This document shows, one piece after another, positions 1 to 64,000 of a stretch of DNA of 64,000 nucleotides. A program made the position numbers and the translations under genes. Source of the stretch: Pirellulales bacterium. Lineage in GTDB: Bacteria > Planctomycetota > Planctomycetia > Pirellulales > PALSA-1355. Under the pieces are notes generated by a model, which did no database searches, was not told where the DNA came from, and saw nothing but the letters and a program-made list of their open reading frames with translations. The stretch covers positions 224,001-288,000 of the forward strand of contig CAVTBU010000009.1 of NCBI GenBank assembly GCA_963733035.1. Reading direction: 5' to 3'. Position 1 is the stretch's first letter, and every line of letters begins with the position of its first letter.

Positions 1-1284
1 GCTCGCCGTGATGCCGCTAGGGAAGGCAAGCGGAGCGGGGGAAGTGCCCCGTACGGCTTGGCCAACGACGGTAAGGGCGGGCTGAAATTTGGTAAGCGTT
101 CTGAGGTGAAGATCGTTCGCCGTATCTTCGATGAATTCGTCAAGCAGCTTAGCTCGATGAACGCCATCGCCAGCCGACTCAATGCCGACAAGATACCTGC
201 CCCCAGGGGTGGCGTCTGGCATGTCGCCACGGTGCGTGATTTACTCATGCAGCCAGCCTACGCGGGAGAGTTCACCTACAACCGCAAGCAATCCGGCCAG
301 TTTCATATTCTTAACGAGTCGGGGGAAGTGGTTGAGGCAACTCCCGAGACTCGTAAGAACCACTGGAAACTGAACGACGCAGCGGTTATCTCCAAGCCAA
401 AAGCCCACAAGCCTCTCGTTGATCGGACGGTGTTCAACGCGGCGCAGAAGCGGCTCGCCAGCTTCAGCCTCAAGGGAAATCGACGCCCACGTGAGAATGG
501 CTACCCGCTGGCTGGTATTTTGATCTGCGACCATTGCGGCAAGCCCATGTACGGCTGTCATCAGAAGGGTCGCAATTACCGCGTGTACCGCTGTAGCACC
601 CCCGGCAAGTCCGGGATGGGAACATGCGGCGCATACGAGATTCGTGAAGAGCGCATTTTGCCCTTTGTACTACAGCTACTCGGGGAGGAACTGGAAAACT
701 TTGACCCACTAATGGTTAATCCACCGGATGAGCTTCTCCCCTCAAACCGGGATGAAAAGCGGGCAGAACTACAGGAAGAACGTGATGCGTTGGCCAAGCG
801 AATTGAACAGGCCGAAGAGAACCTGTTGTACGCTACTGATCCTCGCACCCGCAAAAATTTTGACGTACGGGTATGCCGGTTGCGGGCTGAGCTAGACCAA
901 CTCGATGCACAACTGAATACCCCCACAACGCGGCGTGGCTTTACTGACGATGAAATCGAGGGGCTGAACACATTCTGGAATCGTTTTCATGAGGATGCCC
1001 TTTCAATGCCCATCCCAGACGGCCGAGCAGATCCGTGGTGGATCTGCTTCCAACGCCCAATGCACGATAGTGATGCGTGGGAGCGACACATTGCGGTAAG
1101 GCCACGACAGGTGAACGAGATACTACATATGCTGGGCGCAGAGGTGCGGCTCCGGTGGAATACCCAGCATGTCACCCTAGCCAACGGTAAGACCCAGAAC
1201 CGATACACTCTTTGCCGTGGCCGTTTCCGTTTGAGCCAAAAAGCTGGGAAAATACCACGTCCGGTTTTATCGTGTTCAGCTTGA
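1..1284 (+). CDS. Large serine recombinase (integrase), 5' partial: recombinase domain, zinc ribbon, coiled coil
   Basis: Frame is open from base 1 (…[11 protein letters not shown]…). Motifs [52 protein letters not shown]…YRC…C, followed by a coiled coil. The catalytic N-terminal domain lies outside the window. Confidence 0.93.
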
Positions 1285-1290
1285 GGTAAC
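1..1290. mobile_element. End of an integrative element/prophage inserted in comM (extends left beyond the window)
   Basis: Terminal serine recombinase abuts the point where ComM homology stops. Sequence is visibly more A/T-rich than the flanking host genes. Confidence 0.85.
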
Positions 1291-1310
1291 GTGCAGTGGC
1301 AATCGCGGCG
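1262..1310. other. Hybrid attachment site (attL/attR) at the element-comM junction; exact crossover not resolved
   Basis: Minus strand reads [28 protein letters not shown]. The expected ComM continuation (…QI.RY..KISGPLLDRID) is absent. Confidence 0.7.
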
Positions 1311-2396
1311 CGGGTCGTTGCGATATCCGCAAGGGCAGGGGTTCAGCGCCACCAACAGCATGAACCCGCAGGGAAAGGTGGTGCTCGAAAGCGCGCGGGA
1401 AATGGTGACGGTGCCGTCCTCAAGCGGTTGACGCAGAACTTCGAGCGTGCGGCGGTTGAACTCGGGGAGCTCATCGAGAAACAGCACCCCGTTATGCGAA
1501 AGCGAGATCTCGCCGGGCGTGGGCGTCGAGCCGCCACCGACCAGGCCGGCTTCGCTGATCGTGTGATGGGGTGCTCGGTAGGGACGCGTCGCCAACAGCG
1601 GTTGGCCGGCGCCGAGCAATCCCATCGCGCTGTAGATGCGGGTGGTTTCGATCGATTCGCTAGCGCTGAGCCTGGGCAAAATGGTGGGCACGCGTTTGGC
1701 GAGCATTGTCTTGCCGGAGCCCGGCGGGCCGAGCATCAGGAGATTGTGATTTCCACTGGCGGCGATGGTGACGGCGCGCTTGGCCATCTCCTGCCCGCGG
1801 ACATCAGCAAAGTCGACGTCGTAGGCCGAGTACTCGTCGAACCACTCGTTGAGCCGCGGCGGGGTTGGATCGATCTCGATGGCGCCAGTAAAGAAGGCCA
1901 CGGCTTGCGACAGGCTGGAGACGGCGATCACGTCGATACCCTCGACGACGGCTGCCTCGGCCGCGCTGGCCGTGGGGACAACCAGTCCTTGCAAGCCCGC
2001 CTGTCTGGCCGCGGCCATGGCCATCGACAGCGCGCCGCGGGTCGGGCGGGTGCCACCGTCGAGAGCCAACTCGCCCACCACGGCAAAGCGGTCGAAAAGG
2101 TCGGAGGCAATTTGTCCGCTGCCGGCCAAGATGCCCAGCGTAATCGGCAAGTCGAACGAAGCGGCCTGCTTGGGTAGTTCGGCCGGGGCCAGGTTGATCA
2201 CGATCCGGTCGTCGGGCCGCAGATAGCCCGAGTTGACCATGGCCCGTTCGACCCGATGGGTACTTTCCTTGACGGCGGCCTCGGGCAATCCGACCAGCAC
2301 GGTTTTCGGCAGAGCGCCTGGGGAAACGTCGACTTCGACCTCCACCGGCAAGGCCTCGATCCCCACCAGCGAGAAAGTGCGAAGCTTGGCAAGCAT
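1288..2396 (-). pseudogene. comM: ComM/YifB Mg-chelatase-like AAA+ ATPase, 5' part (~370 codons), interrupted by the element; frame reads on to a stop at 987
   Basis: [15 protein letters not shown] start, [16 protein letters not shown], Walker [15 protein letters not shown], Walker [16 protein letters not shown]. The C-terminal LLDRID region is missing. Confidence 0.93.
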
Positions 2397-2665
2397 GAAC
2401 GGATCGCCACCTGGTGAGCCAAATCGAAGGGACGCGTCAGCCCCCATTGTCGTGGCATATCACGATCTCCGCAAGAAGGGGGTCGACTGGCCGAGCTCTT
2501 CAAAGAAAAAGAGGAAAAACCTGGAGGAAAGCACTTGTATTTTCCCCCTCTTGGAAGGAATATGGTGGCACGCTGGCGAATCTGCACAGCCACGCAACAC
2601 GCGATGGCAGGACCAACGTCAGACGAAAATCTCTCTCTTAACGCACAACTTTCGAGGAGCCGCTA

Positions 2666-3790
2666 ATGACTCGGATGACAACTCTGCGACCAGCTTTGCT
2701 TGGTCGCGTATCTCAAACGACCGCGCTCTTTGCGGTCTGCCTACTGGCATCGGGAGCCGGCATCGCTCAAGCCACTCCGCTTGATTTCACGGTCATCAAC
2801 GTGAGCTCCGGCAATCAAAGCCGGATCAATATCGCCGCGACGGCAGACCTGGCCGGAACCATGCTGACCGGTAATCCGCAATTTGCGCCCGGTGGTTTAA
2901 ATGGGGACGGAAGCGCTTCGACGCTCTACAACCAGACCGGCTCGAACACGCCCAGCAACATCGTCGCCAACGTTCACACGAATAGCATCGTGTTTCCGGG
3001 CGGTGGAACCGCCATGGCTGCTAATGCCAGCGGATTCTTCGGCAGCCTTGGTATCGCGCCGGGAGTTGGTGGCACGACGGGTACTGCCCCGGCCGATTAC
3101 GGCCTCATCTTCACTTCGGCCCAGAATATCGTGATTCCGCCGATTGATGTCAGTTCGCTGAACATCCCAGGCATCACGACGCTCAATCTGGGCACCCTGA
3201 CCGGCATTAACTTGAACGTCGCCTTGCGCAATTTCACGCTGGACGCAAACAGCGGCACGATTCCGTTGTCGCCAAACAACACTTACCCAACGCAATTCGA
3301 CGCTTCGCAGGTCGACCTGGTTGCGGCGGGCACCGTGGATATGTCGCTGACGGCCACACTTTCGCAGAACAGTCTGACCGACTGGCTCGCGACCGGCGCG
3401 GCTCTCATTGCGTTGAACTCGGCACTGTCCGGTCAAGGCATCAACATTACCGAAACCGGCAGCCTGGCCACGTTGAGCTATCAGGTAGGCATCGGCTACA
3501 CGACGGCGCTGCCGGCCACGAATCTTCCCAATACCGGCGCCGGCCCCGGCACCATCGACCACGTCGGAGGAAATCTCCGCATGACGTTGCCGGTGAATTT
3601 CGACTTACAGAGCGCACTGCCTTCGTCCCTCAGTTCGTTGCTAACGGCCGACTTTTCCATGTCGGGCCAATTGATCGGGCAAACGCCGTACGTCACGGTT
3701 GACGTCCCTGAACCGTCCTCGGTCCTGCTCGGCTTGATGGGTATCGGCGCGTTTGGACTGATGGTGCTGCGGCGAAAGCGTGCGGCCTAG
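2666..3790 (+). CDS. PEP-CTERM sorting-domain surface protein (N/T/S/G-rich)
   Basis: Signal peptide ending AQA. C-terminus VPEPSS, hydrophobic helix, RRKRAA. Confidence 0.9.
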   Translation: MTRMTTLRPALLGRVSQTTALFAVCLLASGAGIAQATPLDFTVINVSSGNQSRINIAATADLAGTMLTGNPQFAPGGLNGDGSASTLYNQTGSNTPSNIVANVHTNSIVFPGGGTAMAANASGFFGSLGIAPGVGGTTGTAPADYGLIFTSAQNIVIPPIDVSSLNIPGITTLNLGTLTGINLNVALRNFTLDANSGTIPLSPNNTYPTQFDASQVDLVAAGTVDMSLTATLSQNSLTDWLATGAALIALNSALSGQGINITETGSLATLSYQVGIGYTTALPATNLPNTGAGPGTIDHVGGNLRMTLPVNFDLQSALPSSLSSLLTADFSMSGQLIGQTPYVTVDVPEPSSVLLGLMGIGAFGLMVLRRKRAA

Positions 3791-3837
3791 CAGCCCAATT
3801 TACGGCTGCTTTGCGGCTTTAATGTTGCCCGACCATA

Positions 3838-3879
3838 AAACAGGCCGCCTCCCTTCGCTGGGAGGCGGCCTGTTTGTTT
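3838..3879. terminator. Bidirectional intrinsic terminator
   Basis: Perfect 16-bp stem AAACAGGCCGCCTCCC / GGGAGGCGGCCTGTTT with a 6-nt loop, between convergent genes. Confidence 0.88.
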
Positions 3880-3901
3880 CCAAGCTGACAAGTGACCCGG
3901 A

Positions 3902-4624
3902 TTAATTCATCGAAATAACGCGCGTCGAATCGGCCAGACAACGGCGCCAAATGGACGGGGAGACTTGCTGCTTGAGCCAACTGCGTAGCGTGTCGCAACC
4001 CAAGGCGTGCACACAGCGGCGCGGGTCGGTTTCACCGCCGCGATAGCCCCAATGCACGGCGGCAATGCGGCCATTCCAGATCACCGGTCCGCCACTGTCG
4101 CCGGGAATCGTCACCTGCTTGTCTTGGACCCCCTGCGCCGCGATCAACGACTGCGGAACGTCGCCCTCCATCGGAATTGGATGGGCTACCGTGGCCACGA
4201 AGGAACGGAACCGCTTGGGGCCGTAGCCCCAGATCTCGACTAACTCGCCAAGGGCCGGGTTGTGTTCGGCGATCGGAACCGGATCGATTCCCCGCGGCGC
4301 ATGAATCCATAGTGCGGCCACGTCCAGCTTGGGATCGATTGCCAAGATGCGCGCGCCGGAGTCTTGTCCGTCGGTGAACTCAACGGTGATGGGCCCAATC
4401 TCCTCTTCAAAAAGATGGGCGGCGGTCAAAACCAACCCAGCATCCCCATCGACTGCCGTCAGCGTGCCGCTGCCGTTGACCGTTGGGCCGGGTTGGCGGT
4501 AGCCGCTAATCCAATTTTTGACGCGGGCGGCGGCCAGTCGAGAGCCATCTTGTTGATAGGAAACGGGATCCGCCGTGGGGCTCGCAAGCAACAGTCCCAC
4601 TAGCAGCAACGCACATTGCGGCAC
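3902..4624 (-). CDS. Secreted trypsin-like (S1) serine protease
   Basis: Signal peptide, VLTAAH, LDVA, GDSGGP catalytic motifs. Confidence 0.85.
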   Translation of the reverse strand: MPQCALLLVGLLLASPTADPVSYQQDGSRLAAARVKNWISGYRQPGPTVNGSGTLTAVDGDAGLVLTAAHLFEEEIGPITVEFTDGQDSGARILAIDPKLDVAALWIHAPRGIDPVPIAEHNPALGELVEIWGYGPKRFRSFVATVAHPIPMEGDVPQSLIAAQGVQDKQVTIPGDSGGPVIWNGRIAAVHWGYRGGETDPRRCVHALGCDTLRSWLKQQVSPSIWRRCLADSTRVISMN

Positions 4625-4951
4625 AGTTCACCTCCCCTTCGATCGATCTCTTTCGTGACGCCTCGGCGAGAGCGAATCCGCTCACCACCGGTACCGCGAA
4701 CCGCGGTCGATCGCCGCCCCCCGCCTTCCAATAGCCGGAGCGATCAGGCGGTTCTAGGATAATTGGCGAGGCGGCCGAGCAAAAGGGGTCATGCTGTGCG
4801 CGAACACGATAAGCCCATGGAATGGGCCGAAGTGTCCGAGAATTGAGCCAGCCAGCTTACGAACTCGAAAGCTAGACGGGCGTTTCGCAAGCGATCAGCG
4901 CCGCGGCGGCGGATTGGCCGGAATGCAACTCGCGGTCGCGAACGAGGGGGT

Positions 4952-6690
4952 TTAGTAGCCGGCAGCGCAGCCGTCTTTGCGGGGCTCGGTGGCGCCCCGC
5001 AGGACCCCAAATTTCGAATCGATTAGGATGCCCTGGTAACCACCAAAGCCGCCCCCGCGGCCTTGCTCCACATGGTGCCCCTTCTGTTCGAGGGCGCTGA
5101 CGATGCTTTTGGGCACCGTGGCTTCGACCACGACTGTGCCGCCACCCGGCTCGGCAGGGCTGCCGGTGGGCGTGGCGCTTCCCTCGTGTCGAATACGGGC
5201 CTCGTCGCCAGCTTCCTGCACGTTCATGTCGAAGTCGATTAGGTCGACCAAGATTTGCACGTGCCCCTGCGCCTGCATGTCGCCCCCCATCACGCCGAAG
5301 CAAAACCACGGTTTGCCGTCCTTCGTCACCATGGCTGGAATGATCGTGTGGAAGGGACGCTTGTGAGGTTCGAGACGGTTCAGGTGCGTTTCGTCCAAAG
5401 CGAACAGTTCGCCGCGGTTTTGCATGACGAATCCAACGTCGCCGGGCACCACCCACGATCCAAAGGCGCCGAAGTTACTCTGAATGAATGAGCAACAGTT
5501 ACGGTCCTTGTCGACCACGGTGAGGTACACCGTATCGCTTTTCTCGAGCAGGGGATTCCCGGGCGGGACGTCCGTGGCGGCAATCTCCATGTTCAGCCGC
5601 TTGCGCGCTGGGCGGCATACTTTTTCGAGATTAGCTCGTTGGTGGGCAGGCTGCCGAACGCTGGGTCGGCATAGAACCTGGCCCGATCTGCAAACGTCAG
5701 TTTTTTTGCCTCGACGAACAGGTGGAACCACTCCGCGCTGCCGCGGCCCATCTTCCGCACGTCATAGGGCTCGATGAGGTTGAGCATTTGCAAGGCGGCA
5801 ATGCCCTGACCGTTGGGTGGCAATTCCCAAACGTCATAGCCACGATAGTTCGTGGAAACGGGCTCGACCCAATCGGAATGATGATCTGCGAGGTCCTTGA
5901 GCGTCAGGTAGCCGCCATTCGCCGCGCTGTACGAAGCAATTTGCTCGGCGATCGGGCCGCGATAATAGGCGGCTGGACCGTCCTTGGCAATTGCCCGATA
6001 GCTGGCTGCCAGATATGGATTACGGAAAATCTCGCCCTCGGCCGGACCGTGACCGTCAATGAGATAGGTCTTGGCCGTATCCGGGTGCTGCTTCAGTTTG
6101 GGTGTTACATGCTGCCAGAATCCGGCGATGATTTCGGTGACGGGAAATCCCTTTTCGGCATAGTCGATCGCCGGCGCCAGAATCTCTGCCAGCGGCATTG
6201 TGCCGAAGCGGCTGCGCAAATCTTCCCAACCTTGCACGCAGCCTGGAACCGACCAGCACAACAGGCCCTCGCCGGGGATGCTCTTGAGCCCCTGCTGGCG
6301 AAACACATCTCGGGTGAGTTTGTAGGGGCTGCGGCCGCTGCCGTTGAGGCCGTATAGCTTTTGGGTCTTATTGTCCCAATAGATAACGAACACGTCGCCG
6401 CCGATGCCGCAGCTCATCGGCTCTGTGAGCCCCAACATGGCGTTGGTGGCAATGGCCGCGTCGGCAGCGTTACCGCCCGCCTTGAGGATGTCGCGGCCGA
6501 CTTCCGCGGCCAGCGGAATACTCGTGGCCACAATACCATTTTGGGCCACGACAGCGGAACGACTCTGATGAGGATTGCCGAGCGGCCGATCGTATTCGGC
6601 GCCGTGGGCTCGAGGCGGGCCAGCGTCATCGTTTCCGTACATCATCAATCCTGTAAGGATGGCGGTCATCAGTACCATAAGACGTTTCAT
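4952..6690 (-). CDS. ggt: Gamma-glutamyltransferase (one frameshift at ~5605)
   Basis: GGNAADAAIA, CGIGGD, LNGSGRSP, ELPPNGQG in the first ORF. Catalytic SDTVYLTVVD, RPFHTIIP, GVMGGDMQ, EPRKDG in the second. Adding one base joins YAAQR to RKRLNM. Confidence 0.92.
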
Positions 6691-6775
6691 CGATCGGTCC
6701 CTCTCAAGATCGCCCGGCCAACAAGAACTGGGTTGCAGCTCCGCGCACGCCGTTGATTCCAACGTGTCGACGCGG

Positions 6776-8350
6776 TTAACCATCGCAGACCCTGCTGATG
6801 ATACCCAGGTCGCGGGTGGCTGTCGAATTCTGGGGAACGCGAATGACAGAGGAGGACAACCAGCGGCGGTTACGCGCGGTGACCACGTCCTCGAATTTCA
6901 CGTTGCCATCGACATCGTAGAATCGCGCGGTCAGCGCGGGCTTGCCGTCGGGGCGATCGACGGTCATCGCCAAGAATCCTCCCTTGACGCGCAGGAAGCG
7001 ATGTTTTTCGGGGCGATAGTCGTCGGGATTCCAGCCCCCTGCATGCGAGTCGCTGCCTGGGCCCGACGAGTATTCTCGCACCTTGGTCTCGGGGTCGACC
7101 GACATGAACTGCCAATGCCGGTCGCCGCAAATCGTAAGCATCTGGTGCGCGGCAAGGAAGTCGCGAATCTCGCGGCCTTCGTACTGAAACCCGCTGTTCG
7201 CCAGATTGTCGTTCTTGCTTTCGCGATCGGGACCGACCAGAGGTGTCGGGCTGATCAGCACGCGAAACGTAGCATCGGAAGCTTTGACGGAATCCTTGAA
7301 CCAGCGTTTCTGTTCCGTGCCCCAAATCGTTTTCTCTGGGCTGTCAGGTTGCGGGTTGGGGCTGCGAAAGTCGCGCCCCTCGACGAGCCAGACCTGCAGA
7401 TCGCGCCCCCAGCGAAACGTCCGATACGTCTTTTGGCCCATGGGCACCTGTTCGTGAAAGATCTTCTGCCCCTGGCGAAACGTGAAGTCGCCCATGTACT
7501 GCGACGGCATCGTGGGCCAGCAATCGTTGCACCAGGTATCGTGGTCGTCTTTCATGAAATAGCTGGCCACGCCGCGATGAAACTCGACGTTGGTGGGCCA
7601 GCTATACGTTCGCTGCCAGTGCCAACGGGCCAGGTCCACGGACTTGGCCAGCTCGTCGTAGTAGATAATGTCGCCGGTATGCACGAAGAAATCGGGATCC
7701 AGCTTCGCGATGGCGCGGTACACCTTGAAGCCATCGGGCGAGTCCTGATCGTTGTTGCCAAAACAAGTTGCCGCCACGAAAGAGACGGGCCGCGCGTCGT
7801 CGGCCGATGGCGCCGTACGGAAGCAACCTGATTCCGCTGCGCCAGGCCGGCCGTCGATCCCGCGGGATTCGACGCGGACAAGATACCGCGTGGCGGGACT
7901 CAAACCGTTCACTACAAATTGCCGCGTAAAATCTCCAAGCGGTGCGACCGGCTTCCACGCGGTCGACTCCCAAGCCTCGTCGCCCTCGGCTTTCCAGAGC
8001 ACGCGCACATCTCCATCGACGCCCGGGGCTCCTTCGCGAAGGTCGCTGACCGTGCAGCCGTCGGGAAAGGTGATGCTTTTGAACGTCCGCTCGCGGCGGC
8101 CAACTTTTTCGTTCGGCACCTCGTATTCAACTTTTACTTGCGGACCGTCCGACGGATTGCGTCGCGGTCGCTTGGTGAGCCGCGCCCAAACGATCGCCGA
8201 TTGGTCGGTGACTTCGCCGATTTTAAACCCCGTGGCAAAGTAGGGACCGCCGGTCGCGAAGGCGGCCGTTGTGCAACTCGCCACGAGCACGGTGACGACC
8301 GCGAGACATAAAAGGTTCAAGCAAGCTGCACCGGGCACTCGGACCTGCAT
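6776..8350 (-). CDS. Alkaline phosphatase D (PhoD)-family metallophosphatase, secreted
   Basis: GEVTDQSAIVWAR, FRTAP, FFVHTGDIIYYD, KDDHD, GDRHW. The last ~30 aa may be read-through from an indel near 6875. Confidence 0.85.
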   Translation of the reverse strand: MQVRVPGAACLNLLCLAVVTVLVASCTTAAFATGGPYFATGFKIGEVTDQSAIVWARLTKRPRRNPSDGPQVKVEYEVPNEKVGRRERTFKSITFPDGCTVSDLREGAPGVDGDVRVLWKAEGDEAWESTAWKPVAPLGDFTRQFVVNGLSPATRYLVRVESRGIDGRPGAAESGCFRTAPSADDARPVSFVAATCFGNNDQDSPDGFKVYRAIAKLDPDFFVHTGDIIYYDELAKSVDLARWHWQRTYSWPTNVEFHRGVASYFMKDDHDTWCNDCWPTMPSQYMGDFTFRQGQKIFHEQVPMGQKTYRTFRWGRDLQVWLVEGRDFRSPNPQPDSPEKTIWGTEQKRWFKDSVKASDATFRVLISPTPLVGPDRESKNDNLANSGFQYEGREIRDFLAAHQMLTICGDRHWQFMSVDPETKVREYSSGPGSDSHAGGWNPDDYRPEKHRFLRVKGGFLAMTVDRPDGKPALTARFYDVDGNVKFEDVVTARNRRWLSSSVIRVPQNSTATRDLGIISRVCDG

Positions 8351-8410
8351 GACAAGGACTCTCTCAGGGGAACGGTTGAAATTAGTCTGGCGAGACATGC
8401 AATCCGTCGG

Positions 8411-8950
8411 CTACTCGGGCCATTTGGCCTTCGCGTCAACGTTAATGATGGCCGACGACGGCGGTACGGGAAAGCGCGGCCGCAGATACTCCAAGCCAGC
8501 CACCTTATGGCAGTTGTAGCAGCCTTGCAACAGGGCGCGGTAGGATTCACCGAAGGCGCGGAGATCCTTCTTCTCGATGGCTTCCCCGACTCGCATCGTG
8601 GGCGAACGGTCGATCGCCCGCTGAATCGTCTCCAGGTCGGCACGCCGCGTGCCGCTGGGATCGGCATCGGCGGATGTGTTCATGTGCATTTCGACCTTGT
8701 CCCAGTAGTAACCGGCCAAAGGCCAGTTCTCGGCCCGGCCGGCGAACCACAGATTTGAGGCGTGATAGTCGACCATGAACATCGCCAACTCGGCGTGCAG
8801 TTGCTCCACATTCGATGGGGCATGGGACGCAGGCGCGTCGGCGGCAACCGCCCGAGGGACGGTTCGCTCGGCGATTGCACTCCACAGCGCCCCACCGACG
8901 ATTAACCCGCCCACAAACACGGCACCGAGAATACGCTTCGAACGATTCAT
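8411..8950 (-). CDS. Small exported c-type cytochrome with a single C-terminal CxxCH
   Basis: N-terminal hydrophobic segment, helical body LWFAG..NWPLA, CYNCH near the C-terminus. TAAGGAG RBS. Confidence 0.72.
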   Translation of the reverse strand: MNRSKRILGAVFVGGLIVGGALWSAIAERTVPRAVAADAPASHAPSNVEQLHAELAMFMVDYHASNLWFAGRAENWPLAGYYWDKVEMHMNTSADADPSGTRRADLETIQRAIDRSPTMRVGEAIEKKDLRAFGESYRALLQGCYNCHKVAGLEYLRPRFPVPPSSAIINVDAKAKWPE

Positions 8951-9169
8951 CACAAGACTCCTTAGAATGCACGAAATGGCATTGGTTAGTTGGTGTGCCC
9001 CTTCGATCTTGGACCAACTCGGCCGCAACCGCAAGGTTTTGTGGCCCAGACCTCAACAGCCCAGTTGTGCCCGGTTGGTTTCGCTTGACGCCCGCCGGTC
9101 GAGCACACAGACTCAGGTAAGCTGCAGAATCCCCCGCCACGCCGCTCCAACCGCAATGGGAAACCCACC

Positions 9170-10321
9170 ATGTCTGTCCGTTCGTCTTCCTCTGTAATTT
9201 ACGCTACGTTTCTGGCGGTTGCCGTGCTGTTCTGTCCGCGGTCGCCGGCAGCCGAGAAAGGTGCTGATTCGACCGCGTCCACTGAACGTGGAACCACCGT
9301 CTACGTCTCGAAGCTGGGAGACGATTCGGACGGTTCGTCGTGGGCCAAGGCGTTTCACTCGGTGCAACGAGCCTTGGCAGCGATTCCCAACAATCGCGGT
9401 GGCCACCGTGTCATCGTGCGCCCCGATACTTACCAGGAGGCAAATCTCTATCCAGCGCATCAGGGCGCGGAGGGCGCCTACAACGAATTAGTTGGCGACG
9501 TCGACGGCCGGCTCGGATCGGGCGCTACCGGTTGGGTGATTATCGACTCGGGAGATGCAACGCGCGGTTTCCAGAGTTACGACTGGCACAGCACGATTCG
9601 GGCCTACAAAAAAGGTTGGTCCAAAGAGCACAAGGCTGAAAGTTTTTCGGCCGTCGTGTGGGATCGTTGGTCGCTACGGCATTTGTACTGCACCGGCTCG
9701 GACGGCGGCTGGTTTTTCGACCTGGTCGACCAGGTCGTGCCGTTCTCCGTTGTCGTGGAGGACTGCGTCGGCATCGGCCGGGCGTTTGGCGGTGGCGTCG
9801 CCAATTGTCTGTCGTGCCCAAACGAGCCAGTCGTGTTCCGACGCTGCACGCTATGGTCGCTCGATTTCTGGGGCGACACTTCCGGGGCGTACGTTCGTTT
9901 CGAAAACAAGCAAATGCCGAAGAAGCACGACATCCTATTCGAAGACTGTACGCTGGTGGGTCCACAGTGCGCATTCAAGAGCAGCAATTTCGGCTTCCAT
10001 ACCTACACGCACGCCAGGCTCAGCGGTTGCCGGCTGGTGGCATTGAATTTCTCGCAGCCACACGGCACACCCACTGATGGCGTGATCCAGAGCGTACAGA
10101 ACGGCGAACTCCTGAGCATCGACTTGGAAAACTGCACGATCATGGGATACAAGGTTTTCGGCGTGATCGTGGACAAGGATTCGGTCGACAAGATCGCCTA
10201 CACCTGCCGCGGCGAGGTGAAGGCTTACGTGCAGTTCCAACAGCAGGTGCCCGAGGGAATGCAACGCTTGACGGCCTGGCCGGTCGAAGTGTTTCAACAG
10301 ATCGCGCCGCGGTCGAAGTAG
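9170..10321 (+). CDS. Secreted hypothetical protein, probable right-handed beta-helix (pectin-lyase-like)
   Basis: Signal peptide, VYVSKLGDDSDGSSWAKAFHSVQRAL cap, repeated V.F.DC/F.RCT/LENCT strands. Confidence 0.65.
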   Translation: MSVRSSSSVIYATFLAVAVLFCPRSPAAEKGADSTASTERGTTVYVSKLGDDSDGSSWAKAFHSVQRALAAIPNNRGGHRVIVRPDTYQEANLYPAHQGAEGAYNELVGDVDGRLGSGATGWVIIDSGDATRGFQSYDWHSTIRAYKKGWSKEHKAESFSAVVWDRWSLRHLYCTGSDGGWFFDLVDQVVPFSVVVEDCVGIGRAFGGGVANCLSCPNEPVVFRRCTLWSLDFWGDTSGAYVRFENKQMPKKHDILFEDCTLVGPQCAFKSSNFGFHTYTHARLSGCRLVALNFSQPHGTPTDGVIQSVQNGELLSIDLENCTIMGYKVFGVIVDKDSVDKIAYTCRGEVKAYVQFQQQVPEGMQRLTAWPVEVFQQIAPRSK

Positions 10322-10374
10322 GCGACGCGATTACTACCGCTTTGCATGGGTCTCCAAAAGTTGAGGAAGGTTTG

Positions 10375-11340
10375 ATGATGGTACGCCGGATTGATTGGCG
10401 GAGTTGCCTGGCGATCAGCTGCATTTTGCTCGGCATGTCCGTGGTGGCCAAGGCCGCCGAGCCGGACCGGCCGGAGCTTGTGAAGCTGCCGTTTGCCATT
10501 CCCCACGCCATGGAGAATACGCCGGTGGTGTACCGCGGGCGGCCAATCTTGCTGCTCAACCATCGCGACGACACAAAGCACAACACCGATGGCTACGTCG
10601 ACAGCATGTACCTGTACGCCGTCGACTTACAAACCGGGGAGAGGCTGGCGGAGTTTGGCCAGGGGCACTCGTTCATTTCTGGCTTCGTCGATGGCGAGCG
10701 ATTACATGTTTTTGCCAGCAAAGGCTCGAACTTCGATTGGTTCGGCAGCCTGTATCACTTCTGGACGGATGACTTGAAGAAATGGCAAAGCGAACTGGCC
10801 ATCGAGAGGCCCGCGGGGGCTCACCTGTTCAACTGTTCGGTCTGCCGCGAGCCGGAAGGCGGCTACCTGATGGCCTACGAGTCGAACCAGCCCGTGGCGT
10901 TTTGCTTTCGCTTTGCCCGCTCGCGCGACCTGCACAAGTGGGAGCCTGTGGCCGATTCCCTCTTCACGGGCCAGGGCAACGAGTACAGCGCCTGCCCTGT
11001 GATTCGATACTTCGATCCCTACTATTACGTGATCTACCTGCACGCCCCGCGCGACGGCCACAATGGTTGGATTTCGTACATTGCCCGATCGCGCGACCTG
11101 AAGACCTGGCAACTCAGCCCGATGAACCCGGTGCTCGAAGCCGCGCCCGGCGAGGGTAAGAACAACTCCGACGTCGACCTGTTCGAATACGACGGCCGCA
11201 CTTACCTGGTCTACGCCACCGGCGACCAGGCCACCTGGAGTGCGGCCCGCATGGCAATGTACAACGGTCCGCTCCAGGACTTCTTCACGGGCTGGTTTCC
11301 CGCAGGCACAAAGTTCGAAGAAGTGCGAACCTCGAACTGA
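10375..11340 (+). CDS. Secreted hypothetical protein, probable five-bladed beta-propeller glycosidase-like fold
   Basis: Signal peptide. Repeated TDDLKKW, SRDLHKW, SRDLKTW motifs, ACPVIRY, NNSDVDL. Confidence 0.65.
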   Translation: MMVRRIDWRSCLAISCILLGMSVVAKAAEPDRPELVKLPFAIPHAMENTPVVYRGRPILLLNHRDDTKHNTDGYVDSMYLYAVDLQTGERLAEFGQGHSFISGFVDGERLHVFASKGSNFDWFGSLYHFWTDDLKKWQSELAIERPAGAHLFNCSVCREPEGGYLMAYESNQPVAFCFRFARSRDLHKWEPVADSLFTGQGNEYSACPVIRYFDPYYYVIYLHAPRDGHNGWISYIARSRDLKTWQLSPMNPVLEAAPGEGKNNSDVDLFEYDGRTYLVYATGDQATWSAARMAMYNGPLQDFFTGWFPAGTKFEEVRTSN

Positions 11341-11350
11341 CCGAATCGCA

Positions 11351-11379
11351 TGGCACGTTTTGCCGGCAGAAGCTACAAT
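11351..11379 (+). promoter_or_regulatory. Putative sigma70 promoter of tRNA-Leu
   Basis: TGGCAC-17 bp-TACAAT, 35 bp upstream of the tRNA. Confidence 0.55.
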
Positions 11380-11414
11380 TCGAAGGTTCACCGGAACCCC
11401 GTTCCGGACCACTT

Positions 11415-11496
11415 GGCCGCTTGGTGAAATTGGCAGACACGCAAGACTTAGGATCTTGTGCCGAAAGGCGTCGGGGTTCGAGTCCCCGAGCGGCCA
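11415..11496 (+). tRNA. tRNA-Leu(TAG)
   Basis: Acceptor stem GGCCGCT/AGCGGCC plus discriminator A. D-loop TGGCAGAC, anticodon arm CAAGA-CTTAGGA-TCTTG, long variable arm GCCGAAAGGC, T-loop GGTTCGAGTCC. CCA not encoded. Confidence 0.97.
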
Positions 11497-11771
11497 CTCT
11501 TGTCAGCACAGAGGCAACTGGCAAGACTTGCCGGAGTATGGTTCGCCCCCTGGGACAAACGGCCACGACGCCTAGATACCATCCGAATCCGTCGGATGAG
11601 ATGGCCTCGAGGTCTTCGATGACGGCGCGGCGGCAATTGCCGGTGGCACATGGCTTACCGAAAAGCGTGCCCAAGCGTCCCAAGCCGGATGAAAGGTAAC
11701 CACCGCCAGGCGATAATAGGGTTGGCGTGCCCTGCGCGTCGTTGCAATTGCATCCGGGTGACTCGCCTGCT

Positions 11772-12389
11772 ATGACGCCGATCAAAACAACGCCGCCGGC
11801 ACGCTACTGGGCAACGTTCCTCGTCGCCAACTCGCTGAGTCTGGGACGCTTGTTGGCGGGCCTGGCATTTCCCTGGTTCAGCGTGGCGTGGCGGCCGCCG
11901 ATCGTGCTGGCGGCGGCGGCCAGCGACATGGTAGACGGGGCTGTCAGCCGGCGTTTCGGGGGCACGAGTGCCATCGGACAGTTGCTGGATCCGATCGCCG
12001 ACAAAACCTTTCTCTTGATGGTCATCGGCACGTTCTGGATGGAGGGCTCGCTCGCGCTGTGGCAGATCGCCTTGTTGGGGCTACGTGAATGGGTCGTGCT
12101 GTCGATCGCCCTGCTCTTGATACTCATGGGCAAATGGCAGGGCGTGCTGCGAATGGCTCCCCGCTGGTCAGGCAAAGTCGCGACCGCGGCACAGTTTGCT
12201 TATCTGGCTGGACTATTGTTCCTGCAACAGCAACTCAACTTCTTATTTCAGCTCGCGGTTGCCATGAGCGGTCTGGCCGCTGCCGACTATTTGATCAGGG
12301 CCCGTGCGCTGTTTCGGGCGGTTCACGCGAACGCTAAGTCCGTGGACAACTCATGCGACCCCCAGTCCGAACACGCCAGCATCCGCTGA
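11772..12389 (+). CDS. CDP-alcohol phosphatidyltransferase family protein
   Basis: ANSLSLGR and DMVDGAVSRRFGGTSAIGQLLDPIADK signature; several TM helices. Confidence 0.9.
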   Translation: MTPIKTTPPARYWATFLVANSLSLGRLLAGLAFPWFSVAWRPPIVLAAAASDMVDGAVSRRFGGTSAIGQLLDPIADKTFLLMVIGTFWMEGSLALWQIALLGLREWVVLSIALLLILMGKWQGVLRMAPRWSGKVATAAQFAYLAGLLFLQQQLNFLFQLAVAMSGLAAADYLIRARALFRAVHANAKSVDNSCDPQSEHASIR

Positions 12390-12446
12390 TCAAACGGTCG
12401 CGCGACCTCGGCCACCGGCCTGCCTAGCGCGTTCTATGGCTTAACG

Positions 12447-13014
12447 CTAAACAGCGTGATGAGGTGCGCCGACAAGGTGTACGGAGCTGGCCTGTGGGCC
12501 CTTTTCGCCCAACTCCTCGGTGAAGGCTACCTCGCAGCCGATCGACAGGGCTGCGAACTTTCCGTCGAGCACTCCGTTGGCATGAAAATAGATCTCTCGC
12601 CCGTCGGGCGCATGGATGAAACCGTACTGCGATTCTGAAAACAGCTTCACGACTCGTCCGCGCCGGCCCGGCGTGCTGCTTTACTTGACCGCGCTGGCGT
12701 CGGGTGTAGTCCTGAAGCTTCCGGGCGGCAGCATCGAAAGCGTCGCGGATGGCCACGTTCACATTCTCATAGAAGGGATCGTGTTGAGGCGGCTCGTGCG
12801 TCACGGCAATTTCCTCGCCAGGCACCGTGATGTCGAGCCGAACCTGATAGACGTTTCCCGTCTGGTGATGACGATGCGGCACGTCAATAACGACGCGACA
12901 ACTTGTAATGTGATCGCAGAATTGGTCGAGTTGCATTGCTTCTGCGAGAATTCGGTTTTCAATCGACTCGGACCGCTCGAGGTTGTGGAAGCGGATTTGA
13001 ATTGGAAGTTTCAT
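12447..13014 (-). CDS. HPF/RaiA ribosome-associated protein fused to a cold-shock domain (frameshift at ~12661)
   Basis: IQIRFHNLERSESIE…ITSCRVVID…VAIRDAFDAAARKL, then GRVVKLF…YGFI…EIYFHAN…GEKGPQAS in the next frame. Confidence 0.88.
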
Positions 13015-13035
13015 GATTGGTTGCCTACAAGAAAA

Positions 13036-13067
13036 AGGGCACGAATTGCGACTCCAGGGCACGAATT
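13036..13067. repeat. Direct repeat AGGGCACGAATT x2 (20-bp period) upstream of the HPF-CSD start
   Basis: Exact copies at 13036-13047 and 13056-13067. Confidence 0.7.
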
Positions 13068-13150
13068 TCAAACACGCCCGCGGGGGCGACCGTCATGATC
13101 TGCCCTCCCTTCCAAACGATCGCCTCGGGTGCTTGGCCGCCGCGCGACTT

Positions 13151-13792
13151 TCACGCGGCTTGCGGCGCAAACGTCCTGAGGATCTTCAACAACTGTTCAT
13201 CCTCGACAGTCGGAAACTCTTCGTAAAATTGGCCGACAGAACAAAAGTGGTGCGAAGGCAACAAGCAGACAACTTGATCACAGTGCATTTCCAGGTCGTG
13301 AAGCCGGTCTTCCGGCGCCACTGGCACGGCGGCAATCAATTCGAGAGGGTTTTGCGCCCGGACGGTTTGTAATGCGGCAATCATCGTCGAGCCCGTCGAG
13401 ATCCCGTCGTCCGTGACGATGACCGAGCGATTCTGGATCGAAGCCTTGGGCCGCACAGAACGGATGGATTGCTTGTGACTTGTCATGGCACGAAGTTGGT
13501 ACTGCGTCTCGCCATGGAAGTACTCGTCGGTGACACCGGACGCTTCCGCGGTATTTTCGTCCACATAGACCGCGCCGTCCTCGGAAATCGCCCCGAACGC
13601 CAAGTCCGGCTGGTCGGGCGAACGCAGTTTGCGAGTTAACACGACGTCCAATTCGGCGCGAATCTCGCCGGCAAGCGCCGCGCCGGTTACGATGCCCCCG
13701 CGAGGAATTGCCAACACTAAGGGTTTCGTTAGCACAAGTCCTCGCAACATGGCCGCCAATTGGCGGGCGGCTCCTTCCCGATCGTGAAACAT
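13151..13792 (-). CDS. Phosphoribosyltransferase family protein
   Basis: MFHDREGAARQLA, VLAIPRGG, RKLRSP, VIVTDDGISTGST PRPP-binding loop, SVGQFYEEF. Confidence 0.9.
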   Translation of the reverse strand: MFHDREGAARQLAAMLRGLVLTKPLVLAIPRGGIVTGAALAGEIRAELDVVLTRKLRSPDQPDLAFGAISEDGAVYVDENTAEASGVTDEYFHGETQYQLRAMTSHKQSIRSVRPKASIQNRSVIVTDDGISTGSTMIAALQTVRAQNPLELIAAVPVAPEDRLHDLEMHCDQVVCLLPSHHFCSVGQFYEEFPTVEDEQLLKILRTFAPQAA

Positions 13793-13835
13793 AGATGACC
13801 CCCTGCGGCGGTGATTTCCACGATCGCAGATAGGA

Positions 13836-13852
13836 AGCACGCCCCATGCCAA
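13836..13852 (-). promoter_or_regulatory. Putative sigma54 (-24/-12) promoter of PRTase-HPF/CSD
   Basis: Minus strand TTGGCATGGGGCGTGCT (GG-N10-GC), 44 bp before the start codon. Confidence 0.6.
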
Positions 13853-14120
13853 TTACTTCTGTTGTTTGCCTCTGGAATGAGAATTGGCCCTGGTGGTCGG
13901 TAGAAAGGCGTTCGAAGTCTACCACGGCGCGCTGCGCAGCATCAGAACTGCTGGCGCGACCGTGCGAATGAGCGCGCAAAACCGCAATTGCTGACGACAA
14001 ATCGGAAGTGTCGAATGCGCAATGTAGCGCGTGCTAATGCATGGCGCCGGCGGTTTCACACATCACCAAGCGGTCAGCCAAGGCCCCGCCTCGATGGCTG
14101 CCGCTGCTGGCCACGGCAGG

Positions 14121-14420
14121 CTACTTTGCACTTGCCGGCGCTCGTCGGCGCGGCTTCGCACGGCTCTTATCGCTCCGCTCAACTTCGGCGGCATCCATTA
14201 GTGCCGTCAAAGTCGATCCCGGCCGGGTGCCGTCCAGCAACCGGTGTGGAACATAGCACTTCTCGATCCACTCGCGCTCCGCCTGCAACCAGAACTCCAG
14301 TCCTCCGCTTTCGGGGCAACCAGCGTCAAGCCAGCGTAAGTAGGCCGACTTCTGAACCGCGTCCCTGCAGCAGGCGAGCTCCTCCGCAGTCATTTCGAGG
14401 GTTTCCAACGTGACGGTCAT
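14121..14420 (-). CDS. DUF2934-domain small protein
   Basis: VQKSAYLRWLDAGCPESGGLEFWLQAERE matches the AY..W...G.P.G....W..AE pattern. GGAG RBS. Confidence 0.75.
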   Translation of the reverse strand: MTVTLETLEMTAEELACCRDAVQKSAYLRWLDAGCPESGGLEFWLQAEREWIEKCYVPHRLLDGTRPGSTLTALMDAAEVERSDKSRAKPRRRAPASAK

Positions 14421-14476
14421 CGTCGTAGACTCTCCAAATCGAACATGAAACATTCCACCTCTCCGCCCTTAGTCAC

Positions 14477-14493
14477 TGCAGTTGCCGTGCCAA
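14477..14493 (-). promoter_or_regulatory. Putative sigma54 (-24/-12) promoter of the DUF2934 gene
   Basis: Minus strand TTGGCACGGCAACTGCA, near-consensus TGGCACG-N4-TTGCW. Confidence 0.72.
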
Positions 14494-14795
14494 CTGGCTC
14501 CGGCTCGAGGTCCCATCGAAGCCCGCATGATCGCGGCCACACGAAATCCACGTCGCAGTCCTACCGGCAGGCGTCGTGTGCCATATCGCTCGGACGTAGG
14601 TCGGTCGCGCGCAAGCTTGACCCACACGTCGGCCGCGATAAGTAGTCGCCGACGCCGGCCATAAAAATAATACGTCATACCAGCACGCGCTGCGGGGCTG
14701 TCGCGGACCCCATCTGACCGGCAGGAAGCACGGTCAATGGCGACCGTTCCGCCTCCACGCGGCAGGAAAAAAATGGCTTTTCGGACGGGACCATC

Positions 14796-15395
14796 CTAGG
14801 AAGCACACTTCCCGACCAGAAACACCGTCAGCGACCGCGGACCATGCGCGCCAATCACGAGCGATTGCTCGATATCTGCCGTTTTCGATGGCCCGGAGAT
14901 GAAGACTCCCAGACTGGAGCTCCCCACGTCGACGCGGGAGTAAGCTTCATGCATGTTGTGCACGATCTGATCGGCGGGCAGCACCAACGCCAGGTGTTGG
15001 GTGAGGAAATAGATAACGCGATGTTTCAAGGACTCGTCAGTGACCCAGACCGCGCCGTTCTCGGCCACGCCAAGCTGCGCCGGTAAGATCGCAAAGTCAA
15101 CGGACGCGAGCTGGTGTGGATCGTTGACGTCCGCCAACTCGACGGTGGATTTCACGTCCGGCAACTCAGAAACGATTTGCTTTGCAGCGGCGAACTCGGG
15201 TAATTGTGCCAGCGCAGTCGGCAGTTCGCTGTCGTTATTCAGTCGCACGACGCGGCCACCGACGGACTCGACGAGCGACCGAAACTGCGTGAGCGGGTCT
15301 TCGTAGCGCAGCCAGTCGCGCTCGAGATTGGGCAGGTCGGCGTGCGGCACCACTGGCCCCCGAATCGCTCGCAGAATGCGTTCTCGACTAGCCAT
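14796..15395 (-). CDS. lutC: LutC/YkgG LUD-domain protein
   Basis: SRERIL, GVAENGAVW, FISGPSKTADIEQSLVIGAHGP. Confidence 0.9.
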   Translation of the reverse strand: MASRERILRAIRGPVVPHADLPNLERDWLRYEDPLTQFRSLVESVGGRVVRLNNDSELPTALAQLPEFAAAKQIVSELPDVKSTVELADVNDPHQLASVDFAILPAQLGVAENGAVWVTDESLKHRVIYFLTQHLALVLPADQIVHNMHEAYSRVDVGSSSLGVFISGPSKTADIEQSLVIGAHGPRSLTVFLVGKCAS

Positions 15396-16751
15396 CCCGC
15401 CCTCGCTTGAACTGTTCGCGAAAACTCTCCGCCGGAAACTCGGGAAGCTCGCGTTGGCGTCCCCAAGGATTGAACCGGTTGTACAACACGACGCGAGGTA
15501 AATGTGGTCCCACACGCCGTACGAACTTGCCAAGCACGCCATACAGCTTCGGATGGCGAAACAAAAAGCTGCCGGCCCGCATCGCCAGGCGTTTCGGCCA
15601 GGCGATCAGACCCTTGTTTCCCAATTCCCGCCGCCAGGTGAGCAACTGATGGTGTAAATCAATCTTCACCGGGCAAACATCCGTGCAGGAACCGCACAAG
15701 CTGCAGGCCTGCGGCAGGCTGTAAAACTTGTCGGGTTGTCGGGCCGGAGCGAGGATCGATCCGATCGGCCCTGGCACCGAAGTCTGATAGCTATGACCGC
15801 CGCTCCGCCGAAAGACAGGGCAAGTGTTCATACAGGCTCCGCAACGAATGCAATTGAGCGAGCGGCGGAATTCGTCATTGGCCAGAATCTCGCTGCGACC
15901 GTTGTCGACCAACACGATGTGCAATTCGCCGCCGGGCCGCGGACCGTGAAAATGCGACGTGTAGGCCGTGATGGGCTGACCCGTGGCCGAGCGGGCCAAG
16001 AGCCGCAGAAACACGCCCAGGTCCGCCACGCGCGGAATGAGCTTCTCGATGCCCAGCGATGCGATGTGGTACTTCGGCAACGAGACGCCCAGGTCGGCGT
16101 TGCCTTCGTTCGTGCAAACGACCAGCCCGCCTGTTTCGGCGATGGCGAAATTCACTCCGGTCAATCCGGCATCGGCCTCGAGAAACTTCTGCCGAAGATG
16201 GGCCCGGGCAGCCTCGGCCAGGTAATTCGGATCGGTCGCGCCGGCCTCGGTTCCCAGATGTTCGTGGAAGATGCGTCCGACGTCTTCCTTCTTCTTGTGG
16301 ATGGCCGGCAGCACGATGTGGCTGGGCGGCTCTCCGGCCAGCTGCACGATCCGCTCGCCAAGGTCCGTGTCGACCACTTCGATGCCGTTTCGCTCCAGGT
16401 ATGGGTTGAGGTGGCACTCTTCGGTCAACATCGACTTGCTTTTGACGAGCCTGCGAACGCCTCGGTTTCGTAGAATTCCCAGCACAATTTTATTGTGCTC
16501 GGCCGCGTCAGCCGCCCAGTGCACAACGGCGCCGCGGCGGGTAGCCTCGCGTTCGAATTGTTCCAAATAGTCCGCCAGGCGAGAAAGCATGTGCGCTTTG
16601 ATTTGGGCGGCACACTGGCGAAGCTCTTCCCATTCGGGAAGCGACTGCGCGGCTTTGTCGCGCTTGCGCGGACGAACCACAGTGTTTCATCATGCCACGT
16701 CGCGCGAGACCGGTCGCGTATGAATTCGGTGGCCAGCGGTGCGTGGTTCAT
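15388..16751 (-). CDS. lutB: LutB/YkgF lactate-utilization Fe-S protein (frameshift at ~16666)
   Basis: VKSKSMLTEE, DTDLGE, PSHIVLPAIH, TNEGNAD, CIRCGACMNTCP, CSLCGSCTDVCP. The N-terminus MNHAP…LWFVRA is in the adjacent frame. Confidence 0.92.
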
Positions 16752-17494
16752 AAGGGATATCCCGCCAGGATTTCGGCAATATGCATGACGCGGAGCGGCT
16801 TTCGCTGCCGACGGATCAAGCCGTCCAGATGCATCAGACACGACATGTCGCCGGCCGTGAGCACCTCGGCGCCGGCCGTTTCATGATCGTGAATTCGATC
16901 GTCGCCCATCATGCACGAAACCGCCTCTTCCGCCACGGCAAACGTACCGCCAAAACCGCAGCATTCGTCGGGCCGGGCCAACTGCACGAGTTCAAGCCCA
17001 TCGAGTAGTGAAAGCAATTGTTGACTCTTGCTATATTCGGCGACCACCCGCTCGCTGGAACTTCCCAGTCGCAGCTCGCGCAGGCCGTGGCAGCTTTGAT
17101 GGAGCCCAACGCGATGAGGAAAGCGTCGGTCAATTCGTTCAACCTTCGCAACGTCGACCAGGAACTCGGTCAGCTCATACGTCTTGGCTTTGAGTTCGAC
17201 GAAGCCCGGCTGACCGGCCAGATACTCGTCGTAGTGGCAGCGCACCATGGCAACGCAACTGCCCGAGGGAGCCACCACGTATTCATATTCGCGAAAAATT
17301 TCCAGAAACCGCTGGGCCAGAGGACGGGCCTGTTCGGTGCAACCCGTGTTGGCCATCGGCTGGCCGCAGCAGGTTTGCGCATTGGGAAATTCGACCCGGT
17401 AACCGAATTCCTCAAGCAACGCGACCGTCGCCAGGCCGACGCGAGGGTAGAACTGGTCGACATAGCAAGGAATAAACAAACCGACCGTCGACAT
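16748..17494 (-). CDS. lutA: LutA/YkgE CCG-domain Fe-S protein
   Basis: LFIPCYVD, QTCCGQP, PSGSC, HQSCH, ECCGFGGTF, GDMSCLMH. Confidence 0.92.
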   Translation of the reverse strand: MSTVGLFIPCYVDQFYPRVGLATVALLEEFGYRVEFPNAQTCCGQPMANTGCTEQARPLAQRFLEIFREYEYVVAPSGSCVAMVRCHYDEYLAGQPGFVELKAKTYELTEFLVDVAKVERIDRRFPHRVGLHQSCHGLRELRLGSSSERVVAEYSKSQQLLSLLDGLELVQLARPDECCGFGGTFAVAEEAVSCMMGDDRIHDHETAGAEVLTAGDMSCLMHLDGLIRRQRKPLRVMHIAEILAGYPL

Positions 17495-17532
17495 ACAGCA
17501 GGGATCCGGGGGCAAGCGGGCACGAAACCTTG

Positions 17533-17561
17533 AGTATAGACACTCCCCGCTTCGCTTGCAG
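17533..17561 (-). promoter_or_regulatory. Putative sigma70 promoter of lutABC
   Basis: Minus strand CTGCAA-17 bp-TATACT. Confidence 0.45.
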
Positions 17562-17880
17562 GCCAGGGAGCTAAGCACCCCGAGATGGCGACTGTCCAAC
17601 CATCCCGAGGGGCGATGCCCCCAGGACCCACAGGAATTGAACCGCCGGCTAACAAAGTACTAATTCTTGCGGGCTAGCATGCGTGCATCACCCGTCCTGG
17701 ATCGGCGGTCTACTCGATGTGCCACGCAGTTGCTCGGCCGCCGATCCACACATCGCTGCCCGCGCGGGCTACCTGCCCGTTGGCCCGCGCGGGCTTCTTT
17801 CTTTCCCTCCCGCAAAACTTGCGGAACGCTGGATCGACTATATCCACGAGCGATGCCGGAGAAGGGGTCCTTTTAGTTGG

Positions 17881-18315
17881 CTAAGGCCGGTAATTGCCGC
17901 GGAATGCGTCGCGGCGAATTCTGGTCTCGCGTACGCGGTGGCGACCGATCGTGGCCCAGTTTCGTTGCGCTTCACCGGTGAGCATTTGCAACACCAAGCG
18001 GTGCGGATCGCCGAATGGCCCGACGACGTGTCGCAGGACCAGGCGGGCGGAAGGTTTGGCAACGCGGAGGATTTCGCGAAGCGTCGCAGGCCGCAATGGT
18101 GTACGTTCGACGAGCAGCACATCGACACTGCGATCGGCCAATGGAATGGCCTCACCGCGGCCTTGGATCAAGCGGGGAATGGGCTCACCGCGGTGAACCC
18201 CGAAGGTACGCTTGCGGCTTGGATTCAGGTTCCAGGCCTCGGCATGTCGTCCCTCGCCACCCACGTCGAGCACGAAAACTTGCCTGCTTGTCGGATGCTC
18301 GTCGCCACCCCTCAC
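17881..18315 (-). CDS. Small class I SAM-methyltransferase-like protein
   Basis: VLDVGGEG, GRGEAIPLADRSVDV, LREILRVAKPSARL. GTG start with AAAGGGG RBS. Confidence 0.6.
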   Translation of the reverse strand: MRGGDEHPTSRQVFVLDVGGEGRHAEAWNLNPSRKRTFGVHRGEPIPRLIQGRGEAIPLADRSVDVLLVERTPLRPATLREILRVAKPSARLVLRHVVGPFGDPHRLVLQMLTGEAQRNWATIGRHRVRETRIRRDAFRGNYRP

Positions 18316-18409
18316 CGCGCAACCCCTTTCCAGAAAGTCAGTTATCCCGCCGTATACAATCACACTATCCGAACGCTTCGCACGAGCGAACCACAATCCG
18401 CCAGATTCC

Positions 18410-18436
18410 TGTCACACTTTCCATGGCCGAGTCGTC
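18410..18436 (+). promoter_or_regulatory. ECF41-dependent promoter
   Basis: TGTCACA-16 bp-CGTC, an exact match to the described ECF41 target consensus, upstream of the operon that encodes the ECF41 sigma factor. Confidence 0.82.
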
Positions 18437-18473
18437 TCTACTATCGCCTGCCGCTCATCCGGAGAACGAACCT

Positions 18474-18911
18474 ATGGAAACGAATCCGATGCCGCGCAAC
18501 CGACCGCTTATCGTATTGACCGCCCTGTTTTTGGTCCGGCTCGTGGTTAACTTCGTGCATGGCCACGCCCATGATGAATTGGCCGTACCTCTGGCTCCTT
18601 GGCAGAATGCGTTTGTGTGGGCCACGATCATAGTCGGGCCGGTTGTGGCGATAATTTGGTTGTGGGTTCGTCCGAGTGTCGCCGTGGCGTGGAGTTTGGC
18701 GGCAATGTTGGCGGCTGGCTGGCTGTTTGGGCTGTATTTCCATTTCGGCCCGGTCAACCCCGATCACGTTTCCATGCAGCCGCATACCTCAGGCCGACAG
18801 CTGTTTATCGGGACCGCGGCCGCGCTGGCGGTGGTTGAACCGTTGACTGTACTGGCAGCAGTCTGGCTGGCGCGCTCGTTGAACCGGGCAGGGGGCCCAA
18901 AGTATGCCTGA
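18474..18911 (+). CDS. Four-TM membrane protein with His-rich motifs
   Basis: Four hydrophobic segments, VHGHAH and YFHF…PDHV. GGAGA RBS. Overlaps the sigma factor start. Confidence 0.75.
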   Translation: METNPMPRNRPLIVLTALFLVRLVVNFVHGHAHDELAVPLAPWQNAFVWATIIVGPVVAIIWLWVRPSVAVAWSLAAMLAAGWLFGLYFHFGPVNPDHVSMQPHTSGRQLFIGTAAALAVVEPLTVLAAVWLARSLNRAGGPKYA

Positions 18912-19804
18912 CGCGACGCTCGAACAGGCTTTCCTCGAAGATCGCCCGCGATTGTTCCAAATCGCCTATCGGATGATGGGTACGGTTTCCGACGCGGAAG
19001 ATGCCTTGCAAGACGTTTTCGTCCGACTGCGGACGGGTGAATTGCAAGTAGTTCGGGCTCCGCGTTCGTACCTGACGCGGGCCATCGTACGGCGCTGCCT
19101 CGACCAGTGGAAGTCCGCGCGTCATCGGCGCGAGCAGTACGTCGGCCCCTGGTTGCCCGAGCCACTCACGGCCATTGAGGGTGGCGATCCAAGCCGGCGC
19201 CAGGAGTTGGCCGACTCGGTCTCGGTGGCCTTCTTAATTGTGTTGGAATCGCTCAACCCGGTGGAGCGGGCGGTGTTCCTGTTGCACGAAGTGTTTCAGT
19301 ACTCGTTCGAAGAAATCGCGATCATCGTCGACAAAACAGCGGCCGCCTGTCGTCAGATCGGACACCGCGCGGGAAAAAGTGCGTGAGCGCCGGCCTCGTT
19401 ATGACGCCTCACCAGAGCAACATCGCGAGTTGGTGCGGCGCTTCATGGATGCCTGCCATGCCGGCGACTTGCAGGAGCTGCAAGCTCTATTGGCCGACGA
19501 CGTCACCGTGTATAGCGATGGTGGCGGCTTGACGCCGGCGGCGCGCGTGCCGGTGGTCGGAATCGACCGTGTGACCCGATTCCTGCTTGGCCTGCGAACC
19601 AAGGCCCAGCGGTTCGGCGTATCGGTTGTGCTGAGGCCGTGTGACGTAAACGGCACGGCAGGCCTCATGCAGCTTGTCGACGGCCGGCTGCACGCCGTGA
19701 TTTCGCTGGAAGCGGACGGCGGCCAAATTCGCCGGATGTTTTCTGTCCTCAATCCTCAAAAGCTCGCCGCGATTGCCGCGCAGCATGATCTCAAAGGAGT
19801 TTGA
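18904..19804 (+). CDS. ECF41 (SigJ-like) sigma factor with SnoaL-like C-terminal extension (frameshift at ~19370)
   Basis: AYRMMG..DAED, YVGPWLPEP, ERAVFLLHEVF, then LLADDV..SDGGG…NPQKL. Confidence 0.92.
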
Positions 19805-19807
19805 GCC

Positions 19808-20320
19808 ATGATTCAGGCGATTCTCAATTGGCAGATTGACAAAACGGAACGACAACTGGGCGTGCCGGCCGACGAGGCCCGCTTCATCGCCTCGGTCTCG
19901 CTGTCGGCAACCTGGCGGTTGGCAAAGTTCGTCAAGATATTGCACTCTGGCAAAGGTCCGCGGCATGCGTTGCATGTCGCGTCGCTGGTGGGCTCGATGG
20001 CCGAAGACTGCGGTTCGTGCGTACAAATTGGCGTCAACCTGGCGCGGCAAGCTGGCCTGCCCCGGGAACAAATCGCCGCCATCGTGGAACGTCGGCCGGA
20101 CGACCTGCCCGAGGAGCTTGCAGCCGTGTATCGATTCGCCGAAGCCGTGACCCTTAACTCGGAGGAGCAGGATGCGTTTCGCGAGGCGGTTCGCCGTCAA
20201 TATGGGGATGCGGGTCTCGTCGAAATTTGCATTGCCGTAGCAATGCACCGGGTATTTCCCACGCTCAAACGCGGCCTGGGCTATGCCAAGTCCTGTTCGC
20301 TCGCGCCCGTCAAAGTCTAA
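19808..20320 (+). CDS. Carboxymuconolactone decarboxylase/AhpD-like protein
   Basis: EDCGSCV CxxC, YRFAEAVT, YGDAGLVEI. AAAGGAG RBS. Typical ECF41 neighbour. Confidence 0.8.
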   Translation: MIQAILNWQIDKTERQLGVPADEARFIASVSLSATWRLAKFVKILHSGKGPRHALHVASLVGSMAEDCGSCVQIGVNLARQAGLPREQIAAIVERRPDDLPEELAAVYRFAEAVTLNSEEQDAFREAVRRQYGDAGLVEICIAVAMHRVFPTLKRGLGYAKSCSLAPVKV

Positions 20321-20322
20321 CG

Positions 20323-20349
20323 GCCCGCTCGGGAATTCGGGCGTTTTTT
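20323..20349 (+). terminator. Probable intrinsic terminator
   Basis: GCCCG…CGGGC stem followed by TTTTTT, directly after the stop codon. Confidence 0.55.
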
Positions 20350-20489
20350 CGCTCACTTATCTTCCCTGAACAAAACAAGTCCGTACTTACGCTTTTTGAC
20401 GGCCGCCAGCGGCACGGCCCCCGTTTTGCGCGATTGTGAAAACCGCGAACTGGAAATTGTACCCGCGGTGTGTTCGAATAGTAGACGAA

Positions 20490-20945
20490 ATGGAAGCTAC
20501 CGCTCCCTTCAACGCCGAATCCTTCGCGCACTCGGTCAGAAGTTCCGGGTGCCTGTCGCTGCGCGAGGTCGCCCGTGCATTGACGCAACTCTACGACGAC
20601 TTGTTGGCGCCGCTCGGACTGCAGGCGACGGAATTGGGGATACTGCGAGTCTGCGCGGCGTCGGGGCCACTTAACATCGCACAGCTTGCCAGCGAGCTCG
20701 AAGCAACACAGTCGCTGATCCAGAGAGCGCTCAAGCCGCTAGTGGCCAAGGGGCTCATTGCCAAGAAACGAGTTGCCGGACACCGCCACCTGTTGCTGGA
20801 ACTGACACCGGACGGTCGGCAAGCGCTCTTGGCCGGCATCGAGCGGTGGGACCAGGCGCAAGAACAGGTCGTCGACGCGCTTGGCCAGGACGGTTGGCAC
20901 CGCATCAGCCAACAATTGGCGACGCTTTGTAACGTGAATGCCTGA
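20490..20945 (+). CDS. MarR-family winged-helix regulator
   Basis: CLSLREVARALTQLYDDLLAPLGL, LKPLVAKGLI, LTPDGR…WDQAQ. Confidence 0.85.
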   Translation: MEATAPFNAESFAHSVRSSGCLSLREVARALTQLYDDLLAPLGLQATELGILRVCAASGPLNIAQLASELEATQSLIQRALKPLVAKGLIAKKRVAGHRHLLLELTPDGRQALLAGIERWDQAQEQVVDALGQDGWHRISQQLATLCNVNA

Positions 20946-21056
20946 CGTTCGCGCGGCAAATCGACCGCTGCGGTTGTGCTATCCTGGAGACGCCTTGCCG
21001 CAGGCCGTTCGCGCGAACGCACAACGATCTGCTTGCCAACCAACGGATAGCCGCCC

Positions 21057-22918
21057 ATGTTCAACGCCGCTCTCGTCGCATTCTTGGTTCTTGTCGCTGC
21101 GCCGCCCGGCGAAGCTGGAAAATACTTCGCGATCTCCGTCCTCGACGCGAGCAGTGGGCGTGGCGTTCCGCTGGTCGAACTGCGAACCGTCGACGGCACG
21201 TCGCATTGGACCGACTCGCAAGGACTCGTCGCCTTTCGCGAGCCCGGGCTGATGAACCAAAAGGTATTCTTCCACGTGCGGAGCGACGGCTACGAATTCC
21301 CGGCTGATGGCTTTGGCTTTCGCGGCAAGACGTTGATGACGACTCCTGGCGGATCGGCCACGTTGCGGATCGTCCGCCGCAATGTGGCCGAGCGGCTTTA
21401 TCGAGTCACGGGCGCCGGCATCTATCGCGATAGTGTGTTGCTGGCGCGACAGATTCCCATTGAAGCGCCGCTGCTCAATGCCCAGGTCGCCGGCAGCGAT
21501 AGCGTCAATTCGATTCTGTTTCGCGGGGTGGTGCATTGGTTTTGGGGAGATACGAACCGCCTGGCCTATCCCTTGGGAGCGTTTCATGTTCCAGGCGCGG
21601 TCTCGAAATTGCCTCTTAGAGGCGGGATCGATCCACGGTCGGGTGTGAATTTGGAGTATTACACTCGCCCGGATGGTTTCGTCGCCAATACGGCCGAGAT
21701 GCCTGGCGACGGACCCACGTGGATCGATGGTCTGTGCGTCGCCAAAGACGCCGATGGTCACCAGCAGATGTATGCCAAGTACGTCAAAGTTCGAAATGGT
21801 CTAGACGTTTACGAACGTGGACTGGTGGAATTCGACGCGCAGCGGAAGAGGTTCGAGAAAGTCGTGACGTTTGAATTTCGCGCGCCGCTCTATCCGTTTG
21901 GACACGCCTTGCCGAGGCAGGTGGCAGGCGTCGACTACATCTACTTCGGCAATCCCGAACCACTGGTGCGCGTGCCAGCTACCGAGGAAGCCCTGCGCGA
22001 TCCGGCGCGCTACGAGGCGTTCACCTGTTTGGCGCCGGAAGCACGCCGGACAAGCCGACCATCGAGCGCGATGCAAGCGGCGCTGTGCAATTCAGTTGGA
22101 AACGCAACATGCCGAAGCCGACACACGCCGACCAGGTGCAGTGGCGGCGCGACGGCAAGCTGAAACCGGGCGAAGAGCTGTTAGCGCTGTACGACGTCGA
22201 AACGGGAAAGCCCGTCACGACGCATGCTGGCTCGGCAGCGTACAACACCTTCCGAAACCGGTTCATCATGATCGCCGAGGAAAGTGGCGGCACATCGTAT
22301 CTTGGCGAAATCTGGTATGCCGAGGCCAATTCGCCCCTCGGACCTTGGGTCTATGCCCGCAAGATCGTCACGCATGAGAAGTACAGTTTTTACAATCCCA
22401 AGCACCATGTGATGTTCGATCAGGAAGCGGGCCGGCGGATCTTTTTTGAAGGGACGTATTCCACCTTTTTTTCCGGCGTCGAACAGCCTACGCCGCGATA
22501 CGACTACAACCAGATCATGTACTCGCTGGAACTGAACGATCCGCGGTTGAATCTGCCAGTACCGGTGTACGAAAGTCGGAAAGCGAGCGGGCCACCGCTT
22601 GCGCTCGACGGAACGGGAACACCCATCTGCATGGCTTGCGACCGGTTGACGAAGGGACTGGTCGCCGTGGGAGAAGCGGCCAGCCTGCCGGGGCGTCTTG
22701 TGCTGGGAGCGAACCCGGCGGCCTTCTATGCATGGCCTGCCGATGATAGCGACGCCCCCGCGACGACGGTGAATTTGTTCGAGTGGGAAAACACCGACGA
22801 CGGTCAGTATCAGTATGCCATCGAGGGTGAAACGGCGCCGGCAGGATTCCGCCGGGCTGAAAAACCACTGTGCCGGGTGTGGCGGTATCCTCTGCTGTTC
22901 GATTTGCCGCGCGAGTGA
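21057..22918 (+). CDS. Secreted hypothetical protein (frameshift at ~22038)
   Basis: Signal peptide, GRGVPLVEL.T, WFWGDT, GEIWYAEA.SP.GPW, YSFYNP, TPRYDYNQIMY. Adding one G joins LAPG to STPDKP. Confidence 0.75.
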
Positions 22919-23065
22919 TGACGGCTGAACTGCCCTTCGTCCGGCTTGCTTTTGACCATCGACTGGAACCGCGCGACAAGGGCGTCTACTTTACCCAGTC
23001 GAGCATTGGGTGGAAAATGGGGCCATTGCCCCCTGAAGCCGCATACCCCCACATTGCCGATCCGC

Positions 23066-24112
23066 ATGGCGTTGCAAACGAATTGCCCGCACTGTCAGAC
23101 GCCTCTGTTGTTGCCCGACGGTTGCGGCAGTCAGACAACTCGTTGTCCCAGTTGCATGCAAATGTTCGTGATTCCTGGCGCGGCTCCGCAGGTGGCGGCT
23201 CCGCCGACTTCGGACCTCGCCCCCGTGGGCGACGAGGAGTTGACCGAAGACGACTTGAAGCGCGCCGAGGAGCGACTGGCGGAACTCACTGCCGAAAACG
23301 TGGGTTTGCAATTGGAGCTGGCCCGGCGGTTGCGACTGCGCAACAAGCTGACGATGCAAACTGTCTGGCTGCGGCGCTTTCAGATGGGCCGCCGGACGCT
23401 CGACCACTCGATCGGTCGCATCGGCGGATTCTTCGTGTCGATCGTGTTGGCGGCGGCACTCGCGATCGTGCTGTTCAGCATCATCGGACTGTCGGCGTTT
23501 GGCTACTTCGTGGTGGTCGTGTTGGCGATGATCGTCACTTGCGTGGTCTACATCCCGTTTTCGTTCTATCCGGACGACGTGCAATTGGCCTTGCTGCTTC
23601 CGCGGCAGGAAGAGCGACTGGCCGATACCACGGCGTCGTACAATCAAATGGTGGCTACGGAAGCCGCCCAGCGCGAGCACCTGGTAGCAGCGGAGGACGA
23701 GTTCAAACGGGTTCGCGCGGCCGTGTCGAGCCGGCTGGCCTGGCTGCGTAAGTGCCAGTGGCAAGCGATGAATGCCAAGACACTGGTCCGGTTCTTGGAG
23801 CAAGTCTTTCAGGAACACGGCTACGCGGTCGAGCAAACCGGCAAGATGGGCCAACAGGGGATCGACTTGGTCGTTACGCGGAGCGGCTCGCGTGTCGCGG
23901 TGCAAGTGAAAGGCATTCAGGTGGGCACCGTCGACGCCCAAGTCGTGCAGCAGACCGACGACGCCAAGGGGCGATTTCAGTGTCCGCGCGCGGCCGTGAT
24001 CACCAACGCCCAATTTCTGCCGTCAGCACGACAATTGGCGGATAAGCTGGGCGTGCAATTAATCGACGCCGGTGGAATTCCGGATTTGATCGAAGGGCAA
24101 GTTGCGTTGTAG
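23066..24112 (+). CDS. Membrane-anchored Mrr-like restriction-endonuclease-domain protein with N-terminal zinc ribbon
   Basis: CPHC…CPSC, coiled coil, two TM helices, then GYAVEQT…GIDLVV…VAVQVK…AAVITNAQF..SARQLA..LGVQLID. Confidence 0.82.
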   Translation: MALQTNCPHCQTPLLLPDGCGSQTTRCPSCMQMFVIPGAAPQVAAPPTSDLAPVGDEELTEDDLKRAEERLAELTAENVGLQLELARRLRLRNKLTMQTVWLRRFQMGRRTLDHSIGRIGGFFVSIVLAAALAIVLFSIIGLSAFGYFVVVVLAMIVTCVVYIPFSFYPDDVQLALLLPRQEERLADTTASYNQMVATEAAQREHLVAAEDEFKRVRAAVSSRLAWLRKCQWQAMNAKTLVRFLEQVFQEHGYAVEQTGKMGQQGIDLVVTRSGSRVAVQVKGIQVGTVDAQVVQQTDDAKGRFQCPRAAVITNAQFLPSARQLADKLGVQLIDAGGIPDLIEGQVAL

Positions 24113-24139
24113 CACGGATGGTTGGCGGGACCAAAATGC

Positions 24140-25504
24140 TCAGATCAATTCGCGAATCGGTTCACCGGTCGAAAGGATGTGTTGTGGCCGGCCGCTGAAG
24201 TCGGGGATCGTGGCCTTGTAGTCGATGCCGAGGTGCCGGTAGATCGTGGCCAGCAGGTCTTGCGGCGTAAGGGGACGTTCGACGGGGTACTCCGCCTTGG
24301 AGGTTGTGGCGCCGATGACCTGGCCCATGCGAAGTCCGCCACCGGATACCAGCGCGCTCTGGGCGGCTGGCCAATGGTCGCGGCCGAGCACGCCCTGGGG
24401 GCTGGCCAGCCGCGGCGTGCGGCCGAACTCGCCGACCGCCACGACAAGCACCTGTTTGTCGAGCCCTCGCTCGTAAACTTCTTCAACGAGCGCCGAAAGC
24501 CCCTGATCCATGAACGGTGCGCGCCAGCGCATCGCTCCTTCCAAATTCCAACCGGTGGCCGGATTGGAGTGGTCGTCCCAGCTGAAATAAATCGGGTTGG
24601 TCGGCACCGGCGAAAGTGCGTCGATCGTGATCACGCTGACGCCGGCCTCGGCCAGGCGGCGGGCAAGCAGGCAGCTTTGTCCCCAAAGGTGCCGGCCGTA
24701 GCGCTCGCGGGTACGATCCGGCTCTTGTGTCAGCGCGAAGGCGTCGGACACGGCGGTGCTGGTGAGCAATTGAAACGCCTGCTGGCGAAACGCGTCGGTG
24801 GCCTCCACGGCCCCGTGCAAATCGTGGGCGCGGCGGTAGCGGTCGAGCTGCGCGACCAGGCCGCGGCGGTCGTCGAGCCGCGCGCCGTCGATGTCGGCGT
24901 CAAGCGTGAGGTTTGGCGGTTTGAAGTCCGCAACAGACGGATTGCCGGCCGCGAACCCGGCGTGCGTCATGCCCAGGTAGGTCGGCTGCACCATGAACGG
25001 CACGCGTGGAATACCAACATAGCCGGGCAGGCCGTCGGGCGTGCCGCCGCGGAGATGGCTGGCAATCATACCGAAGTCGGGATGGTCGCTCTTGGCGGTC
25101 GAGGTGGGATCTTCCTTGAGCGGGGTCTTGCCGGTGAGCAGCTCGATCGAACCGTCGTTGTGGCTCGACATGTTGTGATGCAGCGACCGGATGAGCGAAA
25201 TGCAGTGCCCCAGTTTCGCCTGCATCGGAAACACCTCGCAGACATCGAGCCCCGGCACCGTGGTATGGATCGGCCGCAGGGGACCGCGGTATTCGCTGGG
25301 AGCGTCAGGCTTGCAGTCCCAGGTTTCAAGCTGGCTGGGGCCGCCCCACATCCAAAACAGAATGACCGACCTGGTCGACGCGGAACCACCAGATGCGGCG
25401 CGGGCCTTGAGCAGCGCCGGCAGCGTAAGCCCGCCGAGCGCCAGCGAACCGATACGCAGAAATTCACGGCGACGAATCGGTCCGCGGCAATAGATGGGCT
25501 GCAT
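24140..25504 (-). CDS. DUF1501-domain protein
   Basis: RRREFLRIG, WMWGGPSQLETWD, CLLARRLAEAGV, WDDH, GEFGRTP, GRDHW. Confidence 0.92.
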   Translation of the reverse strand: MQPIYCRGPIRRREFLRIGSLALGGLTLPALLKARAASGGSASTRSVILFWMWGGPSQLETWDCKPDAPSEYRGPLRPIHTTVPGLDVCEVFPMQAKLGHCISLIRSLHHNMSSHNDGSIELLTGKTPLKEDPTSTAKSDHPDFGMIASHLRGGTPDGLPGYVGIPRVPFMVQPTYLGMTHAGFAAGNPSVADFKPPNLTLDADIDGARLDDRRGLVAQLDRYRRAHDLHGAVEATDAFRQQAFQLLTSTAVSDAFALTQEPDRTRERYGRHLWGQSCLLARRLAEAGVSVITIDALSPVPTNPIYFSWDDHSNPATGWNLEGAMRWRAPFMDQGLSALVEEVYERGLDKQVLVVAVGEFGRTPRLASPQGVLGRDHWPAAQSALVSGGGLRMGQVIGATTSKAEYPVERPLTPQDLLATIYRHLGIDYKATIPDFSGRPQHILSTGEPIRELI

Positions 25505-25560
25505 CCACGAGACTCCCGAAAGGATTGACCCGCGGAAATCAGTGTAGCAAAACCACGCCG

Positions 25561-27012
25561 CTAGTTCACATCCCCCAGCCCGGCGCGATCGGCGGCTTGT
25601 ACGGCCCAGCGCCAGACAGGATAGACGGCGATGCCGGAGCCGACGACAGCCAGCGCGATCGGCAAGAACTTGAATTGAGCCACCAAAACGAACATCCAGC
25701 CCAGAGCGGCAATGATGCTCGGCAGCGGATAGAGCCACATGCGAAACGGTAGTGCCACATCGGGCCGCGTTTTGCGCAAAAGGTGTAAGCCGGCAATCTG
25801 CCCCAAGAACTGCACGACGATCCGCACGACGACGGCGGCGCTAATCACGGCATCAAGCGAAAAGAAGCAGAATACGCCCGTCAGCGCGCCGAGTGAGACG
25901 AGTGCGACCGTGGGGTAACTTCCGCGCGGGTTCAGATGGCCAAACGCGTTAAAGAAGTCGCCATTGCGGGCAGCGGCGTAGAGAATTCGCGAGTAACCCA
26001 ACGTCATCACGAACACGGAGGCCAATGCCGCCCAAATGATAAAAAAGCTGAAGCCGACGGCCACGTTTCGTCCGTAGAGAATCTCCATGAAGTCGGCCGC
26101 GATATTCTTCGATTCCATCACGCGTTCCCACGGCACCACGCCCATGATGGCGATGTTCATGGTCATATAGATCGCCGCCACGACAAGTACTGAGAACATC
26201 ACAGCCCGGGGAATCGTCTTCTCGGGCTCGACGACCTCGTCGCCCATGTGGCAGACGTTGTAGTAGCCGAGGTAATCGTAAATGGCGATCAACATTGCGC
26301 CGCCGAGGCCCACCGCGAACGCCTTGTCGAGCCGGAATGCATCAGGTGGAAAAGTAATCAGTTCGGCATTGAAATTCAGCAGGCCGGCCACAATCACGAT
26401 CAATGTCGTGATCAAGGTACCGGCACAAAGCACCACGGCCAGCCAAGCCAACGAGCGAATGTGACGGCACAGCGAGATACTGATTGCCACCGCGCCCAAA
26501 GCCGCGATAACACTCAACCAGGAGACGCCGCTGGTGACAAGTTCGCCGTCCGCTCCCGTGGTTTGCCATTCGAAGAGTGAAACATCAATCGACGGCACGG
26601 CGTAGGCCAGGTATCCGGCGGCACCAATGTAGCCGGAGGCGAGCTCCAGTGTGCCGCTAATGAGAAACTGCCAGATAAACAAAAACGCGATCAGGCGGCC
26701 GCCGCGATAGCGACCGTAGATTTCGCGGAGGAAGTGATACGTGCCGCCGCTGCCGGGCATGGCTGCACCCAGCTCGCTCCACACCAGACCATCGCACAAC
26801 ACGAGCACGGCGGCGACGATCCAACCAACCAAGGCTTGCGGCCCGCCCATCGAAGCCACAAACAGCGGAATGGTGATGAACGGCCCCACCCCAACCATGT
26901 TGGCCACGTTAAGCGACGTGGCTTGCACCAGACCGATGCCGCGAACGAGATGTTGCGGTTGCTGGTTGGGATCGGCAGGGGAGGGGGCCGGGGCGGACGA
27001 AAGATCGGACAT
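25561..27012 (-). CDS. APC-family amino acid permease
   Basis: NMVGVGPFITIP, ELGAAMPGSGGTY, YDYLGYYNVC; about 12 TM helices. Confidence 0.9.
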   Translation of the reverse strand: MSDLSSAPAPSPADPNQQPQHLVRGIGLVQATSLNVANMVGVGPFITIPLFVASMGGPQALVGWIVAAVLVLCDGLVWSELGAAMPGSGGTYHFLREIYGRYRGGRLIAFLFIWQFLISGTLELASGYIGAAGYLAYAVPSIDVSLFEWQTTGADGELVTSGVSWLSVIAALGAVAISISLCRHIRSLAWLAVVLCAGTLITTLIVIVAGLLNFNAELITFPPDAFRLDKAFAVGLGGAMLIAIYDYLGYYNVCHMGDEVVEPEKTIPRAVMFSVLVVAAIYMTMNIAIMGVVPWERVMESKNIAADFMEILYGRNVAVGFSFFIIWAALASVFVMTLGYSRILYAAARNGDFFNAFGHLNPRGSYPTVALVSLGALTGVFCFFSLDAVISAAVVVRIVVQFLGQIAGLHLLRKTRPDVALPFRMWLYPLPSIIAALGWMFVLVAQFKFLPIALAVVGSGIAVYPVWRWAVQAADRAGLGDVN

Positions 27013-27097
27013 GCGCGTTCTCAACGGGGCCGAGCGGAAAGGCCCAGTATACGCGCGCGGCGCGGCAGGTTAAATCGCAAACGGCTGACGCCGGCGA

Positions 27098-28108
27098 CTA
27101 GTAATCCAACTCGCCGAACGTCCGCACGGAGACGAATAGCACCACGACCGCGAATGCCAGCGAGCTGAGCACCGAAAGCGTCATTGAGAAGCCGTGGTCG
27201 GCCAACAGGCTTGGGTCAAACAACTCGCCAAAGTGGTCCTGAGCTCCGAGCGCGTCGTAAAACAGCACACCCAGGTCCGCGGGTTTCGGCAGAATCCAAT
27301 AGCCCACGTCGATAACCCAACTCAGCAGCGGCGAACGTATTGCCTCGCCCGCCATGTCAGTGGAGGTAAAGAACGCATGGCGGCCGAAGTTCATGCTCCA
27401 GGCCACGCACCAGAATACCAGCGAACCGAACACGCACACGACGGTGCTGCGAGTGCAAACCGCCAACAGAACCGAGAACACAAAGAACACCGAAAAGTGC
27501 AACAGCAAAAGCGGAATTGAAAGCAGGTAGGTTGCGTCCCAAAATCCGGTCCGCAGACCGATGGCCGTCCAGGTGCCAACGACAAACAGCAGTGCGTAGG
27601 CTCCGACGAAGGCCAACACACCCAGGTACTTGCCCAGCAGCAGAACCCAACGGGGCGCAGGCTTGGCCAACAGCACGCTGATCGAGCGGGCATCAAGAAA
27701 CGTAGGCAGAAAACCGGCCGTCCAAATCAGCGCCAGCATCAACCCCAGGGTGTCGGCAACGCCCCCGGCCAACAGAAGCTCCAGAAAGTGAATGGCTCCC
27801 GGCTTGTCGCGGGCGATCGGCACGCTAATCGCCCCAAATGCCAGCGTGAGCGTGCCGCCGGCCACGGTCACACCCGATTGCTCAAGCTTGCGAGTTTCAC
27901 CGGCTTCGGCATCGATGCGCGGCAAGAAGTCAGGCGGGTCGCCGCCAATCGACAGCGTATCGGGCCCGGTCACCCCAACTGTCGCGCAAACCGCGATTGA
28001 GAGCAGACTGATTGCGACCAGCACCACCAGAATTCCATTGGCTCGCGCTTGGCGAAACGTGTCGACAACGAGCCAAGTGAGCGTGGATCGAACCGGAGAG
28101 TCCTTCAT
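27098..28108 (-). CDS. ABC-2-type transporter permease
   Basis: DTFRQA, LLAKPAPRWVLLLGKYLG, YWILPKP; multiple TM helices. Start overlaps the ATPase stop (ATGA). Confidence 0.82.
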   Translation of the reverse strand: MKDSPVRSTLTWLVVDTFRQARANGILVVLVAISLLSIAVCATVGVTGPDTLSIGGDPPDFLPRIDAEAGETRKLEQSGVTVAGGTLTLAFGAISVPIARDKPGAIHFLELLLAGGVADTLGLMLALIWTAGFLPTFLDARSISVLLAKPAPRWVLLLGKYLGVLAFVGAYALLFVVGTWTAIGLRTGFWDATYLLSIPLLLLHFSVFFVFSVLLAVCTRSTVVCVFGSLVFWCVAWSMNFGRHAFFTSTDMAGEAIRSPLLSWVIDVGYWILPKPADLGVLFYDALGAQDHFGELFDPSLLADHGFSMTLSVLSSLAFAVVVLFVSVRTFGELDY

Positions 28109-28885
28109 CGTTTCGCTCCCGCGTAGAGGGCCTCGACGGCGACTTTCGAGCGGCTCGTCCGAGCCATCGTGAGTATTTTCGTGTCCCGCCAAACCGGTGA
28201 TCGTTCCCAGGTAGGCCAAGCGTCCACCGCGGAGCACGGCAACGCGGTCGCACAACCGTTTGACATCGGCCAGCGCGTGCGACACGAGAATTACGCTGTG
28301 GCCCTGACGGCGCCGCTCGCAGATGACTTCGTCGAGCAAGCGCCGGGCAGGCAGGTCCATGCCTTCGGCTGGTTCGTCGAGCACCAACAATCTCGGGTCG
28401 TTGACCAAGGCCTGTGCCAGCGCCAACCGCTGCAACATTCCTTTGCTAAACGTTTCGATGGTTTCGCGGCTGCGGTCGGCCAGGCCCACCCGGTGCAGCA
28501 GCTCTTCGGCCCGTCGGCTCAGCACCCCACGGTCGACGCCCGACATGCGGCCGTAGCCTTCGACCAGTTGCCGGGCATTCAAATAGCGCGGGAAGGCAGG
28601 GTTCTCATGCACATAGCCAACTTGCGCCAACGTGGTGCGCTGCGCGATGGACTGCTCCAGCCGCATGACACGACCTTCGCTGGCGCGACAAATCGACAGC
28701 AGGACCTTGACCAAGGTCGTTTTACCAGCTCGGTTCGGACCGATCAGGCCCAAGACTTCGCCCCATCCCACCACCAGGCTCACGTCGTCCAGGGCCACGA
28801 CCGATCGCTGGCTCCAGCCAACGCGATAGACCTTGCTGACATTCTTGAAGACTGCCGCGGCGCAAGCGCCGAGCCGAATATCCAT
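28105..28885 (-). CDS. ABC transporter ATP-binding protein (apparent fusion to the permease caused by an indel at ~28145)
   Basis: GPNRAGKTT, FSKGMLQR, LVLDEP, VSH. Removing one base gives …EPLEVAVEALYAGAKR* overlapping the permease ATG. Confidence 0.87.
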
Positions 28886-29069
28886 ATCTCGCTCCTTGTT
28901 CGCGGGTCGAAATGCAGTCCGACCCGTGACAAGGTTAGCTTAAAAATGTCGCGAGAATCGGGCGGGAAGCGCGGCCCAACTGGAAAAACCGCTACGATTG
29001 AGCGACCGGCGGCGCGTGGCGTTTCTCAAACGGCACGGCGCCTCGGGTAAGTCGACGGAAACCGAAAAC

Positions 29070-29438
29070 CTAGCGGCCCGCTCGTGCGACCGCCTGCGGC
29101 TCGAGGATGCCCATCAGCGAATCGATGGTCAGAGGCTTTTGGAGGTGCTTGTCAATTGCCGCCTCTTTCCACTTCTGCTCGTCGATCTGGTTGCCGCTGA
29201 CGGACACGAAAGTCGCCTCTTTGAGTCCGGGCACGTCGCGCAACCGGATTGCCAGTTCGTATCCGTTCATGCCGGGCAGATGGATGTCGATGAAGACCGT
29301 TTGCGGCTTGAACTCCCGCACCATGCGCAATGCCGAAGAGCCGTCGTAAGCGACTTGGGTACGATGACCGTACGCTCGAATCAATGCGGCGAACGTCAGA
29401 GCAACGTCGGGGATGTCTTCAACAACCAAAACGTTCAC
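29070..29438 (-). CDS. Single-domain response regulator
   Basis: VLVVED, FIDIHLPGMNG, VSG, HLQKP. Confidence 0.9.
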   Translation of the reverse strand: MNVLVVEDIPDVALTFAALIRAYGHRTQVAYDGSSALRMVREFKPQTVFIDIHLPGMNGYELAIRLRDVPGLKEATFVSVSGNQIDEQKWKEAAIDKHLQKPLTIDSLMGILEPQAVARAGR

Positions 29439-29542
29439 AATGCCCCCCCTCTCTCACCAACTGTATTATACATTGGAGGCGATGGGGCCAATCCCTGATT
29501 TTGTCAGGGCCTGACGCGTTGCGGTCGCAGACAAGCGCGTAT

Positions 29543-31522
29543 TTACTCGCCCGCTTGGGGGGACACTTTCGTTGGCAACTGCCAGCACTCGTCGAAGAAC
29601 CCCGCAGCGACGACACGCCCCGGGTGCTCGGCGTCGGGAGCAAGGCGGACATCAACAATCGCCCAATCTCCCAGCTTCGGATTCTGCAGCGAATTCGTTC
29701 GATCGTGAGCCTCGCGATGCGTGGGCCCGCTGTTCAGGACTAAGTATTTCCGTGGATTGAGCGGGTTTGGATAGATCGCCAGCGGAATGCAGATATCCCG
29801 GTCGCAACGATGCCCGCCCAGCGTGAAGTCGGCATCCACCCAACGGATGGGAAGCCGGCTTGCGACTTCGCGCAAAATGCTGTTCGACCGCGGATCGCCC
29901 CAGCAGATCAGGTGGTATTTCTCACAATCGCTCGGCTTCAGGTCCACGTCACGTACGGTGCGCGGCTCGCCACGGTAGACGTTCTTCCAGCGCTTGCGAA
30001 AGTGCTCGAGTTCGAACGCAACCCAGCGATCAATCTGGGGAGACGAGTCGCCGGTAGGAACGACAACCAAGAACGGCTCGAGAAAGATGTCGTCGATCGG
30101 ACCCTGCAAGCCGGGGCGTTTGCGGAGCTGGCCGCCGCCGAGCGGCCGCGCCGGGACCCACGTTTCCCCGTCTCGCTCGTACACGAGTGGCCCGTCGCTG
30201 ACGAGCACGGCCTGACCATCGATCATGAGTTGTTTGGGCTGCTCGGGGGGCTCCAAGCGCAGTTTGCGAATGTTTCTGGTGACCACGACCAGCCGATCGT
30301 CATCGGTGTAGCGAGTGTCGATACGACTGTCCTGCCAGTGCCGGTCAAGTTCCAGTGCCTCGATCCAATGCATGCGCGGGTAGCGGAGGGTTTGCGTCTG
30401 CAAGGAGAGCTGGCGCAAGGCCGGATTGCGGCCTTCCGCGACGGCCGCGTGCATCCGCTGCATGACCTCGGCCAACACGGCCGGATCGTATTTGTGTCCC
30501 ATGCCCGGCCCGATCAAATGCACCAGCTCGTGTCCCTCCTGACGGAAGGCCTCGGCCATGAAGTCGGCGGCGTCCTTTTGTTTGTCGACTTCGCCGCTGT
30601 AGGCCACAACCGGCAGGTTAAACAAATTGCGCACGTATTTCGGCACGTCGTACACGTTCCACATTTTCTGTTCGTAGGTAGGCGGATATTGCTCAGGCGA
30701 GAGCTTCTGATAGCGTTTCACGTCGACAAATCCAGCCCCCGCGTGCACGGCGGCAAACTGATCGGCGTAGTGGGCGCCAATGTGCCACGCGCCGGCGCCA
30801 CCCATCGAGAAACCCATCAACACAATCCGGTCTCGATCGATCGGATAGCTATCGCAGACCGAGTCGATCGCTTCGAACACGTCGATTTCCGCCGTGCTCT
30901 TCCAGCCGATGCAACTGCGGCCAAATGGGTGCAGCACGATGGCATCGTCCGGTCGAATCTGACCCGGCTTGCTGCTGCGTTCCGCAATAAACTGGAGGTC
31001 GGCCAGTTTGTCGTTGCGGCCGTGCAACCAGACGTATAGCGGCACGGGTTTCGACAAGTCGAGATCCGCGGGAATCACCAGTCCATAGGGTTGAGGCGAG
31101 CCGTCGACCTTCGATCGGTAGCCACGAACAATCGTCCCGCTTTGGGTTGCCCAAGGCGACTGCCCCGCCGCCAAGTCTTCAAGCCTTCGTTGGGCGGTCG
31201 ACAGTAAATCTCCCGCAGTCTCGATGTCCTGTGGTTTGAAGAACTCCGATTCTTCCAAGGCGAAGCGCAGGGCCTTGAGATAAATATCGACGTCGATAAC
31301 GAGCGAAGCCATTGCGTCTGATAGATCGCCCGCCCGCAGCGCGTCACGCTGCTTTTCGAGTCGTTCAAGGTGCTTTGTCAGTCGTTGGCGATCGTCAGCC
31401 GGAACTTCGATCCCCGCCGGGGGCAAATGTCGTTGAATCGGCTGCCAGGGTTCGGCCGCACACCGTGGCGCGGCGACGATCGCGCACACCGTCAGTAACA
31501 GGGCCTTGAGTCGTGCCGTCAT
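29543..31522 (-). CDS. Secreted prolyl-oligopeptidase-like alpha/beta hydrolase
   Basis: Signal peptide, YRSKVDGSPQPYGL, VWLHGR, GFSMGG, YSGEVD, GMGH. Confidence 0.85.
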   Translation of the reverse strand: MTARLKALLLTVCAIVAAPRCAAEPWQPIQRHLPPAGIEVPADDRQRLTKHLERLEKQRDALRAGDLSDAMASLVIDVDIYLKALRFALEESEFFKPQDIETAGDLLSTAQRRLEDLAAGQSPWATQSGTIVRGYRSKVDGSPQPYGLVIPADLDLSKPVPLYVWLHGRNDKLADLQFIAERSSKPGQIRPDDAIVLHPFGRSCIGWKSTAEIDVFEAIDSVCDSYPIDRDRIVLMGFSMGGAGAWHIGAHYADQFAAVHAGAGFVDVKRYQKLSPEQYPPTYEQKMWNVYDVPKYVRNLFNLPVVAYSGEVDKQKDAADFMAEAFRQEGHELVHLIGPGMGHKYDPAVLAEVMQRMHAAVAEGRNPALRQLSLQTQTLRYPRMHWIEALELDRHWQDSRIDTRYTDDDRLVVVTRNIRKLRLEPPEQPKQLMIDGQAVLVSDGPLVYERDGETWVPARPLGGGQLRKRPGLQGPIDDIFLEPFLVVVPTGDSSPQIDRWVAFELEHFRKRWKNVYRGEPRTVRDVDLKPSDCEKYHLICWGDPRSNSILREVASRLPIRWVDADFTLGGHRCDRDICIPLAIYPNPLNPRKYLVLNSGPTHREAHDRTNSLQNPKLGDWAIVDVRLAPDAEHPGRVVAAGFFDECWQLPTKVSPQAGE

Positions 31523-31541
31523 GGATAACCTCACCGAATCT

Positions 31542-31582
31542 AAAAAAAGAGGCCGGTTACCGTTTCCAGTAACCGGCCTCTT
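31542..31582 (-). terminator. Intrinsic terminator after the Gfo/Idh/MocA gene
   Basis: Perfect 14-bp stem AAGAGGCCGGTTAC/GTAACCGGCCTCTT with a T-tract on the minus strand. Confidence 0.88.
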
Positions 31583-31618
31583 GGCATGACAAATCTACGC
31601 TTCGAGACCGCGACCGAC

Positions 31619-32965
31619 TCAGACGACCTTGGTCAGGCCGGGGACTGGAAGCTGATACATTCCATTGGAATCGGGCAGGGACTTCGGCGTGGCGTCGAAG
31701 GAAAATTCTTCCGGCGCCAGGCTGATGTTCGAGGCAAGGGCATCATCCCAACTGATCTCCTTGCCCGAGTAGGTGCACATCCGGCCAAGAATCGCGGTCA
31801 TCGTGCTCTTAGCGCCGTACTCGGCTTCGTTGTACGGCTGACCGTTGCGGATGCTGGCGAACAGGTCGTCGTGCTCGACCTGGTAAGGGTCGGGCCGGTC
31901 GCCACGGTAGCGCCACGAGTCGCTGCCGGTGGGGTTGATCCTAGCGCCGCTGATGTCTGCGGTGCCATTGGTGCCAATGGCGTGCTCCGAAACGCTATTC
32001 CAGCAGCCTGGGATATGACGGCACTGGCTGAACATCCGCGAGCCGTCGGCATACTCGAACTCGACGGCATGATGGTCGAACGTCTCGCCGTAGTCTTTTC
32101 CCTTGCGGACCTGGCAACCGCCCATGCCGTTGGCTTTGACGGGAAAGCCGTTCTTGAGCCAATTGCCGACGTCCATGTTGTGGATGTGCTGCTCGACGAT
32201 GTGATCGCCACAAATCCAGGCGAAGTAGTACCAATTGCGCATCTGGTATTCCATCTCGGTCAGCTTGTGGCCGAACTTCGCTTCGAGGTCCTCGCGGGTG
32301 TGAACCCAGGGAGTCGAGCCGTTCCAGTAGACTCGAGTGGCCACGATGTCGCCGATAGCGCCATCCTGCAATCGTTTGATGGTTTCCAGGTACTGGGCCT
32401 GATGGCGGCGCTGCAGACCGACGCCGACGGATAGATTCTTCTTTTTCGACTCCTCGGCGGCTGCCAACACCTTGCGAACGCCGGGAGCGTCGGTGGCCAC
32501 CGGCTTCTCCATGAACACGTGCTTGCCGGCGTTCACCGCGGCTTCGAAGTGATAAGGGCGGAAGCCCGGCGGCGTGGCGAGGATGACCAGGTCCGGGCCA
32601 GCGTCCAGCGCCTGTTGATATGCATCGAAACCGATAAAGCGACGTTCCTTGGGCACGTCGAGCCGATCCTTGATCGATCCCTGCTTTTCGAGCTGCTGAT
32701 AGCTTCCCTCGAGTCGATCTTCGAAAACGTCGGCCATGGCGATCAGCTTCACCTTGCCCGAGGTGCGCAGCGCCTGGTTTGTCGCCCCAGTGCCGCGTCC
32801 GCCGCAACCAATCAGCGCGATCTTGATCTCGTCATCGCCGGCCGCGTAGGCGCTTCTGGCGATCGAAAGGTTCGTGGCCAGCGCGCCACCCACGATAGCG
32901 GCCGTCGAGCCTTTCAGAAAATCGCGCCGGGCTACCGGCGAGTCGCTTCGGGAGGGTTCGCTCAT
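31619..32965 (-). CDS. Tat-exported Gfo/Idh/MocA oxidoreductase
   Basis: ARRDFLK Tat motif, IGCGGRG, ATPPGFR, HVFMEKP, EQHIHNMD. Confidence 0.92.
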   Translation of the reverse strand: MSEPSRSDSPVARRDFLKGSTAAIVGGALATNLSIARSAYAAGDDEIKIALIGCGGRGTGATNQALRTSGKVKLIAMADVFEDRLEGSYQQLEKQGSIKDRLDVPKERRFIGFDAYQQALDAGPDLVILATPPGFRPYHFEAAVNAGKHVFMEKPVATDAPGVRKVLAAAEESKKKNLSVGVGLQRRHQAQYLETIKRLQDGAIGDIVATRVYWNGSTPWVHTREDLEAKFGHKLTEMEYQMRNWYYFAWICGDHIVEQHIHNMDVGNWLKNGFPVKANGMGGCQVRKGKDYGETFDHHAVEFEYADGSRMFSQCRHIPGCWNSVSEHAIGTNGTADISGARINPTGSDSWRYRGDRPDPYQVEHDDLFASIRNGQPYNEAEYGAKSTMTAILGRMCTYSGKEISWDDALASNISLAPEEFSFDATPKSLPDSNGMYQLPVPGLTKVV

Positions 32966-33036
32966 GGTCGGGTCTCCAATTCCAATGCTGGTAAGGGGGA
33001 ATGTGATGATTGGCCTCATGAAAAGAATGCCGCGGC

Positions 33037-34143
33037 CTACTCGTAGGCGCCGACATCCCATAACTTCGCTTTTTCCTCGGCCGTTGGCGTTTCCAAGGGC
33101 CGAACCACGCGGAAACCAAGAAACAAGGCGTCGGTCAAATACCAAATGCTCTGTGGCAGCTGAGGATCCTGTTGTTTCCAGTCACGGCTCGAACCGCGGC
33201 GAGCGGCGCTGCGGAGCGCTTCAGGATCGTCGTCCCACGACCCGCCGCGCACAGCCTTGGGATAAAGCTTCGTCGCCGCGATCCAGGGATTCAACGTGAC
33301 CTTGCCGGCGAATTGTTCGTAAAAATCGGGCACGTACTGGTCGAGCGTCCACTCGCAAACGTTGCCATGCATGTCGTGCAGTCCCCAGGCATTGGGTTTC
33401 TTGAGGCCGACTCTGTGGTACTTGTCTTCACTGTTGTCGAAATACCAGGCGTATTCACCGAGTTGTTCGACGTCGTCGCCAAACGAGTAAGCGGTTTTCG
33501 ATCCCGCACGGCAGGCATATTCCCATTCGGCTTCGGTCGGCAGGCGGTAGTAGCGGCCGGTCTTCGCGCTTAGCCAGCGGCAATAGCTCTTGGCGGCGTG
33601 CTGCGTCATGCAGATGGCCGGAAAGCCCTCCTTTCCCATGCCAAACGTCATATCCGTGTACGGCTTGGTGGGCCGCGTGTAGGCGTCGGCCATTTTCTCG
33701 CGATCGGTCGGCTCGACCTTGTTCAACTCGCGGCGTTGAATGTCGAGGTTGAACGTCCAGATTTCGTACTCGTTCCAGGTGACCTCGCACTTGCCCATCC
33801 AGAAGGGCTTGATTTCGACCTCGTGCTGAGGGCCTTCATCCTCGCCTCGTCCTTCCTCGTCGTCGGGACTGCCCATCGTGAATGTGCCACCGGGAATGGG
33901 AACCATCTCGAACGTGACGTCACCGTTGACGACTACCTCGGTATACGGCTTCATGGCGTCGGGTGTGGCAGCGTCTGAATCTTTGACTTCCACCTTGGGC
34001 AGCTTGGCACCATCGACCGCCACGGTGGTCGATTCTTCGCCGCGGGCCCGGCCGCTTGGCAGAACCACAAGTGCCAATCCAAGCATGAAACATCCAACCG
34101 GCAACATTTGCTTTGCCGGCAGTGTGGGAACTACGCTAGGCAT
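33037..34143 (-). CDS. SUMF1/FGE-sulfatase-fold protein, secreted, lacking the FGE catalytic cysteines
   Basis: [57 protein letters not shown]. Confidence 0.9.
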
Positions 34144-34238
34144 AGAGGATCCTTTAGAACAATTAAGTCGGGGCCGCCGCAGACGAACTCTCTCGGTGTG
34201 CCGCAGACGCCAAACCGAGTCGAGAATTGCGAAACGCG

Positions 34239-35291
34239 ATGAATCGAGTGCTGGGTGCCTTGTTGTGGGGAGTCGTCCTCGCTCTGAGCGGAGCGGCTGG
34301 TGCCGCCGGGCCGGAGGCCGAATTGGAGCGATTCCAATCCACTCAAATCGAGATGGGGGTGCCTTTTAAGATCATATTGTACGCACCCGACAAACTCACT
34401 GCAAAGGGTGCATTGGACGCGGCATTTTCGCGCATCAACAAGTTAAATGCCGTGCTTAGCGATTACGACAGCCAGAGCGAACTCAGCCGCTTGAGCACCG
34501 GCGCACCCACGGCGAAACCCGTGCCGCTGAGCCCCGATTTGTGGACGGTGTTGACCCGATCACAATCGCTGGCCCGGCAAACGGGCGGCGCATTCGACGT
34601 GACCGTCGGTCCCTACATTCGGCTTTGGCGGCGCGCACGCAGGCAAAACCAAATGCCCTCACCCGAGCGAATGGCCGAGGCCGCCGCAGCAGTCGGCCAT
34701 CGCCACCTCGTGCTCGATGCCGAGCGGCACACCGCCCGGCTGCTCGTGCCCCACATGCGGCTCGACTTGGGTGGAATTGCAATGGGCTACGCCGTGGATG
34801 AAGCGCTGGGGGTACTTCGCGAGCGGGGAGTTACACGAGCGCTCGTCGACGCCAGCGGCGATATTGGCGTTGGAGATCCGCCACCGGGAAAGGCCGGCTG
34901 GACGATCGGAGTGGTGCCGCTCTCGGCCGACGGCACACCCACGCGCGAAATCGAACTGGCTGGCGCCGCCATAACAACGTCGGGCGACGCCTTCCAGCAC
35001 GTCGTCATCGACGGCAAGCGCTACTCGCACATCGTCGATCCCCACACCGGCCTAGGGCTGACGGACCAAAGCGGTGTGACCGTGATCGCCAGAGACTGCA
35101 TCACGGCCGACAGTCTTGCAACGACAGTTAGCGTGCTCGGACCGAAAGCCGGACTAAAGCTGGTCGAATCAACACCCGATGCGGCTGCATTCATCGTGCG
35201 GAACGACAACGGCCGGATCGAGATCTTCGAATCACAGCGATTCAGGTCGTTCGAAGTCCCCGAAACAGACGCTCAGCGACCTCGAAAGTAG
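34239..35291 (+). CDS. apbE: FAD:protein FMN transferase
   Basis: [51 protein letters not shown]. Confidence 0.93.
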
Positions 35292-36823
35292 CGCCGCAGG
35301 ATGTAAGCCTGCATCGGACCAGACATCTTCGAGAGTTCGCGGCGAGACAAGAAGCCGTTCTTATCGCGATCAAACGGAATCAGTCGGCGGGCAAGATCGT
35401 CGGAGATCGGGATGCCCCGCTCGGGAAAGCGCGGCCCCACGCCTTGGTCGGTTACCGGCGCGAGCGCGGGCTCTTCGTCATCCAGCGGAATGCCTCCCTC
35501 CAAACCCACAGCAAGTTCGTAGCCGGGCATCTTGGCAATTTCCGCCAGGTCCTCGGGGCGATCGGTGTAGACCTGCACGCCGCAGAGACACATTTCGTCG
35601 GTCGATTGTTCCCCCCATTGAACTTCGCGCGGCGGATGGTGAGGATTCTTGGGATTGTTTTCCGAGTTGTCGTAAATGGCCTGCAGACAAATGACCGACC
35701 CCTTCGGTAACCGCACCGGTTCTGCGAAGCGATAAGTCCCTTGCCAATCGAAGTCCCAGTCCTTGATCCAGATCAGCGGCAACTGTTGGCCGCCGGGGAG
35801 CCGCGGTGACCTTGAATTGCCGCCCCAAATCGTGCATGTGCGGCGAGACGCCCAGCACATTGACGTCGACCGGCAGCGGAACGCACCGCGTTCTCACATC
35901 GCAATGCGCCTTGCCGGCCGGCAGCCGCAGTAGTGGCTGCGTGACGGCAATTCCCGTGACGACTTTCTTCGTCGGCGTCTTGGCAAAGTAGATGCCCACG
36001 CGTGACTGATCGGTCTCGGGCTTGCCGGTGGGATGGTAGTGGACCTGCAAAACCAGATCGCTCCCCTTTTTGAAGTACTTGGCCATTCCGTCGGGAAGAT
36101 GGCGCGTCATGGTGCCGGGCACCCAGGCGCCAAGCCCGCCGGTTGGCTTGACGCCGGCTCCACCGTAAGAGCGATAGCCGGGCTGCCCGTCGCGGCCGTC
36201 GAGTTTCGCGCGGCGTGGTTGGCATCGAGGAACATGACCGCGTGGTGCACCACGCCACGATTGCCGGGCCGGAATTCCGCGGCGCTGATCATGCGATCTT
36301 CGTCAATCGGCATCGGGATGACAAAACAGCGGTAGACGTCGCGGCCATCGGCCGGGATGTTAAAGGGGGTCGGCATCTGCACGATCAAGTCCGGCTCGCC
36401 CAGCTGCCAGCCCTCGTGGAACTCGGGCGGCTCGGGCAAGTGCGTCGGATCGCCTTCGGGCGCTCCCGCGGCCACCCAGCGGTTGATCAGCACCAACTGC
36501 TCATCAGAAAGCCGACGTTCGTCATGAAACTCGATGACTCCGGGCTCGGGTTTCCAAGGAGGCATCCGCCGATCGTGCGTGATCTGCTTGAGAAAACTGG
36601 CCCGTTTTACAGCGTCCTGATACGTGAGCAATGAGAACGGAGCGACTTCGCCGGGACGATGACAAGTCGCGCAGTTTTCCCACAGAATAGGCGCGATGTG
36701 TTTGGAAAACGTGACCGGTTCGGAAGAATCTTCCGTGGCAAAGCCCGGACTCATGAAGCTCCAAACCAAAAAACAACCGAGCAGAGGGCGCAGAGCGAGT
36801 GTCTGCGATCGCGACACCATCAT
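35273..36823 (-). CDS. Cytochrome c-copper type II (PHM/DBH-like) monooxygenase with C-terminal EF-hand-like motif (frameshifts at ~36206 and ~35803)
   Basis: Signal peptide, CATCHRPG, MPPW, VVHHA, LQVHYH, PHMHDLG, WDFDWQ, DEMC, DRDKNGFLSRRE, spread over three frames. Confidence 0.82.
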
Positions 36824-37088
36824 GGCGAGCTGGCTTCCTTCCGTCGTTCCGAAGCGATTGGTTCCGCCTGAGACAAACCGCTGGAATGCCTCCTGCCTTC
36901 CGGCCGCAAAAGGTCGAAGCAACGCGAGGGTTCGCTTCGCAGCAGCGAATGATCTGTTCCACGGAAGGGCGAGGTCAGCCTAACGGATATCCGTCGCCGC
37001 GCAAATCCCTCGATCAGCGGAAACGAGGATTGACTCGTGGATAGCGCGAGTTATGCCGAAACGCGCAATCGCCAACGTGAGGTTCTCG

Positions 37089-38663
37089 TTAACGATCGCG
37101 CGCTTCGGCAACTCGTTGTCCGAGCGCGCTTGCAAGTTCTGCGAATACAGGCTGCCATACATTGAACGTCGATTGTCGAAACAGCCGTAGCGACGGATAC
37201 CAAGGTGTCTGGCTGCCGTGCAATGTCCATCGCCAATCGGGCGAGTACTGTAGGGGAACCCAACATGTCACGCCCAATCCGCCGGCCAGGTGCACGATCG
37301 ACGTGTCGACCGCAATCACCAGGTCGAGATGTTGCATGATTGCCGCGGTATCCATAAAGGCACCACCCGATTCGTCGACGCTCGCGCCCAAGTCGCACAC
37401 TTCGAATGCGCCACCAATTCCGGCGAGCTCGCCGCAGGCGTAACCTTTTTGCAGGCTCACCAAGCGCACGCCGGAGATTCCGGCTAACGCGGCGAACGTC
37501 TGCAGCGGCACGGAGCGGAAACGATCGTGCGGATGGTCCGAGTTTCCAGCCCACGCAATGCCCACGCGAAATCCCTCAAGCTGACGGACCGGCGCCTCCC
37601 ACGCGGAGACACGCCGAGGATCGGCTGAGAGGTAGTTTCCTCCCCAGTGGGGGCGGCCATTCGCGTCGGGCACGAAGGCGGGCAGGCTCAAAAGCGGGCA
37701 TTGCAGGTCGCATGCGACTTCCTGGTTGGGATCCGTGAGCCAGCGACTGAAACCTGACGTTCGTAGCAGTGGCAGAAGCGGTGGTTGCACGAGGAGACGC
37801 ACGACCCCGCCGAATTGCTCGACCAGCGGGGCATATCGAACGAATTGCAGGGTGTCGCCCAGTCCTTGTTCAGCGTGCAGCAAGACGGTTCGGCCCGCGA
37901 GCGGCTCTCCCCGCCACCGAGGCTGGGTCGTGGGGTGCGCGGCGAAGCCGTCGCACTCGGTCCGATACTCCCACTCTGGCCAGCCTCGTGCAAAATCGCC
38001 CTGCGCCAGACAAACCATTCCTCGGTTCCGGCGAGCCTCCGGGTAGATTGATCGCACCTCCAGCGCACGACTGAAACACTCCAGCGCCGCATCCATCTCC
38101 GCTCCGTCGTAATACGCGACGCCGAGCTTGCACCATGCGGCGGCGTCTTGTGGCTGCAACTCGATTGCGCGACGGTAGCCGGCCGCGGCTTCCTCCAAAC
38201 GTCCCACTTCCAAAAGCAGGTTGGCACGGTTGAAATGCCCGTTGGCGTAGTCGCCGCGCAGGGCCAGGGCCGCGTCAAACGCCGCCAACGCATCCTGCTC
38301 CTGTCCGGCATCCTTCAGAGCCAGCGCGAGGTTGTTGTACAGCTCGGGAGTCGCAGCACCGGAGGACATGGCTCGACGAAAACATTCGGCAGCGTCACCT
38401 GCTCTCTTCCGTTGCCGGTAGGCGAGCCCTAGATTGCTCAGGAAGGCCGCGCTTTGGGGATTGAGCGTGACGGTGCGCTCGAGAAATTGTTGCGCCGCGT
38501 CTGGCTTTCCGGCCTGCAACTGCAGCAGGCCCATCTCATGCCAGAGCTCGGGAACCTGCGGCGCGGCGGCCAGCAGTTGCCGGTAGATCGACTCGGCTTC
38601 GGCAAAACGCCCACTGGCGAGCGCCTGTCGCGCGAGACTCAACGCTTCGGCAAATGTGGCCAA
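37089..38663 (-). CDS. TPR-repeat protein with C-terminal GT-B (GT9-like) domain
   Basis: About six TPRs, EQGLGDTLQFVRY, VGIAWAG, DLVIAVDTSIVHLAGGLG, DWRW, PWYPS. Confidence 0.9.
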   Translation of the reverse strand: MATFAEALSLARQALASGRFAEAESIYRQLLAAAPQVPELWHEMGLLQLQAGKPDAAQQFLERTVTLNPQSAAFLSNLGLAYRQRKRAGDAAECFRRAMSSGAATPELYNNLALALKDAGQEQDALAAFDAALALRGDYANGHFNRANLLLEVGRLEEAAAGYRRAIELQPQDAAAWCKLGVAYYDGAEMDAALECFSRALEVRSIYPEARRNRGMVCLAQGDFARGWPEWEYRTECDGFAAHPTTQPRWRGEPLAGRTVLLHAEQGLGDTLQFVRYAPLVEQFGGVVRLLVQPPLLPLLRTSGFSRWLTDPNQEVACDLQCPLLSLPAFVPDANGRPHWGGNYLSADPRRVSAWEAPVRQLEGFRVGIAWAGNSDHPHDRFRSVPLQTFAALAGISGVRLVSLQKGYACGELAGIGGAFEVCDLGASVDESGGAFMDTAAIMQHLDLVIAVDTSIVHLAGGLGVTCWVPLQYSPDWRWTLHGSQTPWYPSLRLFRQSTFNVWQPVFAELASALGQRVAEARDR

Positions 38664-38882
38664 CTTGCGACTCCCATACAGTTTGAAACGCGCCCCCCGC
38701 CCACTGCTTTTGACTAACCAAGGGAGGGGCGTAGAATTCGATAAGAGAAGATAGCGCCGCGCTCTATCGCCCCTCGGCAGCTTGAGTCATCGCAGGCGGA
38801 ATAGCAAATTTCGCGGACCGGACATCTCACGGTTGCGCGTTCCGATTTCCAACTGATTGACAGCTTTGAGGGAGCCGTGGCC

Positions 38883-39269
38883 ATGTCGACAATACAGCGC
38901 ATTCTACTTGCCGACCCCGATGAGGGCCTGCTCGGCATATACGCCGACAGTTTGCGAGAGGCGGGATTTCACGTTTGCACTGCGACCGACGCGCTAACGT
39001 GCGTCGAGCGACTCAAGAATTTCGATCCCGACCTCCTCGTGCTCGAGCCGATGATCCCGTGGGGGCAGGGGGAAGGGATACTCAGCTTCATGCGTGAGGA
39101 AGCCGACGTGCCGCTGGTCCCCGTGATCGTGCTAACCTGCGGAACGGACCTCTTGGAAGACTATCAACTTCCGCAGTTTCCGGTGCTTGAGCGCCATCAG
39201 AAACCATTGTCGCCACCGGCGTTGTTGGCCTCCGTCAGGCACCTGACCAGCACCACGGCAGAGCGCTGA
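38883..39269 (+). CDS. Atypical single-domain receiver (phosphoacceptor Asp replaced by Glu)
   Basis: ILLADPD, PDLLVLEPMIP, VPVIVLT, HQKP. Confidence 0.78.
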   Translation: MSTIQRILLADPDEGLLGIYADSLREAGFHVCTATDALTCVERLKNFDPDLLVLEPMIPWGQGEGILSFMREEADVPLVPVIVLTCGTDLLEDYQLPQFPVLERHQKPLSPPALLASVRHLTSTTAER

Positions 39270-39278
39270 AACGCCAAC

Positions 39279-40430
39279 CTAACGCGTCGGCCGCTCTTGT
39301 TCGGGCATGGCCGCAATCCACTCGCGCACCAGCTCGACGCCTTCTTTGTGAACCATCCTCTTGCCGAGTTCCGGCATCATGATGCCAGCGTCGCTCGACA
39401 GCAGGCGGAAGATGAAGATCGAGTCCTCGGGATGCCCGGGAACGATATCAAACAGAAATCCGCCAGATCCGCGGCCGGCTGCCACGGCGGTCTTGTAGAT
39501 GCCGAACTTGCGCGGCTCGACTTGCGCCACGCGCAGGTCCAACCCAGAATTTCGCGCGGGGCCGATTGGATTGTGGCAGTGCGCACAGTTGATTTCCAAC
39601 CAGGCTCGAGCACGCTCATCCAGGGTACCGGAGTCGGGATCGTTCCACACGGCAAGTCGCGGGGCATCTTGCGGTTTTGGCGCGTCCTTGAGCGCGCCGA
39701 CTCGCGTCCAATGTGCCAACTGGTTCTCGAGGCCATCGGCGTACGCAAAGTCCTTGTTCAAGTGCCGGGCCTTGGGACCCAACGGCTGCATGTCGTCGCC
39801 CTGCTTGTGGCAACCCTTGCACTGATTGGCGTTGGGAATGATGTAGTTGTTTGATTGCTTCTCGCCGTGCTCGTCGATCCAACTCACGTCGATCAACTCG
39901 CCGGCGACCTGCCGAGTGGCTTCGGTTTGCTCGTCGTTCCAGATGTACGGAATGCCCACCCAGCCGTCCGCCTCGCGTTTCAGGATGCGGGTTTCGAGCA
40001 GACGGCGGCCAAGTTTTGGATCGCGGGCATCCACCGGGTAACCAAACGTCTTGGCGATCACCGTGCCGACCGGAAAGTCGAGCGCTTCCACGTCGCGATA
40101 TTCGGCCGCCTGCCCGGCCGGCAGCTTCACGAAGCGAAACTTGTCGGCGTAGTCGGTGAAAAGCGGTGAATTGAGATCGTATGGAATGACCCCGTCGGCG
40201 GCCTCTTGTGTGCTGCCGTTCCCGACAAACAGGCCATACTCGGAGAGCTTCTCGAACTGCTCCGCAACGGGTTTCACCTCCGTACGGCTGGTACAACCTG
40301 GCGCCAGTACGAGAGCGACCGACAACATGCCCGCCAGAGCGGCCGCGCATACGGCAACCCGCCTGGACTCAGCAAGCACAGGCGAGAGGATGGTGCCTCT
40401 CGCCTGTGTGATCGAACAAAACTTTCGCAT
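39279..40430 (-). CDS. SO2930/HNE_0200-like diheme c-type cytochrome (start uncertain)
   Basis: KLSEYGLF, YDLNSPLFTDYA.K.RF, FPVGTVIAKTF, CKGCH, NCAHCH, MMPELG. Confidence 0.87.
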   Translation of the reverse strand: MRKFCSITQARGTILSPVLAESRRVAVCAAALAGMLSVALVLAPGCTSRTEVKPVAEQFEKLSEYGLFVGNGSTQEAADGVIPYDLNSPLFTDYADKFRFVKLPAGQAAEYRDVEALDFPVGTVIAKTFGYPVDARDPKLGRRLLETRILKREADGWVGIPYIWNDEQTEATRQVAGELIDVSWIDEHGEKQSNNYIIPNANQCKGCHKQGDDMQPLGPKARHLNKDFAYADGLENQLAHWTRVGALKDAPKPQDAPRLAVWNDPDSGTLDERARAWLEINCAHCHNPIGPARNSGLDLRVAQVEPRKFGIYKTAVAAGRGSGGFLFDIVPGHPEDSIFIFRLLSSDAGIMMPELGKRMVHKEGVELVREWIAAMPEQERPTR

Positions 40431-40466
40431 GATACACGCGTCGGCACGCGGGGTGCCGCTCTCGAA

Positions 40467-41765
40467 CTACTTCACGCCGGCGATAGTCACCGGTTCGATC
40501 TTGGGAATCTCGCCGTTGCCCTCATACGGCGTGAGATCGTGACTGATCTTACCCGGCTTGGGTTCCAGCGGATTGCTGATGTCCATTCCGGGTAAATCGA
40601 AATCAACGAAATCCGCGTCGCCATTGTCGCGAATAACGATGGCCAATTCTTTCGGCAATTCGCCGTCAACGGCCTTCTTCGGATCAACCACGCCGTCGTA
40701 GATGATGTCAGGCAGCGTCTTTTCACCGATGGCCATGGCAACCAATTGTCCCAGTGTCCCTCCGGGCTGCGCGCCGTTGTCCTCAAACTTGTTGTTGTGC
40801 ACGTAGATCGAGTCGCAAAATGGGTCATAGCCCGGATCCTTGTCGAACGGCTTCTGCGTAACCAGATAGCTGCAGATCGACAGGCCAGTGCTTTGATTGT
40901 CCTTGATTTCGTTGTCGAACACCTCGACCTGGCGACTGGCCAATACCATGACGCCGGTACCGGGCGGCACGTTGGCAACGGCGTTGCCCTTGGGGGCAAA
41001 GTTTTCATGATTGTTTGACACGATCTGATTATTATACACGCGGCAGTTGCGGCCGACCTTCAGTTCCAGGTCGGGGAGCGAAAAGACGAGGATCCCGCCC
41101 GTGTTGCCGGTGGCGATGTTTTCGTAAACATCGGCATTGATCGAGTTTTCGATTTCGATGCCGGCCACGTTGTGCTCCGCCTTGTTGCGCCGCACGATGA
41201 TGTTTTTTGACTGGCCGACGTAAATCCCCGCGTCCGAGGCGTCCGTCGCGATGCAATCCTCGATGAGCACATTGTCGCTAAGCACCGGATAGAGACCGTA
41301 GGCGCCGTTTTCGGTTTTCGGCCCGCCGGTCCAACTCGTGCGTACGCCGCGGAGCGTGATGCCGTTGCAACGGTTGACTTTCACCGCGTCGCCCTTGGCA
41401 TCTTCGACGGCCAGGTTCTCGATAGTGCAGTTCTCTTTGCTGCTGATCGACAATCCCTCACCGCCGGTACCTTGCTTCTGGTTGACGAACGAGAGGATGG
41501 TTTTCTCATGTCCCTGGCCACGAATCGTGATCTCGCTGACGTCACAGGACAGCGTCGAATCGAAGTCGAACTTACCTTCACCAAACTCGATGACTTCACC
41601 GGGCTTGGCGTCGATCAGGGCCGTTTGAGCCCGCTTTTGAGCGTCCGGCCCAGCCTCGATCTTGGTTACCTTGACTTTTGAACTGGTGTTCTCCGAGGGC
41701 TTGACGCAACCGGCAAGCACCAGCCCGGCACAAACGAGGGATAAGAATTGCAGTCGCGTATACAC
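40467..41765 (-). CDS. Parallel beta-helix lipoprotein (TIGR03805-like)
   Basis: LVLAGC lipobox, NGAYGLYPV, ASDAGIYVGQS, NVAGIEIENS, NTGGILVFSLP. GTG start with AGGAG RBS. Confidence 0.88.
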   Translation of the reverse strand: MYTRLQFLSLVCAGLVLAGCVKPSENTSSKVKVTKIEAGPDAQKRAQTALIDAKPGEVIEFGEGKFDFDSTLSCDVSEITIRGQGHEKTILSFVNQKQGTGGEGLSISSKENCTIENLAVEDAKGDAVKVNRCNGITLRGVRTSWTGGPKTENGAYGLYPVLSDNVLIEDCIATDASDAGIYVGQSKNIIVRRNKAEHNVAGIEIENSINADVYENIATGNTGGILVFSLPDLELKVGRNCRVYNNQIVSNNHENFAPKGNAVANVPPGTGVMVLASRQVEVFDNEIKDNQSTGLSICSYLVTQKPFDKDPGYDPFCDSIYVHNNKFEDNGAQPGGTLGQLVAMAIGEKTLPDIIYDGVVDPKKAVDGELPKELAIVIRDNGDADFVDFDLPGMDISNPLEPKPGKISHDLTPYEGNGEIPKIEPVTIAGVK

Positions 41766-42009
41766 GGCCAATCTCCTAACAAGGTAGAAGTCGCGGGGCA
41801 GCGGCACACCCGGAAACCAAGCCCGCCCGACAGGGCCGCCGCTGGAAAGGATCGGAACAGCAACGTGAGGCCCATTATAGCGGACTTTCGGCCGCTGCCC
41901 AGCAGGCAGCCCGGCCGAGCTCAGATTCGCGGGGCGTTTGCGTCGCGGACGGCCTGGGCCTATGCTGTCAGACCATCTGACGACTTTGGAATATCGGGAG
42001 AAAACATCC

Positions 42010-42418
42010 ATGAAGTGGCCTACTGTCGCTCCATTTCCTCGCCCTTTTGACGCTTGCCGCCGGAGCCCCGACCGTGCTCGATGTCTCTTCCGCCTCGGCC
42101 GCCGAAAATGAAAAAGTCTTCCGTCACGTCGTGTTGTTCAAATTTAAGGACGGCACGACCGACGCTCAAAGCAAGGAAGTCGTCGACGCGTTTCGGGACC
42201 TGAAAAATAAAATCGACGTTATCCAAGACTTCGAATATGGGACGGACCTGAGCGTTGAGAATCGCTCGCAGGGGTTCACCCACTGCTTCTTCGTGACCTT
42301 CGCCGACGAGAAAGGACGCGACGCGTATCTTCCGCATCCCGCCCACAAGGCCTTCGGCACGCTGGTCGGCCCGCGCCTCGACAAGGTCTTGGTCGTGGAC
42401 TATTGGGCGAAGAAGTAG
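42010..42418 (+). CDS. Dabb (stress-responsive A/B barrel) protein with signal peptide (indel at ~42020)
   Basis: RHVVLFKFK, GFTHCFFVTF, YLPHPAH, VLVVDY. ATG at 42010 with GGGAG RBS is one base out of frame with the hydrophobic leader. Confidence 0.85.
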
Positions 42419-42455
42419 CGCGACCGCCGCGCGCGAAACCGAGGCGACGTCCAGT

Positions 42456-43577
42456 TCAATATACGAGGACCTCGTTGTCCATCGATTCGAAGGTCCTTGT
42501 CAGTCGAATCAGGCTCTTCGGGTTGGGGCCGTCTTCGTTCTCGTGCGAGATTTCACGCATCTCGGGGAGCAGCGACAAGAATAGCTCAAGCAAGTCCGGG
42601 TCGAAATGTGATCCCGATTTTTCAATCATGATCGCAAGCGCCTCGGCTTCCGGGATAGCCGGGCGATAAATGCGGCCGTGTGTAAGTGCATCGTAGACGT
42701 CGACGATCGCCACAATGCGAGCCGCCTCGGGAATTTCCTGGCCGCACAGCCCGGCCGGATAACCACGGCCGTTCCATTTCTCGTGGTGGTAAAGTGCGAT
42801 CGTTTGTGCCAGTTGCAACACGGCCGATTCGCTCCCGGCCAGAATCTCGGCTCCAATGACCGTGTGCTGCTTCATGACTTCGAATTCCTCGGCGGTCAGT
42901 CTGCCGGGCTTCTGCAGGATCGCGTCGGGAATGCCGATCTTGCCCACGTCGTGCATGGGAGCGGCCAGTCGCATATTGTCAGCATCGGCCGACGACCAGC
43001 CTGTCGCGCGGGCCAAGGTCTCGCTGAGCAACCCCGTTCGGCGAATATGTCCGCCGGTTTCGACGTCGCGATAAGTGCAGGCCGACACAAGCCGATGGAT
43101 GGCCTCTTCGTATGCCCCGCGCAATTCGCGGGTTTGTTCGCGCACGCGACGCTCGAGCTGTAACGTGTAGTTCCGCTTGTCGATAATCAGGCCCCGCCGT
43201 TCCAGCCCGCGACGAACCTGAAACAGCAGCTGGTCACGGTCGACCGGTTTGAGCAGGTAGCCGCAGGCCCCGCCCGTGAGTGCCGCCACGGCGGTTTCAG
43301 TATTCGCCTCGCCGGTCAACATGACCACCGCGGCATCCGGGTAACGCTCGCTAATCCACTCCAGCAAACGAAGCCCCGACCCTTCAGGCATGGAAATATC
43401 GAGCGTCACCATCGCGATTTCCTGCTCCTGCAGGAGGTCGCATGCTTCCATCCCGTTTTTGGCGTGCAGGCAATGGTAGCCGGCATCGCGCAGCCAACGC
43501 GTGATCAGGTCACGCACGTGGTCTTCGTCGTCCACGACCAACAAAGTGGGTTGAGGGTTTCCGTTCAGGCTATGCAT
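42456..43577 (-). CDS. Response regulator with HD-GYP cyclic-di-GMP phosphodiesterase domain (RpfG-like)
   Basis: LVVDDE, LDISMP, YLLKP, ETGGHIRR, MHDVGKIGIPD, HHEKWNGRGYP, DVYDAL. Confidence 0.92.
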   Translation of the reverse strand: MHSLNGNPQPTLLVVDDEDHVRDLITRWLRDAGYHCLHAKNGMEACDLLQEQEIAMVTLDISMPEGSGLRLLEWISERYPDAAVVMLTGEANTETAVAALTGGACGYLLKPVDRDQLLFQVRRGLERRGLIIDKRNYTLQLERRVREQTRELRGAYEEAIHRLVSACTYRDVETGGHIRRTGLLSETLARATGWSSADADNMRLAAPMHDVGKIGIPDAILQKPGRLTAEEFEVMKQHTVIGAEILAGSESAVLQLAQTIALYHHEKWNGRGYPAGLCGQEIPEAARIVAIVDVYDALTHGRIYRPAIPEAEALAIMIEKSGSHFDPDLLELFLSLLPEMREISHENEDGPNPKSLIRLTRTFESMDNEVLVY

Positions 43578-43996
43578 GCGGCGATCCTCCCCACGTTGGA
43601 ACTCGCGCTGACGGTTGCGATACGAACGGCCGGCACGCGCGTCCGGTGGGCCGGGAAATCGACGAAAACTGCTGCGGGCAAACTTTGCTGAAGTTCGCTT
43701 CGCCGGCTCGCAGCAGCCGCGAAATGAGGCGTTGACTCGCCGCCAGAAACGTCGACCACGATGTCTGCCCTCACCTGGATATGTCGGGAAGTCGCGGCGT
43801 GCCCACGTTCGCCACGGTCGGATCCCCGAGCGAAGGAAACTATAGGTCACACGAGGCCGAACATGCCACGCAACTACACGGCCGAAATCACGTGTTTTCG
43901 GACCCAATCGAACGAACGGGTACTACAGACGCACCAACCCGCAAAACTTGCAGCATGGGCGAAGGCGCGTTGCCGGCAGGGGCTGGCGCGCGGGGA

Positions 43997-44919
43997 CTAA
44001 TCGGCGTCCAGATAATGGTCGAACCACTGCCAGACAGCCGGATACTCGTCCATGATGCCTGGCCAATAGGTATGGCCGCCGGTCTTGTGCTCGATATACC
44101 GCACGTCGAGTCCGGTGCCCTCGTACTTTTCGCGCATGATGCGCGACTGTTGTACTGGTACCGTCAAATCGCGAAGTCCGTGTATCAGCAGAAGCGGTGG
44201 ATCGTCCGGCGTCACGAAGTTGATCGGCGAAATGCTTTGCAACTGCGCCTTCATGTCCGTGATTTCCACGAAAATGCTTGATAACAGATCCGGTTTGATT
44301 TTGTTGATCGTGACGTAGCCGTCTGTCATCCCCCAGTTCACCAGGTCGGTGGGTGGAAACCAGGCCACGACCGCCTGCACGCGAGAGCTTTCTCGCTCTA
44401 CCGGATCCTCGGCACCGGGTTTACCGTCGTCGCCGGTGGTGGCCACCATAAGTGAAAGATGGCCACCGGATGAGCCGCTTGTGATTCCCAAATGATTGGG
44501 GTCGACGCCGTATTGCTCGGCGTGATGGCGCACGTAGCGCACACTACGGCGAATGTCCTCGATCATCTCCGGAACGTAGTAGCGCGGCAAACTTCCGTGA
44601 CGGGCCACAAACAAAGTGTAGCCGCCTTGCAAGAGACCCTGCACCCAGTGCTCGTGCTTGCGACTTTCAATCTCCTTGCCGGGCACGTTCGATTTGCTCG
44701 AATGCCAGCCGCCACTCGAAACCAGTACAATTCCGATTCCCTTGCGCCCTCCACCGGCGTGAGCACGTCCATCGTCAACGCCAGACCGTCCTTCTGCCCG
44801 TAGACAACGTCTTCCTCGGCGCGGAATTCGGCGACCTTGGCGGGTTTGTCCGCGGCGTGTGCGACGACCGCGCTCAGCACGATTGCGAGCAGGCTCCAGG
44901 CCCAGTTTTTGACATTCAT
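43997..44919 (-). CDS. Secreted alpha/beta hydrolase (esterase/lipase) (frameshift at ~44745)
   Basis: Signal peptide, DVVYGQKDG, SSGGWHS, GSSGGHL, LLIHGLRD..VP, GGH. Confidence 0.87.
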
Positions 44920-45108
44920 CAATTCGCTCTCACGGTTTGTTGGATGAGGATGCACGTACTTTCATTATGGTTTGTCGAGCCGGCCCCGAAAAGCGCGGCA
45001 AATGTCGCGGAAAAAGCGCACCTGAAGTTTGCACCAGGTCAGGCGGCCAGCTAGTTTATGGGCGCTGCGATTCGTGCGGTTCTTCCTACCCAACACGCGG
45101 GGCGCACC

Positions 45109-46743
45109 ATGCCAACAATTGCCAAACGGAAGTTCGGCCTGTACGTCGTTACGCTTTTCAGCCTGGCAATTCTGGGCCAGACACGCATCGCTGGGGCCGA
45201 CGACGAGCCGGTGCGGATCGAATCGGGCGCCATCCAGGGTGCTCGTGCGGGAGACGACCGTTCGGTTCGCGTTTACAAGGGCATTCCATACGCGGCGCCG
45301 CCGGTAGGAACTTTGCGCTGGCGTCCACCCCAGCCCGTTGCCGGCTGGAACGACGTCCGCGCCTGCACGAAGTTCAGCCCCACCTGCCCCCAAAAGCCAT
45401 ATCCGGCCGGGTCGATCTACGTCCAACCCGCGCAGCCTCAAAGCGAGGACTGCCTGTATTTGAACGTCTGGACCGCCGCCCGGTCGGCCGCTGAAAAACG
45501 ACCGGTAATGGTCTGGATTCACGGCGGTGCCCTCACGCGTGGTTCCGGCTCGCTCGAGGTCTACGACGGCACACGGCTGGCCGAACGCGGCGTCGTGCTC
45601 GTGACGATCAACTACCGCTTGGGACCCTTCGGATTCCTCGCGCATCCGGCGCTCAGCGCCGAATCGGAACACGGGTCGAGCGGCAATTATGGAATTCTGG
45701 ATCAAATCGCGGCCCTCAAGTGGGTGCAGCGGAACATCAAAGCGTTTGGCGGCGACCCAGGCAACGTAACCATCTTCGGCGAATCGGCTGGCTCGTGGAG
45801 CGTTTGTTCGCTGGTGGCAACGCCGCTGGCAAAGGGTCTATTCCAACGGGCGATCGGCCAAAGCGGCGGATGCTTCGCCCCCATGCAATACCTCAAGGTA
45901 GCCCAGCACGGTTTCGCTCCGGCCGAGAAGCTTGGTGAAAACCTGGCTCAAAGCCTCGACTGCGACGACTCAAGCGACGTGCTCGCAGCGATGCGCGACA
46001 AGTCGCCCGAAGAATTGCTCGACGCGGCCGCGAAAGATCCGAACCTGTCGCGAGTGCGCGGAAACGTCGACGGCTGGGTCTTCCCCGACGAAATCCACAA
46101 TCTCTATGCGAACGGCAAACAAAATCCAGTCAGCTTACTGGTGGGGTCAAATGCTGACGAGGGAACAAGTCTCGCGGGCCCGACAACTCCCCGGAGCTCC
46201 AAGGTCGTACTGGCACTGGTGAAGCAAAAGTACGGCGAGGCCGCCGATGAATTTCTCAAGCTTTATCCGGCGGCGACGGACGAAGAGGCCCGCGACGCAT
46301 TTCTGCACAGCTTGCGCGACGAATGGTTTACCTGGGAGATGCGCAGCTGGGCCCGGCTGACGAGAAAGGCCAACCAGCCGGCCTACTTGTACTTTTTCAG
46401 CCATGCGCCCCCACGGCCTGGAAACGAGCAGTTGGGCGCCTATCACGCGGCGGAGATTGTGTACATATTCGACAATCTCGATAAATTCCCCTGGGATATC
46501 GAGTCGCTCGATCGCGAGCTAGCCGATCAGATGTCAGAAGCCTGGGTTCGTTTCGCCAGCACGGGCGACCCGAACGGCGGACGACTACCGAATTGGGAAG
46601 TTTATGGCGTCGAATCGGAGCCCTACCTGGAATTCGGCGATGTCATTCAGCCGGGTCACCATCTATTGCAAGCCGAGTGTGACTTCTTCGACCGATGGAA
46701 CGATGGACGGCGAAACGCCGAAACGACTACCCCGCAGCAATAG
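45109..46743 (+). CDS. Carboxylesterase type B, secreted
   Basis: KGIPYAAPPVG.LRW, SEDCLYLNVW, WIHGG, GESAG, GAYHAAEI. Confidence 0.94.
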   Translation: MPTIAKRKFGLYVVTLFSLAILGQTRIAGADDEPVRIESGAIQGARAGDDRSVRVYKGIPYAAPPVGTLRWRPPQPVAGWNDVRACTKFSPTCPQKPYPAGSIYVQPAQPQSEDCLYLNVWTAARSAAEKRPVMVWIHGGALTRGSGSLEVYDGTRLAERGVVLVTINYRLGPFGFLAHPALSAESEHGSSGNYGILDQIAALKWVQRNIKAFGGDPGNVTIFGESAGSWSVCSLVATPLAKGLFQRAIGQSGGCFAPMQYLKVAQHGFAPAEKLGENLAQSLDCDDSSDVLAAMRDKSPEELLDAAAKDPNLSRVRGNVDGWVFPDEIHNLYANGKQNPVSLLVGSNADEGTSLAGPTTPRSSKVVLALVKQKYGEAADEFLKLYPAATDEEARDAFLHSLRDEWFTWEMRSWARLTRKANQPAYLYFFSHAPPRPGNEQLGAYHAAEIVYIFDNLDKFPWDIESLDRELADQMSEAWVRFASTGDPNGGRLPNWEVYGVESEPYLEFGDVIQPGHHLLQAECDFFDRWNDGRRNAETTTPQQ

Positions 46744-46871
46744 TGCCTTCTCGATTGCGAGCGGTTCAAGCCGCTAAATTTGGCATTCCGGTTTGACTGC
46801 GCCTGTCGGCGGGATAGGGTTGTTCGGTGACCTAGCCCACAACGCAATTCCCGGCTGCAGCCGGTTAACCG

Positions 46872-47531
46872 ATGTCTTGCTTCAGACCCTTCGTCGCGCG
46901 ATTGTTCGCAATTCCGAGGCGGATCGGCAGCGCGGCGGTCGTTGCCATCCTCTGCCTGCTCCCCTCGGTCGTCCACGCAGAGAATCTGACGCGCGTGGAA
47001 GAGGACTGGGAATTGGTTGTCGGCGACCCGGGGCCAATTGGCGGTTTACCGCAGGTCACCACGACGATGTCGCCCGTGGGCGACCTGAGCAACGTGCGTT
47101 GGCTGCTCACGTTGAACCTGGATGGCCAGCCGGCGTACGAATCGGGCGGGATTCAGCTGCTCGCTTGGCAGGAGAACGTGCCAGGCCCAGCGAAGCGATT
47201 TGGCGTGGGCACGCGGCTTCACGTCGACAACGAGGTGATTACGTGGACCCAGGTCATGGCAGTCGAACGAGGCGTGTTGTATTGTGCGGTCGTCGACGGC
47301 AAATCGGAAAGCTGGGGAAACTTCGGCCAAGGAAACTCGCTGACCGTTTCGGTTCCCACCAAACTGAAGAATCTCAACGACTACAGCCAGTCGTTGTCGT
47401 ACTTCTGTTCCGGCGTCTCGGGAACACGCCTGGCTCCCACCCGGGTCCGCTCGCTGACTTTACGGCAGGTCCGATGGTACTCGCCCGAGGGGCTCGAATA
47501 TCAGGACCGAGAGGCGAAACTCGTTTACTAG
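46872..47531 (+). CDS. Secreted hypothetical beta-rich protein
   Basis: Signal peptide ending VHA, RVEEDWELVV, PQVTTTMSP, ITWTQ; host-like codon usage. Confidence 0.7.
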   Translation: MSCFRPFVARLFAIPRRIGSAAVVAILCLLPSVVHAENLTRVEEDWELVVGDPGPIGGLPQVTTTMSPVGDLSNVRWLLTLNLDGQPAYESGGIQLLAWQENVPGPAKRFGVGTRLHVDNEVITWTQVMAVERGVLYCAVVDGKSESWGNFGQGNSLTVSVPTKLKNLNDYSQSLSYFCSGVSGTRLAPTRVRSLTLRQVRWYSPEGLEYQDREAKLVY

Positions 47532-47673
47532 CCCGTTGCCGGACTCGGCGGGTTGTTTGGCCCGATAGCGACTTTCCAAGCCCGCGGATGGCGATATAAT
47601 TTGGCGCCTGCCGATGAGACCAGGCCCTGGTCTCGAATGCTTCCCTGGTTCCTACTGGTCTCCGAGGTTTTGC

Positions 47674-47970
47674 ATGCCCGCCACACTCGATCCCGAGGAA
47701 GTTCGCCGCCTCCCATTGGCCGGTCTTGCTCCGCCTGTTCGCGCCGAAGTCGACGAAGATGACGACAGCTCCGACGACGACAGCGATAGCAACGATTCGG
47801 ACGACGATCTGGACGTAATCGACGAGCCGGTTGAACCGCTGGAGCAAATCGACGACTTCGACGAGGACGATTTCGACGACGATTTCGACGACGATTTCGA
47901 AGAAGAGCTCGAGGAAGAGGAAGAACACGCCGACGCGGCCGGCCTAGACGACGATTTCGAAAACGAATAG
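47674..47970 (+). CDS. Small hyperacidic protein with (DDFD)n repeats
   Basis: 98 aa; about 45 of the last 74 residues are Asp/Glu. GAGG RBS and an upstream TATAAT at 47595-47600. Confidence 0.7.
   Translation: MPATLDPEEVRRLPLAGLAPPVRAEVDEDDDSSDDDSDSNDSDDDLDVIDEPVEPLEQIDDFDEDDFDDDFDDDFEEELEEEEEHADAAGLDDDFENE
47851..47901 (+). repeat. Coding tandem repeat GACGATTTCGAC (about 4 copies)
   Basis: Copies at 47851, 47866, 47878 and 47890; a further copy near 47950. Confidence 0.8.
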
Positions 47971-48138
47971 GCGAATCACCGTCAATTCGAGCCCGGTGGG
48001 CGGAATTCGACTTCCCGACGTCGGCTGGGGATTGGCGGCTTGGGCCGGCTCGAATTAAACTCAAGGGTCGCGGGGCGCACCAGCCGTCCCCACAACTGGC
48101 GGTCCCACCCCTGACTCACTCCTGCCGAGGAGATCCGC

Positions 48139-49392
48139 GTGCCCATCCGACGTTTGCGATCGGCGTGTTTCTGCGCCTTGTTCTGTTGCTCGGCCGCCGC
48201 CGCGGCGCTCGCTAAGCCAGCGGAGAAGCCCGGCCCGCAGGAGTTTTCTCTTCACGATGGCGACCGCGTCGTGCTTCTTGGCAGCACATTCATCGAACGG
48301 GCCCAATCACACGGCTACCTGGAAACCGCTTTGATAAGCCGCTTCCCCGGCGCCAACATCCAGTTTCGCAACCTGGGCTGGAGCGGCGACAATGTCTTTG
48401 GCCAGGCCCGCGCCGGATTCGGGCCCATCGAAGAAGGGTTCAAGCATCTCAAGGAGCACGTGCTGGATCTTCGGCCGACCGTAATTCTGTTGAACTACGG
48501 CGCCAACGAGTCGTTTGCCGGCGAAGCGGGGCTCGACCGGTTTCTGGCCGGGCTCGACGTGTTGCTGAAGACCCTCGACGAAACCGGGGCCAAAATCGTC
48601 TTTTTGACACTGCCCCCACACGAAGATTTGGGCCGTCCACTGCCCGATCCGACCCAGCACAATCGAAATCTGAAGCTCTATTCCGGCGCCATCGCCAAGG
48701 TGGCTGGCAAGCGTGGGGCGCCCGTTGTCAATTTGTTCGAGTTGCTCAACTCAAAATCAGTGGCCGATGCCGACGTGCCGCTCACGGACAACGGGCTGCA
48801 TCTGACCGCCTACGGCTACTGGAGGGCAGCACCCCAATTAGAGCGCGGCCTCGGACTGCCCGATCGCGAGTGGCAAATCGAAGTCGATGTGCCACATGCG
48901 AATATCTCTGCACGCGGCACGCAGGTGAGCCAGGCGCGATTCGCACCGGACTCGCTCCGCTTCGTGGTCCACGATGCCCAATTGCCGCTTCCGCCTGCTC
49001 CGGCGGATTCGCCTGCCGACGTTCCCTCGCTTTGTCCTCGGACGCTGCGGGTGTTCGACTTGCCCGCGGGGATCTACGAACTGACCGTCGACGACGCGCC
49101 CGTGGCCAAAGGCGATGCCACCGAGTGGGCCCATGGCATTACCATCACGAGAGGCCCCGAGTTTGACCAGGCCGAACGTCTGCGACAAACCATCCTGGAA
49201 AAGAACGAGCTGTACTTTCATCGCTGGCGGCCACAGAACGTGACCTACCTGTTCGGATTTCGTAAGCACGAGCAAGGAAACAATGCGGTGGAGATTCCGC
49301 AATTCGATCCCTTGGTCGAAGCCCGGGAAACGACGATTCGTTCGCTTTCGATGCCCGCGAACCACGCATATCAACTGGTCAAGGTGAAGTAG
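48139..49392 (+). CDS. SGNH/GDSL hydrolase-like protein, secreted
   Basis: DRVVLLGSTF, RNLGWSGD, YGANE, TDNGLHL, C-terminal FHRWRPQN.TYLFGFRKHEQGNN. Confidence 0.85.
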   Translation: MPIRRLRSACFCALFCCSAAAAALAKPAEKPGPQEFSLHDGDRVVLLGSTFIERAQSHGYLETALISRFPGANIQFRNLGWSGDNVFGQARAGFGPIEEGFKHLKEHVLDLRPTVILLNYGANESFAGEAGLDRFLAGLDVLLKTLDETGAKIVFLTLPPHEDLGRPLPDPTQHNRNLKLYSGAIAKVAGKRGAPVVNLFELLNSKSVADADVPLTDNGLHLTAYGYWRAAPQLERGLGLPDREWQIEVDVPHANISARGTQVSQARFAPDSLRFVVHDAQLPLPPAPADSPADVPSLCPRTLRVFDLPAGIYELTVDDAPVAKGDATEWAHGITITRGPEFDQAERLRQTILEKNELYFHRWRPQNVTYLFGFRKHEQGNNAVEIPQFDPLVEARETTIRSLSMPANHAYQLVKVK

Positions 49393-49393
49393 C

Positions 49394-52300
49394 ATGATGA
49401 AACCCAGTCGAACGACCTGGCGTGGCGCGCTCGTGCTGAGCGTCGTGGCATGGCTGTGTTGCCAGCACGCGGCCTTGGCGCAGCGCGAGTTGAAAGTGAT
49501 CCCCGACCCCGATCCGGAACTCGAACGCGAGACGTTTCAACTGGCCGAGGGGCTGGAGGTGAATCTCTACGCCGCCGATCCGCTGTTGGCCAAACCGATT
49601 CACATCAACTTCGACGCGCAGGGGCGGCTGTGGGTTGCCAGCAGCGAAATCTACCCGCACGTCAAGCCGGGCCAGGAGGCCAACGACAAGATCTTGGTGC
49701 TCGAAGACGTTGACAATGACGGCCAGGCCGAAAAGACGACCGTGTTTGCCGACGGTCTGTTGATTCCCACCGGCGTGGTGCCCGGCGACGGTGGCGCATA
49801 CGTGGCCAACAGTACCGAGCTACTGCATCTGGCGGACACCAATGGCGACGGTCGCGCGGACCAGCGGCGGGTGATGCTCTCAGGATTTGGTACCGAGGAT
49901 ACGCATCACATCATTCATACATTCCGCTGGGGCCCCGATGGAATGTTGTACTTCAATCAGTCGATTTACATTCATAGCCACATTGAAACCCCCTGGGGCG
50001 TGCGGCGGCTGAACAGCGGCGGCATTTGGCAATTCCGCCCCGAGACGATGCAACTAGAAGTGTTCGCCCGCGGGCTCTGCAATCCGTGGGGACACATCTT
50101 CGACCAATGGGGCCAATCGTTTGCCACCGACGGGGCGGGCGGCGAAGGCATCAACTACGTCTTTCCCGGCGTGGTGATGTTTACCTATGCCGGGGCCAAG
50201 AAAACCTCACCCGGCCTCAACCCGGGGAGCCCCAAACACTGCGGCCTGGAAGTGATCAGTGGCCGCCACTTCCCCGACCAGTGGCAAGGCAGCCTGGTGA
50301 CAAACGACTTTCGGGCGCATCGGGTCTGTCGCTTTACGCTCACGGAAGTCGGCTCGGGCTATTCCTCGAAGGAAGAACCCGAGATCATCAAGTCGACCCA
50401 TGCGGCATTCCGGCCGATCGACGCCAAGATGGGCCCGGACGGCGCCCTATACATCGCCGACTGGTACAACCCCATTATCCAGCACGGCGAAGTGGATTTT
50501 CGTGACGAGCGCCGCGATCACACGCATGGTCGTATCTGGCGGGTCACTTTCAAGGGACGGCCGCTCGTTGAAAAGCCGGGGGTAGCAAGTGCATCCATCC
50601 CCCAACTGCTGGAAATGCTGCTTGCGCCGGAGGAATTCACGCGTTCGCACGCCAAGCTGGAGCTCAAAGCCCGCGGGCCCTCGGACGTCTTGCCGGCGCT
50701 GGCAGGCTGGGTACAAGAGCTCGAACCCGAAGATCCGAAGTTCGAGCACGCGCGGCTAGAGGCCCTGTGGACCTATCAGTCGCTGGACGTCGCCCAAGGG
50801 GAACTTCTCGCCCAGCTGCTGTTGTCGCCCGATCATCACGTGCGTGCCGCCGCTACGCGCGTGCTCAGTGCCTGGCACAACCGGATACCGAATGCCGCCG
50901 ACTTGATGGCGAAGCTGGTTGAGGACGAACATCCGCAAGTTCGATTGGAAGCCGTTCGGGCGCTGGCTCTGCTGCAAACTCCGCAGGCGGCCGAAGTGGC
51001 GATGCGGGCGTTGGACCGCCCCGTTGACCGGTTTTTGGACCACGCTCTCTGGCTGACGGCTACCGATTTGCAGCCCTACTGGCTCCCGGCGCTCGAGGCC
51101 GGCCAGATCGATTTCGACGGCAATGTACGACATTTGACCTTCGTGTTGCAAGCCGCCGGTTCACCACGCGTGGTGGCGCCGCTGATGAATTTGATCGAGT
51201 CGGGAAAGTTGCCCCCCGAACGTCGCGAGAGTGTGTTGCAATTGATTGCGGCGCTTGGCGGGCCGGCAGAACTGCGCGTCGTGCTCGACCTGGCTCTGGC
51301 CGGAAACACACCAGCCGACCAGCGGGCGGCGTTGCTCGAAGCGCTTTCGAGCGCCACGCGGATGCGGAAGGTTCAGCCGGAGGGCGACCTCGCGGCGCTC
51401 GTCGCGTTGGTCAGCAACGACAGCCAAGCCCTGCAGTCGGCGGCGATTGAGGCCGCCGGCCTGTGGCACGTAGAAGCAGCTCGAGACAAGCTATTGGCCC
51501 TCGCCTCTTCATCGGAAACACAAGGAGACGTCCGCCGTGCCGCGCTCGACAGCCTGGCAGCTTTTGGCGCTAGCAGTACGGAACCGCTCACGACGCTTTG
51601 CTCCAACGGACAACCGCTGGCAATTCGAAGTCAGGCGATTGCCGCGCTGGCCGCGATCGACGTGAAGGCGGCGGCGGCGCAATTCGTGCAAATACTGAAG
51701 GATGAACACGAAGCCAATCCGGCGGGCATCGTGCCGGCGATACTCGATCGGAGCGGCGGCGCTGCCGCGCTGGCCGACGCCGTGAGTGGACAACATTTGC
51801 CGGCGGACGCCGCAAAGCTCGCCGTGCGAGCCGTGCGGTCGGCAGCGCGAGAAGAGCCCGCATTGGTGGCCACGCTGAGCACTGCCGGCGGCATTACGAG
51901 CCCTAAGCGAACTTTTTCGGCGGCGGAGCTCAAAGCGTTCCTCTCCGATGTGGCCACGCAAGGCGATCCAGAACGAGGTGAAGCGATCTTTCGCAGCAGC
52001 CAGCAGGCCTGCCTGAAGTGTCATGCCATCGCCGGCGCAGGGGGCCGGGTGGGACCAGACCTGGTATCGATCGGCGCTAGCGCCCAGCCCGACTATCTCG
52101 TGCAATCGATTCTCGAACCGAGCGCTAAGATCAAGGAGAATTATCACTCGCTGACAGTCGTCTCCGATGGCATCATCACCAGCGGCGTGAAGGTGCGCGA
52201 GACCGACTCTGAACTCGTGCTTCGTGATGCGGAGGACCGCGAGATCTCCATCCCGCTGGACGCGATTGAAGCCAAAAAAGAAGGAGGCTCAATCATGCCG

Positions 52301-52771
52301 GTCGGGCTGGCAGACGAGCTGACGCGCGGTGAGCTCGTCGACCTGGTTCGCTTCCTGTCGGAACTGGGCAAGGTCGGTCCCTACGCTGTCAGCAAGGCGC
52401 GACTTGCACGCCGCTGGGAAGTGCAAAACAAATCGATCGACACAAATAGTTGGACGAGTGTTTATAGCGCCGTCTCCGGCGGGCTGCCGTTGGCGTCGCT
52501 TCCGGAAAATGACGAGAAGACTCGTATCGTGCGGTGCCAGGTCGATGTGGCCGTGGGCGGAAAGGTCGAGGCCATTCTCAACGGTCCGGTCGAGAAGCTG
52601 TGGCTCGATGATGAGCCACTCGAAATCGCCGATCGCGTTCCGGTCATTTTGACCAGCGGCCTGCACGCATTCAAGCTCGAAGTTCGCCGGGACGGGGATA
52701 CTCCATTGCGGCTCGAACTGGCCGACGTCGACGGTTCCGAAGCGCAATTGCAATTCATCGGGGGCAAATAG
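49394..52771 (+). CDS. PVC-type heme-binding CxxCH protein (membrane-bound dehydrogenase propeller + HEAT repeats + cytochrome c)
   Basis: FDAQGRLWV, GFGTEDTHH, GPDGALYIADWYNPIIQHGE, HEAT repeats, CLKCH…VGPDL, SIMP. Confidence 0.92.
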   Translation: MMKPSRTTWRGALVLSVVAWLCCQHAALAQRELKVIPDPDPELERETFQLAEGLEVNLYAADPLLAKPIHINFDAQGRLWVASSEIYPHVKPGQEANDKILVLEDVDNDGQAEKTTVFADGLLIPTGVVPGDGGAYVANSTELLHLADTNGDGRADQRRVMLSGFGTEDTHHIIHTFRWGPDGMLYFNQSIYIHSHIETPWGVRRLNSGGIWQFRPETMQLEVFARGLCNPWGHIFDQWGQSFATDGAGGEGINYVFPGVVMFTYAGAKKTSPGLNPGSPKHCGLEVISGRHFPDQWQGSLVTNDFRAHRVCRFTLTEVGSGYSSKEEPEIIKSTHAAFRPIDAKMGPDGALYIADWYNPIIQHGEVDFRDERRDHTHGRIWRVTFKGRPLVEKPGVASASIPQLLEMLLAPEEFTRSHAKLELKARGPSDVLPALAGWVQELEPEDPKFEHARLEALWTYQSLDVAQGELLAQLLLSPDHHVRAAATRVLSAWHNRIPNAADLMAKLVEDEHPQVRLEAVRALALLQTPQAAEVAMRALDRPVDRFLDHALWLTATDLQPYWLPALEAGQIDFDGNVRHLTFVLQAAGSPRVVAPLMNLIESGKLPPERRESVLQLIAALGGPAELRVVLDLALAGNTPADQRAALLEALSSATRMRKVQPEGDLAALVALVSNDSQALQSAAIEAAGLWHVEAARDKLLALASSSETQGDVRRAALDSLAAFGASSTEPLTTLCSNGQPLAIRSQAIAALAAIDVKAAAAQFVQILKDEHEANPAGIVPAILDRSGGAAALADAVSGQHLPADAAKLAVRAVRSAAREEPALVATLSTAGGITSPKRTFSAAELKAFLSDVATQGDPERGEAIFRSSQQACLKCHAIAGAGGRVGPDLVSIGASAQPDYLVQSILEPSAKIKENYHSLTVVSDGIITSGVKVRETDSELVLRDAEDREISIPLDAIEAKKEGGSIMPVGLADELTRGELVDLVRFLSELGKVGPYAVSKARLARRWEVQNKSIDTNSWTSVYSAVSGGLPLASLPENDEKTRIVRCQVDVAVGGKVEAILNGPVEKLWLDDEPLEIADRVPVILTSGLHAFKLEVRRDGDTPLRLELADVDGSEAQLQFIGGK

Positions 52772-53856
52772 TGGGCTCGTCCTCCGCGTCCGCTGATGCG
52801 CCCGCATTTCTGTTTATCACCTGCCAGAACGGCGCTGAAGCCGCGCTCAAGGCTGAACTCGCGCGCGAACAGCCGAATTTTCACTTCGCCTACTCGCGCC
52901 CGGGGTTTCTCACATTCAAGCTGCCAGCGCGCATGATTGCGAGTTCCGTTTTCAAGCTCAACGCCGTTTTTGCCAGAGCCTGGGGCTTCACGATTGGAAG
53001 GGTCAAAGCGGAATCGCTCGAAACGGCCGCGAAGGAAGTCTGGAGCCAGGTCGACGGTCAGCGATTCGACGCGTTGCACGTTTGGCAGCGCGATTTGGCG
53101 GCCATTGGCGATCGCGGTTTCGAACCGCACGTTACGCCCGCGGCGCTGGCGGCCGAGGAGGCGCTTCGACGTCACGCAAATACCGACACGCTCAACCCGC
53201 CGCTCGCCCGAGTGGCCGAGCCAGGCGGCCATGTGCTGGACTGCGTTCTGGTGGAGCCGCACGAGTGGTGGATCGGCGAGCATTGGGCCGCTCACGACGA
53301 CTCCTGCTATCCCGGCGGATTACGTGAGGTTGCCAAGCCGACGGAGATGGTTTCTCGAGCGTATATCAAAATGCAGGAAGCCCTCGCATGGTCGGCGCTG
53401 CCGATTCAGTCGGGGCAGACTTGTGCGGAAATCGGTTGTGCCCCGGGGGGCGCCAGCCAATGTTTACTCGAACACGGGCTGAAAGTGATCGGCATCGATC
53501 CGGCGCGGATGGATGCCAGCGTGTTGGACCATCCGAACTTCACACACGTTCGCAAGCGCGGCGCTGATGTCCGCCGACGTGAGTTTCGCGGTGTCAGCTG
53601 GCTGACGGCTGATATGAACGTCGCGCCCGAATACACGCTCGACACGGTCGAAGCCATCGTCACGCACGAGACGGTCAACGTTCGCGGCCTGCTGCTCACG
53701 TTAAAGTTGCTTGACTGGAAGCTGGCGGACGAAATCCCCAGCTATTTGGCACGGATCAAACGGTGGGGCTATTCGCACGCTTCTGCCCGGCAGTTGGCCC
53801 ACAATCGCCAGGAGGTTTGCGTGGCGGCCACGCGACGGGCAAAGCGTCGCAAGTAG
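52771..53856 (+). CDS. RlmM/FtsJ-like SAM-dependent RNA methyltransferase
   Basis: AYSRPGFLTFK, VSRAYIKMQEA, EIGCAPGGAS, GIDPA, LTADMN, TLKL, HNRQEV. Confidence 0.85.
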   Translation: MGSSSASADAPAFLFITCQNGAEAALKAELAREQPNFHFAYSRPGFLTFKLPARMIASSVFKLNAVFARAWGFTIGRVKAESLETAAKEVWSQVDGQRFDALHVWQRDLAAIGDRGFEPHVTPAALAAEEALRRHANTDTLNPPLARVAEPGGHVLDCVLVEPHEWWIGEHWAAHDDSCYPGGLREVAKPTEMVSRAYIKMQEALAWSALPIQSGQTCAEIGCAPGGASQCLLEHGLKVIGIDPARMDASVLDHPNFTHVRKRGADVRRREFRGVSWLTADMNVAPEYTLDTVEAIVTHETVNVRGLLLTLKLLDWKLADEIPSYLARIKRWGYSHASARQLAHNRQEVCVAATRRAKRRK

Positions 53857-53870
53857 ACGAACCGCGAGCA

Positions 53871-54902
53871 TCAATAGTCGTACCAGATGCCGAAACCGAT
53901 GCGCTGTTCGAAGAGGTTGTAAAATTCGTACTGCGTGCTGGCACCGTTAACGTAGTTGAGTCCGATGCGGAAGGTTTTCATGGCTGCTCCGCCGCGCCAT
54001 TGCCAACCGGCCTGCACGACAAAGAAGCCACCGAAGTTCAGTTCCTGGCGAAGATCACAGTAAACCGCGGCGAACGGCGCACCACCCCGTATGGCCGGGC
54101 TGTAGTCGGCTCCAAACTGAAACTCCCAGGGTTTGGCACCACCATCGGGAGCAAACGCCCAATCGGCTTCCGCGAACAAGCGGAGGTCGTCGGTGTAATA
54201 GTAGCCGACGCCCAACATCCACGAATCGCGCATGTAGTTGATGCGGGTGAAAAACGTCGACGGATTTAAAATCATATACTCGTCACCGAGGTGAGAACTT
54301 ATGTGGTAGTAGCCCGTTTTGAACTGCCACTTACCCTGCGCGAAAACGAACGGAATGCCGACTCGATAGTCGCAGGAGATCAGCGGGGCGCTGAATTTGC
54401 TGGGCCAAATCCGCGGCATCGCCGCCGCTTCGATTTGCATTTCCCAGCCTTCCGGGCGATAGGCGTTGGGCGTGCCGTAGCGAATCAGGGAAACGCGGCC
54501 GCCCATCGTGGCATCCCATATCGAGCCAAACGCCGAGCTGTCGGTGGCCGCCACAGACAGCCGCGGCTCCTTGACACCCGCCAGGTAGGATCGCCACACC
54601 AACCCCTCGGGAAGCAACTGCCACACCCAGGGAAGGCTCGGGCTTTGGTTCACTGCCCTTTGTGTGCCGCGGATGAACGGTCGGTCATACCACCGGCGCG
54701 TCGACTGCAGCCAGTCACCATTCATTGGCAGGATTTCGTCGCTGGCAAGCACACCCTCCGGCGGCAGTTGCTGCCCACCGGAAACCGATGGAGGCGGCAG
54801 AGGCTCGATCGTGTGACCCGCCGCCAGCGAGGCTGTTAGCGATACCCCGCAGGCGATCAGCAGCACAAACGACGAACGACGGAGTTGGCGAATTCGGTGC
54901 AT
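53871..54902 (-). CDS. DUF1207-like outer-membrane beta-barrel protein
   Basis: YLAGVKEPR, DYRVGIP, YYHISSHLGDEY, C-terminal GIWYDY. Confidence 0.8.
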   Translation of the reverse strand: MHRIRQLRRSSFVLLIACGVSLTASLAAGHTIEPLPPPSVSGGQQLPPEGVLASDEILPMNGDWLQSTRRWYDRPFIRGTQRAVNQSPSLPWVWQLLPEGLVWRSYLAGVKEPRLSVAATDSSAFGSIWDATMGGRVSLIRYGTPNAYRPEGWEMQIEAAAMPRIWPSKFSAPLISCDYRVGIPFVFAQGKWQFKTGYYHISSHLGDEYMILNPSTFFTRINYMRDSWMLGVGYYYTDDLRLFAEADWAFAPDGGAKPWEFQFGADYSPAIRGGAPFAAVYCDLRQELNFGGFFVVQAGWQWRGGAAMKTFRIGLNYVNGASTQYEFYNLFEQRIGFGIWYDY

Positions 54903-55179
54903 CGTCGAAAGGGGGCGTCGGGCCGAGTGGCGGGGAGAAAGGCGCAATTAGCGAGCGGAAGCTGGCGTGACAGAAGCATTATCGGCAGTCTCGCTATAAC
55001 CGGCTCCAGTCGCATAAGCCCAATTGCCGTGCTAGCCCGACCCCCATGCCCCCGAATAACCGGCACGGCTTTCCCAAACTCCGGTTCGTTTTTGCCGCTA
55101 ACGCAGGTCAGCCAATCCAGCAGCAAAAAACGCCACCAATGTCGCGCTTGGGCGAACCGCCGAAAACCGTCAGACAGGC

Positions 55180-55881
55180 TCACGGCGCGAGGTCGAATAA
55201 CAGCACTTCCGCACGCTCGAGTGCGAGCAGGGCCAGGCTCGGCTGGCCGCTCACCGCCAGTGCATCGCCAGCCACCAATGGCTCGCCCGCCACTTCGACT
55301 TTGCCGCGAAGAACTTGCAGCCAGGCCTGTCGACCGTCTTGGAGATCTCGCTGGAGCCGCTGGCCGACAGCCAAATCCGCCAGGTAAATGCGGGCGTCTT
55401 GGTGAATCATTAACGATCCGTCGGCGGCATCTGGCGAAGCCACCAGCTGCCATGCCCCTTGTCGGACCTGCGGGTCGAATGCGTTCTGTTCATACCCAGG
55501 CTCGAGCCCCTGCCGATCAGGCAAGAGCCAGATCTGATACAAGTGCACTGGCTCGTCGGTCGAGGGATTGAATTCGCTGTGGCGAATTCCTCTGCCAGCG
55601 GTCATCCGCTGCAATTCTCCGGGCCTCAACACTGAGCCATTTCCCAGGCTGTCGCGGTGTTCCAAGGCGCCGGAAAGCACGTAAGTGACGATTTCCATAT
55701 CGCGGTGCCCGTGCATGCCAAATCCTTTTCCGGGTGCGACGCGGTCTTCGTTGATCACGCGCAACGACCCAAACTGCACATGCTGGGGATCGAAGTAGTC
55801 ACCAAACGAAAAGGTGTGGTAAGTGTCCAACCAGCCGTGGTTGAAATGTCCACGCTCGCTACCTCGTCGAATGGTCATCAT
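55180..55881 (-). CDS. Pirin family protein (YhhW-like)
   Basis: RGHFNHGWL.TYHTFSF, GFGMHGHRDMEI, MTAGRGIRHSE, LYQIW. Confidence 0.94.
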   Translation of the reverse strand: MMTIRRGSERGHFNHGWLDTYHTFSFGDYFDPQHVQFGSLRVINEDRVAPGKGFGMHGHRDMEIVTYVLSGALEHRDSLGNGSVLRPGELQRMTAGRGIRHSEFNPSTDEPVHLYQIWLLPDRQGLEPGYEQNAFDPQVRQGAWQLVASPDAADGSLMIHQDARIYLADLAVGQRLQRDLQDGRQAWLQVLRGKVEVAGEPLVAGDALAVSGQPSLALLALERAEVLLFDLAP

Positions 55882-55898
55882 GGTCAGACTCCCGCTAT

Positions 55899-55916
55899 TA
55901 GTTGACATATAAAGTA
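55899..55916. promoter_or_regulatory. Putative MarR operator upstream of pirin
   Basis: Imperfect palindrome TAGTTGACATATAAAGTA, similar to the site at 56489. Confidence 0.65.
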
Positions 55917-55969
55917 TTTAGGTAAAAAAACAGGCGGTGGAGGAAATGCCGTGCTCAACAGCGGTGCGG

Positions 55970-56450
55970 CTAAGGCTCGTCGTCCGGAAGATCTGCGCGC
56001 ACTTTGTCGAGCAGTCGCATAAGTTCGGCCAATTCGGTGCGCGAAAGGGTTCCCATTAGCTTCTGATGCAGCTCCACAAGCGGTCGGTCGATTTTGGCGA
56101 GCGTTTTGACGGCCTTGTCCGTGAGGGCCACGTAGATTACACGGCGATCTTCGGCAGAGCGTCCGCGCAACGAGGCCCGCAGATTCCAAGCGGTCAATGA
56201 GTCCAGTGATGCCCGGAACGACCGTGACCGTGCGTTCAGCAATCTCCAGAATGGGGAGCGGTCCCCCCTCGCCCCGCAGGATTCGCAACACATTGTATTG
56301 GGAGGGGGTTAGCCCAAACTTCCGAAAGAGTCGCGTGAACTGGATCTGCAAGCGATCATTCGTGCGCACTAACCCCAAGGCGGCTTCCTGTTCGGGTACG
56401 TCGAAGGGCCGCTTCTTCTTCAATTCGCGTTGGAGGCGCGTGCTGGTCAT
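55970..56450 (-). CDS. MarR-family regulator (frameshift at ~56163)
   Basis: GLTPSQYNVLRILRG, ITGLIDRLE.AGLV, then EDRRVIYVALT in the adjacent frame. Confidence 0.9.
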
Positions 56451-56488
56451 GGAAATTTATTTCGGCATTACAGGGTTCGCGACTCATT

Positions 56489-56518
56489 TAGTTTATATGT
56501 AAACCATTGTCCTGTCAA
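56489..56518 (-). promoter_or_regulatory. Sigma70 promoter overlapped by a putative MarR operator
   Basis: Minus strand TTGACA (56518-56513), 17 bp, TAAACT (56495-56490). Palindrome TAGTTTATATGTAAACCA at 56489-56506. Confidence 0.72.
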
Positions 56519-56560
56519 GTGCCTACAAAAATGAAACAGCCCCCTGCACAACTGGGCATC

Positions 56561-57352
56561 CTAGAGGGTGTGGACAAGGGTCCCGGAATAGAACCGCTCA
56601 AGGCCCTGGCCAGCCTCCAGCAGCAGGGCGCCGTCCGGCGCGATGCCGGCGCAGCGCCCTGTGGCGCGGCGGCCGGCTGCATCGATTGTCAGATCTTGGC
56701 CGACTTGCAGACAAAGCCGTTGAAAACGCTCGCCAAAGCCGGCCGGATCGGCCGCCGAGGCCCGCACCGCGGCTTGCAGTTGTCGCAACAAGTCGATCAG
56801 CAGCGCAGTGCGGTCCAGCGTATGGCCGGCTAGGTCACGGAGGCTCGTTGCCCGGGCAGCGACTTCCGGCGGCGCCCCGGCGAGCGAGTTGTTGACGTTC
56901 AGTCCGATGCCAACGACATGCCGTCCGCCGGCGAGCACATCGACCAAGATTCCGGCCAGCTTGCGGCCACCGGCGAACACGTCGTTCGGCCAGTGCAAGC
57001 CGACGTCGGCCCGCGGAACAAGCGGGGCAACCGTGTCGACGATCGAGACGCCGACGGCCAGCGAGCGCTGCGGCTGAAGCGCTGCGCTGAGCGACCAATC
57101 GGCCGGGTCGAACACGAGACTGAAAGCCAGGCTGCCGCCGCCGGTCCACCAGCGATTCTGCCCGCGGCCGCGGCCGGCGGTCTGGGCCTCGGCGATAACC
57201 ATCAGCGGGAGTCGGGTGTCGGCGATGCGCGCATGCTGGTGTGCCACGTCGTGCGTCGAGCCAATGGACTCAAAGTACTCCACGCGCGCGACGGGGCTTT
57301 CGGCGAGCAGTCTGGGCACATCGATGCGTTGGTCGATTGGATCGTTCGACAT
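56561..57352 (-). CDS. birA: Biotin-protein ligase (no HTH)
   Basis: GSTH, AEAQTAGRGRG, WPNDV, RKLAGIL, VGIGLNVN. Confidence 0.93.
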   Translation of the reverse strand: MSNDPIDQRIDVPRLLAESPVARVEYFESIGSTHDVAHQHARIADTRLPLMVIAEAQTAGRGRGQNRWWTGGGSLAFSLVFDPADWSLSAALQPQRSLAVGVSIVDTVAPLVPRADVGLHWPNDVFAGGRKLAGILVDVLAGGRHVVGIGLNVNNSLAGAPPEVAARATSLRDLAGHTLDRTALLIDLLRQLQAAVRASAADPAGFGERFQRLCLQVGQDLTIDAAGRRATGRCAGIAPDGALLLEAGQGLERFYSGTLVHTL

Positions 57353-57520
57353 CGCAAGCCATGCTAGCAAACCCCCGCTGGCTCGACTACATGGAGCGTG
57401 TCGGTCGTTGCGGCTCCAGACTTGAGCTTGACTGGCCAAGTTGCACTTGGTATTCAAATCCGCCCAATCAAGAACTCCGCCTTCGCCGGCGGACTCCCAT
57501 CTTCCGCACTCGGTTCCGAG

Positions 57521-58720
57521 TTGAAAGTAATTTGCCACACCGCCGGGTATTTGATCGCGCTGGCGACGCTGTGCGTCGGTCTAGCGACGCCTGCGCAAGC
57601 GCAGCGCGTGGAATTTCCCACGATGGTCGAACAGCCAAGCGTGCTGGCACCCAGCACGCCGTCGACTCAATGGACGGCCGCTCAGGGCACATTTGCTGCA
57701 CCGTCCAACTCGCCGCTGTCGTCCGTGCCGTACGACCCCTACACGCCGTCGCTGTCTCAAACGCCGTCGGCCGTGCCGCAAGCAACGTTTCCGCCCCCGC
57801 CCGCGTACTCGCCATACTCGCCGTCGCCATATGCGGCGCCGACCGCTTCGCCGACGCCGTACTCATCCTCGCCTTCGGCGCTATACCCCGAGGGCATCCA
57901 GTTTCCACAGCAACCGACCACGAACTGGAACCAGGCCCTGCGGCTGATGCAGGACGTGCGCGCGCGGTGGACGTGGCTGTCGCCCATGGGATCCAACTCG
58001 CTGGGCGTGAACGACGTGGAAACGAATGCCACATTCGCCGTACCGTTCTTCAAGACGACGTCTCCGTTAATGTTCACGCCGGGCTTTGGGATCCACTTTT
58101 GGCAGGGGCCGGTCACCCAACCACCGTATATGGCCCAGCTGCCTCCCAATACCTACGATGCGTACCTCGACACCGCCTGGTATCCGCAGGTCAACAATTG
58201 GCTCAGCGCACAGGTTGGCGTGCGGGTGGGTGCCTATACCGACTTCAACACGTTTACCACCCATAGCATTCGTATTATGGGCCGGGGTCTAGGCGTTGTC
58301 GCCATTACACCCACGTTGAAATTCGCGTTAGGCGTCGTGTACATCGATCGTGTGAAAATCAAGCTGCTGCCGGCTGGCGGCATTATTTGGGTTCCCAACA
58401 CCGACTCGCGATACGAAATTTTGTTTCCCAATCCGAGGCTGTCGCATCGCTGGACCACGCTCGGCAACACCGATCTCTGGTTCTACGGCACCGGCGAATA
58501 TGGCGGCGGATCATGGACCGCCGACATCGGCGGCGGCAGCAACCAGTTTGATTACAACGACATTCGCGTCGCCGGCGGCATTGAGTCGTTTGGGCTGCGT
58601 GGCCTGCACGCATACTTCGAAGTCGGCTACGTGTGGGACCGGCAACTCGTCTATCGCTACACTCTGCCACAATTCCCCGCGTCAGACACCATCATGTTGC
58701 GGGCGGGAATCGACTACTAA
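57521..58720 (+). CDS. Outer-membrane beta-barrel protein (DUF6268-like) with Pro/Ser/Thr/Tyr-rich N-terminal linker; start uncertain
   Basis: Signal peptide ending AQA, low-complexity linker, GVVYIDR…LLPAGGIIW.P, GEYGGGSW, EVGYVWDR, terminal IDY. Confidence 0.75.
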   Translation: MKVICHTAGYLIALATLCVGLATPAQAQRVEFPTMVEQPSVLAPSTPSTQWTAAQGTFAAPSNSPLSSVPYDPYTPSLSQTPSAVPQATFPPPPAYSPYSPSPYAAPTASPTPYSSSPSALYPEGIQFPQQPTTNWNQALRLMQDVRARWTWLSPMGSNSLGVNDVETNATFAVPFFKTTSPLMFTPGFGIHFWQGPVTQPPYMAQLPPNTYDAYLDTAWYPQVNNWLSAQVGVRVGAYTDFNTFTTHSIRIMGRGLGVVAITPTLKFALGVVYIDRVKIKLLPAGGIIWVPNTDSRYEILFPNPRLSHRWTTLGNTDLWFYGTGEYGGGSWTADIGGGSNQFDYNDIRVAGGIESFGLRGLHAYFEVGYVWDRQLVYRYTLPQFPASDTIMLRAGIDY

Positions 58721-58904
58721 GTGCCGATGGCGCCGCCGTTCGATCAACGTGGTCGTTGCCGTAACGCCGGTGCAACACTGCGGTGGAAGCAGCGGTTGAA
58801 ATCGGGTCGGCCCGCAATTTATCATTAGAGGAGCACTAGCACAGCTCCTTCGTCCAGCGCGCCGGTGTGCGTCCCGCCTTGTATCTTCCCCGCTGAGGAA
58901 CCTC

Positions 58905-61900
58905 ATGTCCCGTCCGATTGCCTTGCGCTCGTCGTGCTTTATCTATATCGCCGCGATTCTCCTCGCTGGATTTCATACTGCGAACGCCCAACCGCTCGTG
59001 GCACCGACCGAAGCCCTTACGCCGGCCGAACAGCAAACGAAATTCCATTTGCCGCCCGGCTTCGAGATTCAGCTGGTGGCCGCTGAGCCTGCCATCCACA
59101 AGCCAATGAACATCTCGTTCGACAGCCAGGGCCGGCTGTGGGTGACCGATACAGTCGAGTATCCGTACCCGGTCGCCGAAGGCGTCACGCCACGTGACAC
59201 GGTGAAGATCCTCACCGATACCGATGGCGACGGATCGGCCGACGAAGTGACGACGTTTGCCGACGGCTTGAACATACCGTTGGGAGTGATGCCGGTTGTA
59301 GACGGCGTTGTCGTGTACGGCATTCCGGCCATTCTGAAGTGCCGCGATACCGACGGCGATGGTCAGGCGGACTCCCGTGAAACGCTCTATGGCAACTTCG
59401 GCAATCGAGACACGCACGGCATGGTCAACTCGTTCACGCGCGGCCTGGATGGTTGGCTCTACGCCTGCCATGGATTCGCCAACGATTCGGCGCCGGTCGG
59501 AACTGACGGTCATCAGATCAAGATGAACTCCGGCAACACGTTTCGCATGCGGCTCGACGGTTCGCGGGTCGAATACAACACGCACGGGCAGGTGAATCCG
59601 TTCGGCCTGTCGTTCGATCCGCTCGGCAATTTGTACTCGGCCGACTGCCACACGATGCCGGTATACATGTTGCTCCGCGGGGCCTACTACCCCAGCTTTG
59701 GCAAGCCGCACGACGGGCTTGGTTTCGGACCTACGATGATCAAGCACAACCACAAGTCCACTGGGATCGGAGGTATCGCATACTATGCCGCCGAGCACTT
59801 TCCGCCGGAGTATCGAGATACGCTCTTCATCGGCAATCCCGTAACTGGTTGCGTGAATCACGACCAGCTGGCCAAACATGGCTCAACGTACGATTGCATC
59901 GAAATGCCAGACTTCATCACCTGCGACGATCCCTGGTTCCGTCCGGTGAACATCAAGGTCGGTCCCGACGGTGCGCTGTACGTGGCCGACTTCTATAATT
60001 GCATCATCGGACACTACGAGGTTCCGCTGACGCATCCCCGCCGCGACCGCGAGCGTGGGCGAATCTGGCGCGTGGTGTACACCGGCGAGGGCGTAGAGAA
60101 TGCTCCGCCAACGTCCGCTGCCGAAACTCCGCACATCCGCGCGGCTTCGCTCGACCAATTGCTGACGATGCTGGGGCACGGCAACTTAACCGTGCGGACC
60201 CTGGCGACGCACGAGATCGTCGATCGGGTTGGCGCGCCGGCCGCCGATCCGCTAGGGGATATCCTGGCCTCGGTTGATTCGAACGCGTTTCAGCGGATCC
60301 ATGCGATGTGGGCGTTGGAACGAATCTCGGAATTGGATGCGGATCAGATCAAAAGACTCACCGGCGATGCCGATCGAGGCGTGCGGACGCATGTCATGAA
60401 ACTGCTCGCCGAACGAGTGGCGGTCGACACGGCGACGTTTCGCGCTGGATTGCACGACCCAGACCCGTTTGTCCGACGGGCGGCGGCCGAGGGACTGGCG
60501 CGACACCCGAATGTGGCAAATGTGCAGCCGCTGGCGGCGTTGTGGTCTTCGACGGCACCGGAGGACACGCATTTGATTCACGTGGCGCGGATGGCCCTGC
60601 GCGATCAGTTGGTGCCGCCCGGTGCGTATGCGGAGTTAGAAAGCCTCGCGGCAGTCGATCGGAGCTTGCGCGAACAGTTGGCCAACGTGAGTCTGGGCGT
60701 GCCAAGCGAGGCATCGGCCGCATTTGTGCTGGCGCATTTGCAGGCAGATCCGACGAATCCCGCGCGGGACACGTACCTGCATCATGCCGCCCGATACCTG
60801 CCGGAAGCCGAACTCGGCAAAGTGTATGAGCTAGCCACAAGTTGCCGAGAGTTGCCGCCTCTGGAGCAAGTCGGCGTGGTTCGCGCGCTGGGCCGAGCTC
60901 TGCAAGAGCGGCGCACGGAGCAACCCGAGCAGGTCACGCAGTGGATCGAACAACTCACCGCTGAATTGCTCACCGCCGAGGACGAAAGTCAAGTTCGGGC
61001 AGGAATCGACATGGCCCGGGATTTTCGCCCTCAAGTGCTCGAAGTGCTTTCCAAGGCAACCCGCCCCGAGGCCCGCTTCGCTGGATTGCGGCCGGCCGCG
61101 CTCGACGCGTGTGGCGGCTATGATCCGGCCGAAGCTGTTCCACTGTTGGCGGCTGTGATGAATCGCGCGTCCGAAGCCGTGAACCTGCGGCAGCACGCGG
61201 CCGCGGCGCTCGGACGCATCAACAACGAATTCTCACGCGAGCAGTTGGTCGCCTGCCTGCAAACCGCGCCCGAGAGTCTGGCTTTGGCGATCGCCGCGGG
61301 ACTGGCCGATACGCCGCCGGGTGCCGAGGCCTTGCTGGCCACCATCGAGAGCGGCAAAGCAACGCCCGCTTGCTACAAGAGAAGAATGTCCTCAACCGTC
61401 TGCGTTCGCGCAATATCGAAAGGTTCGATCAGCGGCTCCCGAAGTTGACGGCCAACTTACCGCCCGCCGACCAGAGGATCAATGAGTTGATCGCCAAACG
61501 GCGCGAACTGATCGCTGGCGGCAAGCCGGACGCTTCGGTCGGGGCAGCGGTTTTCGAAAAGAACTGTGCGCTCTGCCACCGCATCGGCGACAAGGGCGCT
61601 AAGATCGGCCCGAACCTCGACGGCGTCGGCATACGCGGCGTCGAGCGGTTGCTGGAGGACATTCTCGATCCCAGCCGCAACGTCGACCAGGCGTTTCGCA
61701 CCACGCAAGTGGTCACCGCCGATGGCCGCAACCTGATCGGACTGGCGCTCCGCGAAGAGGGAAACATCCTGGTGCTGGCCGACGCCCAAGGCAAGGAAGT
61801 CCGCGTGCCGATCGACGAGATCGAGCAGCGCGTCGTCAGTCCGCTGTCGGTCATGCCCTCGAACGTGCCTGACATCGTAAACGAAACCGACTTCGTGCAC

Positions 61901-61948
61901 CTGATTGGTTATTTACTTTCACAACGAGCCGAGCAAGCGGCAAAGTAA
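58905..61948 (+). CDS. Second PVC-type heme-binding CxxCH protein (frameshift at ~61366)
   Basis: [44 protein letters not shown] repeats; CALCH…IGPNL and SVMP in the next frame. Confidence 0.9.
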
Positions 61949-61959
61949 CGCGAGGAGCG

Positions 61960-62843
<884 letters not shown>

Positions 62844-62859
62844 TGCGTGTGTCTTTCCG

Positions 62860-64000
62860 TCAGGCCCCAATCGAGGCCACAACCTTTTTCGCCGCGTCGG
62901 TCAGTCCGGTCGCGCTGATGATGTCCAGTTTGCTTTCCGCCAGCATCTTGCGGGCCTGTTCCACTTCAGTTCCTTCAAGACGCACGACCAGCGGCACGTT
63001 GAAGCCTACGAGCTCGTAGGCTTCGAGCACGGCCGAGGCGATCGTTGTGCATCGCATGATGCCGCCGAAAATGTTGACGAGTACGGCCTTGGTGTTTTTG
63101 TCGTCGAGCAGGATCCGGAAGGCCTCGGTAACTTGCTCAACGTTTGCACCACCGCCGACGTCGAGGAAATTCGCCGGCTCGCCGCCATGCAACTTGATAA
63201 GGTCCATCGTGCTCATGGCCAGTCCGGCACCGTTAACCAGGCAACCGATGTTGCCGTCGAGCTTCACGTAACTGAGCCCCGCTTTGCCGGCCCGCACTTC
63301 GGCCGGCTCCTCCTCGGAGAGATCGCGCAGTTCGGCAAGATCCTTGTGACGAAACATCGCGTTGTCGTCAAATGTCATCTTGGCATCGAGGGCCAATAGC
63401 TCGCCACCCTTGGTGACGACCAACGGATTGATTTCGGCCAGGCTGCAATCGCTCTTGACGAACACACGGCACAAGGCCTGCATGAACTTTTCGGCCGAGC
63501 GGATACTGGTGCCCTTGAGGCCCAACTTGGCCGCCAGTTTACGGGCCTGATACGGAAACAGGCCTGTGTCGGGATGGAACCGCTCGCGGTAGATCAACTC
63601 GGGCGTCTTCTCCGCGACTTCCTCGATGTTCATGCCGCCTTCGCTCGAAACCATCAGCACCGGACCGGCCGACGCCCGATCGACGACGATACCGAGGTAT
63701 AACTCTCGCGCGATCTCGCAACCTTCTTCAACGAGCACCTGTCGGACGACCTGACCGCCTGGACCAGTTTGAATCGTAACCAGGTGATTGCCAAGCAAGT
63801 TGGCAGCGACTTGACGAGCTTCGTCAGCGCTTTTGACGAGTTGCACGCCGTGTTGTTGGGGCTTCTCCTGGATGGTCCCCTTGCCGCGGCCGCCGGCGTG
63901 GATCTGGGCCTTGACGACGGCGATTTTGCCGCCGAGTTCTTGGTACGCGGCGGCGGCTTCCTCGGCCGACCGCGCCACAATGCCCCTGGGCACGGCGACG
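62860..64000 (-). CDS. sucC: Succinyl-CoA ligase beta subunit, 5' partial
   Basis: [57 protein letters not shown]. Confidence 0.97.

Follow-up and report, generated by a model that had tools for sequence, protein, structure and literature searches.

ApbE enzymes place FMN on the last Ser or Thr of the motif Dxx[ST]GA[ST], and their substrates, for which a handful of domain families is known, are often encoded beside apbE. Which protein an ApbE modifies when none of the canonical substrates lies nearby is the question raised by a locus of a Pirellulales bacterium (Planctomycetota; GCA_963733035.1, CAVTBU010000009.1, positions 224,001-288,000 of the forward strand). All positions given below refer to this stretch of 64,000 nt, the window. 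The original prediction described an apbE gene divergent from an operon for an FGE-fold protein and a Tat-exported dehydrogenase, and profile matches place all three genes in that arrangement: apbE at 34227..35291 (+), head-to-head with a two-gene operon in which the FGE-fold gene (33037..34143, -; 368 amino acids) is followed by a gene of the Gfo/Idh/MocA type (31619..32965, -; 448 amino acids). The divergent pair is separated by 83 bp (34144..34226). The dehydrogenase ORF as called covers 31619-33145 (-), with ATG 32965 (MSEPSR...) as its most likely start rather than 33145, which leaves a gap of 71 nt after the FGE stop. The ApbE ORF opens at 34227 and has a likelier start at ATG 34239, followed by a Sec-type signal. 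Just past the dehydrogenase stop, a terminator-like hairpin with a 16-bp stem and a T run (31547..31582, -) is predicted to close the operon; the region holds seven terminator-like sites against 6.2 expected, and this hairpin has by far the longest stem. A scan of the region for sigma-70 promoters gave one site against 1.7 expected. Among the public sequencing runs matched to the locus no RNA run was listed, and the seven DNA runs contained small shares, with a best value of 0.27.

The assignment of ApbE rests on PF02424 (239.9 bits; cut-off 25.6) and on the active-site motifs TSGD and YSH.(V/L)DP, which are conserved, R-Y-S-H-I-V-D-P being aligned with chain 5mgy_H. This chain and 7esa_A, both named FAD:protein FMN transferase, were matched with E values of 1.4e-37 and 1.5e-37, respectively; the score for the equivalog NF007774 was 132.9 against a cut-off of 498. 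The host genome, which is 92.28% complete, has two ApbE genes and no match to PF04205, PF03116, or PF10029 (FMN_bind, NqrB/RnfD, DUF2271), which extends to the entire assembly the earlier observation that no canonical FMN-binding substrate is encoded nearby. PF12094 was not found either, in a search run without a positive control. Scanning 41,973 six-frame ORFs for D-x-x-[ST]-[GS]-A-[ST] gave 81 matches, mostly in shadow frames. Three longer candidates, two of them secreted, were submitted to Pfam and comprised a PQQ-like beta-propeller, a DAO-type FAD oxidoreductase, and a secreted protein of 235 amino acids without assignment; none of the three is of a known ApbE substrate type.

The divergent neighbour of apbE carries the FGE-sulfatase domain PF03781 (E 8.7e-44), contains no haem motifs, and was modelled with AF2 at a pLDDT of 88.3. 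By inspection its N-terminus is a hydrophobic signal, and the model shows residues 1-40 as disordered; an extracytosolic location, as is found for ApbE substrates, is predicted on these grounds. Foldseek returned PvdO (PDB 5hha) as the best match of the model (E 1.3e-19), with FGEs next (human FGE, E about 3e-17), and PvdO was also matched by sequence (E 8.4e-31). PvdO, FGE, PorK, ToxD, and EgtB were the relatives found in the PDB, none of which is listed as a flavoprotein, and to our knowledge the FGE fold has never been linked to flavins. The protein shares its domain and overall fold with FGE/SUMF1 but lacks the C-terminal Cys of the copper-binding pair, which we take to be Cys336/Cys341 of human FGE (PDB entries titled 'C336S mutant' and 'C341S mutant' were among the Foldseek matches), and it is not a sulfatase maturase. 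It has no Cys past residue 263 and therefore none in the region after RGGSW in which FGE holds its catalytic pair, as the original prediction had read from the sequence. An alignment of 43 rows contains no invariant Cys.

The loop that was proposed as flavinylation site, DAYTRPT, comprises residues 153-159 (33667..33687, -) and lies in the model in a coil after helix 147-153; Thr159, the proposed FMN attachment residue, has its codon at 33667-33669. Compared with the ApbE motif D-x-x-[S/T]-G-A-[S/T] (PMC12052999), the Asp, the Thr at the fourth position, and the final Thr are present while G-A is replaced by R-P, so that the strict canonical motif is absent from the window protein. It had been described as an inserted loop; it is encoded exactly where it was placed, but it is an insertion only in part, because PvdO carries the shorter DGDTRPG at the same place.

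The connection to the canonical motif is made by a relative, P0271, in which an FGE-fold domain is fused to a tetrahaem domain. BLASTP aligned it with the window protein at 39% identity (E 6e-66), and the DAYTRPT stretch fell without a gap on DGITGATPPW of P0271, with DAYTRPT over DGITGAT. Among the 120 nearest database relatives of P0271, 115 have the canonical D-x-x-[ST]-G-A-[ST] and five have D-G-I-[ST]-G-P-T, and four CxxCH motifs occur in 116. Intermediate G-P and A-P forms of the loop bridge G-A and R-P. In 42 rows aligned across phyla, position 159 is Thr in 29 and Ser in 13, Asp153 is kept in 41, and Pro158 in 39; position 156 is occupied by T, S, A, L, or V, a variability expected of the weaker site in the known motif. 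Since the whole FGE-fold protein is conserved (mean column identity 63% in alignment A1 and 43% in A2), conservation alone does not single out the loop. Neither the R-P nor the G-A form was present in 42 FGE-fold ORFs from 37 more distant loci. The motif conservation by which the original prediction was to be tested was found across phyla, but it extends to the whole subfamily instead of being specific to apbE-adjacent members. The family is frequently encountered in Planctomycetota, Bacteroidota, Verrucomicrobiota, and Acidobacteriota; at E <= 1e-20, 7,990 database proteins match the window protein and 5,874 the tetrahaem-fused form. A search of representative proteins with alignment A2 was dominated by very long proteins with multiple FGE repeats, with 2 single-stretch matches among the 150 listed, and no motif statistics were drawn from it.

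The linkage of this subfamily to apbE proved to be conserved, as had been predicted. ApbE was encoded within the fetched flanks of 14 of 40 subfamily loci, from Planctomycetota, Bacteroidota, Verrucomicrobiota, Acidobacteriota, and Gemmatimonadota, and of none of the 37 distant FGE-fold loci. The subfamily was detected (E <= 1e-40) in 40 of the 151 Planctomycetota genomes sampled. All 40 have ApbE, compared with 82 of the 111 others, and at least 27 of the 40 have it directly alongside, in divergent orientation and within roughly 0.5 kb, although the significance of these counts is overstated because related genomes are not independent. Of the remaining 13, every ApbE match lies elsewhere in four, and in nine none is adjacent among the matches listed. 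Recurrence of the divergent pair in at least 27 of 40 subfamily genomes goes far beyond what chance would produce.

The second gene of the operon was matched by PF01408 (50.7 bits; cut-off 24). All 24 aligned rows share its glycines of the Rossmann GxGxxG (G53, G55, G58) and E153-K154-P155, and it scored 45.8 bits against a cut-off of 750 for NF058561, the BT_2158-type glycoside 3-dehydrogenase. Tat export, which formed part of the original prediction, is indicated by the twin-arginine motif RRDFLKG (32909..32929, -) and by TIGR01409 (20.6 bits; cut-off 16.7), with PF10518 just below its cut-off (20.3 against 22.7). A Gfo gene is adjacent in 26 of 40 subfamily loci, and N-terminally fused CxxCH motifs are found in 13. 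In other lineages the domain is fused to haem-c domains, singly or in pairs, or to a tetrahaem membrane anchor of the NapC/NirT type, and these fusions point to electron transfer. Together with the Gfo adjacency, they fit a role of the FGE-fold protein as electron acceptor. Further cluster genes encode Tat xylose-isomerase-like TIM barrels (seven loci) and 3-keto-disaccharide hydrolases (two loci).

Taken together, these comparisons support the original interpretation of a variant flavinylation site on an electron acceptor. The FGE-fold protein probably represents a new family of ApbE substrates, in which the motif is an R-P variant and which is served by a transferase clade of its own. With a probability of roughly 0.55, the three genes would form a periplasmic redox module, in which the flavinylated FGE-fold protein takes electrons from the Tat-Gfo dehydrogenase. 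The latter would take up NAD(P) as it folds in the cytoplasm and leave by the Tat route, presumably with its cofactor retained, while the FGE-fold protein would be exported by Sec. Periplasmic ApbE would then move FMN from FAD to Thr159 of D-A-Y-T-R-P-T, a step that we infer from the homology of the position, the gene linkage, and the dedicated ApbE clade. The dehydrogenase would oxidise a sugar or glycoside, and its bound NAD(P)H could pass a hydride to the covalent FMN and so be reoxidised. The flavin would convert this two-electron input into one-electron outputs and pass these onward. In the fused relatives, the NapC/NirT-type anchor would reach the quinone pool; for the window protein, which has no haem, candidate acceptors are a separate cytochrome c, quinone, or O2. 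Prediction of a complex of dehydrogenase residues 40-448 (A3) and FGE-fold residues 60-368 (A2) returned 0.43, 0.02, and 0.02, with the controls not folded.

The FGE-fold protein might be flavinylated and yet act as a small-molecule oxidoreductase in its own right, in the manner of PvdO, for instance on a product or precursor of the Gfo enzyme, so that the two would share a pathway without an interface. PvdO is the closest solved relative and its family is named dihydropyoverdine dehydrogenase in NCBIfam, but the window protein scores 135.3 bits against the cut-off of 500 for this equivalog (NF051459). In three loci (L011, L012, L015) the FGE-fold gene is accompanied by ApbE but no Gfo gene is adjacent, and the host genome, which encodes a single FGE-fold protein of this subfamily, has three further close Tat-Gfo paralogues elsewhere; both observations would suit an independent enzyme. 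Against this stand the 26 loci, from several phyla, with Gfo as the immediate neighbour, and the NapC-type and haem-c fusions, which are more readily explained by an electron conduit than by an enzyme acting alone. We consider such an enzyme unlikely, if worth keeping in mind.

An FMN carrier is also called into question by the R-P loop itself, which could be left unmodified if only the G-A forms are flavinylated; ApbE would in that case serve periplasmic FAD hydrolysis, non-covalent flavin supply, or another substrate. In the available text of a review on ApbE, exchanges of Gly to Ala and of Ala to Val leave about 50% flavinylation and that of Asp to Ala has minor effects, and R-P departs from G-A far more than any substitution given there (PMC12052999). 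Arg and Pro in the site might block ApbE. The mutational work on the motif is reportedly that of Bertsova in 2019. The R-P loop could moreover be an old structural feature, since PvdO has T-R-P in the homologous loop with Gly in place of the final Ser or Thr, and another secreted ORF of the genome carries DQMTGAT. Nevertheless, this final residue is Ser or Thr in all 42 cross-phylum rows, and D-x-x-x-[R/K/M]-P-T is shared by all of the 120 relatives closest to the window protein. R-P types account for 10 of the 14 ApbE-bearing loci, whereas the canonical G-A loci L032 and L035 have no adjacent ApbE; in five of five genomes with the canonical-motif fused form and no adjacent ApbE, the enzyme is encoded elsewhere in the genome. 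In a tree of 55 ApbE rows, 29 of the 30 FGE-adjacent ApbEs formed one group with one non-adjacent row (SH-aLRT 97); this clade spans five phyla, and the window ApbE falls inside it. The adjacency label requires three changes on the tree, compared with a mean of 18.4 after shuffling, and none of 500 shuffles was as low. Such a clade is expected of a transferase that co-evolves with a variant site, and an unmodified loop appears quite improbable.

The dehydrogenase was also tried as the ApbE substrate, through the TGAT in its Rossmann P-loop (32780..32809, -), which contains [ST]GA[ST]. This site was rejected: the first position of the motif lacks an Asp, the residue that follows G-A is never Ser or Thr in 25 homologues and mostly Ala (column 62, Ala in at least 90% of 24 rows), and ApbE accompanies the FGE-fold gene even in the three loci without Gfo, which makes modification of the dehydrogenase very improbable. 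That the neighbourhood is a coincidence of one genome is barely credible: the arrangement is seen again in five phyla and, within Planctomycetota, in at least 27 of the 40 genomes with the subfamily, and the Pedobacter locus L014 has an ApbE of a different clade in this position, a sign that the enzyme was recruited independently.

In the available text of two flavinylation surveys, the known ApbE substrates (FMN_bind of NqrC, RnfG, NosR, and PplA; DUF2271; DUF3570; Flavodoxin_4/FMN_red variants) resemble the FGE-fold protein in being exported, in having a loop with Asp...Ser/Thr, and in clustering with apbE; they are linked to periplasmic redox enzymes, and relatives exchange modules with cytochrome c domains (Meheust 2021, PMC8238504; mSystems 2024, PMC11334425). 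The protein discussed here differs from them in its FGE/C-type-lectin-like fold, in R-P for G-A, in an ApbE clade of its own, and in the proposed Tat NAD(P)-type dehydrogenase partner. The main texts of both surveys contain no occurrence of FGE, sulfatase, or Gfo, and their small supplementary text files no mention of PF03781; the large gene-cluster tables might list the association.

PvdO is likewise a periplasmic, Cys-less FGE-fold protein with an oxidative role, but besides the Gly at the Ser/Thr position it misses about 14 residues before the loop, and we know of no linkage of PvdO to apbE or Gfo. The NapC/NirT-tetrahaem::FGE fusions of Bacteroidota, annotated as 'SUMF1/EgtB/PvdO family nonheme iron enzyme', share the loop and a downstream Tat-Gfo gene with the window locus; they differ in the canonical G-A, the membrane anchor, the four haems, and the absence of an adjacent apbE. 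A literature search retrieved no characterisation of these fusions. Tat-exported Gfo enzymes such as glucose-fructose oxidoreductase and the BT_2158-type glycoside 3-dehydrogenase resemble the present one in the Tat signal and the NAD(P) Rossmann fold, and related loci have sugar-pathway neighbours. These enzymes regenerate their bound cofactor in a second half-reaction, with a sugar as substrate, whereas a separate flavoprotein is proposed here to take the electrons. Literature searches found no description that combines flavinylation or ApbE with formylglycine, FGE, SUMF1, or PvdO, and nothing relevant on formylglycine with NapC/NirT/Gfo or on ApbE with Planctomycetes or a periplasmic dehydrogenase.

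No free NAD pool exists outside the cytoplasm, and the module would offer a testable answer to how extracytoplasmic NAD(P)-dependent dehydrogenases dispose of their electrons. If R-P loops are flavinylated, the recognised attachment motif would be widened, with a bearing on flavin-tag engineering, and ApbE site specificity would be evolvable. Surveys keyed to [S/T]-G-A-[S/T] would then overlook entire families of substrates, among them those of certain 'orphan apbE' genomes. According to the available text of one survey, 4% of apbE genomes have no substrate (PMC8238504), and the module would give one to such a genome. On a broader and tentative view, which we hold to be possible but somewhat short of even odds, FGE-fold modules with covalent FMN would be widespread cross-phylum periplasmic wires, free, haem-fused, or NapC-fused, that carry electrons from Tat NAD(P) sugar dehydrogenases to the respiratory chain and are served by a dedicated ApbE clade co-evolved for the R-P site. 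Planctomycetota, Bacteroidota, Verrucomicrobiota, and Acidobacteriota are known for polysaccharide breakdown; since the family is common in these phyla, the pathway could matter for carbon turnover. In the host genome itself, the secreted ORF with DQMTGAT, which encodes 235 amino acids, is a possible further substrate of ApbE.

The FGE-fold gene of the window (33037-34143, minus strand) encodes a protein of 368 aa with a hydrophobic N-terminal signal, which matches PF03781 (FGE-sulfatase) with an E value of 8.7e-44. It is followed after 71 nt by the gene of a Gfo/Idh/MocA oxidoreductase of 448 aa (31619-32965, minus strand; PF01408, 50.7 bits vs 24), which carries the twin-arginine signal RRDFLKG (TIGR01409, 20.6 bits vs 16.7). 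A longer dehydrogenase ORF, starting at 33145 and overlapping with the upstream FGE-fold gene, is unlikely to be real. As a hairpin with a 16-bp stem and a T run (31582-31547, minus strand) is located 3' of the dehydrogenase stop, the operon consists of two genes. The apbE gene (34227-35291, plus strand; PF02424, 239.9 bits), the product of which has a Sec-type signal and probably starts at the ATG at 34239, lies head-to-head with the FGE-fold gene at a distance of 83 bp. This ApbE could be aligned to the FAD:protein FMN transferase chains 5mgy_H (E 1.4e-37) and 7esa_A (E 1.5e-37), with conservation of TSGD and YSH-x-x-DP.

Translation of the FGE-fold gene gives the loop DAYTRPT (33667-33687, minus strand; residues 153-159), of which T159 was put forward in the original prediction as the residue to which FMN is attached. 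Among 42 rows from different phyla, the loop has the consensus D-[A/G]-[V/I]-[T/S/A..]-x-[P/A]-[T/S]-x-P-[Y/W/F]; D153 is conserved in 41 and P158 in 39 of them, and position 159 is occupied by T (29 rows) or S (13 rows) and by nothing else. Residues 157-158 depend on the lineage and are R-P, G-P, A-P, H-P, Q-P or, in a few cases, G-A. Specific to the subfamily, too, is a segment of the form W-K-x-Q-D-P-Q-x-P-x-S-x-W-Y. In one locus (L032), the FGE-fold domain (PF03781) is fused to a membrane-anchored tetrahaem cytochrome of the NapC/NirT type (PF03264). The canonical motif D-x-x-[ST]-G-A-[ST] is present in 115 of the 120 nearest relatives of this fused protein and D-G-I-[ST]-G-P-T in the other five; a set of four CxxCH motifs occurs in 116 of them. 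Pairwise BLASTP of the window protein with the fused protein (39 % identity, E 6e-66) places the 10-letter loop stretch of the former ([10 protein letters not shown]) without gaps on DGITGATPPW, and T159 therefore corresponds in position to the residue flavinylated by ApbE in the canonical motif, a site that is strictly S or T. D-x-x-x-[R/K/M]-P-T is shared by all of the 120 proteins nearest to the window protein; neither the canonical motif nor a haem motif was found in any of them. A review on ApbE gives about half of the flavinylation as retained upon changing G to A or A to V, and little effect of changing D to A (PMC12052999).

An AF2 model of the window FGE-fold protein (43 sequences; pLDDT 88.3, pTM 0.85) shows residues 154-174, including the motif, as a coil following helix 147-153, with a pLDDT of 85-93 in this block. 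Foldseek ranked PvdO first (E 1.3e-19), followed by FGEs, CalU17, PorK, ToxD, and EgtB, none of which is listed as a flavoprotein. No Cys occurs beyond residue 263 of the window protein, which thus lacks the catalytic Cys pair of true FGEs. In PvdO (PDB 5hha), the corresponding loop, around residues 100-110, reads D-G-D-T-R-P-G, which is T-R-P without the final S/T. The T-R-P core would therefore be older than the S/T-bearing subfamily, and the PvdO loop is the main caution against reading too much into R-P.

The source genome (6.6 Mb, 92.28 % complete) has two ApbE genes. Genome-wide searches for FMN_bind (PF04205), NqrB/RnfD (PF03116), and DUF2271 (PF10029) yielded no match, with positive controls matching in each search; DUF3570 (PF12094), searched without a positive control, was not matched either. 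In the survey by which the substrate families were defined, 4 % of apbE-containing genomes are left with no predicted substrate (PMC8238504). When all six-frame ORFs of the genome were scanned for the motif, 81 matches were obtained, at the level of chance, and no convincing substrate of a known type. The P-loop of the dehydrogenase ([10 protein letters not shown]), which contains TGAT, was rejected as a flavinylation site, as none of the 25 homologues read has S/T after G-A, and Ala fills the column in at least 90 % of 24 rows. A secreted 235-aa ORF with DQMTGAT, encoded elsewhere in the genome, may be a further candidate substrate on the basis of its motif. The second ApbE (G000:C5:1009825-1010937, plus strand; L080:6826-7938), with the Tat-like N-terminus TRREFLTG, is encoded divergently from a secreted protein of 348 aa, which has a cytochrome c'-like CxxCH in its C-terminal part. 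This region is flanked by genes for two secreted proteins that consist nearly throughout of Cys-rich repeats, with CC-x-P-x-CC runs and His/Arg-rich tails (L080 approximately 68-457, G000:C5:1003067-1003456, and L080 approximately 11779-12447, G000:C5:1014778-1015446, both on the minus strand).

Of 8,000 scored candidates, 7,990 matched the window FGE-fold protein at E ≤ 1e-20, with identities to it of 63-82 % among the nearest 120; by these comparisons, the family is a large and tightly conserved one. A scan using one genome per species yielded 77 loci, 40 with the subfamily and 37 with more distant FGE-fold proteins. The FGE-fold gene is linked to Gfo and ApbE genes across phyla: a Tat-Gfo homologue adjoins it in 26 and ApbE in 14 of the 40 subfamily loci, which come from Planctomycetota, Verrucomicrobiota, Acidobacteriota, Bacteroidota, and Gemmatimonadota. 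ApbE is linked to the FGE-fold protein, since in three loci (L011, L012, L015) it adjoins the FGE-fold gene while a Gfo gene is absent. The 37 loci of the more distant FGE-fold proteins (42 ORFs) contain neither ApbE nor the loop motif. When 151 Planctomycetota genomes were sampled evenly, the subfamily (E ≤ 1e-40) was present in 40, all of which have ApbE, as compared to 82 of the remaining 111; no p-value is attached to these counts because related genomes are not independent. Comparison of coordinates revealed a divergent ApbE neighbour within approximately 0.5 kb in at least 27 of the 40; in four, all ApbE matches are located elsewhere, and in the other nine there is no adjacent ApbE among the matches listed. 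All five genomes with the tetrahaem-fused, canonical-motif form and no adjacent apbE carry ApbE elsewhere.

The ApbEs encoded next to FGE-fold genes form a separate clade. In a tree of 55 domains, 30 FGE-adjacent and 25 encoded at other sites of these genomes, one group (SH-aLRT 97) holds 29 of the 30 adjacent rows, from all five phyla, together with one non-adjacent row; the adjacency label changes three times, vs a mean of 18.4 upon shuffling (0 of 500 shuffles were as low). The exception, from Pedobacter sp. Hv1 (L014, contig 10324-11253), has a long branch, is only 26 % identical to the window ApbE and falls in another clade, while occupying the same position beside an FGE-Gfo pair, which suggests more than one, independent recruitment of apbE to this cluster. 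The second ApbE of the source genome belongs to a third clade (SH-aLRT 100, 8 rows) that is common to related genomes. R-P types make up 10 of the 14 ApbE-bearing loci, and the canonical G-A loci L032 and L035 have no adjacent apbE; small as these numbers are, the pattern fits co-evolution of the transferase with a variant site.

Haem fusions occur in 13 of the 40 subfamily loci, where the FGE-fold domain bears N-terminal CxxCH motifs: one each in L008, L009, L016, and L017, two in L007, three in L041, and four each in L031-L035, L038, and L046. Haem is absent from the window protein. Placing a flavin between NAD(P)H, or another two-electron donor, and haems that take up single electrons is a classical arrangement, and a NapC-type anchor would provide a link to the quinone pool; CymA is reportedly a tetraheme quinol dehydrogenase. 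Genes for Tat-signal xylose-isomerase-like TIM barrels recur in the neighbourhood in 7 loci and those for 3-keto-disaccharide hydrolases in 2, which places the module in periplasmic sugar/glycoside oxidation; the dehydrogenase substrate is, judging from these neighbours, presumably a sugar or glycoside.

The FGE-fold subfamily thus probably represents a family of ApbE substrates that is new, is modified at a variant attachment motif by a transferase clade of its own, and serves NAD(P)-type dehydrogenases of the periplasm. ApbE would attach FMN to T159 despite R-P, a step that we consider likely, and the covalent flavin would take electrons from dehydrogenase-bound NAD(P)H, a direction of flow that we infer. 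The full mechanism, a flavinylated FGE-fold carrier for a periplasmic dehydrogenase, is given a probability of about 0.55. No link between flavinylation or ApbE and FGE-fold proteins was found in the literature searched, and FGE, sulfatase, Gfo, and NapC are absent from the main texts of two flavinylation surveys (PMC8238504; PMC11334425).

Three close Tat-Gfo paralogues (54, 47, and 38 % identity), one with a detected Tat signal, are encoded elsewhere in the genome (L084, G000:C5:2841121-2842599; L085, C10:221997-223304; L086, C9:138156-139601). A xylose-isomerase-like TIM-barrel ORF lies within the fetched flank of the two closest, and a sulfatase is also near one. None of the three has an FGE-fold gene of its own beside it, and the motif-bearing FGE-fold gene is single-copy in this genome; the one protein may therefore be shared by several dehydrogenases.

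In two loci, the motif-bearing FGE-fold gene is duplicated in tandem and the loop is retained in each copy, as DAITRPT and DAITRPS in L018 (1415-2482, 2737-3600) and DAITSPS and DGVTAPS in L019 (8001-8927, 9185-10285). Immediately beyond the operon terminator, the window encodes a secreted 663-aa alpha/beta-hydrolase (29543-31534, minus strand) with weak Peptidase_S9 and esterase matches, a weak relative of which is located in L023, at approximately 4 kb from the module. The gene at 35531-36883 (minus strand), for a protein with a cytochrome c motif, only a weak Cytochrome_CBB3 match in Pfam and a C-terminal part that we take to resemble copper monooxygenases, reads in frames -1, -3, and -1 against an intact 752-aa homologue in L068 and thus contains two frameshifts, as a pseudogene or through an assembly error. 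The L068 homologue also adjoins an FGE-fold paralogue.
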